64,000 nucleotides of DNA from Gekko japonicus (lineage: Eukaryota): the NCBI RefSeq assembly GCF_001447785.1, contig NW_015177078.1:163942-227941 (forward strand), given 5' to 3'. The position numbers and the translations under genes were made by a program. The notes beneath the pieces are model-generated. The model did no database searches. It was not told the DNA's origin and was given only the letters and a program-made list of their open reading frames with translations. Numbering within the stretch: position 1 is the first letter of the stretch; every line of letters begins with the position of its first letter. This document shows positions 1-64,000 of this stretch, piece after piece.

Positions 1-434
1 CTCTCTAGACAGATTGTAAAATATGCTCTCTTTATTGGACTTTTATTTTTCTTGACTCTCTGCCAAAGCAAGCTACTTCTCAGAGCCATTAAGTCACTAG
101 GATGGCTTTCTTTTCCATACTGCTTTTAAGGAATATCTGTGCATGTCACTTTAGAACTTCACAATATATAGACAAAGCAAGCAGGATTTCCCAGACTGGA
201 GGCATGGATCACTCTTACACTCCAAAAATATACACTCACTGGAGACATATAATAGAATGATCCACCATGAAAGGAGGCTGATTGGAAGGAAGACCTACTA
301 GAGGAAAAAATCATGCAGAGAAGCAACAGGCATACTCTGGGAACCGGTATTTGGGGCTTCATGGGAGCCTTACTTTATTCCCGTGGACAAATCAGCAGTT
401 CTTCAGCATACAGTTTGGAAATTACTGCACAAGG

Positions 435-760
435 GACTCTGGATAAAACAATAAAGATGTTAGTGTCTGTCTTTTATTTAGTTTCTGGTCCTCATGGCTC
501 CTCATGGTTGCAAGGAAAATTTCAAAGCAGGGGTTATTTGCATAAGAGCTGCTTCTGTCATTTTATTCTCTTGGATTTTTACAAACATGAGTAATTAGAC
601 TCTGGATAAAACAATAAAGATGTTAGTGTCTGTCTTTTATTTAGTTTCTGGTCCTCATGGCTCCTCATGGTTGCAAGGAAAATTTCAAAGCAGGGGTTAT
701 TTGCATAAGAGCTGCTTCTGTCATTTTATTCTCTTGGATTTTTACAAACATGAGTAATTA
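435..760. repeat. Tandem duplication, 2 x 163 bp
   Basis: 435-597 and 598-760 appear identical by eye. Confidence 0.95.
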
Positions 761-904
761 ATAATTATCGTATGGCATTCGTGTAGAATAGCCAGGAGAT
801 CCTAAGATTGTCTGGCAGCCAGAAGTTCTAGTAATAATTATCGTATGGCATTCGTGTAGAATAGCCAGGAGATACTAAGATTGTCTGGCAGCCAGAAGTT
901 CCAG
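759..904. repeat. Tandem duplication, 2 x 73 bp (diverged third copy at ~1876-1985)
   Basis: 759-831 vs 832-904 with two mismatches. Confidence 0.92.
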
Positions 905-944
905 TTCTTTAGCATTATATACCACTAGGTGGTGAGCTAGTCTT

Positions 945-1113
945 ATTTTTTAAGGCAAGAGACATTTCAGAGGTGGTTTGCTGTTGCCTGCCTCTGCATC
1001 ACAACCCTGATATTCCTTTGAGGTCACCCTTCCAAATACTAGCCAAGGCCTACCCTGCTTAGTTTCTGAGATCTGACAGGATCGGGCTAACCTGGGCTAT
1101 CCTGGTCCGGGCA
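945..1113 (-). mobile_element. 5S-rRNA-derived SINE
   Basis: Reverse complement contains gcccgatc..gtcagatctcagaaactaagcagggtaggccttggctagtatttgga (5S A/IE/C boxes) plus a gcaaaccacctctg...tcttgcctt tail. Confidence 0.8.
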
Positions 1114-1599
1114 TAAACATGAGTAGATAAGTGACTTGGAAAAGCTTTGTAGGGTCAGAAGGTTCATGTGATGATGAACCCGGTGTCTCCCAAAGCCTTC
1201 AGTATTCGGAAACTAAAAGGAATTTTCATGCATATTGCTGAAAGTGCCCTGGAGGTTTTCTCCTATTATTTCTGCACATATGTGAGCTACTATGACTATA
1301 GGATGGAGAGTGCAAGATAGCTATTTTAAAAAATCAAATTGTGCATTTTAGCCAGTGTAGAGTTTAAAAGTGCATTAAAAATGAGGGAAACTTGGCAATG
1401 AAAAGGGTATAAAAGGTGTCAATTGGAGGGGCTAGGGGTTGCCTTTTCAGACTGCCAGTTGGGCTCTCCCTTTTGGCATCCAAGAGATCTCTTTATTATT
1501 GATCAATATGTGTACACTGTTTTAACATATACCCTGAGCAATTTGGTTTTCTTGGTATTTAGCTGAATAAAGCAAGAACACAGTGCAAGCTTTTGTTTT

Positions 1600-1817
1600 T
1601 GTCTCTTACCCCTTTGGCTGGTCCAGAAGCAAGTTTTCTCCAGGCCAGTTTGGCCAGGGATCCTGGAGGATTTTTGTCAACTTCTGGGCATGGAACAGGG
1701 GTCACTGGGTGTGTGTGTGGGGGAGGAATTTGTGAATGTCCTGCCTTGTTCAGGGGGGGGGGTTGGACTAGATGACCCTGGTGGACACTTCAAACTCTAT
1801 GAATCTATGATTCTATG
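1600..1817 (+). mobile_element. CR1 LINE 3' end
   Basis: ggttggactagatgacc...caaactctatgaatctatgattctatg, the CR1 terminal motif with octamer tail. Confidence 0.85.
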
Positions 1818-1989
1818 GTCTCCTGTCAGTCCACATCCGGCCCGGGAACCCAGAACTCATGATAATTAATTAATTAATTATCATCTGGCATTGTGTGTAG
1901 AATAGCCAGGAGAGCCTGAGATTGTCCGGCAGCCACAAGTTTTAGCTCTTAGCATTAAGCTAGTGGTGAGCTAGACTTGTTTTTAGGGG

Positions 1990-2120
1990 TTGAGAGAGTT
2001 TGGAGAGAGCTGTGACTGACCCAAGGTCACCCAACTGCCTTCATGTGGAGGAGTAGTGTATCAAACCCAGTTCTCCAGATTAGAGTCCGCTGCTCTTAAC
2101 CACTTCACCAAACTGGCTCC
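1990..2120 (-). mobile_element. tRNA-derived SINE (Squam3-type) 5' part
   Basis: Reverse complement of gagccagtttggtgaagtggttaagagc...aatctggagaactgggtttgat (Pol III A/B boxes). Confidence 0.8.
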
Positions 2121-2238
2121 TTTCATGAAACGGTTTCCAACCTGTCCTAGAACATCCTGTCATGGCAAAGACATTTTATCTGTGATCGGTTTCTGGGTAC
2201 TTTTCTACTCAGGCTTTTTTATTATGAGTAGGGAGATG

Positions 2239-2667
2239 CAGAGGTCATTTCGGGGGGATCGCGGGGGATCGCAGTTCCCCCGGGTGAGGTACGGGGGGCG
2301 GGGCACATGACGAAGCCCCGCCCCCCACTTCCGGCCGCCCCGTTTTCGGCCCTCATTCAGCCAGGAGGAGGCAGGAGAAGAGGGAGGGTACGTTGCTTCC
2401 TCCCTGCCTCTCCCCACCCTTGCCTGCCTGGGGCCAGGGAGGGCCTTGGCGGGGTTTCCTTGCACTCCCGCCGGCCTTGCAGGTCCACCGCCGGGCCCCT
2501 CATGGGGCTCAGCAGTGGAGCTGCAAGGCCGGCGGCGGCGGCTGGGACCGTTGAGGGCGGGGTGTGTGGCCTTATGACACACTTCCGGTGATGTCAGGGG
2601 GTGTGGCATATGCTAATGAGTTATGCTAATGAGTTCCCCTAGCTCTTTTTCTACGAAACGACCCCTG
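2239..2667. mobile_element. Non-autonomous hAT transposon (MITE), GC-rich
   Basis: TIRs CAGAGGTCATTTCG / CGAAACGACCCCTG; perfect 8-bp TSD GGGAGATG (2231-2238 and 2668-2675). Confidence 0.92.
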
Positions 2668-3598
2668 GGGAGATGGAACAACTCAAGTGGCTGCCAGAGA
2701 TGGCAACAATTTCAGGCACATTTATTTAGGGGCCTGATCAATGATTTTGAACAATACCAGAGCATTGTCATCTGAGTGGCCAAGATCCACATTAAATATA
2801 TACTAAACCCCCCTTCTTTAACATTGATATATATCAATATTATTGTTTAGTGTACAGGTGCATGTGAATCCCCCCCCCGAAAACAACAACAACATTAGGG
2901 GGTCAAAAGATTAATCTTTTGCTTACTTTTTATTCAATCCACATTCTTCTGAGACTGCATCTTGCCAGCCTTTTTTCCCTTCCAGCAGGGAATCTTTAGT
3001 TTTCACAAATGATGTTTAAAAAGAGTATCTTTTAGTTTGGGCCACATTGTTATGCTAGCAAGAAAAAAAAAGTGGATGAAGAGGACCAGAACAGCACAGC
3101 ACGTACAGCACTGGACTGAAGATCTGAGTAGAGATTTTGTAAAATAAATAAATGATGTGGGTTTTAATGGTTTTTAAGATGTTATTTTATTATGTATGTT
3201 TTTTTAAAAAGATTGGGTGCTGCTTTGGTGGCTTACGAAGACAGAAAGGTGGGCTATATGTTTTGTAAAATAAACTTTAAAAAAATTTAAATTCCATTTG
3301 GCCAGGAAGGTCACCTTGATCCAGGCATTTGCACAGGCTGCTGGAAGGATCCAAGGGGAAGAGGGGGAATCTCTTTACTTACTCACTTCATTTAATACCT
3401 TTCTCTCCAAAGGGCATCCCAAGCAGCTTCCATCATTCTCCCCGCCTTCATTTTCTCATCACAACAACAAACCTGTGAGGTAGGTATGACGGACCCCTGC
3501 ATCTTCTTCTCTGTGAGGCAGATTTTCCCACCAAAACACTGTTCCCCTCTCTGAGTAAGCAGCCTCTTAGTAGTGTGTCTGAATGATAGAATTATTAA

Positions 3599-3989
3599 CA
3601 GGGCTTTTTTTGTAGAAAAAGCCCAGCAGGAACTCATTAGCATAATAGGCCACACCCAACACCAGAAACTCATTCGCATATTAGGCCACATCCATAGCAG
3701 CACAGCTCATTAGCCTATTAGGCCACACCCCATGTTACCAGAAGTGTGGTCATCCAGCCACACCCACCTTTTGCTTCTTATTCTGTTTACTTTGTTGCCA
3801 AAACCCAGGGCTTTTTTTGTAGCAGGAACGTCTTTACATGTTAGACCACACACCCCTAATGTAGCCAATCCTAATGAGTTTCTGCTGTTAGGTGTGGCCT
3901 ATTATGCTAATGAGTTCCTGCTGGGCGTGGCCAACTCAGGAGCCAGCCGAAACTCTGTTCCTGTGCGTTCCTGCCCAAAAATAGCCCTG
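3599..3989. mobile_element. Non-autonomous hAT MITE (CAGGGCT...AGCCCTG family)
   Basis: Near-identical to 6811-7194; TIRs present, TSD degenerate. Confidence 0.88.
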
Positions 3990-4017
3990 GAATTATAACT
4001 TTTTGCATGTCCCACCC

Positions 4018-4975
4018 TGTGATAGAGACGTTATTTGGCCTTTGCCCAGGCCAGAGATTTATTGTAACTCAGCAGGAGCTCCCTTATAAATCCCTTTTCG
4101 AAATGGTACTAACTTGACACAAAGTAAAGTTCAAACAGAAAGGTTGATGTTATTGAACAGGCACAGCTGAGTTAGGAATAGGGCAGGGGATGACAAGCTG
4201 AGGTAACTTTGGTTGTTTATACAAATTATAATAGTTTGAACAGGCAACAGAGTATAGTTGAAGCTTATATTCTTAAAGACTCCGTTCTTAACTGTGAGAG
4301 GTTTGTTTGTCATGGAGATTTCTTTCAGCAACAATGTGTCTTCATAAAATTCCATTAAACTACGTTAGTTTCCTGGAAGTTAGTACTTTCTTCCTGTATT
4401 TGAATACTTCCCTTGTGGGATTATAACTTTTCATTTTTTTACTCCTGAGGAGTCTAAGACCGTTTCCCTTTTCACACAAACCAGGGTTCCCTTCTGAGTT
4501 GAACCTTCTGAATAACTGGGTGAGAAATACGCTTTTTTCTAGGAGCGATAATCCTTTTCTGTTTGGTTAGACCGGCAGTTTCCAACCTACTCCAGCCTCT
4601 TATGTCAGACCTAAACCCCAGTTCTGGAGACTGTGAATAAACAGAATTCAGCTAAGGCTGACACTTAGACTCTAAGTTTTGGTTTTTGAAATTTTCCTCA
4701 AATGTGATGGTACCCAATAAAGGCAAGGAGTTGTGTCCCTTCACTTCCCAAGTGAACTCGTCTGTTTCCCTCAGACTGACACACACACTTCTCCTGACTT
4801 GCACCTGCCAAGCCAAAGTTCAAACAACAACTGACTCCCTTTGACAAGACTGGCAAGACTTTTTAAAACTCTCCTCAGCTGGCGCTGACCAACCAGAAAG
4901 AAGGGGATGCACACCGGCAGCAGCCTGTCAATCAAACTGTCTTACCTAATCTCCCAGCTCTCTGCTTCTGAGACA
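4018..4975 (-). mobile_element. Possible solo LTR
   Basis: About 950 bp bounded by TGT...ACA, with a minus-strand AATAAA near the left end. No convincing TSD found. Confidence 0.3.
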
Positions 4976-5002
4976 CTAAGCATCCTGGTTTTGGAGGTCA
5001 GT

Positions 5003-5605
5003 TTATTTATTTATTCCTTCGGACCTGACCCCGAAGGGTCTCTGGGCGGTTTACATAGTAATTCTAACCACATTCACCTAGCTAGGGCCACATTGTTTCT
5101 GGGGTAGTGTCTGCCTACCAGCACCCAGGCTAGTTGTTCTCCAGCTTCCTTTCCGTGGCTTCGGGTATCGGCATCCTGGTGCCCTTCTGGAGCCGGTCTT
5201 TTTTCCTTTCGAGTGGCTTCCTCTGGTAGGACTCGTTTGGTGCGTGGCTCCGTGTTGGCTGTAGCTCCGGCTACTGTCCTAGATGGCTCCGCCGTGCTTG
5301 CGCCGCATGTCACCACGCTCTCCAGCCTCTGCCTTTTTCTGGGCTCTGCCTCCGACGTTGCTCTGCTGGGTCACCAGGAACTGCACCGCCGCCATCGCCA
5401 CTCTGCCACCATCACCGCTGCTGCCGCCGCTGATGCCTTCACCTCGCAAGGAGGAGGGTGCCCCCCGCCACCTAGGGCAGGTACCCAATTTATCTACTTG
5501 CCATTTTAATGCTTTCGAACCGCTGGGTGGGCGAGAGCTGGGACTAGGGCCAGGAGCTCACTGCAGCCGTGGTGGGTCTCGAGCAGCCATACTGGCTGTT
5601 CATTG
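5003..5605 (-). mobile_element. Chimeric retroposon: Sauria-SINE 5' part + GC-rich body + LINE-type (TAAA)n tail
   Basis: 5475-5605 matches the Sauria SINE copies (gttcgaaagc...gcaagtagataaat.ggtac). 5003-5056 is tgtaaaccgcccagag...aataaataaataaa on the minus strand. Confidence 0.55.
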
Positions 5606-6031
5606 ATGTTACTTGCAGGTGTTCTTACTGCCTGCACCACCGCTCCCTACAGTTCCGTCACAGTAGGCTAGTCCCAAGATCACCCAGCTAGTTTCCATGG
5701 CAGAGTGAGGAGCCAAATCTGGGTTGCTAGTCTGGTGCTCTACCCACCGCACAATAGGCAGCCCTGAGGAAGGAAGGAGTAAAGTGTAATTAACGGCACA
5801 GATCCAGCCATGTTCTGATGGAACAGCATTTCTGTTTGCAATAAAGGGGGCAGCAATTTCCACTAATTCCCTGTTCTCTCTGGAGACCCTCCCTTGTCCC
5901 CCTCTGCTTTTCCTGAGGTTCTGCTGAGAACGTCCCCCCCCCAGCAAAATTTTAGGGAGCTCAGCGGTCTGGAGCAAGAGGGGGAAGCAGGAAAGTCCCA
6001 CTCCATGAAGTTCAAAGATGGTTGGAGACGT

Positions 6032-6208
6032 CCTGACCTGGATAGCCGAGGCAAGCCTGATCTCATCAGATCTCAGAAGCAAGTACCAGGAAGAGCGACC
6101 TCTGAGGAATACCAGGGCTGGAATGCACAGGCAGGCAATAGCAAGCCACCTGTCTGAAATGTCCAAGCCCTATTAGGGGGTTGCCAGAAGTCAGCCATGA
6201 CTTCCAGG
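6032..6208 (+). mobile_element. 5S-rRNA-derived SINE (degenerate)
   Basis: cctgacctggatagcc...gcctgatctcatcagatctcagaagc...ggaataccaggg and the family tail. Confidence 0.75.
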
Positions 6209-6810
6209 CTTGCAAGAACACACACACACACACTACTCACCAAAAAGCGGATGTTTAGAGACATGCCAATTTATTAGTTGAATACACAGAGGTGTTTTTA
6301 AAAAATCAGTTTATACATTGAAAAAAACAGTCCCCGTCCCCCGAAGAATCATGTGGCGTTAACCTAGTAACATTTGATATGCTTGCTGTCTTTTGTTGGA
6401 TGTGCTGCTGACTCTTCCACTGTACTTGTCAGAACACCTGGTTCCTAGCTCATACAACAAGGGAGGACTGGCCAAAGTGCACCACCCCAGCAACCCTCCC
6501 CCGCCGGAAACACTGGTCAATGGCCTATTCTCTGTGGGAGCAGAGAAGCAGCACAAGAAACAAGAGTGCCAGAGAATCTCAGCAACCCTTCTCTAGCAGT
6601 CCAGAGACACCCCATCCCACCCCATGGCTTATCTTGCAGTGACTCCTTGCTCGTTTTAAAGCCACCTGCATTTACGAAGTGCAAAGGACTTATATACTCA
6701 CTAGTCACACCCAGGGTGGGGCAGAAGCCAGGACTGGAGGAAGGGTGGCCGGGTGCAGGGAGGTCTGCAATTGCAGGGAGGGAAGCAGAGGTGTGATGGA
6801 GGGTCTTATG

Positions 6811-7194
6811 CAGGGCTCTTTTTGTAGAAAAAGCCCAGCAGGAACTCATTAGTATAATAGGCCACACCCAACAGCAAAACTCATTAGCATATTAGGCCAC
6901 ACCCTGACAGCACCGCTCATTAGCACATTAGGCCACACCCCCATGTTACCAGAAGTGTGGTCATCCAGCCACACCCACCTTTCCCTTCTTATTCTGTTTA
7001 CCCTTTTTGTTGTCAAAACCCAGGGCTTTTTTTGTAGCAGGAACTCCTTTGCATGTTAGGCCACACACCCCTAATGTAGCCAATCCTAATGAGTTTCTGC
7101 TATTGGGTGTGGCCTATTATGCTAATGAGTTCCTGCTGGGTGTGACCAACTCAGGAGCCAGCCGGAACTCCGTTCCTGCCCAAAAATAGCCCTG
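6811..7194. mobile_element. Non-autonomous hAT MITE (CAGGGCT...AGCCCTG family)
   Basis: TIRs and a perfect 8-bp TSD GTCTTATG (6803-6810 and 7195-7202). Confidence 0.94.
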
Positions 7195-7407
7195 GTCTTA
7201 TGGACTCTCTGACCTCAGCCCCACCCCAAACCTCCCATGATCCTTTCAAAGCCTCCTGATCAAATGGATGCTGGATGCATATGCATCCTTATCACAGAAC
7301 TCTGAATCCAACCTTAGCCACTCTCACAAAACAATGAGGTGCTACCTTTGTTCAGGCCAACTTGTTTTTAAAATGTTGGACGCAGGCTTCCAAGTTCTTC
7401 CTTGGAA

Positions 7408-7590
7408 GAGCCTCTGCTTGGCATGCATGAATGTCCCTGGTTCAATCCTGGCACCTCCAGTTTAAAGGATCAGGGGATGTGAGAGACCTCCACCTGAGAG
7501 CCAGGAGCGCTGCTGCCAGTCTGAGCAGACAATGCTGACTTTGATGGACCAATGGTCTGATTCAGGATAAGGCAGTTTCAGGTGTTCATG
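7408..7590 (+). mobile_element. tRNA-derived SINE with CR1-type tail
   Basis: B-box ggttcaatcc; tail gatggaccaatggtctgattcag.ataaggcag...tgttcatg. Confidence 0.7.
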
Positions 7591-7848
7591 CACACGCTTC
7601 TTTAGGGAAGAATGAAAGAGAAAATAAAAGACGTGCTGCAGAGTGAGCACTCAGCCAGTCTTCTCTGTACTCTTACAAGACCAAAAAAGCAGGAAATATA
7701 AAGCACTTTGCGGATTAGAAGAGGTGTATAAATTAGTAAGAGTAATGATTGGTCAGAATAATAGGTGAACAAAACCAACAAGTTCCTATTTTAGTGAAGG
7801 GTTATTCTTTTTATAGCATATATTAATGTCCCTAATGAAGAAAATAGC

Positions 7849-8327
7849 AGCCCTCTCAACCAAAATTTTTGGTCATCTGTTCGAGACCAAATTTCTATCA
7901 TCACACAGGCCTCTCCGTTCCATTACGCCCTGACTCAATGTTGCTAAACTTGTGGGATGATCCCAAAATCCCCCAAGTTAAGAAAGATTTGGTTTCTATA
8001 TTATGCACCGCTGCGAGGTCTGCAATCGCCTTCTCCTGGAAATCTCCCTCGCCCCCAATTCTTAAAAGAGTTGGTACAGGAACATATGGGATTATCTCAC
8101 AATGGAAAGGATACTGATACAAACCTCAAATAAACCTCTTGACTATTATAATTTTTGTTACCCTGTTTTAAATTTTATTGCTCAAAACAAAGACCCTTTT
8201 AAATCAGAATTGTGTTGTAGATGTTTTACTGTGTTAATTTATTGATTATTTACTATGATCTCATATGTTTATGACAGTTTATTGTTGCTGTATCTGATGT
8301 TAAATTTTCAATAAAAATTTTTTAAAA
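7849..8327 (+). mobile_element. 5'-truncated L1-clade LINE (ORF2 C-terminus + 3'UTR)
   Basis: Peptide LLNLW...LCTAARSAIAFSWKSPSPP is typical of non-mammalian L1 ORF2 ends; AATAAA plus A-tail; TSD AAGAAAATAGC (7838-7848 and 8328-8338). Confidence 0.85.
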
Positions 8328-8344
8328 AAGAAAATAGCCACCTC

Positions 8345-8535
8345 AGTGGCCCAGACTAACCAGAGTTTGGAAGCTAAGTAGGATTGGCCCCCATCTGTAC
8401 TTGGATGGGAGGCCACCAAAGAAGAATGGGTTCTCTATGCAGAGGCAGGTAAGGACAAACCACCTCTGTTTGTCTCTTGCCTTGAGAAGCCCATGTGGGG
8501 TCCCTGTAAATTAATTCTGACTTGATGGGGCTTGG
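8345..8535 (+). mobile_element. 5S-rRNA-derived SINE
   Basis: ggaagctaagtagg...gtacttggatgggaggccacc plus aaaccacctctg...tcttgccttg. Confidence 0.75.
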
Positions 8536-8544
8536 AACAAAGGC

Positions 8545-8625
8545 TAAGTCCAGTTGGCACCCTTAAGACCAGTTTAATTCTGGGTATAAGCTTTTGTGTG
8601 CAGGCACAGTTCCACAGATATCTCA
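8545..8625 (-). mobile_element. Penelope-like terminal fragment (similar pieces at ~14900-14975 and ~16765-16832, + strand)
   Basis: Motif gaagaag...cacRaaagctt...ggaataaa...tctt(t)aaggtgcca recalled as a reptile Penelope end. Confidence 0.5.
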
Positions 8626-8756
8626 ATCTATCTTGATGGTACTTGATTAATGAAGATAATATTTATTTTTATATTTTTTATATCACCTTAGTGATACTGA
8701 GGTAGTAGAGCATAAATCCTGTGTTTTCTTATTTATATATCTCTAATGAGGGAGAT

Positions 8757-9064
8757 GGAGCTGCAGTGGCTCAAGTGGTTAAGACACTGAACTGCAGGCT
8801 GTGGAAGGTCAGTAGTTCAGCAGTTCGAGACCCAGGTGCTGCCAGCCTAGCAGTTCGAAAGCAAGAAATTGCAAGTAGATAAATAGGTACCACTTCGGTG
8901 GGAAGGTAACAGCGTTCCGTGGCCTTGGTGTTTAGTCATGCCGGCCACATGACCACGGAAATGTCTTCGGACAGCGCTGGCTCTTCGGCTTTGAAACGGA
9001 GATGAGCACCGCAACCCTAGAGTCGGATTCGACTGGCTTTAGAACAAGGGAACCTTTACCTTTA
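8757..9064 (+). mobile_element. Sauria SINE with internal deletion
   Basis: tRNA head ggagctgcagtggctcaagtggttaa, (acctt)n tail; 14-bp TSD CTAATGAGGGAGAT (8743-8756 and 9065-9078). Confidence 0.93.
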
Positions 9065-9249
9065 CTAATGAGGGAGATCTGTTTTGTTTCTGGCAACTGG
9101 GATTTAGTTACTAGTCCGTGGAAGACATGAATGTCATCTCCCCTCCCACACACACACCGAGAATGCTTAAAGGATGTGCGCCTCCTGGACGGAGGTGGTT
9201 TCTTGACCTTGTTTAATTTACGCATTTAAAAATATATATAATTTTTTAA

Positions 9250-9570
9250 ATGATCTTCGGCTCGCTGCTCTGTCTGTAGACTCCGTCCCGCCCAGCAGAA
9301 GCCGAGAGGCGGCTGAGCACTTTCCGCCTCTGGCTGGTTGCTGCGAGGCTCCCGTCCCCGCGCCAGAAGGCGGCGGCTGGCAGCAGCGGCCGGGCCAAGC
9401 GGCCCCTCCCAGGCCTGATGCGCCGGGCTGCTATTTATAACTCGGCAGCCGGGGCCATCCTGCCGATGCTTTCCCTCTTCTGTTGCGCCCGCCAAGATGC
9501 CTTCTTCCCCCGGTCAGTCCGGAATACCGCACAGCCCTCCCTTTCGGAGTAAACTCTGAAATCCGGGAAG
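9250..9570. promoter_or_regulatory. Orphan CpG-rich island with CTATTTATAA (MEF2/TATA-like) at 9431-9440
   Basis: CpG-dense, no TIR/TSD or recognised TE signature; GC-rich character extends to the gap at 10029. Confidence 0.45.
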
Positions 9571-9572
9571 GG

Positions 9573-9773
9573 TCAGCCCAGGCTAGGCCTACCCCGTCAG
9601 CTCTCGCAAACTAAGCAAGAGCAGCTCTGGCTAGTATTTAGATGGGAGACCTCCAAGGAACGCCAGGGTCGTGTCGTGACACAAAGGCAGGGGGTGGCAA
9701 ACCAGCTCTGAATATCTCTTGCCTTGAAAACTCCACCAGGGGTTGCCATAACTCAGCGGTGACTTGAGGGCAC
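9573..9773 (+). mobile_element. 5S-rRNA-derived SINE
   Basis: ctaagcaagagc...ctggctagtatttagatgggagacc plus the full tail ...gggttgccataa.tcag..gtgacttgagggcac. Confidence 0.8.
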
Positions 9774-10379
9774 TTTCCGGCACCCCCCACCAAGGAGAGT
9801 CTTCTTCCTTTTTCCAGGGTCTAGTCAGACGAGCCCCACCCCGTGCCTTGATCAGATCCTGCAATCGTGTTTCAGAATCCAGACAAAGTCGCCCTACTCA
9901 GAAGGAAGGAAACTTCACGCCGGCGTAGGGCGAGGGCCTCCTTCTCGGATGGTTTGACTGATCGAAACTAAATCCCCCCCCCCTCCAGGGCCGTGCTCTT
10001 ATTAGCTACGGGGGGGGGGGGGGGAGACNNNNNNNNNNNNNNNNNNNNNNNNNNNNNNNNNNNNNNNNNNNNNNNNNNNNNNNNNNNNNNNNNNNNNNNN
10101 NNNNNNNNNNNNNNNNNNNNNCTGCTTTGGAGAGCTCATCTTCCAACATCTCCTTTCCTTTCAGCCAAAGTGCCTCCTTCAGCAGCTTTCATGCCCAACT
10201 CCGGAGGGGTTTTCTTTGGAGGCAGTGCTGTTTAATGGGTAGAGCGATCCAGAGATGTGGGTACACAAATCTTCATTTGTGACGTTTGACTGACTGGCTC
10301 GCCCAAGGTCACCATCTGTCAGCCTCATCTACCCTTCTGAGAGCTGAATGGATGGTTTTTGGGTTTGGGGTTTTTTTGA

Positions 10380-10549
10380 CGATTACTGAGCACTTTACTT
10401 GTTAGGACTGGTTTTTAAATTGTATAGTATGTTTTTAAAATTACAGGTATATTATGTTTTATTGTAGCAAGTTTATCTTGCCTTGTAAGCCGCCCTGAGC
10501 CCTACGGGGGAGGGCGGGGTATAAATTTGATAAATAAATAAATAAATAA
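10380..10549 (+). mobile_element. L2-type LINE 3' tail
   Basis: tgtaagccgccctgagcc...gggagggcggggtataaat followed by (TAAA)n. Confidence 0.7.
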
Positions 10550-10891
10550 GAGTAGAGAGAGAGAGAATATTTACCAACACTTTAGGAATTCCATAGAGGT
10601 TGTTTTTCTATTTGTCTGGTAACATTTAAAGCCTGCCCTTGGGGCTCAGGACAACATATGCTGTTCTTTCTTCCTCTGTTTATTCTTCACAACAACCCAA
10701 TGGGGTAGGTTAAGCAGGGAGGCAGTGACTGGCCACAAGGTCACACTGCAAACTTCCATGGCTGAGTGGGTCTCTGAACTTCAGTCTCCCAGTTTGAAGT
10801 CCCAACGCTAACCACTACACTGTACTGGCTCTCCAGGAGGTAAAAGACACACTCCAGCAAGCACACAAGTTACTTCGACACAACTTGTGAG

Positions 10892-11076
10892 CAGTGTTCC
10901 CTCTAAGTGAGTTAGTGTGAGCTAGCTCATAAGTTTTTTAGCCTCTGGCTCACAAATTTTGGTCTTAGCTCAGGAAGGATGGCTCCAGAGCAAACTAATT
11001 TATGCAGTCGCTCACAACTCTAATGCCAGTCGCTCACAAAGTAGAATTTTTGCTCACAAGCTTACAGGGAGCATTG
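10892..11076. mobile_element. hAT MITE
   Basis: TIRs CAGTGTTCCCTCTAAG / CTTACAGGGAGCATTG; perfect 8-bp TSD CTTGTGAG (10884-10891 and 11077-11084). Confidence 0.92.
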
Positions 11077-11720
11077 CTTGTGAGTGACCCGTTCAGGTAA
11101 ACACACCTTACCAGCAAGACACTGTGGCTTACTGGGTGTTTTCTGCTGTCCAGGCAATTGGAAACTCCTCTGTGGACCACCATGCATGATGCCAGGTGGA
11201 TTGTATTTAGCTTGGTGGGTCACAAATTATACAGGCCTGCAATAGAGCATGGCCAGACGCTTCACAGACACACACACACACACAGGCAATGCTTACTAGA
11301 GGCACAAGGCTGAAGCAGTTGGGGGAGAGGAGTGAACAGTAAAGCTTCTGAAAGTGAAGTGAAAGCAGGGCTGTATAGCTGACAGGATGTCCTGGGCCAT
11401 CACTTCCTTCCTGAGATATCTGCCACTCAGTTTCAGTTGGATGCATTTGCCGTGGGGGGAGGGAGAGAAGCTGATTGGACAGTGTGTGTGTGTCTGATGA
11501 AACAGGAGAGAAGGATGGGGGTCCCCTTCCTAAAGGAACAGGCCTGTCTCTCAAGAAGTACTTCATAGCTTTAAAAGAGCTCCACAAGTTGGTTCTGCAG
11601 AAACAAAGAAGGGGGGAATCACTCTTGCAGGTATTATTGCTCTTGAATTTTTTTTGCCGTTCCCCTTTGACCGTGCCCATTTGTCATAACTTCCTTTTGC
11701 TTCTGTGGCCACACCTTTTA

Positions 11721-12000
11721 AAAGAGAGCCAGTTTGGTGTAGTGGTTAAGTGCGCGGACTCTAATCTGGGAGAACCGGGTTTGATTCCCCACTCCTCCAC
11801 TTGCACCTGCTGATGTGACCTTGGGTCAGTCACAAGCTCTGGCACAGTTGTCCTTGAAAAAGATCAGTTTGTGCCAGAGCTCTCTCAGCCTCACCCACCT
11901 CACAGGGTGTCTGTTGTGGGGAGGGGAAGGGAAAGGAGTTTGTAAGCCGCTCTGAGACTCCAAGTGAAGGGCGGGGTATAAATCCAATCTCTTCTTCTCT
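11721..12000 (+). mobile_element. tRNA-derived SINE (Squam3-type), full length
   Basis: A/B boxes, CORE-like cctcacagggtg..tgttgtg, L2-like tail and (ctt)n end. Confidence 0.9.
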
Positions 12001-12408
12001 TAAAAAAGAAACAGATGCAGAGTATGCAGAGTAATCTTACAGTGGTATTCATGACTTGACAGTATACCCCACCTTTTACAATTTTGGGTAGCAATGAAGT
12101 GATCTCTGGTAGTCCAGAGTTCATGATGTGTTCCAGGAGGAGAGGAAGATTTTTCATGAGAGATTTTGGGTAACCCCACCACCACCACCACCCTCAACCT
12201 GAGAGCCGTATTGTATCAAATTGTTTTTCTCAGCCCACAGAGAAAGAGAGAAAACAAAATCCGTTGGGAGGATAGGAGATGCCCTTGGCATTCTGGTGGG
12301 GAACCGATCTGAGGTCAGAATTTGGTCCAGAAAGTGGAGTGTGGTTGGGCTAAAGGAGACGGACAGCCAGATCTGGACCATTATAAGCCATATACCTCTT
12401 GATGATGT

Positions 12409-12624
12409 CAGGTTGCCAACCCCGGGTTAGGAAATCCCTGTAGATTTAGGGCTAGAGCCTGTGGAGGGCAGCGTTTGGGGAGGGGAGGGTCCCCAGCAGG
12501 GTATGATGCCATAGCGTCCACCCTCCAAAGCTCACATTTCCTCCAGGGGAACACATCTGTGTAGTCTGGATGTGAGTCGTAATTCTGGGAGCTCTCCAGG
12601 TTCCACCTGGAGCTTGGCAACCTC
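12409..12624. mobile_element. hAT-like MITE (GGTTGCCA...TGGCAACC family)
   Basis: Terminal inverted GGTTGCCA; internal sequence shared with copies at 25002, ~47579 and 48187. Confidence 0.8.
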
Positions 12625-13866
12625 ATGTGGATGGTTGTATCAGAAGATGATGTGAAGGAAGGACACGTGGCAAAAAAATAATGGCTATGGGGTGAAAGAA
12701 TGAGATGTTCAGGGCAACTCTGGTTTGGTTGGGGTAGGGAGAGTTTCCTGCTTATCCCCCCCCCCCCCCCGCTCCCACCAACGGTGGCTTTCCCGTATCC
12801 AAGGAAGGGTGGAGGTGCCTGGAATGTTATTTTTCTGGCTCCTGTTGATTTTCTTTAATGGGAGTCATGTGCCTAAAACTGTGCAGAGCTGTGAAAATTT
12901 GGGAGTGGGGAGGTTACAGGCAGGCGGCTGAATTACACATGTCAGTGCCCAGAAATGGAAAAGCTAATAGTTCAGCAGCAGTAGGGGGGCAAGACTGAAG
13001 AGCAGGGTGAGATTCCTTCTGAACTGCTGTAATTTGGCACTAGATTTGGGACAAGAAATACTCAAAAGCCTTGTGGAACCAAAAAAGCTTGTCCCCACCA
13101 TCATGTAGGGAGAAATAACATAAGTATGATTAGAAAAATTTGGAAAAAGGCTTCTTACCTAGATGGTGTAAAAAAAACCAACACCCCACCCTTATTTTGT
13201 CAAAATGATGTGCAGAGAGCTGTAAGAAGTTGCAAAGGTTGCTGGATAAAAGAAACAGAAAGCGATTTGCCTGACAAATCTAAAAGCTTTCTTACTATCA
13301 TGAAAAGTGATCTTAATCATATTAACTCTTGGGTGCGAGCCAAAAATTTTGGGAAAATTATTCATAATGTTCTCCAATTACCCACAATTGTCAAGAACAT
13401 ACTTAAGTTCAGATCTTGTTTCTTTCAAGAGATGGCACTTTTTCAAAGGTACATTGATACTGGTTGGATCCAGTTCAAACATGAGTCATTGGTCCCATTT
13501 TGTTTAGAAAGACCAAAGGGAAGGCGACTGCACTCCTTCAGCATATCAGAACGGGGGAGACGAGATAAAGACACAATCAAGAGTAAAGGTGACGGGAGAG
13601 AATGAATCGCTCAGCCTAACACACTGCAATCAGACATCACTTTTAACTAGTATTCCGACAGAGATGTGCATCACATCCACATTCCACAGACAGCCCACTC
13701 CTTAACAAGAGTTACATTCTTCTAAGACCACTGAATTCAACTTATGTTTAGGTCTGCATTGTACCTGTGGCTACTTGTAATGCATAAATACAGACATGCA
13801 TGTTAGTCCCGCCCCCCCTTCTGAATAAGAGAAACTTAGAATCCTGGTTGGAGGAGGGGAAACTAA

Positions 13867-14163
13867 CATTGCAATCCTAAACAGAGTTTTGCCCTTCTAA
13901 ACCCATGGTCAACCTGACCTGGATGACCCAGGCTAGCACAGTCTCATCAGATCTCAGAAGCTAAGCAAGATATGCCCTGGTTTGTACTTGGATGGGAGAC
14001 CACCAAGGAAGTCCAAGGTTGTTACGCAGAGGCAGGCAATGGCAAACCACCTCTGTTCATCTCTTGCCTTGAAAACCCTGCACTGTTAGTCGGATGTGTC
14101 TTGAAGGCACTGTCCACTACCCAATCCATGGATTTAGAAAGGCGTAACTCTGTTTAGGATTGC
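13867..14163. mobile_element. Short palindromic MITE interrupted by a 5S-derived SINE (13913-14112, +)
   Basis: Arms gcaatcctaaacagagtt...ttctaaa.ccat and atggatttagaa...aactctgtttaggattgc flank a 5S SINE. An uninterrupted relative lies at ~60292-60382. Confidence 0.8.
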
Positions 14164-15045
14164 GTCGTAGCTCTGGTTAACCTGTGTGCCTACGTTCATG
14201 TGTACAGGAGATTCCTCACACAAGGAGAAAGGAGGAGGGAGGTCCACACATGACACAAACCCAGCAACAAGCCAGGTTCATGCACATCAGGGCTTAATGT
14301 CAGAGAAAGCAACGCCTGAATGCAGTTTATTTTTATCTGTTTTTAATTCCAAATATTTGCCATCATTGTCCTTGAGAGTTGACTATGTGGTTCCTATTGT
14401 CATTTAAAGCATGTAGCAATATTACACATTTGATTTGAAAACTCTTTCTCAAGTTAGCTTGGTCTAGTTTCCGTCCTGACTTGCCTGGTGGTGGCTGCAT
14501 CAGGAAATTCTCCCCCTCCTTTTCACATTACTCAATGCTCAGTTTTTCAAGCAGCTGGAAGTTCCAGAAAGCAGCATCTCTACTGCATTAGATTTCCTTC
14601 GGAAGACAGAGCATTGAAGGCTTACTGTGGCTTTGTAATATTTGCATTATTGACTTATATACAAAGATTACATACGTGGAGTCTAATTTCAAGTTTCTTA
14701 CTTATTATCTTAGCAGAACCTGGGACTCCCCTTCCTTTGCAGGTGTTAACTAGTTTAGTAAAGTTGAACTTTTCTTGGCTGGAGATTTTCATAGTTATAT
14801 TTCACATCCAACTTCCTGTAGCCCTTTGACCTTGTTGTTTATTCTTTCCATACCTCCCACATTTGGAGGTCTGCTTGTGAGGAACCAGAACATTTCATTT
14901 GAAGAAGTTGACTCTAGTTCACAAAAGTTTGTGCTGGAATAAAATTATGTTCATCTTTAAGGTGCCACTAGATCTGTTTATTTAACAACCACATCTGTTT
15001 CATTCCCTTTCTCAGGGACACCTGGATGATTTAAAAGTCAGTCTC

Positions 15046-16673
15046 AGGGAGGGGGGAGCGGCTGAGCTTCCGGCTGGCTGCATCCCTTCCAACTCCTGCT
15101 ATTCCTGCAGAAAACTCTGCTTACAGAAAACACAGCCTTGACTGGAATAAATATCAATGCCAGGTATGGGAAGAACTACAGCAAAAAAGGTGCCAAAAAT
15201 CCTCCTTACAGACCTCCTAAAAAGAGTAATATTGACATAGAACACTCAGATGACTCAGACCTAGAGGCTTCTCTGTTAGAGGAAATGGCGCGGGGGGGGG
15301 GGAGTAACCCCGACCAAAGCAAACAGACTGTGATATTGAATGAAATTAAGAATGATATAAAGTCACTGAGTGGAGAGGTTGGACAATTAAAAAAAGAATT
15401 TGGATTGCTCAAACAATTGAGCCAATAAATAAGAAATTAGACGATCTTACCGCAGCCTTGAAAACAACAGAGGAAAGCTGAATTAGCACATCAGTCGACA
15501 AAAAAGAACGCAGAAGACATCAAAGAATTTAAGGAGTTTGAGATATGGGCTAAGAATAAGATCATACTCCAGGAAACAAAACTCAGAGAAAAGAAAGCCA
15601 AACTTCATGGAGTATCTGTAAACGTTGGTGAAAAAGAAAATTTCACTACAGCTTTAAACAAATAGCTGCTTCAAATCCTTCTCACAGCAGCAGAAGCAGC
15701 ATCTCCTGAAGGGATCATCAGCTCCGCCTTCCAGGTAAACATCTCCAAAAAGGCCCCTGAAAATGCTCCCCCCGACATTATTGTTGAGTTTAAACAGCTA
15801 CAGATGAAAAATAAACTTTTTGCAATTGAGTCTGGAGGACACGATTGTATATCTGTTTCTTGACATTCCAGTGGAGGTAATTAATGCAAGAAGACGTCTC
15901 AGGGAAACAGCGAAAATCCTCAGAGATAAAGGAATTCAGTACAGATGGCTGCCCCTGGGACATTTAGTCATCAATTTGAAAAAAAAAAAAGTTCACAGCT
16001 TTTAATGAGATCATAGGGAAAAATTTAGTAGATGCAGTAACTAAAGGAATGGAAGTGTTTGAACTGAGATATTATATTTGGTAGCAGAGTGGTAGAAAGT
16101 AATTCATAAAGTAAGTTAGAGTTAGCATGCTAGTATGTTAGTATATAGAGTTAGAGTTAATAGATAGGATAAGTGTGAATTATAATAAAGGAAAATAGAC
16201 AACAGGAATGGAATTGTTAAACCAACAGCATACCAAGGAAGGGAAGGGTGTGCCCCCCCCCCCAAGACCTCCGAACAGAGGGAGGAGGGTTTCCTTCTGT
16301 TGCAGAGGTTTCTCTGCAGCACCCAGTTTCGGAGGCAACCCTGTTCAACTTTCCTTGATAGGTTTGGAAGAAGATACAATATAAGTATAAAATAAGTGTG
16401 TATGGAAGAAATCCAGCTAAAGAAGAAAAGAAATCTTAGATAAATTAAGGAATAATCTAATAATGTTTAGATTATGAACTAGAGGAATGTTGTACGGTGG
16501 TCTGGTTAAGCGGGTAAAGAAAGGGAATAAGATAACGAGGATGGAGATTATTTATATGCTTTCAATGCTAAATATGATTTCTAGAAAGAGGAGAATATAA
16601 GGAAAATGAAGTGTAAAGATATGTATAAAATATATGGATATATGTACACTCAATAAAATATTAATTAAAAAAA
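15046..16673 (+). mobile_element. L1-derived element encoding only a decayed ORF1 (HAL1-like)
   Basis: G-rich 5' end; coiled-coil (ILNEIKNDIKSLSGEVGQLKKEF) and L1 ORF1p CTD-like peptide (IVYLFLDIP...RRRLRETAKILRDKGIQYRW); AATAAA plus A-tail; TSD-like aaa..TCAGTCTC on both sides. Confidence 0.75.
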
Positions 16674-16831
16674 CCTCAGTCTCTGTTACAACACCATCTC
16701 TTCCTCCACATAACTTCTGGAAATAAAGGTGTCTGCAACACGATTAGACACTCCATATGCGTCTGCAGAAGTAAGGTCCAACTCATGAAAGCTTGTGGAG
16801 GAACACATTGTTTTAGTCTTTAAGGTCCCAC

Positions 16832-17040
16832 TGCCCTCACCTGTATTATCCAGGCTAGCCCAATCTTTTCAGATTTCAGAAGCCAAGCAGGGTCAGCCCT
16901 GGTTAGTATCTGGATGGGAGACCACCAAGGAAAACCAGGGTCACTATGCACAGGAAGGCAGCAGTAAACCGCCTCAGAACATCTCTTGCCTTGAAAACAC
17001 TACAGGGTCACCATAAGTGGGCTGAAATTTGACACGCACA
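16832..17040 (+). mobile_element. 5S-rRNA-derived SINE
   Basis: cagatttcagaagccaagcagggtcagccctggttagtatctggatgggagacc plus tail gggtcaccataagt. Confidence 0.85.
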
Positions 17041-17937
17041 AGGTGCCACTGGACTTCTGCTGGTTGCAACATAGCTCTTAAGCAGAAGGAAAGGTAAATA
17101 AAGCAGGAAGTCTGTGCATGAGGAGTAATACAGGGATGCAGCCACCCTGGGCAAGGAAAGAGGAAGCCAAGAGCAAATCTTGAAACAGTTGTTCTTGGGC
17201 CATACCATTTCAGACCGCACATGGGATCTCTGCTTTGGCTGCTCCGCTGTAATAAAAATCCACCCACATGTTGACAACTGACTTATCAGGAAGGGTAGGC
17301 TTGAATATTTTTCTTTGCTGTGCAGATTAAAAAATAATAATAATACAGAGATGCATTCATTTATACACCTGGTGGCTAAAGTGGTACATTCTAGCAATAG
17401 CTTTATCAGATGACCTGTTGTTTGTGCAGCCTACTTTGTATGAAGGTACTTCTTAAGATGTACAAATCACAGGGCCCCTACAGTCAAGAAGATGAATGGA
17501 ACACAGTGCTTGCAATATACTATGGAATTCAGGAAAATCTATCTGTGCAGCAGCCTCCCACCCTCCCCTTGTTTCACTTGTGGCTAATAGTTTCCAAGGC
17601 CCATGTAGGGATTGGACAAGCCTTGCCCAATTACCTAATAGAAATGTCTGCTAAGGCTTGATGGAAATACCACAGCTCGCTATTGCTCAGAGCTACTGAG
17701 GAACAATTATGTAATCCTAATTGCTGGAAGGCACTGAACACCAGCTACTATTTTTGGTTCAAGAATAGAAGTGAGCATTTGCTTAGCTTTTTAACCAAAT
17801 AACTCGGCTCAAGAGGCTTTTAGCAGGGTTAGTCACCTCTTAATATTAAACTTCAAGCACAACTGGTTTCAAACACTGTACCGTCTCATTCATTCAGATG
17901 GGCCGAGAATGCAGTAGGAATTATTATACATATTTTA

Positions 17938-19922
17938 AAAATGAGGGACCTGCAAGGACTTGTGGGTGGCATCTCATTTTCCCTCCCCCACTATCTCTTC
18001 TTTCCCTTCCTGAAAATCCTCATAGCCTCTCCCTTTGTTTCCTTCTCTCCTTCCCACATACAGCCAACCTATCTTTTCTGCCACCCCCCATCTTCAGTTT
18101 TTACTCCTTCACGCCTCCTGGCAGCCTCTACCCAGGAAAATTATGGTTCAATTGCATGGTTCGAGCTTCTGGGCCAGGCCCATTTGTGCAGTAGGGAGCC
18201 TGGAAGGATTGGCAGGGGTTTCCTCTTTCCATCCTCCTGGCAGTCCCCACCACCTTTACCCTACTTCCTTCTCTTCTACCCATCAACCAGTCTACCATTA
18301 ATCTGTCATCCATCTTCAGCTAATTTTATTATTTCATTTATACCTCACCTTTCTCCACAATGGGGGCCCAAAGTAGCTTACATCATTCTCCTCTCCTCCA
18401 TTTTATCCTCAAAACAACCCTGTGAGGTAAATTCAGCCCATGATCATCCAATGAGTTTCCACAGCTGAGTGGTGATTTGGTTTCCTAGATCTTAGCCTGA
18501 ATTTGTAACCACTGCACCACACTGACTTACACAAGTTAGTTGCTGTTGAACAGTAGTGAGCAGCCAGGCCCAGGTGAGACATGCAAGTTGCATGGTACCT
18601 AGTTACCCCCTGGCTGCTGGTGGGCCTTGACCAGATAAATTCTCTCCCAAATACCAAAACAGGTTTACAAAGCAACTTGCTCCCTCCCCCTGACTTTTAC
18701 TGAAGAAGCTGTGGTATCCTGTTCCAGCCTGCAGGCCTGTTCTACCCTGCCCTCCAAGGTTTTCTCATCACCTGAAGAGGCTTTTCTCTCTCTCCAGTAA
18801 CCCACTACCACCACCTGACCTCTGTAGGAATTGCCCACTGGGAGGGTGAGGACTCCCAGCTTCCCTTCCAAGTTCTGAGTCTTTGCCTCTGTGTCTCCCA
18901 CTGCCCAGCGCCTGGTCACCACGGGGACAGTTTACTGCCTGGTGCACCCCTGGAGGAATAGCCGCTTGCCAACTGACTGCCTTACCCCGGCACTCCTTTT
19001 AAAATAGTGTGTCCAAGATGGTGGAGGCCTATGTGGTACAGAGAACCATTTCCAGCATCAAAAATTGTAAAGTATTTATTAAAAAGAAAATGTTTACAGG
19101 CATACTCTTAGCACAGCACCAGATTGAGAAAGGGAGTCAAAAGAAAAGGGTAAAATGCAATTCCTATTTCCCACCCTCTATACATGCCCTATCTGTGGTT
19201 AAATATAGGACAGCTCCTTATCTTAGAATGTTATGAATCTCTACAGAGGTTCAGTTACCTTGTAGCTTCCTTCAGCTGTCTAGGCTAGCACATGGCAATG
19301 GCTGCCTCCCACAGACCTCAGTTAAAAGTTCTTTCTGATCTGATGGACTCAGCACAAAAAAGAACCACCTCCTCACACCCAAGAGTTTTATTATCTGTCT
19401 TTCCCCCACCCAGTGACCAGGGCAGGCTGGGCCAAAGAAGCTTTTCCTGATGTCTCCCGAAATTTCAAGTCTTAATTCCTCCAAATCTCAATTCCCTGCA
19501 TGGAGGATGGGGTAGCCTGGACCATCCTATTGTCTCTAGCTGGACCATTAGCATTTCTTAAGAGGTAGCTGAGGTGAGGCTGGAAAGCCATTGAACTCAC
19601 TTCTCCCTCCCTGCCTGTTCTCTGCCCAGGTTTTTCTCAGGTCAGATTTCTACCCAAAATTTTTATAAATAAAAAAATGCATTTCTTCACAGAAGCCAAG
19701 CCTTGAAGATTGGGAATACTGTGTGGTTGCTTAGCAGTGGCCACTGAGGGCATTCATTTCATTTCTTAAAGCTATAGGTGCTGTGTCTATTATTTTAGAG
19801 GTTTTAACCCTCCCAATGCTTTTAAAAAATATTCCTGGAAGCCTGGGGTGTTTTTCGGGATTTGCAGAAAAATCTGTCTTGTCTGTCCATGGCTCCAGTC
19901 TCCAGATTTAAGTATCCACAGA
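17938..19922 (-). mobile_element. Helitron-like composite non-autonomous element, copy 1 (contains SINE at ~18330-18530)
   Basis: Minus strand begins A|TC(TGTGGATAC) and ends with a degenerate hairpin cccacaag.ccttgcagg; multiple blocks are shared with copies 2 and 3. Confidence 0.55.
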
Positions 19923-20165
19923 TTTGGCCATGTTAATAACTAGACATATTGATTATTTTAATTTTCTTCATTTATGCCTTGCTTTTCTTCCAAGTCCAGA
20001 ACCAAAGTTGCTTACATTGTTCTCTTCCCCATTTTATTTTCACAACAATCCTATGGGGTAAGCTGAAAATGTGTGCCTGGTCACAGGTCACCCAACAAGC
20101 TTTAACGGCAGAGGTGATTTGGACCAGAGTCTGCCAGATCCTGATCAACAGTCTAACCACTACAA

Positions 20166-20562
20166 CAGAGGTGTCAAACTTGCGGGCTTCTATCAGGCCC
20201 GCAGTGGAACTGGCTGTCTTCTGCTTCTGCTTCCAGTTTTGCTGCTGCTGCATCATCGTAGGTTTGCAGCTTACAGATACACACCTGAACAGCATACTAA
20301 AGATTGCAACAGCACAGATATTTTGATGCAATAATTCAGAGCAGAGGTGTCAGTTATCAGACCCTGTTAAATAAACAAAATATTGCAAGAGTGCTAATGT
20401 TTTAAGCATGTTTTTATTTTAAGTAGAAAAACCTCTTTGTGTTTGTGTCTTTTATAAAGTTTATATCTCTGCTACCTGGCGTTACATTTTATGTCACACA
20501 TGGCCCAGCCCAACAAGGTGTCATTTATGTCAAATCCGACCCTCATGAGCTCGACACCCCTG
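20166..20562. mobile_element. hAT (Charlie-like) MITE nested in an old minus-strand SINE (~19960-20580)
   Basis: TIRs CAGAGGTGTCAAAC / GCTCGACACCCCTG; TSD CACTACAA / CACTACAC. Confidence 0.85.
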
Positions 20563-20689
20563 CACTACACCATTCTGGTATATATACATATTTATAGGTT
20601 CAAATTTTGCATAGGCATGTGTCAAGGAATCCAAGACTGAACCCCATGGGTCCCCAGAACTGCTCTACTGAAGTTACCAAACTCTTCTT

Positions 20690-21170
20690 TTTATTTTAAA
20701 AGTATGGAAAGTTTTATTTAGTTTCTGTCAACACAAAAGGTTCAATCTACAGCAACACAACACTCTAAAGTCACAGAGCAAAACCCCCAAGACCTGCATT
20801 AGACAGAACAAACCGTAAGTCCAAGAGTCAAAAGCCTTAGCTTATGCATTCTCTACATTGCTTTCTGTTGCAATATATTAATGTCATAGTCCAAGCCTTC
20901 CAACCACCAGAATCTAAGCTAGCTTCCTTTTTCCAGGCTCTGAGCAGTGACCAGGCTCCGGTGTATTCCCCAGCCCTCCCTAGGGCAGGGGTTGCTATGT
21001 TCCTTTCAGTCCTTCCCTTGTGTTCTGTGAGGATGAGGTCAGAGAAGCACTCTCCTGCTCCATTGGCTGGGTGCGTCCACATATATCTGATATGGGGCAT
21101 CCCCACAACATTCCTATTAGCAGTTGCTGTTGGTGCTCACAGTTTCCTCTCCTGAGAATATACAATAGCA
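20690..21170 (-). mobile_element. Degenerate L1 3' fragment
   Basis: Minus-strand MLWGCP-like CCHC remnant, AATAAA and an A-rich tail. Confidence 0.45.
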
Positions 21171-21190
21171 GCTATCTATACTAGTGCCAT

Positions 21191-21542
21191 AAGGAGCTGC
21201 GGTGGCTCAAGTGGTTAAGACACTGAACTGCAGGCTGTGGAAGGTCAGTAGTTCAGCAGTTCGAGACCCGAGTGTGCCGCATGACGGAGTGAGCTCCCGT
21301 CTCCAGTTCCAGCTCCTGCCAACCTAGCAGTTCGAAAGCAAGAAATTGCAAGTAGATAAATAAGTACCACTTCGGTGGGAAGGTAACAGCGTTCCGTCTG
21401 CCTTGGTGTTTAGTCATGCCGGCCACATGACCACGGAAACGTCTTCGGACAGCACTGGCTCTTCGGCTTTGAAACGGAGATGAGCACCGCAACCCTACGG
21501 TCGGACTCGACTGGCTTTCGAGCAAGGGAACCTTTACCTTTT
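21191..21542 (+). mobile_element. Sauria SINE, full length
   Basis: Intact head and acctttacctttt tail; 14-bp TSD TATACTAGTGCCAT (21177-21190 and 21543-21556). Confidence 0.95.
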
Positions 21543-21849
21543 TATACTAGTGCCATGCTGGCACCTGAGCCCTAGAATTGCCCTCTGCTGCTCTAATTTC
21601 CTTCAAAGTTCACTTCCAATATTTTTTACAATGGCTGTGCCCTGATATTTTGTTTATTTATTTATTTAATTTATACCCCGCCCTCCCCACAAAGCAGGGC
21701 GACTTACACCAATTAACACATAAATAGCAATTAAAATCCCACATAAAATCATTTAAAACAAATCAATTATAAATAGATCATAAATTGTAAAGTGCTGTTG
21801 TTTCACTGATTGCTTAAGATGGTGTCCTGAAGAGTGCCTACAAGGTCTA

Positions 21850-23978
21850 AACAATTTTTCTGCTCCATGCTTTTCCTAATGCGAGTGGTGGCACAGGCTG
21901 GATGTCAAAGCCAAGGGCCAGGACTCTATAGTTAAGATTATTGATGGAAATTAAACCTAAGCCTATGTAACTAAAATAAATGCATACTTTGCCCCCCACA
22001 TGCTGTTCATTTTCTACCCTGCCCCAGACTATAGGTGGACCACCACATTTGAACAGCCACCACCAGGTATCTAGGGATACATCTAGGACGCCCCCTAGGC
22101 TTTCAGCAGTGGATATGCAGACTGGTTCTACGAACTGGCGCATGAACGGAGCACTGGGGTTGCTCCTCTCATTCCTAAACACATGGAAGCATTTAGGAAT
22201 GATACTTTGCATCTAAATTCCTAAGAAGTGTCATAGCCATTAGCCAAGATTTACATGTAGATGAGAAATGAGACATGCAAGCAATACCTCCTGCCTCCCG
22301 TCTTTTTTCCTGGATGGACAATTTGTCAGTTGTAACCTAACCATACACTTCTACTCTCGAAGGCAAACAGAAAAAGGTCCATTGCAAATTTGTTCGCGAA
22401 ACAGAGAGTGGGGTTTCAGAGAAGGATCCCACATGTACGAAACAATCAACCACCAAAATAGCTTTGTCTTACTGCTAGGATAAATGCAGCAGCAGCTGCT
22501 TGATCTATCACTCTGTAGAGTCACAACCATTTTCCCTGCTGCAATATGACCTTCTGGCATCATGCTGTCATAAGAATCACATGGGACTCAGCAACACAAG
22601 TGGCCAAAGGTCCAGAATCTGCTGCTCCAAAACTGGGTCCTAAATTCACTGCTAGATGTAGCAACATCCGTCAGGTTATTTCATGTACAGGCCAGATTTA
22701 GAATGCCTAACAGCCAAAGGCGGAGCTTACTAATGCAAAACTAGCGGAAAGCCTGAGCCCTCCTTTTTATTTGCTTGCACTGATCCAGCCCCATCATTAT
22801 TTATTTGGCCCAATATTACTCCTTAACAGGGAGTTCCGAGCTTCTTAAATTAGGATTTAAAGTAGACAAGAAGCATGAAGGTTGTGTGTCAGCCACCCCC
22901 CATGGTGCCACAGGCACTCTCCAGTATCTGCACAGAAACAGATGTGCTACGTAGGGAGGCTAGGAAGTGCAGCAGCCCAGTGATGAAGTATTAACAAGCA
23001 GGAGCGACAGGCAACCAGGATGTAGAGCGACGGGCAACAGCCTTCGGAGAACCATGGTGAGAAGAAGACTTCTGCAGCAGTGACTTAAGAGTGTTGACCA
23101 AGCAGAATGAAATCTGTCGGAGAGGATAAAGCCGGCTGAGAAGTCGAAGGCTGGTGCTTAGACTTCTGAGCAGAGGTTGCTGTAGAGGCCACCTTAGGAG
23201 TCAACATCGAGAGACCGGAGATTATCACGGGATAGAGTTTCGGAGCTGAAGTCAATTTCAACGACTTCGATATCGGCGTCGAAGAGGTTTATCATCTCAC
23301 TTTTTAAATTTCTGTTTCGAAGATTTAGTGTTCTCTGAGAGAGAAGGCGGCTTCTGAGGGGCAGAAGAAGCACAAGACGCTGTTGAAGACATTGTAGGGC
23401 GCAAGGCAGCTTCCAAAAGAACTGTGCGAAGGTGGGCCGCCCTATTCCTACGGGCCTGCCTAGTGACCTTGGCACAATGAGGGCATGAGTCAACCTGATG
23501 AAACTCCCCCAAACAAATTAAACAAAGGTCGTAGCTGTCGTTAGATGGGAGTTTAGTAGGACAATGGCAACACGACTTAAAAAATAGGGTGCGGCCCATG
23601 GAAACACCTTCCCAAGGGGAGAGCAAAAGAACAAAAGAAAAAATAGTAAAGGGAACTCCACCCCCCCCACCCCACCCCCCGGTTTGCTTTAGAAGAAAAA
23701 CAAGGGAAAGGAGCAAAGAGAAGTTAACAAAGGAGAAAAAACTCAGCTGAGACAATTTGAAGAGCGATTGCTGCGAGGTGTGAATATGAAGATGGTCGAA
23801 CTGAGTGGGAGGAGGCTCTTCCCCCCCCCCCGCTCCAGGCATGCACAGTGCGTGTCTGCTCCCCAAAGAGAGCCCGCCAAAAAAGACTCCTGAGGCAAGC
23901 TCTGGAATGTTCTCCAATCAAGGTCGTGCACAGGCGCCCAACCCATGTGTGGGACTGCACAGAGACCACGATGAAGAT
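21850..23978 (-). mobile_element. DIRS-like (tyrosine recombinase) retrotransposon remnant
   Basis: Minus-strand ORF with FKSCCHC..LP..DSYDLCLICLGEFHQVDSCPHC...ARRNR, the Cys/His N-terminus typical of vertebrate DIRS ORF1; terminus tcttcatcgtggtctctgtgcagtcccacac. Left boundary uncertain. Confidence 0.7.
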
Positions 23979-25998
23979 CCCTAGCTCCCCTGGAAAATGG
24001 CTGCTGTGGTGGGTGGAATCTATACCTCTCCAAATCCCAAATCCCACCATCCCCAGGCTCCAACCCCAAATCTCCAGGTATTTCTTAACGGTGAGCGGAC
24101 AGTGGTTAAGTACGCAGACTCTAATCTGGGAGAACCGGGCTTGATTCCCCACTCCGCCACTCACAGATGCTGGATGACCTTGGGTAAGCCATAGTTCTGT
24201 CAGAGGTGTTCTTGAAAAGAGCAGTTTCTGTCAGAGCTCTCTCAGCCCCACCTACCTCACAGGGTGTCTGTTGTGGGGAGGGGAAGGGAGTTTGTAAACC
24301 GGTCTGAGACACCCTTGGGTAGTGAAGGGCGGGGTATAAATCCAATCTCTTCTCTTCTTCTAACAGGAAGTTAATAACCCTATCTCCTTCCCACCCAACA
24401 GCCAACCTACCTTTATCTGCCCCCCCCCGGTCTTAAGCACCACCCCACCGGGAGCCTCTCCCTTGGAAACCTGTGGCCTAATTTTGTGGTGCTGGTCTCT
24501 GGGCCAGGCCCAGTTGCATGGTAGGGAACCCTCAAGGACTTGTGGAGTAGCACCTTACTTTCCCCTCTATCCCCCTCCCCACACTATTTCCTCTTTTCCT
24601 CTCCCTAGCAATCCCCATATCCTCTCCCTTTCCCGCCTTATTCTCCTTCTCAGCCATTCACAGACCCATCTTCAGCTGTATTTATTATTTATTTCATTGA
24701 TACCCTGCCTTTCTCCACAGTGAGGATCAAAGCATCTTACATTGTAGTCCTTTCCTCTTTATCTGCAGAACCCTGTGAAGTAGGTTAGGTTGAAAGTATG
24801 TGACTGGTCAAAAATCACCCAGTGAGCTTCCACAACAAGATGGGAATTCAAATTTGAGTCCCCCACACCGCACTCTGAAGTGCTAACTGCTATACTACAT
24901 TAGCTTTCATAGGGTGGCTTCTGTTGAATCGTAGCAAGCAGCCAGGCGTAGCTGAATCAGGTGGTATCACTATCAAGTCACCCAGAGGGTGCTGCCAGGC
25001 CTAGGCTCGCCAGCCTCCAAATGGAAACTGGAGCGTTCCTAGAATTTATTTACCAAATTTATACCCCGCTCTCCCAGCCAAGGCCAGCTTACATAAAAAT
25101 AAAAACATATAAATAACAATTATAAACAATCCTAAAACCTTCTAACATTATAAAGTGCTAATGACCATTAATCATCTTGTTTAGCGATGACAGCCGCCAT
25201 TCAGTGATCTGCCTAAAAATCGGCCTAATAATCGCCAGAATTTCAACTGAACTCCAGTGTTTTGTTCCCCTGGAGAAAATGGCTGCTCTGGAAGATGGAC
25301 ACTATGGCATTATATCCAGCTGAAGCCTCTCCCCAAAGCCTGCCCTCCTCAGACTCAACTACAAAATCTCCAGGAATTTCCCAACCTGGAGCTGGCAACC
25401 CTTCCCAGGCCTGGCACCAATAAGGCTTCCCTCAAAGGCTAAAATAAGTCTGGAAAGGGCCCTGCCCCTTCCCCTGCCTTTTACTAACAGAACCAAGCTT
25501 AGAATCTATGACTGCTTAGCAACAGCCAATGAGATAAGTAATTACTTAAAGCTACAGGCACTTAATTTATCATTTCAGGTTTTTTTAAAACCCCAATGTA
25601 TTTAAGATTTCACATTTTTCTCAAAATCTGGGATGTTGATCAGGTTTACAGAAAGATGTCTTGCCGGTGCACAGCTCCAAACACCGACTTTATTAGAATA
25701 CACAAACGGAGAGGAGCACATTGCCAAGGCTGGCACAGCTCCAGACCCCACCACTCACATTGAAGCAGCTCCCACTGTCCTCTACTGCCACAGCCAGGCC
25801 CGAAGTGGCTCCCTGCAGCGGCCACCAACTCTTCTGGTACGTGCATTGTCTGCACATGTGCGAACACTTTTTAAATTTGGTGAGAATTTAAACCCCCAAT
25901 GTATTTTTTAAAAAACTTTTCAGATCCTTTTGGAAACCCAGAGTCCCCCACGTTTGCAGAAAAATCTGTTTGGTGTCAGTGTGGCCATGATCCATAGA
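23979..25998 (-). mobile_element. Helitron-like composite element, copy 2 (nested hAT MITEs 23979-24383 and 25002-25403; SINEs ~24097-24360 and ~24680-24910)
   Basis: Colinear homology with 47258-48957 (inverted) and 17938-19922; TSD GCCAGGCC / CCCAGGCC around the 25002 MITE. Confidence 0.6.
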
Positions 25999-27282
25999 AT
26001 CCTCCCTCAAACGCTAAAGGCTCCTTCCCGCACAGAAAACTGGACATTTATTGTATGATAAACAGTCCTGAAAGCCCCGAGACTAAGAGCACTGCCCTGA
26101 GTGGTCAATCTGGTAACTAAACTGGATTGAGACCATGCCTTTTCCCATTTTCAAGAAACAGCCTGTGAGCAGAGAGAGGCCAGGACTACACTTACAACAC
26201 GCTACAATGAGCATTTTTTCGTATTTATTTGTTCAGTTTATATCTTGCTCTACCCCACAAGCAGGTTTTGAGTGGCTCACAAGATAATAAAACAGGAGTT
26301 CATAAAATTATTCATAGAAGGGTGGAATTGTAAATAAAGCATTGTATCAACTGTAACCACCACAATCCACTAAGATGGGGAACAGGTTTGCAAACCAAAG
26401 ATCTCAACCCAATACATTATCCAGCATATCCTTACCAAGCTAAAATGGCCCAGTGGTTATAAAGATCTGGATTCGTACCACAAAAAGCATTCATGTAGAA
26501 CCACAAGGTTCANNNNNNNNNNNNNNNNNNNNNNNNNNNNNNNNNNNNNNNNNNNNNNAGCAGTAAATTTGCCCTCACCATTGCTAACATGGTTTTGCAT
26601 ATCAGTAACCAAGGAGACTGTCACAGGCAGGAGGCATGTAATCCCCCTCAAAACACTTCGCAGGGCTAAAGAACCTCCTTGCCACAGAAGTTGTAGTTCC
26701 ATACTCCAACCTACAGCTAGTTTCTATGTACTATACTCATCATTTCAGGTGTATTTTAAACAGGTGGGTCTAAAGGGAATCCCTCCCCCCCATGCAGAGC
26801 CTAACAACTTGCATCTTGGCTTACATCACACAGGGCAGCAACTGCCCAGAGACTGCTCTTGTTTACTGCATTTCCCAGTGTCAGTGGCTTGAGATGCCTT
26901 TCAGGTTTGTCAGCATTTTCACCAGGTAGTAATTACAAATGCCATTTAAACCTGGGACAACATGCTCTGCTGCTCCACTGATGTCAGGCCTTGAATAACT
27001 TTTGTTCCTGGACTCTGAATTCTTTCCAGCTTCTGTCATGTAACAACTAGAACATAGTACTCCAAAGCTGTTTTCACGTATGCTCAGTGAGGCAGAAATA
27101 CCTTCCATGAATCAGTTGTGATTTTTCTATTAATGAAACCCAGTTTGGTCTCAATAATGGTACTTCAATACTGGCTTATACTCAACTTTCATTGGCTTTG
27201 ACGCCTTCTTCATTGCTTGTTATTGTGCCCTTGAAAGATTTTGGCCACAGGTTTCTTCTTTCTGCCCTTTAATAGCCCAGAT

Positions 27283-27468
27283 TAGGGTAGCCAAACTTGC
27301 TTAACGTAACAGCCACATAGAATAAACGTCAGATGTTTGAGAGCCGCAAGGCACGAATATTACATACGTTTTTATTGAAAAATATGCAAATTTGTTTTTT
27401 ATTAACATTAAGTTAAACTGTGTGAAAGAGCTACATGTGGCTCCCGAGCTACAGTTTGGCCACCCCTG
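27283..27468. mobile_element. hAT (Charlie-like) MITE
   Basis: TIRs TAGGGTAGCCAAACT / AGTTTGGCCACCCCTG; TSD GCCCAGAT / GCCTAGAT. Confidence 0.88.
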
Positions 27469-27790
27469 GCCTAGATCAGAGAACTGTTATTTAATAAAGT
27501 TCTCATAAATCGCTATTGGTGGGATGTTCAACCCTAACAGTAGCAGCTGTGATAGAGTTTTCTGTAAAGTAAAGTTAGCTCGATCTTCAGCAATAGCGTA
27601 CCAACTACTTGTGAATGGTAATACAAGTCCTACAGTAATTAAAGCACCTCTGGTGGCTGGTTAAAGATTAGTTCAGACAAGTGCATATGAACAATCATTT
27701 AATACTTTAAATCCTCAGAATATGAAGTTAAATAGAAACTGGAAAAATCTAGCTTAAGTCTCTGCAAAACCACTTCTAAATACCCTTTAC

Positions 27791-28860
27791 CCAGGGGTCA
27801 TTTCGTAGAAAAAGAGCTGTAGGAGCTTATTAGCATATGGTATGCTAATGAGCTACTAGGCTTTTAGCATAATAGCTCATTAGCATATGCAACGCCCCCT
27901 GACATCACCGGAAGTGATGTCAGAAGGGGAAGCAAAAGGGGGGGAAGGCATCTTCAAAAGCCTCCCCTTCCCTTCTGGAGCCGGGGGGGNNNNNNNNNNN
28001 NNNNNNNNNNNNNNNNNNNNNNNNNNNNNNNNNNNNNNNNNNNNNNNNNNNNNNNNNNNNNNNNNNNNNNNNNNNNNNNNNNNNNNNNNNNNNNNNNNNN
28101 NNNNNNNNNNNNNNNNNNNNNNNNNNNNNNNNNNNNNNNNNNNNNNNNNNNNNNNNNNNNNNNNNNNNNNNNNNAAAAGAAAGAGGGCAAAGAGATGGGG
28201 GGAGGGGGCAGTTCTCCGACCCCCACTTCCCCAATCAAGCCTCCGCCACCCCCACTGATCCCTCACTTACCCTGGGAGGCGGCGGGGGGCTTCTTCTGGC
28301 CTTTCCCCGGGCCTCAGCGCTCTGGTGCTGGACCGGGGAGGCGGTGGGGGGCCTCTTCTGGCCTCCCCTGGGCCGCAGTGCTCTGGCACTGGCCTGGGAA
28401 GGCAGCGGGGGGCCTCTTCTGGCCTCCCCTGGGCAGCAGCGCTTTGGCGCTGGCCCGGAGAGGTGGCGACGGGCCTCCTCCAGCCCCCCGGGGTCCGCAG
28501 TGCTCTGGTGCAGGCCCCGGGGAAGCGGCGACGGGCCTCCTCAGGGCTACAGCACTCTGGCACGGGCCCTGGGAACACAGCGATGGGCCACCTCAGGCCT
28601 CCCCAGCGCTCCGGGGCGGGCCCTGGGAACACAGCAACACACCTCCTCAGGCCTCAGCACCCCAGCATGGTCCCCAGGAAGGCGTCAACGGGCCTCCTCA
28701 AGCCTCCCTGGGGCCACAGTGCTCCGGCGCGGGCCCCAGAAAGCCAGCAACCGGCCGTAGCACAGGGAGTTGGGGGTGGGGCTTGCTCCCACCGCCATTT
28801 TGCCAGTTTCTGGGCTCCCAGAGCAATGCTCCGGCACGCTCCGGCCCCAAAAGACCACCG
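27791..28860. mobile_element. hAT MITE related to 2239-2667, expanded by a GC-rich ~50-bp minisatellite
   Basis: Left TIR CAGGGGTCATTTCGTAGAAAAAGAGCT, degenerate right TIR; TSD CCCTTTAC / CCCTTTGC; repeated ggcctc(t)tc.ggcctcccc...cagcgctctggc units. Confidence 0.8.
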
Positions 28861-28925
28861 CCCTTTGCTTGTTAATAGTGGACAAAGTCATGTTTATATT
28901 ACAGTGCTGGAATATGTCAATGTAT

Positions 28926-28931
28926 TTTATT
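28926..28931 (-). terminator. Distal polyadenylation signal AATAAA
   Basis: TTTATT on the plus strand at the end of the TE-free UTR region. Confidence 0.65.
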
Positions 28932-29567
28932 TGCCTGTTTTTGCCTAAGCAGCTTGTAACACCCAATTCCATATAATTTTAGCTCTAAAGAACAAGAGAA
29001 ATAAAATTGTATACTTCAAATCAATAGAAAGGTCAAGGAAGATTCTTCATGAACACTGAAACCAGCAAGTATGGAATAAACAGGTGGTCTATTTAGGTCG
29101 ATTTGATACTGGTTTTAAGAAGTAAAGTAAACACATAGTACAGCTCTTGTGAGAGACTATTAGTTATGGGGAACTACAGGTAGGATCCAACATAAGATTT
29201 CTAAAAACTAAGTGGTGTGTGTGTGATTTCTGGTCAGCTCCGACCCCATGCTGTTCCTGGCAGTTGCCTGTTTCATAGAGGCATCACTGGAGGGCATTTG
29301 GGGCTCCAGCTGGAGGGGAAAGAAAGGAAGATGTACTCCACAGATGGAAACCCTTTCCATCAGTAGACATTTCCAGTGGATTGAAGCCTATATTCCTATA
29401 GGAACCATTGGAACATTTACATTGTTCTTTTAAACTAAAGTGCTCCAAATCAGCAGCTTATTAATTAGCAAAATGCATACCAAATAGTGGGTGTATGTAT
29501 GGAACATTTGGTCATGAACATGTTCAGTTCTTGAACTTTCTGCATTACAGGCTTAACATTAAACATG

Positions 29568-29707
29568 GCAGTTCATGCCCCTTTAGTGTAAGGATGCTGG
29601 TTGCTAGGCATACAAATAAGTTAGAAATAAGTTAGAAACACAATTAGCAGTTCATGCCCCTTTAGTGTAAGGATGTTGGTTGCTAGGCATACAAATACGT
29701 TAGAAAT
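29568..29707. repeat. 61-bp duplication inside the YWHAZ 3'UTR
   Basis: 29568-29628 vs 29647-29707, two mismatches, 18-bp spacer. Confidence 0.93.
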
Positions 29708-30066
29708 TTGTGTGGTGGCCAATATGAAAGACAGGGGAGGGGGATTTCAGATTCCACAAAACACAATCACGTTCACTTCTCCCTCAGCTCTCTGCCATTA
29801 CCTCTCTAGCCCTTGCCAAAGCAGTTCAGAAGAAAACAAACTGATTCTCAGACCAGGGAGACATTCTTACAAAAGATTTTTCAGGAAGAGATGGATACGG
29901 TCAACTTCAGATGCTGGAACAAAAGTGATACAAACCTGGATGCAGAGAGAATGGAATACAAAACGTAACATTTATGGTTTTACAAAAAGCCAAGATACCC
30001 TGAAAAGAACTCCAGACGTACATGAAAGCTACAGAGAAGGTAGTTGAAAAGTCCATTCATAAAACT

Positions 30067-30072
30067 TTTATT
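30067..30072 (-). terminator. Proximal polyadenylation signal AATAAA
   Basis: TTTATT on the plus strand within the conserved-looking UTR block. Confidence 0.6.
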
Positions 30073-30874
30073 CCACTTACATCAACTTAATACACATGTT
30101 CTTAACAGTTATGCTTAGATTGTTCATGANNNNNNNNNNNNNNNNNNNNNNNNNNNNNNNNNNNNNNNNNNNNNNNNNNNNNNNNNNNNNNNNNNNNNNN
30201 NNNNNNNNNNNNNNNNNNNNNNNNNNNNNNNNNNNNNNNNNNNNNNNNNNNNNNNNNNNNNNNNNNNNNNNNNNNNNNNNNNNNNNNNNNNNNNNNNNNN
30301 NNGTAATTATGGATATCAAGCATTCATTTTTACTGCATCTTTACTTGTACATTTGTTCTTAGGTTGCCTAAACCATTTAAATACAAATAAATTGTGTAGC
30401 AAAAATAATGAAAGCAACAGCAGGTAACTTTACAAGTAATGGAATGTGAACCGTTTCTGCCCTTCACTAAAGAAAATTCATTGGGTTAGCAAACCACCTT
30501 AAGGAACACTTTTCAGCTGCAATCAAGGATGTATACTTGGACCATAGTTTCCACAGATTTCACATGATTGACATGCAACATCCATGGAACAATATTGCCC
30601 TCTGCTATGTGTTCCAGCTTTGAAGTACCCACATTCATTACACCTGTGTGGCTGCAACCAATCATCCCTTTTTAACCACTGTGACAGACCAATAGGCAAG
30701 CAGTTTTCTCTTTGCTCAACATAGGAAGCTGTTTAACGTTGGCTTTTGTGGGAAGCCACAAAGTACCCAGAGTACTACGCCAAACATGTAAAACTTTTAT
30801 AAAAATTCCACATCCCTATATTGGCCACCTTGGATGAACAAAAATTCCCCAAATGTTAACTGGCTCTATTCCCC

Positions 30875-31035
30875 NNNNNNNNNNNNNNNNNNNNNNNNNN
30901 NNNNNNNNNNNNNNNNNNNNNNNNNNNNNNNNNNNNNNNNNNNNNNNNNNNNNNNNNNNNNNNNNNNNNNNNNNNNNNNNNNNNNNNNNNNNNNNNNNNN
31001 NNNNNNNNNNNNNNNNNNNNNNNNNNNNNNNNNNN
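30875..31035. other. Assembly gap overlapping the YWHAZ stop codon (other gaps: 10029-10121, 26513-26558, 27990-28174, 30130-30302, 55725-56047)
   Basis: N runs, several adjoining G or C homopolymers. Confidence 0.99.
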
Positions 31036-31093
31036 AATTCTCCCCTCCTTCTCCTGCTTCAGCTTCATCTCCTTGGGTATCCGATGTCCACAA
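31034..31093 (-). CDS. YWHAZ: 14-3-3 zeta last coding exon (exon 6)
   Basis: LWTSDTQGDEAEAGEGGEN then T of the stop at 31036; the remaining two stop bases are in the N gap. The exon total of 738 nt gives 245 aa. Confidence 0.96.
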
Positions 31094-31236
31094 CTGTTTA
31101 AGAAAAACACAATAATGTGTTATCGAGTGAAGCTTTAGGTGGTTTAGAGCTAGTGTAAATAAGCAAGCATATTTGAGTAGGCTCTAAGAAATCTATGCAT
31201 TTTTGAAATAAGGAATTATTGCAAAAGGTACACAAG

Positions 31237-31440
31237 CTGACCTAGATGACCTAGACTAGCCTCATCTCGTCAGTTCTCATAAGCTAAGCAGGGACAGCCC
31301 TGGTTAGCACTTGCATAGGAGACCACCAAGGAAGTCCAGGGTTGCAACAGAGAGGCAGACAATTGCAAACCACCTCTGAATGTATCTTGACTTGAATAAT
31401 CCACATGGTTGCCATTCATCAGCTGTGGCTTGGTGGCAAT
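31237..31440 (+). mobile_element. 5S-rRNA-derived SINE in the last YWHAZ intron (antisense to the gene)
   Basis: atctcgtcag.tctcataagctaagcagggacagccctggttagcacttg..taggagacc plus the family tail. Confidence 0.85.
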
Positions 31441-31621
31441 TTTTCACTGCCACCACACAGCTGAATGATGCAAACCCATATTCACAAATCTCACTCCATG
31501 TAGTATTTTTTAATTTAAACCTTGGTCACCTAATAAATTCGCACAAGAGTACCTAGTCAATACTGAACACCAACTGGAACCACTAAGATGATTACTGCTT
31601 TGCTTAAACACAATTTATTCA

Positions 31622-31732
<111 letters not shown>

Positions 31733-31790
31733 TTAAAAAGAGTACATTTGAACATGTAAAACTTATTACATTAATACAGAAACAGTGTTA

Positions 31791-32039
<249 letters not shown>

Positions 32040-33864
32040 TCAACAAAGCTTTGGGAAAAGATTGTTTTATAAGTTGTAAGTAACATTCTCCAAGAGCATA
32101 TTTATGTACATATTGTACTTAAATCCTGAAAACAAGATTAATAGACTGCAAAGGTTACGCTGAACTCAACAGACACCAAAACTAAAAATTTAATTGCATA
32201 ATGTTAGTAAATTACAATCTTAGTATTTTTTACCGTTGTTAACGGTGGTATGTTACACTCAACTAAGCATGCAGCCTTCCTCTGAGGAAAGAAGTTTGTC
32301 CTTCAGTGGAAGGAATCATCCTCGAAAGGTTAACTACACACTTAGCTAACTGGGCTAGACTGGCAGAGCACAATTCACTATATTCATGAGCTACCAATTT
32401 CTAGTGCATAGCCCTAAACAGCCCCCAAACAGCCTCATCTTAAAAGACTATTCAACAATTACACTGCAGGAAACTGACACGATATGGGGTTATAAACAGA
32501 AAAACAGGCCTGAAGTAGTATAAATGCTCCTGAACTGGCAACTGTCCAATCAACAGCTGCAGCAAGATGTACTGTTTTGGTAGAAATGTTTTAAATAAGT
32601 AATAAATAAGGGGTTAAAACTGTATCTTGCTGTACCAAGAGGACTGGGGAGGTTGCAGTTCATCTGCATACCCTTCTAGTAGCTTCTACTTGAAGACACC
32701 AGAGATCATCACAAGCTTAAAGTGCTTCTTGTCATTCCCATCCCTGGAAGGTCAGCAGGCCAAAAGGCAACTGCTGCTATATTTCTCAGGCAGCACTGCA
32801 CCACAGGAGTTTCAGGGAGCCCTTAAAGCACTGAAGGAGGCAAAGGATGCTCCACTGGCAGGGCCAGGACAGCACATGACTGAAAGGGTGCCCCAGCAGT
32901 GAAGTGTCAGGCCCAAGGAGAAAGTATCAGAAGTTAGGAAAATTGAGCATCTATGTGAGGTGGTCACGAGTGGTATCCATTTATATTTAAATATTAACTT
33001 AAAATACAACAATTAAAATACATAAAATACAATTAAATATTAACTTAAAGTACAACAACAAAGAAGGAACTAGACCCACTGAAGCTTAGTGTTAAAAGGC
33101 TGCAAAACAACTTTTAAACGTATCCATGAGGAAAGTCAACAGGAGTGCAGAAGCCTCTTATTTGGAAAAATTCACCTCCCAAAGATGATGACCAAAGCTT
33201 GTCAGATCATCTTAGAGGGATAAAGCAGAAATAGTGGGTGAGTGAAGACAAAAGAAAAACTGTATACAGTGAAGTTATTTTAAAAGAAATTAGTATGCCT
33301 CTGAGTTAAGATGGGAGAACTGGAATTATCTTCAGACTGGTTGGGTAAATGTTAAAAGTGTGACAGAGGTTTCTAGACAAGTAAACTATACCTGAGAATA
33401 TTTAGCTATAGATCTGACTTGGGGGGAGATCACCTGGAGTGATACTTGAGATTCAGTGCAGAAGGTAAAAGTGGTTGAACCACACGGTTATAGTAATCAC
33501 AGCCTTCTCAAATTCCACATACATGTGCCTGAAAGGTCCATCACAGCAACATTAAACTTCAAAAGCCGTACCCACAAAGATTAAAGGATTAGTTCAGAGG
33601 AAGGTCCAGTCTCTTCATGATGCTTTGATAGTATTTAAAACCACAATAGTACATTCTAGCTGAGCAGAAAAGGCAAAAGCAATGTGACCTATTTTAAAAA
33701 CAGAAGTCTAGTGCAAATGAGGGAAATCTGAGGGAGCATGAACTCTGCCAAAGGAACCACAAGGCTATAGGATGATAAACCAAAAACGAATTTGAAGAGA
33801 GCATTACTAAAATCACTAAGGCACCCAACAAGAACTTAACTGGTTAAGAGAGAAGGCAGAATAT

Positions 33865-34175
33865 GGGAAAACAGGCACTTTTTGCAGTGGCGGGAGGTGA
33901 GCAGTAGGGTCCCCAAGGGATCTGTTTTGGGACATGTATTATTTAATTTATCCATGAATGATCTAGAATTGAAGAGTGAGGTACTGAAGTTTGCAAACTA
34001 CACTACTAAATTGTTCATGATGGTAAAACAAAGTGGGATTGTGAGACACTCAGAAGGACCTCTCCCAACGGGTGAATTCATTGTTAATGAAGAACAAAAT
34101 ACTGAATCAAGACAAAAAGATCCTAATTGCACGTATATGCTGAAGAAGTCTGAGCTAAGTGTGACAGACCAAGAT
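33865..34175 (+). mobile_element. Degenerate CR1 reverse-transcriptase fragment (followed by an L2 remnant to ~34870)
   Basis: WREVSSRVPKGSVLGHVLFNLSMNDL...KFANYTTKLF corresponds to the SGVPQGSVLGP...FADDTKL RT motifs. Confidence 0.8.
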
Positions 34176-37100
34176 GAGGACCGCTCTTGTAGTCTTCTGC
34201 ACCCTCTCTTCGATCAGACCAGCCCACGGTTATTCTTGCCTTGCTGATATTCAGACTAAACTACAGTATCGTTCTCTGAATGGGGCTACTTTTGAAGTGA
34301 GTTCGGAAGCTGCAACTCGTAAAGACTAAAATGCCCAAGCAGCTTGTTGATACAGGCCTCCAGCAGCATGTTACTGCAGTTTTATTCCATCTATTACTGG
34401 TTGCCAATTAAGTTTCTGGAACCAACAAAATGCTGGTTATGATGGGTAACATTCCTAAGTGGTCTGGGGCCAGAGGATCATTATCTTTCATACAGATCCA
34501 CCTGGGCAAACAGATCAGTATCTAAGGTCCTTCTCTATGTACCCACACTGACAGAAGTATGATGGTAGTCATAAGGCGGTACCTTGTCTCTGGAATGCCT
34601 TCCTCCAGGATTATTACCAGTAAAAAAAAGTCTGTTGCTTAAAATGGGCCTTTTGAAAAGAACATTCAACTTGTAGTGTAAGGCAATATTTTTTCTTTTT
34701 GTTTTTTGCTGAACTATGGAACCACCAGTCTTTGATAATGCTCTGACGCTACTGTTTTCAATGTTTTGTGTTTTCATGCTAAGCACCTAATTCTACTCAG
34801 TTTCATAACTGAAACTCTATGCAGGTGCAAAGCTCAGTGTGACAGAGAGAGCAAAAAGGAGTAAATAAGTTTTCCAAGGGTGACAAAATGGGGACATGGC
34901 TTTCTGAATAAGCTTTGCTCTAGTATAATGCACACCAATACTCCTCTGTCACAGCCAATATATTAGAATGTCCTGCTTGTAAACAGAATAATTAATGTCA
35001 CAACTACCCTTTGTTTTTAAAAGGCAACATACCGATGCCAAGAAGAACTAAAATACTGTAACAGTACTGAGAATGGCTCCACAGTTTGCAGCTCACCTGT
35101 GGTGAAGCAGCAAATGATACTTCCTTGCACCTGCCTTCCCAGCACTTCTCTTCCAAGCTGGTACTGACCATCAAAGCAAGACTGACAGCTGCATTTCTAC
35201 ACCTGGACAACAACGTGGCTCTGATTATGCATTTGGGTTTCTCTTTAGATAGCATAATCTTTTGGTTTTTAAAAAAACATAAGTTGGACAGATGAAGAAG
35301 TGACACCAGTAAGTGCTAACTGACTGGAAGGAGATGGTTTATCCTTATTGGAGCCAAAGTCAGATCTTAGCCTATTTACTAAGGCTACAACTATGTTCCT
35401 AAAGGCAGAACAGCACACCATTAAGGCTAAAAGTGACTGATATAAGAACAATACTTGGCTTTAACAGATTTTGCTACAGATCCTTGCCCAGTTGGGTGGT
35501 GTTAGAACAAGTAAACTGTTATGTTATTGCAGATTCAGTACAACTGCCATACCAGCATAAATTATTAATGCACACTAAGGAAGTAACAGGTCGCAATGGA
35601 GGCATGGTGGGGATAACTCTTATCTTCCAGAGCTAAGTTTCACCTATCCCATCAGTGCAAACTTACAACAGCAAAATAGCCATAAGTAAATACTTTCAAA
35701 TATTCTCAAATAGGAAGTCAACTGAGATATTAGGGAAATTGCCCCTGCCTTCCCTATCCTCCACAGTCACACTGGATATACAGGATTCTGATTCAATGAT
35801 CAATCACAGCACACCAACCATAAGTATACAGTAGCATGACCAGGAATCACTGCCCTGATTACATGAATGAAAGGGTATGTTTGCACAGAACCCCCAACAA
35901 CAAAAAATCAGATAAAGTTGTGGAAAGGGTAGAAAAACACTACTTGTCTATTCAATGCCTTTAAGATTCTATCTCAGGATCTAATTAAACACACCCCACT
36001 ATAAACCTTCTTGTAACTAGAAAGACAGTGTGGATGGTGGGGAGGAGAAGATGCATTACACCTCAAAGCTGATCATCATCCATCTCCAAGTATTATCATC
36101 AAGAGTGATGCGCAGAGCATCTCAATGTTTATGGGCATACAGTATTTACCACCACTCTACAGTAACTGGGGAAGAATGCAGTGGTTTCACAGCCCTCCTG
36201 TACTTAACACCTAGTAGTTGTGTTCTCCAAAGAAAATGGGTAAGTAAGCTGTTCGTACAAAAGACCCCAGTTGGAAACACACCCCCCCCAAATCCACTAC
36301 ACAGGACAACAGAGAATGCAATCAAGCACTGCTTCACCATAAGACTAGCTCTTACCAAAGCTGTGCCACTTTAGATGGCAAAAAAGGTTCATACATTTGA
36401 ACGCTTCTCCCAAAATGTGCGGAGGGAAAGCAGCATGCCAGGGATAATGCTCAGTTAAAAGTCTTCCTATAGGCATACTAATTTTCTATGTTGTGGCCAT
36501 TCTTTGTATGGAAGAGATCTAATAATCTTTGCAATCAAAGTGGTCCGGCCCCCACACAGGTTTTACCTCTCAGTGAAGGAGAGCATTCTTCTTTGCAAAG
36601 TAACTGCTAGTAGCCAGACATATAAGAAGGAACGGCAAATGGTGCTGCCTGCAACATTCAGTGGGAGTACAGGGAAATGATGAAATGGAAAAGCATCCTC
36701 TTGCTCAACAGCTAGTGAGGACGTAATGTAAGCAATCTGGTATTTAGTTCTGTTGTGTGTCTGGTATTATTGTGTCCATATATTAGTTATTCCTCTCAAT
36801 AGAGGACTCTATGCCTGATTTCATTGGTTTTTCAAAGTTCTTTAAGGAGCCTCATCCTGGTGTCAAACAGTTCCTTAGTTGCTGTCTGTGTGGTCACCCA
36901 TCAAGCTAGGTGAAAAGACTTAAGACACAACACCTTTTAGGATAAGGAATGAGGTGGGGCAGAAGGGAGGCATCTGCTTTATTCTTAGCATTTCCCACAG
37001 CGTATCCTGCCCATATTGGAAAGTAGGCCTCATTTACACAGCTAAGCACCCAGGACATGGTACACTTTCCCAAACAGTGGGAGGGCAAGAGTGTGCATTT

Positions 37101-37546
37101 TGTCCACATTCTAGCCACTAGAGCACCAGCAAGGCTTCAGCAGCTCGTTGTTTTCCTAACTCCCACTTCAGTTACTGCTGGTATGATAAAACCACAGTTG
37201 TGACGCATGAAGCGGAGAGAAGAGAGGCCAGGAGATAAGGTCTCCACAGCTCCACATGGGCTCCCTTCACTAGATTATACTGGTTTATGAAAAGTAATTA
37301 TCCTCTAACAACAGCCCTAGTTTTTTGGAAGATGGTCATATGTGACTGGAATATACCAGGAGTGATATATGCAACATTTCAAAATGTTGTCTCTAGCCAT
37401 TCAAGGTAGGTTTCAAAAGCAGGCCATGGTTATTCATATGCCAGTGAGAACTTACTCTTTGTATCAGTGCTTTTAAAGCAGAAAATAATGCTACAAAATC
37501 CAAGCAGTTTTCTCTCACTGATCCAAAACACAGGATTCCAGCATCA

Positions 37547-37726
<180 letters not shown>

Positions 37727-40379
37727 CTAAAATTGAAAATAAAGAGCAGTCAACATGCTATATGCATTCACAATAGAGAATTTACTTCTGTCAACCTACA
37801 GTCCATACAGCTTGTAACATGCTAGGGAAAATTTCCAATCAGTTGTACTTTCAGAAATCATTCCTACATTTTATAATATCTTGAAATCTGTAGACAAAAA
37901 GCAATCTGCTGTTTTAGTGGGTCTAAGAAGGTATTACATGGCTTTTGTTTCTGAAATCTATAAGTAAGACTAACCTTGGGAAAAATCCCTATGTTTTTTA
38001 CACTAGCTGCCTGCCTATTCAAGATTCCTCAAGGTAAACATATTGTGGCCTGGAGAAAGGAACTCAAAACCAACTTATGTCATTTCTCTGCTCGTTCACA
38101 GAGAATTCTTGCTGTACAAATAGCTATTTACACACATGATTACACTACTAAGGCCAACCACAATCACTCCCTGCACAACTGAGACAAATGCATCTTTCTT
38201 TTACATGTGTTATTAGCAAAAACGCAAACAGCAATACTAATGCCTTTTTGGCACACTGACCCTCTGCTGCTGTTCTAGATGCTGTAGTGTAAGCCATTAA
38301 GCAAGGAAAAGGAATAAAAAGCAATGAGCATGGCTCCATTTGCTTTCTGAAGCCCTACAAGATTAAAGCTTACTACAGAGTGATAGTTTAGAGTTGCTTT
38401 AGCATCAGAGGAACAAAACCACTCCAATGGCAACTGAAGGCAATATTACTACTACTACTATTATTATTTATTAAATTTTTACCTCGCCCTCCCAGTGTGT
38501 TCTTGCGAAAAACATTAACTATTACATGTGCAAAAATTTCCTGAAGACTATTATCATTCTAGTCTCTTAAATTCCTCCCCAGGCCATTCTTTTTAGAAGG
38601 CTTTTCATGAGCCCCTCCCTACCAGTCATTCTAGTATTCGATTTGTTGTTTGGGTAAATACCATAACCCCTTAATGTTTCATCCCCATCACACCACAAAC
38701 CTTAAGTATCTGCCCACAGTGTGAATACCTAACATTTAGAAAATAATTCAAGCACCCACTCTTATTGTTCTAGCTAAGCATCAACCCTTTCAAAAGTTAC
38801 TTAGTCAGGGGCTCCTTAAGAATTACCCAGCTGCTTTTCCATGAGCTGCTTTTTGGACACACTGAGTAATGCTGAAATTAAACTATCACATGGGCTGGGA
38901 ATGATCACAGAATCAGCACCCCTTCCCTTTCCAGTGAGGTATTAATTCTGTTTTTAGGACCTATGCAATGGATAAAGCTCAAAGTAGCTGCCATAGCAGA
39001 ACACCTTATTCCAGCTACAGAGAAATCCCTCACAGAACAGTGCTTCCCAAGTAGCTAGGATAAGGTTTACCCTCGCACCTTTTGTGGGTTGGATCCATGC
39101 TAAAATGGCAATTGACTCCAAATTTCTCCTTTGTTGCTGGAGAATGCCCTCATGTTGTTCTTCAGTGTCCCCAATCTTGAGGGGCAGCATTTCACAGAGA
39201 TCAGGGGGAGGGGAAGGGAGGGGAGAGACAGGAAAGTTCTGGTCTGCTGGTAGAAAATTTAGTCTACATCAAGCCCCATGCAAGGTAATACAACTATGGA
39301 AACACTGACACGTTCAACTACTTTCAGCATGAACAGTTTGCTCCCATCATGTCAAATACATAAAATCAAAGTGATTTAGTTTTATGATAAAAAGCACAAT
39401 TGATATGCAATAGCTGGCTATTAAAAGAAAATTAGTGTATAGTTCTTAATTTTCTAGCACTTTTGCGCTAAATATGGCATTAACATCTAGCCCTGGGTTC
39501 CCCAATATGGCACCCTTGGTGCCCACTGAGCTTTCCATAAAGTGGGCAGTGCCATTGTAAGGCGTGTCTTGTTATTGGCTGCCCTCTTTCAAATGAGAGT
39601 TTTCCCCTGAAGAATCAGGACTGATAAGCACCTTGGTTTTTCTTAGTCCGCGCATGGTTCTACTCACACTACCTGTCACATACTTATCCTCTTCAACAAA
39701 ACAGATGATGGCGATATTAACAGTGAAGGAGACTTCTTGCAAGATCTAACATCAATAAAAAGCTCTTCAACTATTTGAACAACACACAGCAGTAGGAAAA
39801 TAGCTGCCCCTCAAAGCATAAAATAATTTGAAGCACACCCACAAAAAAACAGCAAATGAATCTGAAGTACATATAGCACTTGCATCACATAATTAAGCTC
39901 AACAGCAGAAGTAGACTACTGTTCAGCAAGTAAAGTTAAATGTGAGTAGTACAATATGTGGAATACCATATCAAATCCTCAATACTATGCTAAGAACGAG
40001 CCCCCCCTCCCCGCTTCAGAAGGCAAAGTAGTTCATTATATCCATGAATTATACAACAATAAAATGATGCAGGCCTTGGCTACACTGATCTTTTGAAACC
40101 CAGGCCTAGGTGTTTAGACAGAATGTAGTGAATGATAATAGCAGGGTTTACACAGTAAAACAAGCAAAAGTGAAAGAGACATAAGGAGCCATGATGGAAT
40201 TTGGACTATGACTGAATAGGGAGGAGATAATGAATACTAATTGGCACCCCACATTCCATCAAAACTATGCACAGGCTCTTTAAAATGGACTAGAACACAC
40301 ACATACTTCTCCAGACTTCCCTCTGAAGCCTTTATGCGCTGCAACAAATTCTGTAGGACTTGCCTAGTTACAGAACCAG

Positions 40380-40587
40380 GTACACAAGGTATAGATAGGA
40401 ACTCTCAGTCTGGGGCAAGTGATGCACTGTATTCTTGGTGCTTGGGGGGGCAACAGTAGGAGGGCTTCTAGTGTCCTGGCCCCACTGCTGGCACCTGGTA
40501 TTTTTGGCCACTGTTTGACAGAGTGTTGGGCTGGATGGGCCATTGGCCTGATTCAACAATGGCTTCTCTTATGTTCTTATCTTATGA
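40380..40587 (+). mobile_element. CR1 LINE 3' end
   Basis: gagtgttgggctggatgggcc.ttggcctgat...tcttatgttcttat tail; same family as 43015-43710. Confidence 0.85.
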
Positions 40588-42649
40588 AATTCTTGTGTCC
40601 AACAATAAGCCACTACTGTGGTGGATCAGCACCAACTATTTGTGGACAGCACTCCAGTCTGGAATCAAAGAACACCACACTCATTTTCTGGTTTTTCTTA
40701 CATGGTCACAAGAGCTAAATTGGACACAATGAGACCCATAACCTTTGTGTCTCCCATCAACATGCAAAGCAGCAGTGGGAGACATCTGCAGGGGTGAAGC
40801 AGCATATCAGGGGTACAAATACACACACCCAGCTCCCCCTACCTGGATAATTTAGGGAGGACCAGGAAAGAGAGCATGCAGGTGCTACTGGTATGCCTCC
40901 TTATTAAGGTGAAGTCAATGGAGCCAGAACAAAGCCTTCTCTGTATCAGCATCTACTCTCTAGAGACAATTTTCACAATTATTACATACGGAAAACTCTT
41001 ATTCAGAAATTGTGTAAAATCTGTCGTCGAAGACTAGCTTTATCTAATGACATATATAATAAGGGGTAAGATACTGTGAACTTTTCCATTTCATCTCAGC
41101 AAATTCTTTCTCACTGCATTCTCTGCCCCACACGGTTTCTTTGTGGATCCCACAATCCCCAGTTTCTCTTTGATTGTTATTAACACATCATCTTACAAGT
41201 GGAAAAGTCAAAAGGCTTTACTATTTTATTCAGGTACATGACGTTTGTGAAATATTTTTGAACCGATTTAATTTTTATGCTCTTAAATAATTAAAATACA
41301 AATATTAAGATTTAGCCAAGCTCTTCTTGAACCTTGAGGACAGGAAAAATATAATTTTAAATAAAGAACCAACTCACACTCTATGTTGAAAATTTCATTG
41401 ACTGCATATTTACTGCCCTGTTAGATTTTCTTGAGTCTAGGTAAGAACCTGCACACACCTAGGGTGATGGGGCTACTTTTCTGTGAACAATCAAAAGACT
41501 GTCAGTCTGTTCACAGTTGTCAAATAAGCCATATTACATCCCAATATCCTCACTTGTGATTTTAGCTCATCTCGGTCTGGAAGCTATGGCTCTAGGGCCA
41601 AATGTGGCTCCATATGGAACCACATTTGGGTCTTTAAAAAACAAATTGATATATTTTAAGTTATAGGATACTGGAGAAGTAGGTGGAATGCTATAATAAT
41701 CAGAATGAAGGGAATGGCAGGCAAAGATTTTTACGTGACTAAAGAGCTTCTAAGATATTATTACCCTTACAAAAAGGGAAATAATAGAGGTGAACACCTG
41801 CCAATAATCCAAGTGTGACCCATGCCAGTGCAGCAAAACAATTGTACAGGGTGCTCCTGTAGCTTAATTACTTATTGAGACGTCATATGGGACGCTTCCT
41901 AATAAAGGACTCTCAACATCCAGTGTCTGGACTACAGAAATTTGATAACAGAAACGTTGATTACCCCTTAATGTTAAATTGTGTATTTTCAGATATTCAA
42001 ACAGGCTCTCTTACAGAGGTGCTTTGTTGATCACTTGCTCTGCCACAATTTGGCTCTTCAGTTACAAAACATTGCTGACTCCTGTTTTATAATGTGTTCT
42101 ATTAATGCAAAAGTCAAACTGAAAACATGAAGCTCTTCTGAACCCAGCTTTAGAACAGGACTCAATTCTTGCTAGCTTTCTCCTGTTGAGCTAAAGCTTT
42201 CCAGCAACACAAACCCCTTCTGCTTTTAGCAAAAAATACATGCCAACGTATTTTTCCTAATATACATTTCACTTATAATGATGCTTACACTATGACAGAA
42301 CACAATATGAAACACCTGAAGCCAAAACACATATTACAGACCATGTCCTAAAATCACACTGATTTAATGACTGACACAGAGCTGTGTTGCCATTATCACA
42401 TTTGCTGGCAGTGCATTATCCAAAACAGTGGAAGGAGAAGGCACTCATCTGTATGGTTACCTTAGCACTTCTGTTTTATCTTTTTGTATTCTAAAGTTGT
42501 TGGGGATCATTTCTTATCTACAGCTTGAGCTTCCATTCTAGCTAACATGGACTTTCAATCTTGTCCTAAGCTAGCTTTTCATTCTACTGTGAAGAACTTC
42601 TCAGTAAAAAATAAATTTATAACAGCACAATCCCCCCACACCAATATTC

Positions 42650-43980
42650 TACAAAATTTATACCCTGTCTTTCTGTCCTCATATGGGCCACCAAGGCAGC
42701 TAACAAATTTTGAAAACATCATAAAATCACAACTTGAAATGCATTAAAATTAACAAAAACATCATAAAACCAGAGCCAAACACACACAAAAAACATCCAA
42801 ACAAAAACATTGGGCAGGAAGAAGGGACCACTGAGGTAATGCCAAATGAAATAAAAGAAGTCTTCACTCGCTGGCAGAAAATGGACGAGTTTTCCCAGTG
42901 AGAGAATTCCAGAGCTTTGGTGCCATGGCCAAGAAGGCCCTCTCTTCGGTTGCCACCTAATCTCAGAAGGTGGGGGCACCTGAAGCAGGGCTTCAGAGTA
43001 TGATGGCAGTGGTCATAAGAACATAAGAGATGACAATGTTGGATCAGGCCAAAGGCCCATCCAGTCCAACACTCTGTATCACACAGTGGCCAGAAATACC
43101 AGTGCCATCAGGAATTCCCTTTTGAAGCCGTCCATGCTTGTAGCCGCCACCACTTCCTGTGGCAGTGAATTCCATGTGTTAATCACTCTTTGGGTGAAGA
43201 AGTACTTCCTTTTATCCGTTCTAACCCGACCGCTCAGCAATTTCATGGAGTGCCCACGGGTTCTTGTATTGTGAGAAAGGGAGAAAAGTACCTCTTTCTC
43301 TACCTGCTCTTTCCCATGCATAATCTTATAAACCTCGATCATGTCACCCCTCAGTCGTCTTTTCTCCAAGCTAAAGAGCCCTAAGTGCTTTAACCTTTCC
43401 TCATAGGGAAAGTGTTCCAACCCTTTTATCATTTGAGTTGCCCTTTTCTGCACTTTTTCCAAAGCTATAATATCCTTTTTAAGGTGTGGTGCCCAGAACT
43501 GCACACAGTATTCCAAATGAGGTCTCACCATTGATTTATATAGGGGCATTATGATATTGGCTGATCTGTTTACAATACCCTTCCTAATAATCCCCAGCAT
43601 AGCATTGGCCTTCTTTATTGCAGTCACACACTGTCTCGACATTTTCAGTGAGTTATCTACTACAACTCCAAGATCTCTCTCTTGATCAGTCTCTGCCAGT
43701 TCAGACCCCAGGTAAGTACATAAGCGAATAGTCAAATCTTTCAGGTATGTTGGTCCCAAACCATACAGGGCTTTTAAGGTCAATACCAGCAACTTTAATT
43801 GTGCCTGAAAACAGACTTGGAACCAGTGTAGATAGGCCAAGACTGGAGTGATATGGTCACTATGATCCACTCCAGTCAACATCCTGGCTGCAGCATTCTG
43901 CTCTAAATAAAGTTTCTGAACACTTTTCAGGGTAGCCCCATGTAGAGCTCATCACAGTAATCTAATCTAGATGTAACCAG
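42650..43980 (-). mobile_element. Old L2 LINE 3' part, split by the CR1 insertion
   Basis: DHITPVLAYLHW...FKAL-like (LTLKALYGLGPTYLKD) on one side; continuation and tail on the other. Confidence 0.8.
43015..43710 (-). mobile_element. 5'-truncated CR1 LINE (ORF2 C-terminus, open frame)
   Basis: ERDLGVVVD...PLYKSMVRPHLEYCVQFWAP...LGLFSLEKRRLRGD...RTRGH...WNSLP and a (cttatgtt)n tail. Confidence 0.96.
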
Positions 43981-44804
43981 GGCACACACACACCCAGGCC
44001 TCGTTTGTGCTGCCTGCTGGAGGCACAAAGCAGCCTGGCCACAACGGAGGCTGCCCGCTGTGGCTCTGTGAGAGAGCTGGACTCTTCAAAAGTATTTGTT
44101 TAAAGTTGGGAAGCCAGCCTCAAGATGCCCGCTGTAGCTACAAGCTTGGATTGAACCTGGGACCCTCTCTGCATGCCAAGACGATGATCCACCACTGAGC
44201 CACAGCCCTTCCCTAAACAGCAGATTGAATTGCTGAGAAATAATTAGTTTTCAAGTGGCACATAAAAAAGTTTTTTGAGACAAAGGCAGGGGAAGCCAAT
44301 TTTGTTTTTTCAACCCATTTTTTTTGCTAATTTAAAAACTATTTTTTTAATTTTCTAAAATTTTGTTTATTTGTACCTACAGAGCTGCTCAGCAGGGGAA
44401 GAAGTGAATGCACGTATGCACAAAACTGGAAGGAAGGAATACATGGCATTGTTCACTGCCTCTGGACATTTGAGAAATAAGCAGACAGACTTCACAGCAT
44501 TGCAACCCCAAAGGGAGAAACATGGGCCAAAAATTTATGGGGCAATATGTGTCAATTCCCCATTCTAACTAACCACTCCATACCTTTCCAGCAGGCCAAA
44601 ATATTAAGCTTCATAAAGAAGGAAAAATAGAAAGCTCTGCCTAATCATAAAATACATACCTTTGCCAATTTAGATAATAACCGAGATTACAGTTACATCC
44701 TTGACTTCAGGTAGGAATCCAGCAATTACTACTCAAGGCCCCCTCCCATTTAAGTTACAATTTTGCAGGTGACTGACTTTTCTAACAAGCTGCTTCCTAT
44801 AAGG

Positions 44805-45070
44805 AGAAGAAGAGATTGGGTTTATACCCTGCCCTTCACTCGAAGTCTCAGAGTGGCTTACATCACCTTCCCTTCCTCTCCCCACAACAGACACCCTGTG
44901 AGGTAGGTGGGGCTGAGAGAGCTCTTTGAGAACTGCTACTGAGAGTACAGCTCTGAGAGAACTGTGGCTTGCCTAAGGTCACCCAGCAGCTGCAAGTGGA
45001 GGCATGGGGAATCAAACCTAGTTCTCCCAGATTAGAGTCTGCACCCCAACCACTACACCAAACTGGTTTC
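44805..45070 (-). mobile_element. tRNA-derived SINE (Squam3-type), full length
   Basis: Reverse complement of the 11721-12000 type. Confidence 0.9.
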
Positions 45071-47257
45071 TTCACAATCTCAACTGACCTGTTAAACGGA
45101 AAAAACCTTCTTGAAAAATTTAGCCAATCATATTGGCACTCAGTTTTCCATATGCAGAGGCTAACAATGCATTAAGATAAATTATCTAGGGATTTCAGTA
45201 ATTATACTATTGAAAGTGAACCACAGTGTTAATGTTCTATGTCCCTTCTGACAAATTAGAACAGTTCACTTGTCCCAAAGAGATCAATTGCTCATTAACT
45301 GTAATAAAGCCAAGGATAAAAATGCATTAACTTGTTCTTTAAAGGTTATTGCTCCTTCAAAATACAACAAAATAACCCAGCTTTTTTCTCTAAAAATTTC
45401 AACAAATTATTTGTCATTTCTTAAACACTACTCAAAGCTGACTACTCTGACCTCATTCAAAGTTAGTGTGCAAGAAAATTAAAAATTGAAAACATCACAG
45501 AACATGTCCGACTCTGGCTCATCCAAAGAATGGAAACTTATACCCTGTTTTTCTCCCCAGTGGAGACACAAAGTACATCATTCTCCCCTCCTTCATTTTA
45601 TCCTAACAGTGATGCTGTGAGAGTGTGACTGACCCTACATCACCCAAGGAAGCTTCCATGGCAGAATGGGGATTCTTACATGGATCTCACAGACAGTAAT
45701 CTAGCACTCCTACAACTACATTATGCCGGCTGTCCCAGTACAATGGACAGCTTCTGCTTAGCTGTTACACAAATGACCCAATTTATATAAATGTGATAAG
45801 ACAATCTCAGAAGTTAACCTGCCAAGTTGGACAACTGCTTTTCAGCAATACCCAACCAAGAGTATTTCTTGTCATAGCAATGCTTTTCTGCTGAACACTG
45901 AACGTGCAAGAATTTGTTCACATCTTTCAGTGCAACGCTCTTTAAGACAGAACTTCTAAGTAGCATTTAATCAAAAGCTTCTCCTATATGCAGAACAATA
46001 TTCTGTCAACTATAAATTTAGATACTTGCTATTTGTTTCACAGCTTGGGGGCAAATATTAGAAAAGTACACTTAAGCAAGTAATTCAATGTCTTGTTTAA
46101 AGAACACAACTCACTAATTGAAGAGACCTCACTAGCTGAAGAAACCTGTGATATTATACTGTTTGAACATGTCCTGTGGGTTACTCAATATTGGTAGCAC
46201 ATCAAGCCATAACAGTAGGACATCAAGCTGATCAATACACACCCAGCCTAACCTTCCTCACAGGGTTGCTGTGAGGATGATGTAAGAATGTATGAATGAA
46301 GCAAATAATGCTGAATATATACACCCATACAATAGTTTGGCAAAGCAACGTTACCATTCTAATGAATTTTAGGTCTTAATATTGAAAACAAATTCAGCAA
46401 AAACCCGCTTAGACAAATGAGACACCGGGAGATCTATGAACTGATCTCCAGAGTGGTTTTGACTGACAGTGGAATGGCATGGGTTGATTTTAAACCTCAA
46501 ACATGTCCTCTCCCCTATCTGCTGTTTTGTCCTGCTGGGCAAACAGGCAGCAAGGCAAATAAAAGTGCTGTGGTGGTGGTGGCGGCGGATAAACCTTTGA
46601 GATAGGAAAATAGTACAGGGATCAGAATTAAACCCTTCACATCTCCCTGGCCTGAATTCCAACACACACATCCCACCCAGAACATAAATTCACAGATCTA
46701 CCAGTAACTTGTCTAGCTTGGTTCTCGGACCTATCTTCTAAACCTGTACTCTATTTAAAAACGTGCTATACAACATAGTTAAGTAACCATGTTTTGTCCC
46801 TCTGTATTTTCTATTCTGTTCTCTAGTCCTTCCTAGACCACTATTTTAAAGCAGGGCTTTTTTGTGAGAGTACACACCAGTACTGAGTACCAGCCCCTTT
46901 TTTCAGGGCTGTCCCAAATCGTGAGAGGGGAACTGGTACAACCTTTTATGAGCACTGACACCTCTCCCTCACAAAGCACTAATTTAACACACTTCAATGT
47001 AGCTTATGTAGACAACAGAGAGTAACCAATATGACTGAAGGCAAAGGCAGTGAATGCTAGAAATACCACGGCTATTTGTGTGAACATATTGATACTTTAG
47101 TATTCAAGCTGCATCAATTTGTCTGCAGGTAAATCTATAACTGAATTGTCACAAACACGGGAGTAAAGCACATCCAAGAGCTATTCTACACAGAAACCTC
47201 AAACACAATTCTATTCCTTTAAAATTCGTCCTTATTCTATTAGCCAGGTTTTTTTCC

Positions 47258-48957
47258 TGTGTGGATACTTATGTCCACCAACAGGGGGCTCACTCTCCTC
47301 CAACAGCTTTTCCTACATAGTCAGTAGACTTCCTGGGTTTGTAGAAAAATCCAAAAACGAAAAAAATCCCTTCAGGGACAGCTGAATTCCCCCCCAAACC
47401 TTTTGAAATGGCCTCTGCAGGGATCTGCTTCAGGCATCAATGGTGAGAGATTAGAATGTGTGTGTGTGTGGGGGGGGGGTTTCTAACTGGCTTCGTCAGT
47501 AAAAGGGTGGGGGAAGTGCCCTTTCCAGGCCTCATCCGGCCTTTGATGGAGGAAGGGAACTTTGGGGCCAGGCCTCACAAGAGTTGTCAGTGCCAGGCTG
47601 GGGGATTTCTAGAGATTTTGTGGTGGACTCTAAGGAGGGCTGGGTTTGGGAAGGGAGAGGCCTCAGCTGGGTATAATGCCACAGAGTCCACCCTCCAAAG
47701 CAGCCATTTTCTGCAGGGAGACAAACCTCTGCCTTCTAGAGTCCAGTTGTAATTCTGGGGGGGTCTCCAGGTTCCATTTGGAGGTTGGCAACTCTAGGCC
47801 TGGCAGTGTAGGGTTGCCAGGTCCCCCCTGATTTGCATGACTCACCTAGCCTCAGCTGCTTGCTACCATTCATCAGCAGCCACCCTATGAAAGCCAGTGA
47901 GGTGCAGCAGTTAGAGCTTCAAAGAAGGGTCTGCAAGACCCAGGTTCAGATCCCCATCTTGCAGTGGAAGCTGGCTGCGTGATTTTGGACTAGTCATATA
48001 TTTCAGCCTAACCAACCTCACAGGGTTGTTGTGCAGATAAAAAGGAGGAGGGAATAATGAAAGCTGCTTTGGTCCCCACTGTGGAGAAAGACTGTAAGTT
48101 TCCTAGGTAGAGGCTGGGGGGTGGAGATGGAAAGCAGAAGACAGAGACGCAGATAAAGGTAGGTTGGCTGTTGGGTGGGAAGGAAATAGGGTTGCCAACT
48201 CAGGTTGGAAAATTCCTGGACATTTGAGGGGTGGAGCCTGGAGAGGGTGGGATTTGAGGAGGGGAGGAACTTTGGACTGGTGTAATGTCATAGACTCCAC
48301 CCTCTGGCCATTTCCTCCACAAGAACCACCATTGTCAGGCTCCAGGTGAGGACTGGAGACCACCCAGAATTACAACTGTTGTCCAGGTGACAGAGATCAG
48401 TCTCCCGGGATAAAATGGCTGTTTTGGAGGGTTGAGTCTATGGCATCATACCCTGCTGAGGCTGCTTGCCACCCCAAGCCTCACTGTCCCAAGGCTCCAC
48501 CCCCAAATCTCCAGGAATTTCCCAACCCGGAGCTGGCAGCCCTAAAGTGAATTGATCTCTGTAGCTGGGAGATCCGTTATGATTCCCAGACCGCTGCCAC
48601 CGCTGCTGTAGGGGGGAGAGGAAGCAGCTGGGTGGCTAGAAGCACTGCCACCACTGCTCTGTGGAGTGGGGGAGGAAGCAGGCAGGTGGCTGGGAGAGTG
48701 ATGGGGGCAGAAAGAAAGAATGATGGGGTGGGGGCAGAAAGAGAGAGAAAGAGTGATGAAGTGGAGTGGCAGAAAAACAGAGAAAGATGACAGGTCAGAA
48801 AGAGAGAGGAAGTCACATGCATGGAGGAAAAATAGAGAGTAAGAAAAGGGGGGCAGAGGGGAGAAATAGTGTGAGAGAGGTAGGGGGTGAGGAGAAGAAG
48901 CAAATGTGTGATGAATGAGATAACCATCCCACAAGTTTCTTGCGGGTCTCCACTTGT
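47258..48957 (+). mobile_element. Helitron-like composite element, copy 3, in YWHAZ intron 2 (nested MITEs ~47579-47796 and 48187-48544; SINE ~47888-48090)
   Basis: 3' hairpin CCCACAAG-TTT-CTTGCGGG (48928-48946) followed 6 nt later by CTTG|T (CTRR-like); colinear with copy 2. Confidence 0.6.
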
Positions 48958-49529
48958 AGTTTATAAGTACCAAGAGCAAGAACCTTGGGTTTGATCTATT
49001 AACTGTATCAGTGGGGCGATTTACACCAATTCACACTTTCTGCTGCAGACCCCTGATTTCATGTGCATGCCGTCCCCAAGGAACCCCCTGTCCCTCAGGA
49101 GCAGCATTTGGATGCGGAGGGGAGGCAGAAACTTTCTGTTCCACAGACAGAAGTTGTGTGTGTGAGTGGAGAAGGCACTCTGAATCAAAGTCTCTTAACA
49201 TTTTAAAATATAGGCAGACCTATATATAGGCAGACCTGAATTCTGCCTGAACAAATTTATCATTTTACCTACAAAGTAGGTAAATATCTAAGGAGAAACA
49301 TTAGATGCTTTCTGGCACATTTTGTTCAATACTACCAATTAAGTTGTAAAAACTCAGCCTTTCTTTGAAAAAAGTGCCACATATTTGGAAATTGGTGCCC
49401 AAATGTACCATGTAGTTATACAAATGCCTAAGAAACATCATAATTTTAGTAATGGTTCAAAAGGCTAGATTTCAAATCATGCAAGATTACATTCATTGAA
49501 ATTAACTACACTTAAATATTTATGTTCTA

Positions 49530-50150
49530 ACTGGGACCTGGGACCAACATATCTGAAGGACCACCTGGCCCTGGCCCAAAGGACATCCATCTCACCTCGA
49601 CCAGAGCCAGGGCTTTTTCTGCCCTGGCCCCTGGTGGAACATGCTCCCTATTGAGATCAGGGCCCTGTGGGATCTTCTTCAATTTCACAGGGCCTGCAAG
49701 ATGGAGCTGTTCCACCAGGCCTTTGGCTGAGGCAGCAGGCATCCATCTGTGGCCCCCCTTGAGGTTGTTGTCACCCACCCACTGAAGCCAAATTTTTCAC
49801 TGCTCTCCCTAGTGAGGCAGGAAGAAAACTGAGTTGAGGGTGACTCCCACCACAGGAAACAGTTTGAGGTTCCTGCCTCCCTAAGAGATGGTTGGGAATC
49901 ACTCACAAGATGGCCTCCACCTCAGAGGGAGAACTGGCCATTATTCATCTGTTACTGACAGGCCAGGGAATCTCCCACAGCCAGTTGATTTGTTTTGAGC
50001 TGTAACCACCAATTTTAATGTTTATTATTGTGTTCTAATTTAAAAAACAACAACGACCTTGTATTTATTGTACTGTTTAATATGATGTTACCTGCCCTGA
50101 GCCCACTTGCAGGATGGGCGGGTTATAAATACAAAAAATAAATAAAAAAT
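49530..50150 (+). mobile_element. L2-type LINE 3' fragment
   Basis: accagagccagggctttttc...tggtggaac (RAFS..WN) and tail gccctgagccc...gggcgggttataaat. Confidence 0.75.
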
Positions 50151-53100
50151 TGATTTTAATCTTCAGCTTTTAAAAGAAGGAAGATGAAGTTGCTATGACG
50201 ATAGACAAGTTTCATGATGTCAAGATTGCTATTATGTAGGCAGCAGTTCAACATTTCATTTTTTCTGCTAGTACAACTGTGAGCAGGCATCTCCAAACAA
50301 GAATGCTAGCACACAGGGAAAGAAGTCACCAAGGATTTCCCATTATTCTACCTTACTTGATGCATGAACCAGAGCGATCCCCCCATGAGATCTGTCTGTT
50401 TTGTAAAGTTTCTATGAGCAACTGGGCTCTGATATAGAAGAACTGCCACACAATTTCCTTTAAAAACTGTTATAACTCTACTTTAATTTAAGTTTTTGAA
50501 CTTCAGGCTGCAGAATGACCATGGTGTAGCTAAAGCCAAGTTAGTGAATTATTTATATTTATAGACATGTTGTCATTACAGTATGTTTTAAACACATTGT
50601 TTCACAGCTAATGGCTTTTTTAGAGTTAGCACAAGCATCCAACTTATTTCTGTATTTTTTTTTCTAATAAAGATCATTCTTTCAAATACTTTATCAAATC
50701 TTTGACTGACCAAAACACCCAACTACCAAAAAGGAAACACTTTTAAAAATTAAAAACCAAAAGTCTTGGTTTCTTGGTAAACTTTATACTCCCTATTTTG
50801 AATGGTAAATAGCTTGTTCTCACAATTCTATAAGTTTCAACTATTCTTGGACAACAACAACAAAAATCTAATTTTATTCATAAAAATTCAATGTCTCTGA
50901 AAATATTTAAAATGACACTTAAAACAATCCCTTAAAACTCTGTTTATTCAGAGTTTAAACATGCTTTTCTATATAAAGAGTCATGGGGGGGGGAGAATGC
51001 CTGCCTCTTAATCCAAAGCATTAATACCAAAACATTAATACCATATAACATATTGTGATGAATTTATTTCAGTAAATTATGAATATTTAAGATCAAAGAG
51101 CATGGATACTTACTTTATTCATTACATGCAAATACTGGGTTAAATCCAAAGGTCATTTTTTGCTGGTGTAACTCACTTCCACCAGCAGAAAGAGGGCAGA
51201 TCTCTTTCCCAAAGTTTCCCAAAATTCTGTTTTTGGGGGACAGGGGATTCTCACTAACCGTGGACAGCAAATGAAAATAAGTAGCAGAAAGGGTAATGTG
51301 AGAAGTTACCAACACACAGATGGAAAGCCATCTCTGGATTCAACCAATTGTTTTCCCTAATAAACACCAGATTTTTATTTTGCAAACTTTAGACATTCGG
51401 GCCATGGTCCAGCAAAGAGTTAAACATTCTTAAGTGCACTAATGTCAACAGGCCAAGACACACCAGCTCTACACTGGATTGTGGCCATCCTGTTGAAAGT
51501 GATATCCCAAGGGCATGTGGACAGCAAAAAGCAAAAACAGAAACACCAACCACTTCACAAGTTCTCATGACCCTAAGCAGAGATAATCCTGTAGTGCAAA
51601 GTACACAAACTGTAAGAGAAAGATTTTAAATTAGTGTTCTTCAACAGTGTTCTTCCTATTTAGTTACCAATTAATATGTGTTGTTATAGTAACCTACTAG
51701 TATGCATGCTGCCAGGAAATTTATCTGTTAATCATGATGGTTTAGATCAGTTCACCCTATATTTACCCAGCCCCCCAAGCACTGCTGCTTCAGGAAGATT
51801 TCAGCAATATCTGTACTTGTTCTGAAATTGCATGGAAGCTCCAATAATATGAATCAGCATCTTATGTAGGGCCTATATGCATGCAGCTACTGTAATCTGT
51901 ATGACTGCAGCAGCTGAACTGATCAACCAGTATGTTCTAAAGGCATATAGTGCCCATCAACTACTGAAACTAGCAGGGTGTGGCCTTGGTCACTGCCTGG
52001 ATACTCTACCTGGGAACAATATGCAATCTACTCTGAGCTCCTGGGAGGAATAGTGGGATATATAACCCAAATCAATAGGCCCAGTTTCTCATGCACTTCA
52101 ATGGTGCCTTTTATTTCAGATGTTTACTTCCTTCGATTATTAGTAAACTGCTTGTCATTCTCTTATGCAGGAAGTGATGCACTTGCCTATCATCCCTACA
52201 GTGAAAGGGATGGGGGGGATTGTAGAACCTCCCCTGAGTCCCCTCCTATATCACAATAAGCAAACACACACAAACCTCGAGCAAGGGAAAACCCTTCCTT
52301 ATCTAGCTCAGAACCTGTCTGAGGAAACAAGAATAAATGCCAGCTGGCTTGCATAGTTAAATGATGTAATGGTGTCAGCAATGGATGGAAGGGTGAGCAG
52401 TGGACTGGAGGCTTCCCACTCCTATCCTTGCAAATAAGAGTAAGTTTAATTGCCAATGAGAACAAGTGACCATGCTGTGACCTACAAGGCTATTAGAGGA
52501 GGTCCTGAATACCCCCAATCCCCTTAATTTTTCCCACCTAAGTAAAAAAATTATGGGGACTTCACTTGTATGAAAAGAAAAGTAGTGCTCCACTTGGGAA
52601 CACTTACGGTGTCAAGAGAAAAACCTGAGAAAGCTGAGCAGGATATAAGGCAGCATCACAGTGGTTTGGTAGTTTGAATTGAAGCATCCACTTTATCACT
52701 TTTTAATAAGCCAAGACTAGGATTCTTCAAACTAATAAGTTCAAAGCTTGAATCAAATGAGTTTAAAATATCTAAACAGGTATTTGTACAGCTCTATACA
52801 AAAAGTACAAGGTAATTAAGCTAGTATCGTTTGACAAAAAGCATCAAAGCAGACGGGTATTTAAAGTTCTTACTGAAATACAGACGTTACTTCCAACTGG
52901 ATGTCTCATCCGAGAACAGCAAATACTAGCAATAAGCTAATTGATGCACCAATTGGGTAACATGTTAAAGCGATTTAGAAAAAAAGAGTTTGCATCATCA
53001 GGTTCTCTTTTAAGTGTGACCTGATATATTGCAAATTTGCAGTATAGCTACCAGGAGTGCCTACTTTAGCAGTTTTAGGCCACAGCAACTTTTGCTTCAG

Positions 53101-53608
53101 GTAGGCCCCTAGCAGTGCTACCTCCTCCTCCTTCTCGCAGCATGTTCTGCATGGGTGAGTCATGGCTAACATTACATCATCTTATCCAGGGAAGGGCCTG
53201 TGTTCTATAGTGAAAATTACAACCTCATAAAGTGCATGCCAGCACCCTCTAGAATCTAGACTATGCTGATAGCAAGAAAATGATGTTGGAATTCTTTGTT
53301 CCTCCCAACTGCTAACTGCCCATAAAAGACTTCTCACAACAAAACAAATTGGATCAAATACAGAGCTTATACTGTGTATCGATATATTTGGATACCAAAT
53401 TCCTGCTACATAAGGAGTGCTACATGTAAAAAGTTTTAAGAGGCAGGCCCACTAGTTAATTTTCCAAAAAGATGGAGCAATAGATTCAGATGTGTGCATA
53501 ACTGAGCAATAGATTTAGAAATATTTTGTATGGTCACCTATTTGATGATCACAATGTGTCAATGATTCAACAAACTTATGTACCCTTAAATGATAATGAA
53601 AAAGGTTA

Positions 53609-53920
<312 letters not shown>

Positions 53921-56064
53921 TTATCTGGAGAATGAAAAAACAGTAAGATATTACTCAGGCATCTGTCCTAAGTGTTTGTAATCTAGCTGTTAGCAAGGTA
54001 AGGGGTACACCTTTGTACAGGAGCCATGCACTCAATTACCTGGGAGAAAAGACCACTAATTTTAGTAGACGTTATCCCAATGTGTGTGAAGAACCTTTAT
54101 TTCAACACCCATTATGGATCTGGACCACAATAAGTCAGCTATCCTTCTTATGACCGGGCTCTTCTTCTCTAGATGTTCTTAGTTCTTTATATAAAGTGAC
54201 TATTGATTGACACATGGATATTTTGAGAAACCAAGGCATCTTGAAAATTACATCATCTTTAAAATGTTGTTTCATATAGACCACTGTGTTACTACAAAGT
54301 CACTCCCTTCTCTTTTAAGAACTTCAGGTTCTCCCTTCTAACTTCACATTGCACACTAAGAAAAACCCATTAGCACCAGAGTGCATTAGGTCTGAAGCCA
54401 ACCGATTCAAACTGCTTTGTAACTGAACCAGGAAGAACATGTGTTAAGGTGATGGTGCAAGTCTCACCAATTTCAACAGAAATTTACATTAACTGAATTA
54501 GTTGAGCCAAGGTGCTATTTTCAAACCACTTACATTAAATCAGCTTCATAAGGCAAGGCACCCCACCCAGGCTACACAAAGACCAGGAAACATTTTAAAA
54601 ATCTGTTTTAGCTCCAGTGATTCCTCATCAATAATGTAATACACGTCTGGGAACAGCTCACGTTGCAAAAAATAAAGGTAGAATTGCTTAGTGACTTAAG
54701 GTCATCAGATTTGCAAGGCAAAACATCTACAGGCCTGCAGGGAGGGTCTCTGCTTTTTATGCTTATTGAGAGGAGGCGAGTGGTGTGCAATACAATGGAA
54801 TGGTCTTCCCGTACAGTACGAAACTGGGACTCAACGGTATAAAACGGTGCTGCTGCAGCTCTCTGGCACAGGCGGCCACGGGTGTGTTGCCGCAGCTGGC
54901 AAGGCTACAAAGATGGCTGGGGCGGAGAGCGGCCGTGGGTACGAGCATGAAGCCGATAACGTGTGGGCGAAAGAAAAGCAGGGTGGAGAGGAAGAGAAAA
55001 GGACAACCCAGGCCAGACGCTCTCTCCCTCGCCGTTGCCCCTCCCAGCGCCGCAACCGCCTCATCCGCCCGCCCGGCTCCCGAGACATGAAGCGCCTCGT
55101 CTGGGCTCTTTGTCATGGCGGATTCGTGTCAGAGCCCAGCCCACTTCTGTGCGCGTTAATCCCCCCCCACACACACACCTCCGCCCCGGGAGGGGGATGC
55201 AGCATCTCCACCCCGACACAGAGCCGAAGGGAAAGGGGGAAGCCCAGGCGGCGCCTCGCTGCTGGGAGAGGGGGGAGGGAGAGGAGACACACCCGCCCAC
55301 CTGCCTTGCCCGCCCGCCCGCTCCTTGCCCTGCGGCTGCGGCGCGGTCACCGCCCCAAGGGAGCCTCTGGCGAGGCGGCCGCGAATCGCAGCGCCCTCCC
55401 AGCCCACACTTCCCTCCTTTCTCCCCCCTCTCCACACCCGGTCCTTTTAAGGTGGGGCCCCCCTCCGATCCCCCTAATGCGGCGCTGGCGGCGGTTCGCA
55501 CCGGTTCGGATGCGCCGCTCCCCGGCGGGAAGCCACACCCTGAGAGCGAGCTGGCCCCCGCAGCCACTTCCAGGCAGGCGAGGCCGAGAGCGGCAAGGCC
55601 GCCACCGCCGCCGCCGAGCGAGGCGGAAAGGGTGTGTGTGTGGGGGGGGGGAAGAGGGAATGGCATCCTGCTCCCCAACATGGCGCCCCCTCCCTCACAT
55701 GGCAGCGTTCCTTGGAAGCCCCCCNNNNNNNNNNNNNNNNNNNNNNNNNNNNNNNNNNNNNNNNNNNNNNNNNNNNNNNNNNNNNNNNNNNNNNNNNNNN
55801 NNNNNNNNNNNNNNNNNNNNNNNNNNNNNNNNNNNNNNNNNNNNNNNNNNNNNNNNNNNNNNNNNNNNNNNNNNNNNNNNNNNNNNNNNNNNNNNNNNNN
55901 NNNNNNNNNNNNNNNNNNNNNNNNNNNNNNNNNNNNNNNNNNNNNNNNNNNNNNNNNNNNNNNNNNNNNNNNNNNNNNNNNNNNNNNNNNNNNNNNNNNN
56001 NNNNNNNNNNNNNNNNNNNNNNNNNNNNNNNNNNNNNNNNNNNNNNNGGGGGGGCCGGCCGCAC

Positions 56065-56320
56065 CTGTTTGTGTGGGTGGGGGGGGGGGAAGACAGGAGG
56101 CGAACCGAACCCCCGCCGCGGCGACGGAAATGAATGGCGCTTCCCCACCAGGCCGCCTCGTCCGGCGCGGGGCTGGGAGCCGCCCTTCTGCTGCCCTCGG
56201 AAGGAAAGGAGGCAGGGAGGGAGGGGGAGGCAGGGAGGGCGGCGAACACCCGTTTCAGCGCCGCTCCTTCTTCCCCTTTCAACCTCTGGCGGCTGCTGCT
56301 GCTGACGCCGCCGCCGCCGC
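56065..56320 (-). other. YWHAZ: Candidate alternative non-coding first exon of YWHAZ
   Basis: GC-rich segment ending in donor CAG|GTGCGG (GT at 56063-56064). Mammalian YWHAZ is known to use several alternative first exons. Confidence 0.35.
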
Positions 56321-56392
56321 CCCGTTTAAAAGCCGCTCCAACCAGCGGAGCCTCTCCCGGAAAGGAAACGAGAGCCGGCAGGAGGCCGTTAC

Positions 56393-56500
56393 CTGCAGGG
56401 TCGACGGTACGAGTGTCTCTAAGGCGGGTGACCGGCGCGGACTGTGCCTATATCGCGGCTCGCTCCGCTGCAGCCTCGCTCTCGCTCACCCAAGCGCCAC
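56393..56500 (-). other. YWHAZ: Non-coding first exon of YWHAZ (5' end approximate)
   Basis: Inside the CpG island, just downstream of CCAAT/CRE motifs; ends in a strong donor CAG|GTAACG (GT at 56391-56392). Confidence 0.7.
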
Positions 56501-56514
56501 ACACGGGGTCTCCG

Positions 56515-56579
56515 CCAATCACCGCGTCGCAACGCACGGGCAACACAGAGCCCGTGACGTCAAACGGCGCCATGGCAAC
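56515..56579 (-). promoter_or_regulatory. Proximal promoter cluster: CCAAT (56515-56519), palindromic CRE TGACGTCA (56555-56562), RFX X-box-like GGCGCCATGGCAAC (56566-56579)
   Basis: Motifs read directly from the sequence immediately upstream of putative exon 1. Confidence 0.75.
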
Positions 56580-59147
56580 CGCGCGCGGGCACGCGCTTGC
56601 GCCTACACTTTTCCCCTCCTGCCCTTCCCCCTCCCCCCACCCCGTGCCTCTCTCTTTCTCCCTCGGCCCCACCAGCGCGACGGCTGCACCAACCGCCGCA
56701 AGCAACACACGGCAGGGCAGGAGAGAGAGAGCGCGCGCACGCTGTGGCGCTCGTGCCGTATCGCGCGCGCCCTTGGACACGCCTAGTCCCGCTGTTTCTC
56801 TCCCTCTCTTCCGACTACGTGAGCGCGCACAGATCCTTTACCCCCCTCCGCCCACTACTGCAGAGCGTGTTATCTCGCGCATGCGGGAGAGCCGCGCCTC
56901 CCTCTCTCTCTCTCCCTACAGCCGGCTGCAAGGCTGTTGGAAGGGAGGGCAGGGAGCGGCTCCGCGCCGCCCTGGCGCTTCCGCCCCAGAGCTAGCATTA
57001 GGGTGGGGGCGCTGCACTGTTCCCTCCTTCTCCATCGCCTTGGACGGGTTTTGGTAGCTCAAGAACCGTGGTTCTCTCCCCCCCCCCTTAGTCTGACCAG
57101 TGAGCAGGCAAGGGAAGCACGACCCGGCGCCCCTCAGCCCCCTCCCCCGCGCACATGAGCACAATTCAACTATCCTTTCCCAGCTCCAGCCCTTCGAGGC
57201 CTTGAGCCAAGTCTCAGTCATTCAAGGCCACAGAGGAAGTTTCAGGTCCTTCAGATGAGGGTGCTGTAGGCGCTGTGCGTTTTAAAAGGAGGGGCTCGAG
57301 TTGTGATAGGAAGGCCCACCCGGGGTTGAAAAAGAGTGGTACTCTGACCTGCTTGTGAACATTTTAGACGTTATGAAATCCGGTTCCGTGGGTTATATTG
57401 CTTTTATTTCAGGGTTCTCTGGTTGTGTGCTCCACTTTCGTTGTGTGTCTGGTCATTATTGCATTGTTTTTATAGTTCTGTAATCTCCCTTGGGTCTCAA
57501 GAAGAAAGGTGGATGATCAAGTAAGCAAGTAAATTAATGACAGTTTATACTTGGCTTTTCCGCCTCTTTCCAAAGTGGTTTATAAAATGGCCAGGTGTTG
57601 CACTGTGCTTGGGGGTGCTGCTGGTGCCTGACCTAAAAATGTGAGACAGGTGATTAACAGGGCTTTTCCGGTAGTGGTACATTGCCTGTGGAATGCCCTT
57701 TTGCTTGAGACTCACTTGGTGCTTATGCTACTCTGTTTTAGGTGCCAGGCCAAACAGTTCCCTTCACCCAGGGTGTTAATTAAGGGGTCGATTGTGTAAG
57801 GCTATTTGCATAGTGGTGCTTTTAGCCTGGAAAAACTTAAATTCAGAGTTGTTAATGCTGGGTTGCCAGCATTAATGTTGTTGCCAGGATCACAGGGGAG
57901 CAGGTGGCCCTTTAGATACCCCGGCCCCAGCTTATTTTGCACTCAATTTCCATATCTTTTTTTAAAAATCCAGATTCCAATATGGCCAGTCCATGCAAAC
58001 AGTTGCCTATTTTAATTCTTATTTAAACCTTTCCATATCTTTTTGATTACACACATGGTGTTGCTTCTGTGATTTTTGAGCTCAAGGAATTAGCTTGTGA
58101 ACATGAAAATACGTTTGCATGTGTTATGTGCCATCAAGTTTATTTGTTATTTAGAGTTCGCCTTTCTCACATGGACTCAAGGTGGGTTACACACATAGTG
58201 AGCCAATACAATAAAAAATGGGATGTTCAGTAACTAATTAATTACTATATTAGAAGATTGGAACCACCAGAAAGAACAGGAGCATGGTATAACTATTAAG
58301 GTGACACATTAAGCGGTACGGAAGTTACACAATAAGATCCTACTTACAATACGCTGTATACATTTAGTAAATACCACAGGTCCCAATCTTTTATCCAAGT
58401 AAGTTTGTGAAACCATTTTGTAATGTGTAGCCTTATTACCTGGACTGGAAAGCTCTCTTGAATAGTTCAGTTTTGCATAGTTTGCAGAAGGCCAGGAGAG
58501 TGGAAGCTTTTTTGACCTCTTAGGGGAGTCCATTCCACAAGGTGGGAGTCACAGCAAACAAAGCACGTGTATGGGCAATTGTTGGTTTTCCCATTTGTAG
58601 GTTGGCGCCTGCAGAAACTCCTGCTGACATATTGCTTCCAACCTATGTATTAATGACCTCCAAAATTCCTTATCATAAACAGCCTTGCTCAGGTCTTGCA
58701 AACTATGGGGCATGGCTTTTTTAACTGACTCAATCCATGTTTAAATAATACTCTAAGCATTCTTTTAATAATTTCAGTCTTGTAAAGTTTGAGCAAATAT
58801 TTAAAATAATTGCGATTAATGTCTGATTTTCATATTGTTTTTTAGGTGTCATAATCTTCTGGAATCAAAGGCGATAACACTGAAAGCACCAAAATACTTT
58901 AAGCTGGTCTGTGAACCCACTCTGAGAGATGACAGTGTGAGAAACAAACTAGATAGACACTGGCACTGTGTTAAAATACAGCTGATTTGTGTTGCCCCAA
59001 CTTATACTGAGAAAGATCACATAAAGCAATATTGTGTTACCGGTCAGCGATTTCGAAACTGTTAAATCTGATACCCATTGATTTTTACAAACCCACGATG
59101 GTATGAAAGTTAACATTTATTCAAAGAAAAATTAAACATATATATCT

Positions 59148-59560
59148 ATTTAACTAATTCAGTTTGTATCCTGCCCTCCCCACAAGTGGGCTCAGGGCAG
59201 GTTCCATCATAAAATTCACGGTAGAACAAATCGACGGTGAAAATATATCTAAAAACCTATCTCAAAACAGTAATCAATAAAAGACCAGTGCCTCAACAGA
59301 TCTCAGCAAGAAGCAGTTGGTTCCCAGGTGGCTATTCGGATCTGAGGTCACTGGAGGGGAGGCCAATAGCAGGTGGTTGGCCGCTGCCTCAACTGAAAGC
59401 CTGGTGGTGGAAGAGCTCTGTCTTGCGGGCCCTGCGGAACTGTAATAAGTCCTGATTTCTAATGGGAGCTCATTCCACCAGGTAGGGGCCAGGGCTCAAA
59501 AAGCCCTGGCCCTCCTTGAGACAAGTCAGATGTCCCTGGGGCCAGGAACCACCAGGAGGT
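59148..59560 (-). mobile_element. L2-type LINE 3' fragment (with a short + strand tail at 59605-59661)
   Basis: Inverted homology to 49530-50150. Confidence 0.7.
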
Positions 59561-59665
59561 GTTGATTAATAGATTGTTACGTTCCTGCAGTGCTCATATG
59601 GGGGGGAGCCGCCCTGAGCCTCTGGGAGGGCGGGATACAAATCAAATAAATAAATAATAAATTTA

Positions 59666-60174
59666 GGCCTCGGTCACACGGGCCGGATATCGCGGGGGGG
59701 GAGGCGTGGCTGTTTGCCCCGGGGCAAAATAACGCACGGTTGCGCGATCAGACGTCCCGTGGAGGTCCCGTGGGTAGGGGGGAGGTGCCGATCACAGGAC
59801 AATCCTGTGGCGCGGCAAAGAAGCAGCGTGGTGCGGCAAACGGGTTTGTTTTTTTCTGTATACCAAAGTATGCGCATGCTCCGTTGGGTGCTTGTCCGCA
59901 TCCATGGAGACTTGGGGGGAAAAACCTTTTTGCAAGGGGACATGGGCGGGCGCCGGATGCCACCGGAAACACGATCAGACGCCCGCCCTTGCCCCGCGGT
60001 TAACGGAAACTAGTACCTTGGAGGTACTAGTTTTTTACCCCGCATCTTCGGCGGGAAGCCTTGGGTGAGCCACGGGAGCTCTACGCTTCCCAGATGTGGC
60101 GGTGAGATCGCACCCGGAAAATCTGCCTATCTTCTGTCTCTCTAGTGTGGCTAATGTTCCGTGTGACTGCAGCC
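59666..60174. mobile_element. CpG-rich MITE, PIF/Harbinger-like
   Basis: TIRs GGCCTCGGTCACACGG / CCGTGTGACTGCAGCC; flanks TTA / AAA (imperfect 3-bp TSD); internal 12-bp perfect hairpin at 60007-60033. Confidence 0.7.
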
Positions 60175-62880
60175 AAATATTGTACAATCCAACTAAAGCA
60201 GAAGAGGAAGTTAAGTATTGTGAGAATTGTCAGATCCCATTCACAATAAGATGTATTTTTGTGTGTGCAAATGTTAAACCTCCACTATTTCCAGTGCTGT
60301 CCTAAGCAGAGTTGCACCATTCTGTGAGATATGACACCAGTGGGCAGGGAAGGACATAACTCTGTTTAGGATTGCACTGTTAACAAACTATAGCTTTCGG
60401 TGTAGACAAGACCATATACATTCAAACAACAGGATATAGCTGGCTGGAAAAGTGGGATATAAATCTTTTAAACAAACCAAGTGATGAGTTCTGGAGATAC
60501 AATACCTTTGGAAATGAAACACTGCGCAAAATGCTCACAAGTTCAAGGAAGTGACTTAGCCTGAAATACTGACACAGTTAAGTTATATGAGGGGGGAGCT
60601 TTTGCTGAATCAATAATTTAAATGGCATGTCTTATGAAAAGAATGAATGGACTTTGCTCACAGTATTCAAAATGGTGGACCTGACTAAACCATAGAAAGC
60701 AGAGATCACGTACCTTGCTAGGGAAGAAAAATGAAGACCCGCTCAATATAAATGTCAGCAGGCTGCATGAAAGGATTTTCTCACTTTTTCTAGTGATTAT
60801 ATTGAAACTTTCAAAAGAGAGAGCTTATTGATTTACGACAAAGATGTTGGCAAGGTAGTGTGACAAGCCTGCAGAGAAGATTAAGGTAAACATGTACCAC
60901 CTGTGATTCAGGTTGTGAAGAAGATTAAGCGGGAAATGGTTAAGCAAAGAAGCACCATTCATGGGCAATTTAAGAATGGTTGTCGGATTAAAGTTGCATC
61001 GCAAGTACTGCTTGCTGAAGTAGATATAATTCTTTATGGACCATTCATTAAAAACTAATGGCATTATCACTTTGTCAGTTCTCATGACATCTGCTTCTTT
61101 TCTACAAAAAAAGAAGGTCATAAGTATAATGATACACCAGACCAACTGATAATTTCCTTTACCAGTAGACTGGGGATTTTCAATGTATGGAAAAATGAGA
61201 ATACTAGGAAATTGTGGAGATGTTACATGCATAGGGCCTTGGCATGTCAATCTCGTATATATGCATGTTGGAATTTTTTTTTTCCTGTTCCCTAGTGTAC
61301 AAAAGTTCAGATTAGTAGGAAAAACAAGTTTGTTCAGTGAAGTTACAAGATTAAAACTGGAGATTTAAAAAAAACAACAACACATCCATATAATGTCATC
61401 CCCTAACTATACAAGTTAGCCCTGTTTTGCTCCTCTTTTGCCAAACCCAGTTTGAGATAATTGGGGGGGGGGGGATCAAAGTCAAAGTGTCTTTGTCAGC
61501 AGTGTGAATGGGAAGGTGCAGATTTTTGCAGGTCTGCCCACATTGGTGCCATTCTCCTTGCCAGAGCTTCCCCATGCCTCCAGGCTTTTAGGAACAAACA
61601 GGTAATTGACATACCTCTGTGGCATTAGGTTCCACCTTCAGCAATATGTCAATTATACCGCTCTTGAGGGAAAAGCCCTCTGGTGGCATGGGGGGAGGTG
61701 GAATGACTGCTTTGGGGGGCTTTGGTAAGTAAACGGGGGATTGCAGAGTGGTTGCTTTGTTTCTGTCATGGATGCAGGATTTTACTCTGTGCTGCTTAGC
61801 TGGTAGCATTTCGTCATCTGGTGCATTTCTTCATCTGTATTCTGTTTCTAGGACATAACAAAACTTGGTAACGTGCCAGTAGCTTGGGATATTTTTCATT
61901 ACTTGGAAGTAGTTCTCATTAAAGAAAAGGTTGGTAAGCCCTGTCAGACAAATTAACATAGACACCAACATTGGACTTGACTGATCTATGTGCAGGATCC
62001 TGTGCCAGTAGCTCAAGTACCCCCCCCCAACTGTATGAATGGTTCCTGACTTTGTTCAACAGCTATGATAATGCATGTAATGACCATCATTAAACTTATC
62101 ACACAGATCTTGATCAGCAGGCATATCTGGAAACAATCAGATAAATGTCCATGTGTCCATTTTCTTCTCCAAATGGGTATGGTAAAGTCATGGCAACCAA
62201 GGAGTTCACACGGCATTCAGAAATATGGGGATTCCTGTTGCAAGCTGATGAAATTGGTCCATATGATGGCAGACAAGACAACCACGATGTGGGCAAAATG
62301 CAAAGGTGACACTTGAATTTCGCGTCTGTTCCCTTTTTCCAAAACACAGATCTACACCCATCAAGTGAAAAAGTATGGTCTAGAAATATTTAAGTAAACA
62401 GGCATCCAGAAAATGCAAGGTAGTTGTATTTGACATGTACTTTTCAAGTACTTCAGGTGCAACAGTTATGACCCCCATATGGAAAAACAGCCAAGTAACT
62501 CACCTTTCCCCTTACTTGTGTTATCAGCAGTTTGAAGAGAGCCTGGATTTTTGTCAGGGAAGTGATATGAAGGATTAAATCCTCCCAACCTCCCTGCCAT
62601 GGCCCCCAGTTCAGACTAGCCCTCACCCAGTGGCTATTTTTAAGTAAAGACTGACAGATTTCCAGCATCATCGTGTGGTGCCACTGCAAAGGCTCCATCT
62701 ACAACCACAAGTTATTTAAGTGGATAAAAGTTTTTGGGTTTCCTGTTATTTTAGTACACTGACATTAACCCTGGTTTGTACAGCTTGTTCATCTATTATG
62801 CGTAGAAACAACATGTATTACATTAAAATAATTAGGTAACTATAAATAAACCTTTTTTCTGTATTAGAACATATTTCAAA

Positions 62881-63168
62881 TAGAATCAAAGTTGGAAGGG
62901 ACCTCCAGGGTCATCTAGTCCAACCTCTTGCACAATGCAGGAAATTCACAGATCCCTCCCTCCCCACACCCCCAGTGACTACTGTTCCACACCCAGAAGA
63001 TGACAATAAACCTCCAGGATCTCCAGCCAACCTGGCCTGGAGAAAAATTGCTTCCTGACCCCAAAGTGGTTATCAGCATTTTCCTGGGTGTGTAAGAAAG
63101 GCCAACAAGAACTAAGCACTGATGCAACCCTTCCCGCCCTCCCTCACATGATCTGCCTAAGTTCACAA
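62881..63168 (-). mobile_element. CR1 LINE 3' end
   Basis: Inverted homolog of 1600-1817 (gggtcatctagtccaacc). Confidence 0.85.
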
Positions 63169-63215
63169 TGTTTGCAAACAAGATTCCTCAGTTATAAAAA
63201 CCATAGGAATGAATT

Positions 63216-63704
63216 CAGGGCTATTTTTGGGCAGGAATTCACAGGAATGGCATTCCGGCTGGCTTCAGAGTTAGCCACACCCACTACAGCCAAACCTCTG
63301 CATGCGTGGCTACAGAGGGAAGGCCTGGAGAGCGACCCCCCCCCCGGCAACTCTGAGGTGGGCCGCGCCTTCCCCAGTGTGTCCAAGGGCCAGCTTGCCC
63401 AAACTCCCCGCAGCTGCGGTGCACCCAGGAAAGCTAAGGGAAGGCAATTTAGCCTTCCCTTCCCTCCAAGGGCCAGCTTGCCCGGGCTCCCTGCAACTAT
63501 GGGGTGCCCAGGGAAGGCAGTTTAAACTGCCTCCCCTCCCCTCCAAGGGCCGGCTTGCCTGGGCGCCTCACAGCCACAGGGTACCTAGGCAAGCCAAGGG
63601 AAGGCATGGGGTGTGGCCTAATATGCTAATGAGTCTCTGCTGTTGGGTGTGGCCTAATATGCTAATGAGTTCCTTCTGGGCTTTTTATACAAAAAAAAGC
63701 CCTG
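63216..63704. mobile_element. hAT MITE (CAGGGCT...AGCCCTG family), inverted, with GC-rich internal repeats
   Basis: Same termini as the 3599 and 6811 copies in opposite orientation; tccaagggcc.gcttgcc repeated three times. Confidence 0.85.
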
Positions 63705-64000
63705 GGGATGATACCGTATGCATTCACATATATGATGTGGAAAGGCTGTGCGTGCTTACATAGAAGGAGGTCCTACTGAATGTGTTGGATGCACATAGGA
63801 TGTGATGCAAAAGTTAAAAACACCCCCATGCTATTTTTACATGGCTCCACATTAGAACTATTGCATTTTCCAAGACAGCCCCACATCTAAAATCAAATGT
63901 ATAACTGATTTTCTACAATGCTGCAAACCAGGACTTTACCACAACTAGGACCTTGTGGTTTTCTTATCAGTAAGTCCAATTAGCAACCCAACAACAGGTT

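Follow-up and report, generated by a model that had tools for sequence, protein, structure and literature searches.

The three related segments in the window (the whole 64,000-nucleotide stretch of Gekko japonicus DNA that we analysed) are members of three different subfamilies of one Helitron lineage. The explanation that we consider very probably correct as a whole is that this is a CTTG-ended non-autonomous Helitron which bore a SINE, then received three MITEs by insertion, and whose passengers were likely copied by rolling-circle replication. In the mechanism that we propose, the lineage, which has copies across the genome, would already have borne its SINE when three MITEs of presumed hAT type inserted into it, A first and then B with C; a RepHel of the CTTG-ended group (group B below) would have driven rolling-circle copying in trans, and all four passengers would have been copied along. 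The modules follow one another in the order left end, spacer, MITE A, spacer, SINE, T1, linker, MITE B with the nested MITE C, and T2, and this order recurs, whole or partial, in most of the two sets of 40 and 30 loci that we fetched. A majority sequence built from 22 long copies extends over 1773 bp, from TC to CTTG.

The sequence-only reading had described three colinear and clearly diverged segments, which is what we found: copies 1 (-), 2 (-) and 3 (+) are 69%, 74% and 79% identical in pairwise comparisons over the alignment of spacers and SINE, and all three carry the SINE at the identical position. None of the six N stretches of the window falls within a copy. The global alignment of the copies wrongly put MITE A and T2 into the insert of copy 1 and the new end of copy 3, and other comparisons were used there. 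The MITEs are indeed shared by copies 2 and 3 at the same junctions, with empty sites in copy 1, but they are three rather than two, the third being nested in the second. Some boundaries had to be moved. The 5' end of copy 1 has the A-then-TC form first read, but at 19952, position 19922 being about 30 bp inside the element, and copy 2 is not a single element spanning 23979-25998: its left end lies at ~25705, and 25998-25706 is a separate piece. The left end of copy 3 lies at 47229, and in its subfamily 25 of 25 loci begin at the equivalent base; its 3' end, with hairpin, CTTG and a following T, stands as first read. Copy 2 is truncated on its 3' side and stops where the nested MITE C begins, at ~23978; a search for its right end in 20600-23978 gave none (score 14, against a shuffle maximum of 13). 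Private insertions are present in copy 2 (two) and copy 1 (one); the latter, at 18717-19629 (-), is an unclassified repeat, possibly LTR-like. All positions are given in Table 1.

Table 1. Positions in the window of the three Helitron copies, their modules and their private insertions.
Feature	Position	Strand	Description
Copy 1	17939..19952	-	Full-length, MITE-less SINE-bearing subfamily; A followed by TC at 19952; decayed 3' end at 17939
Private ~0.9-kb unrelated dispersed repeat in copy 1	18717..19629	-	4713 first-look candidates, best 78-84% identical
Passenger tRNA-type SINE, copy 1	18324..18530	-	
T1, copy 1	18193..18323	-	Former end; duplicates the 3'-terminal segment inside the element
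T2, copy 1	17939..18053	-	Terminal segment; MITE B site empty, hairpin decayed
Short related Helitron-like piece	25706..25998	-	Adjoins copy 2 on the upstream side, perhaps as a head-to-tail neighbour; decayed ends
Copy 2	23978..25705	-	3'-truncated, MITE-bearing subfamily
MITE A, copy 2	25002..25403	-	Private ~190-bp insertion at 25046-25236
Passenger SINE, copy 2	24680..24908	-	
T1 and linker, copy 2	24383..24679	-	T1 is an internal former 3' end with hairpin
MITE B left part, copy 2	23978..24382	-	Split by a private repeat at 24101-24359; ends in a MITE C stub
Copy 3	47229..48956	+	Full-length, young subfamily, 1728 bp
MITE A, copy 3	47579..47796	+	
Passenger SINE, copy 3	47889..48090	+	Tail and T1 deleted, deletion common to the subfamily
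MITE B with nested MITE C (48331-48544), copy 3	48187..48586	+	MITE B right end lost subfamily-wide
Replacement 3' segment, young subfamily (copy 3)	48587..48956	+	Hairpin 48928-48946; CTTG 48953-48956; then T

A few other features of the window were recorded. A free SINE of the passenger type lies at 20001-20167 (-), directly upstream of copy 1, which is inserted in its A/T tail. The three copies and the short relative (17939-19952, 23978-25998 and 47229-48956) lie within 31 kb, a density above the genome average for a few thousand copies in 2.49 Gb; this may reflect local enrichment or undercounting, copy counts being lower bounds. The window also has a perfect (100%) tandem duplication of 163 bp at 435-760 and near-perfect ones of 74 bp at 759-905 and 61 bp at 29568-29707, all of which could be assembly artefacts.

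The MITEs had been regarded as captured cargo, but they carry the marks of ordinary insertion. MITEs A, B and C have TIRs, and their 8-bp TSDs match at 6, 8 and 8 of the 8 positions in the family majority sequence, C lying within B with a TSD of its own. Matches of at least 6/8 were kept in individual copies of A (22/44), B (23/24) and C (13/30); the corresponding figures are 7/13 for free MITEs and 0.6% for mismatched pairs. From the TSD length and the type of TIR, we take all three to be of hAT type. Among the 30 loci most like copy 1, searched with a query that spanned the site, the MITE B site is empty in all 30, and the MITE A site is empty in 11 of the 12 copy 1-like loci that could be scored; one locus has A filled and B empty. 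Single-copy empty sites on the same backbone are thus known for both A and B. Probes for empty B and C sites cross-matched T1 and other MITEs, and their counts (52 and 91) were discarded. Because the 8-bp TSDs are kept and a MITE-less subfamily exists, the MITEs must have been inserted and not captured.

These observations weigh against the best of the alternatives, in which the same Helitron would have captured its cargo when 3' read-through carried it into genomic DNA with the SINE and the MITEs already in place. Such read-through capture was shown for Helraiser (PMC4778049), and the family does have an internal former 3' end. The separate TSD of each MITE, the position of C inside B with its own TSD, and the empty sites of A and B nonetheless make capture of the whole cargo very unlikely. 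The SINE is present in 11 of the 12 scorable copy 1-like loci, and a SINE-less form was matched neither in the fetched loci nor by an exact gapped pattern genome-wide, a search that is insensitive at 20% divergence. Since this form was not found, the SINE may have arrived either by insertion or by read-through capture.

The SINE itself was assessed by its A and B box-like motifs, its length (about 230 nt being expected for the type) and its visible (TAAA)n tail. Rfam gave no tRNA match on copy 3, just three weak lncRNA matches below threshold. Squam3A is described as a SINE with a tRNA-type head, a length of ~220-240 nt, a (TAAA)n tail and few TSDs (PMC7983390). Our passenger fits it by description only, and the family name is to be taken as a lead.

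The strongest evidence for passenger amplification comes from the copy 3 subfamily. Its cargo and its backbone diverge alike from copy 3, by 4.4-7.6% (n=10-24 of 24), and its members show the same damage (TIRs decayed, SINE truncated, right end of MITE B missing), so that this cargo could not have moved on its own. In the MITE tree, 43 of the 44 A copies form one clade (support 0.81), and all 30 C copies fall in one clade together with one copy labelled free (0.86). The SINE tree has a clade of 63 tips (0.965) that corresponds to the passengers of MITE-bearing copies, with nine young copies nested in it. The passengers of the older, MITE-less subfamily do not separate from free SINEs, a label that includes about five passengers whose flanks were lost, and just 3 of 213 columns are diagnostic. 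The backbone tree, into which 71 of 82 copies passed and from which copies 1 and 3 are absent, groups 14 copies with an empty B site in one clade (0.999) and places 7 of the 21 B-empty copies with 47 B-filled ones (0.67). The stepwise accretion and passenger amplification first suggested for this element are supported, the amplification by the positional MITE clades and by the equal divergence of cargo and backbone in the copy 3 subfamily. It is likely that the cargo was copied along as Helitron passengers. The SINE probably came first, MITE A second and MITE B with C last.

The outer ends were counted on best-scoring matches chosen for reaching the ends, so the frequencies favour intact ones. 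TC is present in 53 of the 59 distinct left ends reached by alignment, preceded by A in 44, by G in 8 (four of these being the CTTG of an upstream element) and by C in one. At the right end the CTRR first proposed gives way to CTTG: a hairpin with CTTG is found in 60 of 84 ends and CTRR in 1 of 84, and T follows the CTTG in 51 of the 60. Among 40 loci of the copy 3 subfamily, which partly overlap those of the earlier 25-locus start comparison and of which two gave no match of at least 80%, TC is found in 31 of 34 left ends and CTTG in 18 of 21 right ends. In the majority sequence, a GC-rich hairpin with a 7-bp stem stands 10 nt from the end and has a folding energy of -8.0 kcal/mol; the value is -3.7 for the weaker hairpin of copy 3 and -0.9 for the decayed one of copy 1. 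The absence of TSDs was also upheld. The flanks overlap by 0-2 bp in 31 of 31 two-ended copies, some of whose old ends are placed roughly, and by 0-3 bp in 16 of 17 copies of the copy 3 subfamily, the exception being 6 bp within a TA run. No terminal inverted repeats were seen on inspection of the majority sequence and the copies, whose two ends are unrelated; the termini are fixed, without TIRs or TSDs. Three insertions into other repeats have empty paralogues: L239 (compared with L019), L266 (which lies in a free MITE) and L269. All three empty sites are clean, with neither duplication nor loss of the target. The two empty relatives of L269 bear G where L269 bears A.

The 5' TC, 3' hairpin, insertion between A and T, lack of TSD and RepHel are common to the canonical Helitron1 and Helraiser (PMC4778049, PMC5876387), and the canonical definition is also given elsewhere (PMC13286980, PMC4683698). 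CTTG ends are known from Helraiser mutants and from maize (PMC4778049). The element behaves like non-autonomous Helitrons of the canonical type and departs from them only in the letters of CTRR. As a separate observation, Helitron copies are found at the same base of one host repeat in L228, L239, L245 and L019, and likewise in L076 and L079, which would be either a hotspot or a shared captured flank.

The composite could instead have moved as a hAT compound transposon, as a Helentron or HINE, or as a retroposed RNA copy. It does contain hAT TIRs and a SINE, and many copies are truncated or internally deleted. The outer ends, however, are not MITE TIRs, the right end of MITE B is missing from the whole young subfamily, and there is neither an outer TSD nor a poly-A tail. 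Helentrons and HINEs insert at TT and have subterminal inverted repeats. The insertions studied here are at A-T and not T-T sites, as shown by the empty sites, and the end matches that of a RepHel element; the base before non-tandem left ends is A in 44 of 49 cases and T in none of the 49. We regard movement by any of these routes as highly improbable. On ends, sites and dispersal, we rejected the hAT compound transposon, the Helentron, retroposition and local duplication.

The family is dispersed genome-wide. A 325-bp block of copy 2 outside any known TE gave at least 3725 first-look candidates, and the best 39 non-self matches, at 75-82% identity, are on other contigs. The 5' and 3' blocks gave at least 1916 and 997 candidates, the 3' part of copy 1 at least 3780 and the 5' part of copy 3 at least 1703, all these counts being lower bounds with the best 40 scored per query; the nested MITE C gave 7563. 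The sequence-only reading had proposed a search for the junctions across the genome. The 21 bases of the MITE B junction have 399 exact occurrences, against 0 for the control, and are therefore not confined to the loci of the window. Identity to copy 3 is 90-95% for 39 copies found on other contigs and 73-76% for copy 2, which excludes chance and local duplication. An old inverted or segmental duplication of one TE-rich patch has the clustering in its favour (three copies per 64 kb, when ~0.1-0.2 are expected by an estimate from a few thousand copies in 2.49 Gb), but we give it practically no credence, as the closest relatives of each copy are on other contigs, the copies belong to different subfamilies, the similarity ends at TC and CTTG, and the 399 exact junctions are dispersed. 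Some loci are rearranged: L158, L149 and L019 are short derivatives in which MITE A or C is joined directly to the end of MITE B, as if by recombination between passenger MITEs, and L121 and L149 have inverted family fragments, arranged tail-to-tail or as a fold-back.

We searched the genome for an autonomous partner with the same ends. The profile PF14214 gave 34 Rep matches, and the 20 regions that were fetched fall into three RepHel groups, A, B and C. The ends of groups A and C have CTAG and agree poorly with the 3' end of the family (5-8/16); group B ends in a hairpin with CTTG followed by T. The group B elements (L053, L056, L064 and L070) encode a Rep with HUH and tyrosine motifs and a PIF1 domain, and match Helraiser with an E value of 8e-99. 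The RepHel-coding elements share the last 14-16 bases with the Helitron lineage: the 3' end of copy 3 is identical to that of L053 in 16 of the last 16 nt and in 24 of the last 30. The first 100 bases of copy 3 score 24 against group B, with a shuffle mean of 7.9 and none of 500 shuffles as high. A partner group with the same 3' end is thus present, in copies that are broken: no intact group B RepHel was found among the 20 of 34 Rep matches that were fetched. Three group B copies reach upstream of the shared 5' block, and the 5' block of copy 1 also matches group C. Given these breaks, upstream extensions and the match to group C, we infer mobilisation by group B from the sharing of ends only, and consider it the candidate partner.

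Two further arrangements were noted among these loci. L174-L190 form a separate non-autonomous family that derives from RepHel group B by internal deletion and likewise ends in CTTG. At L054 (G000:C14036:216300-226299), the CTAG end of a group A RepHel is followed, after 3 bp, by a relative of the family that bears SINE and MITEs and has a group A-like CTAG end.

The ends of the family appear to have turned over. T1 duplicates the terminal segment T2 (~73%), has the hairpin without the CTTG, and is a former 3' end. In the young subfamily T1 has been lost and both the 5' and the 3' segments are new, and the relative at L054 ends instead in CTAG, like group A. Read-through and the acquisition of new ends were shown for Helraiser (PMC4778049). 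By analogy, the former end, the new segments and the end at L054 would fit the same processes: end turnover via read-through or recombination may have left the old 3' end inside the element and provided the young subfamily with its new 3' segment.

Some copies are found in head-to-tail arrays. The CTTG end directly abuts the left end of another Helitron in 9 of 60 cases, and in 4 of 18 in the copy 3 subfamily set; at one locus (L109) three differing units follow one another, a MITE-full one between two that lack MITEs. In the left ends of the elements themselves, CTA is found at positions 9-12. The motif T-N5-7-CTA occurs in 17 of 51 solo right flanks, against 3.6% of random AT sites, the motif having been picked post hoc; among held-out new right ends it occurs in 10 of 14, against 3.8% of AT-rich control sites and ~4% of random AT sites. 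These frequencies point to a preference for targets that resemble the element's own left end. For some flanks, the CTA could be the stub of a decayed tandem copy. The empty relatives of L269 already have the motif, which is therefore a target there and not a leftover stub. If A-T targets of this kind are chosen, elements would become stacked head to tail. We somewhat favour, at little better than even confidence, the following scheme: the RepHel of the CTTG lineage would pick A-T sites with CTA at about +7 to +11, mimicking the left end; copies would then land on the TC of resident Helitrons; the arrays would be stacked insertions of different subfamilies and not concatemers; and the new ends and cargo modules with which this nested element grew would come from such stacks. 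Helraiser has an AT-rich bias that is strongest 3' of the insertion (PMC4778049), and a position-specific CTA motif is not mentioned for it in the accessible text of two papers (PMC4778049, PMC5876387). Tandem Helitron arrays have been read as rolling-circle products or concatemers (PMC5876387, PMC12001565). Should the motif hold genome-wide, the way in which Helitrons choose their targets could be put as a testable rule, and the arrays that are usually cited for rolling-circle concatemers (PMC5876387) would have a second explanation.

The family provides a clean, multi-stage record of TE hitch-hiking, in which a SINE and three MITEs gained copies without transposing themselves. Passengers of this kind inflate the estimates of copy number and age of SINE and MITE families, and masking with a repeat library breaks the composite element into pieces. 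In the accessible portions of the literature, neither this family nor the left-end-like target motif is described; Repbase, Dfam, subscription papers and supplements were outside this scope, and the family may have an entry in a repeat library or an earlier mention.

Helitrons that carry other TEs are already known from Anolis and from bats (PMC3014272, PMC4224331). The lizard Helitron-2N3_AC of Anolis carolinensis is, like the present one, non-autonomous and carries a SINE. According to its description, it is ~2 kb long, derives from an autonomous family by internal deletion, is young (~2%) and has more than 1,000 copies, which hold SINE and Poseidon fragments; its genome is said to have no other composite Helitron (PMC3014272). 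The gecko lineage differs from it, as far as descriptions can be compared, in its four nested passengers, its subfamilies of several ages and its CTTG end. The Helibat exemplars of bats resemble it in having secondary insertions with TSDs, empty-site exemplars, later amplification of passengers and chimeric ends; there, as for instance in HelibatN424, the nested and amplified cargo consists of retrogenes made by LINE-1 (118 copies), and the ends are CTRR (PMC4224331). Here, the cargo consists of DNA-transposon MITEs and a SINE instead of retrogenes, and the end is CTTG instead of CTRR. The stepwise accretion of TEs followed by amplification, with recombinant subfamilies, is also described for hobo_AC of Anolis, but its carrier is a cut-and-paste hAT element with TIRs, and its authors read the cargo as captured genomic DNA (PMC3014272). 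Finally, relative to Helraiser, CTTG is in this lineage the regular end, and one that it has in common with its RepHel group.
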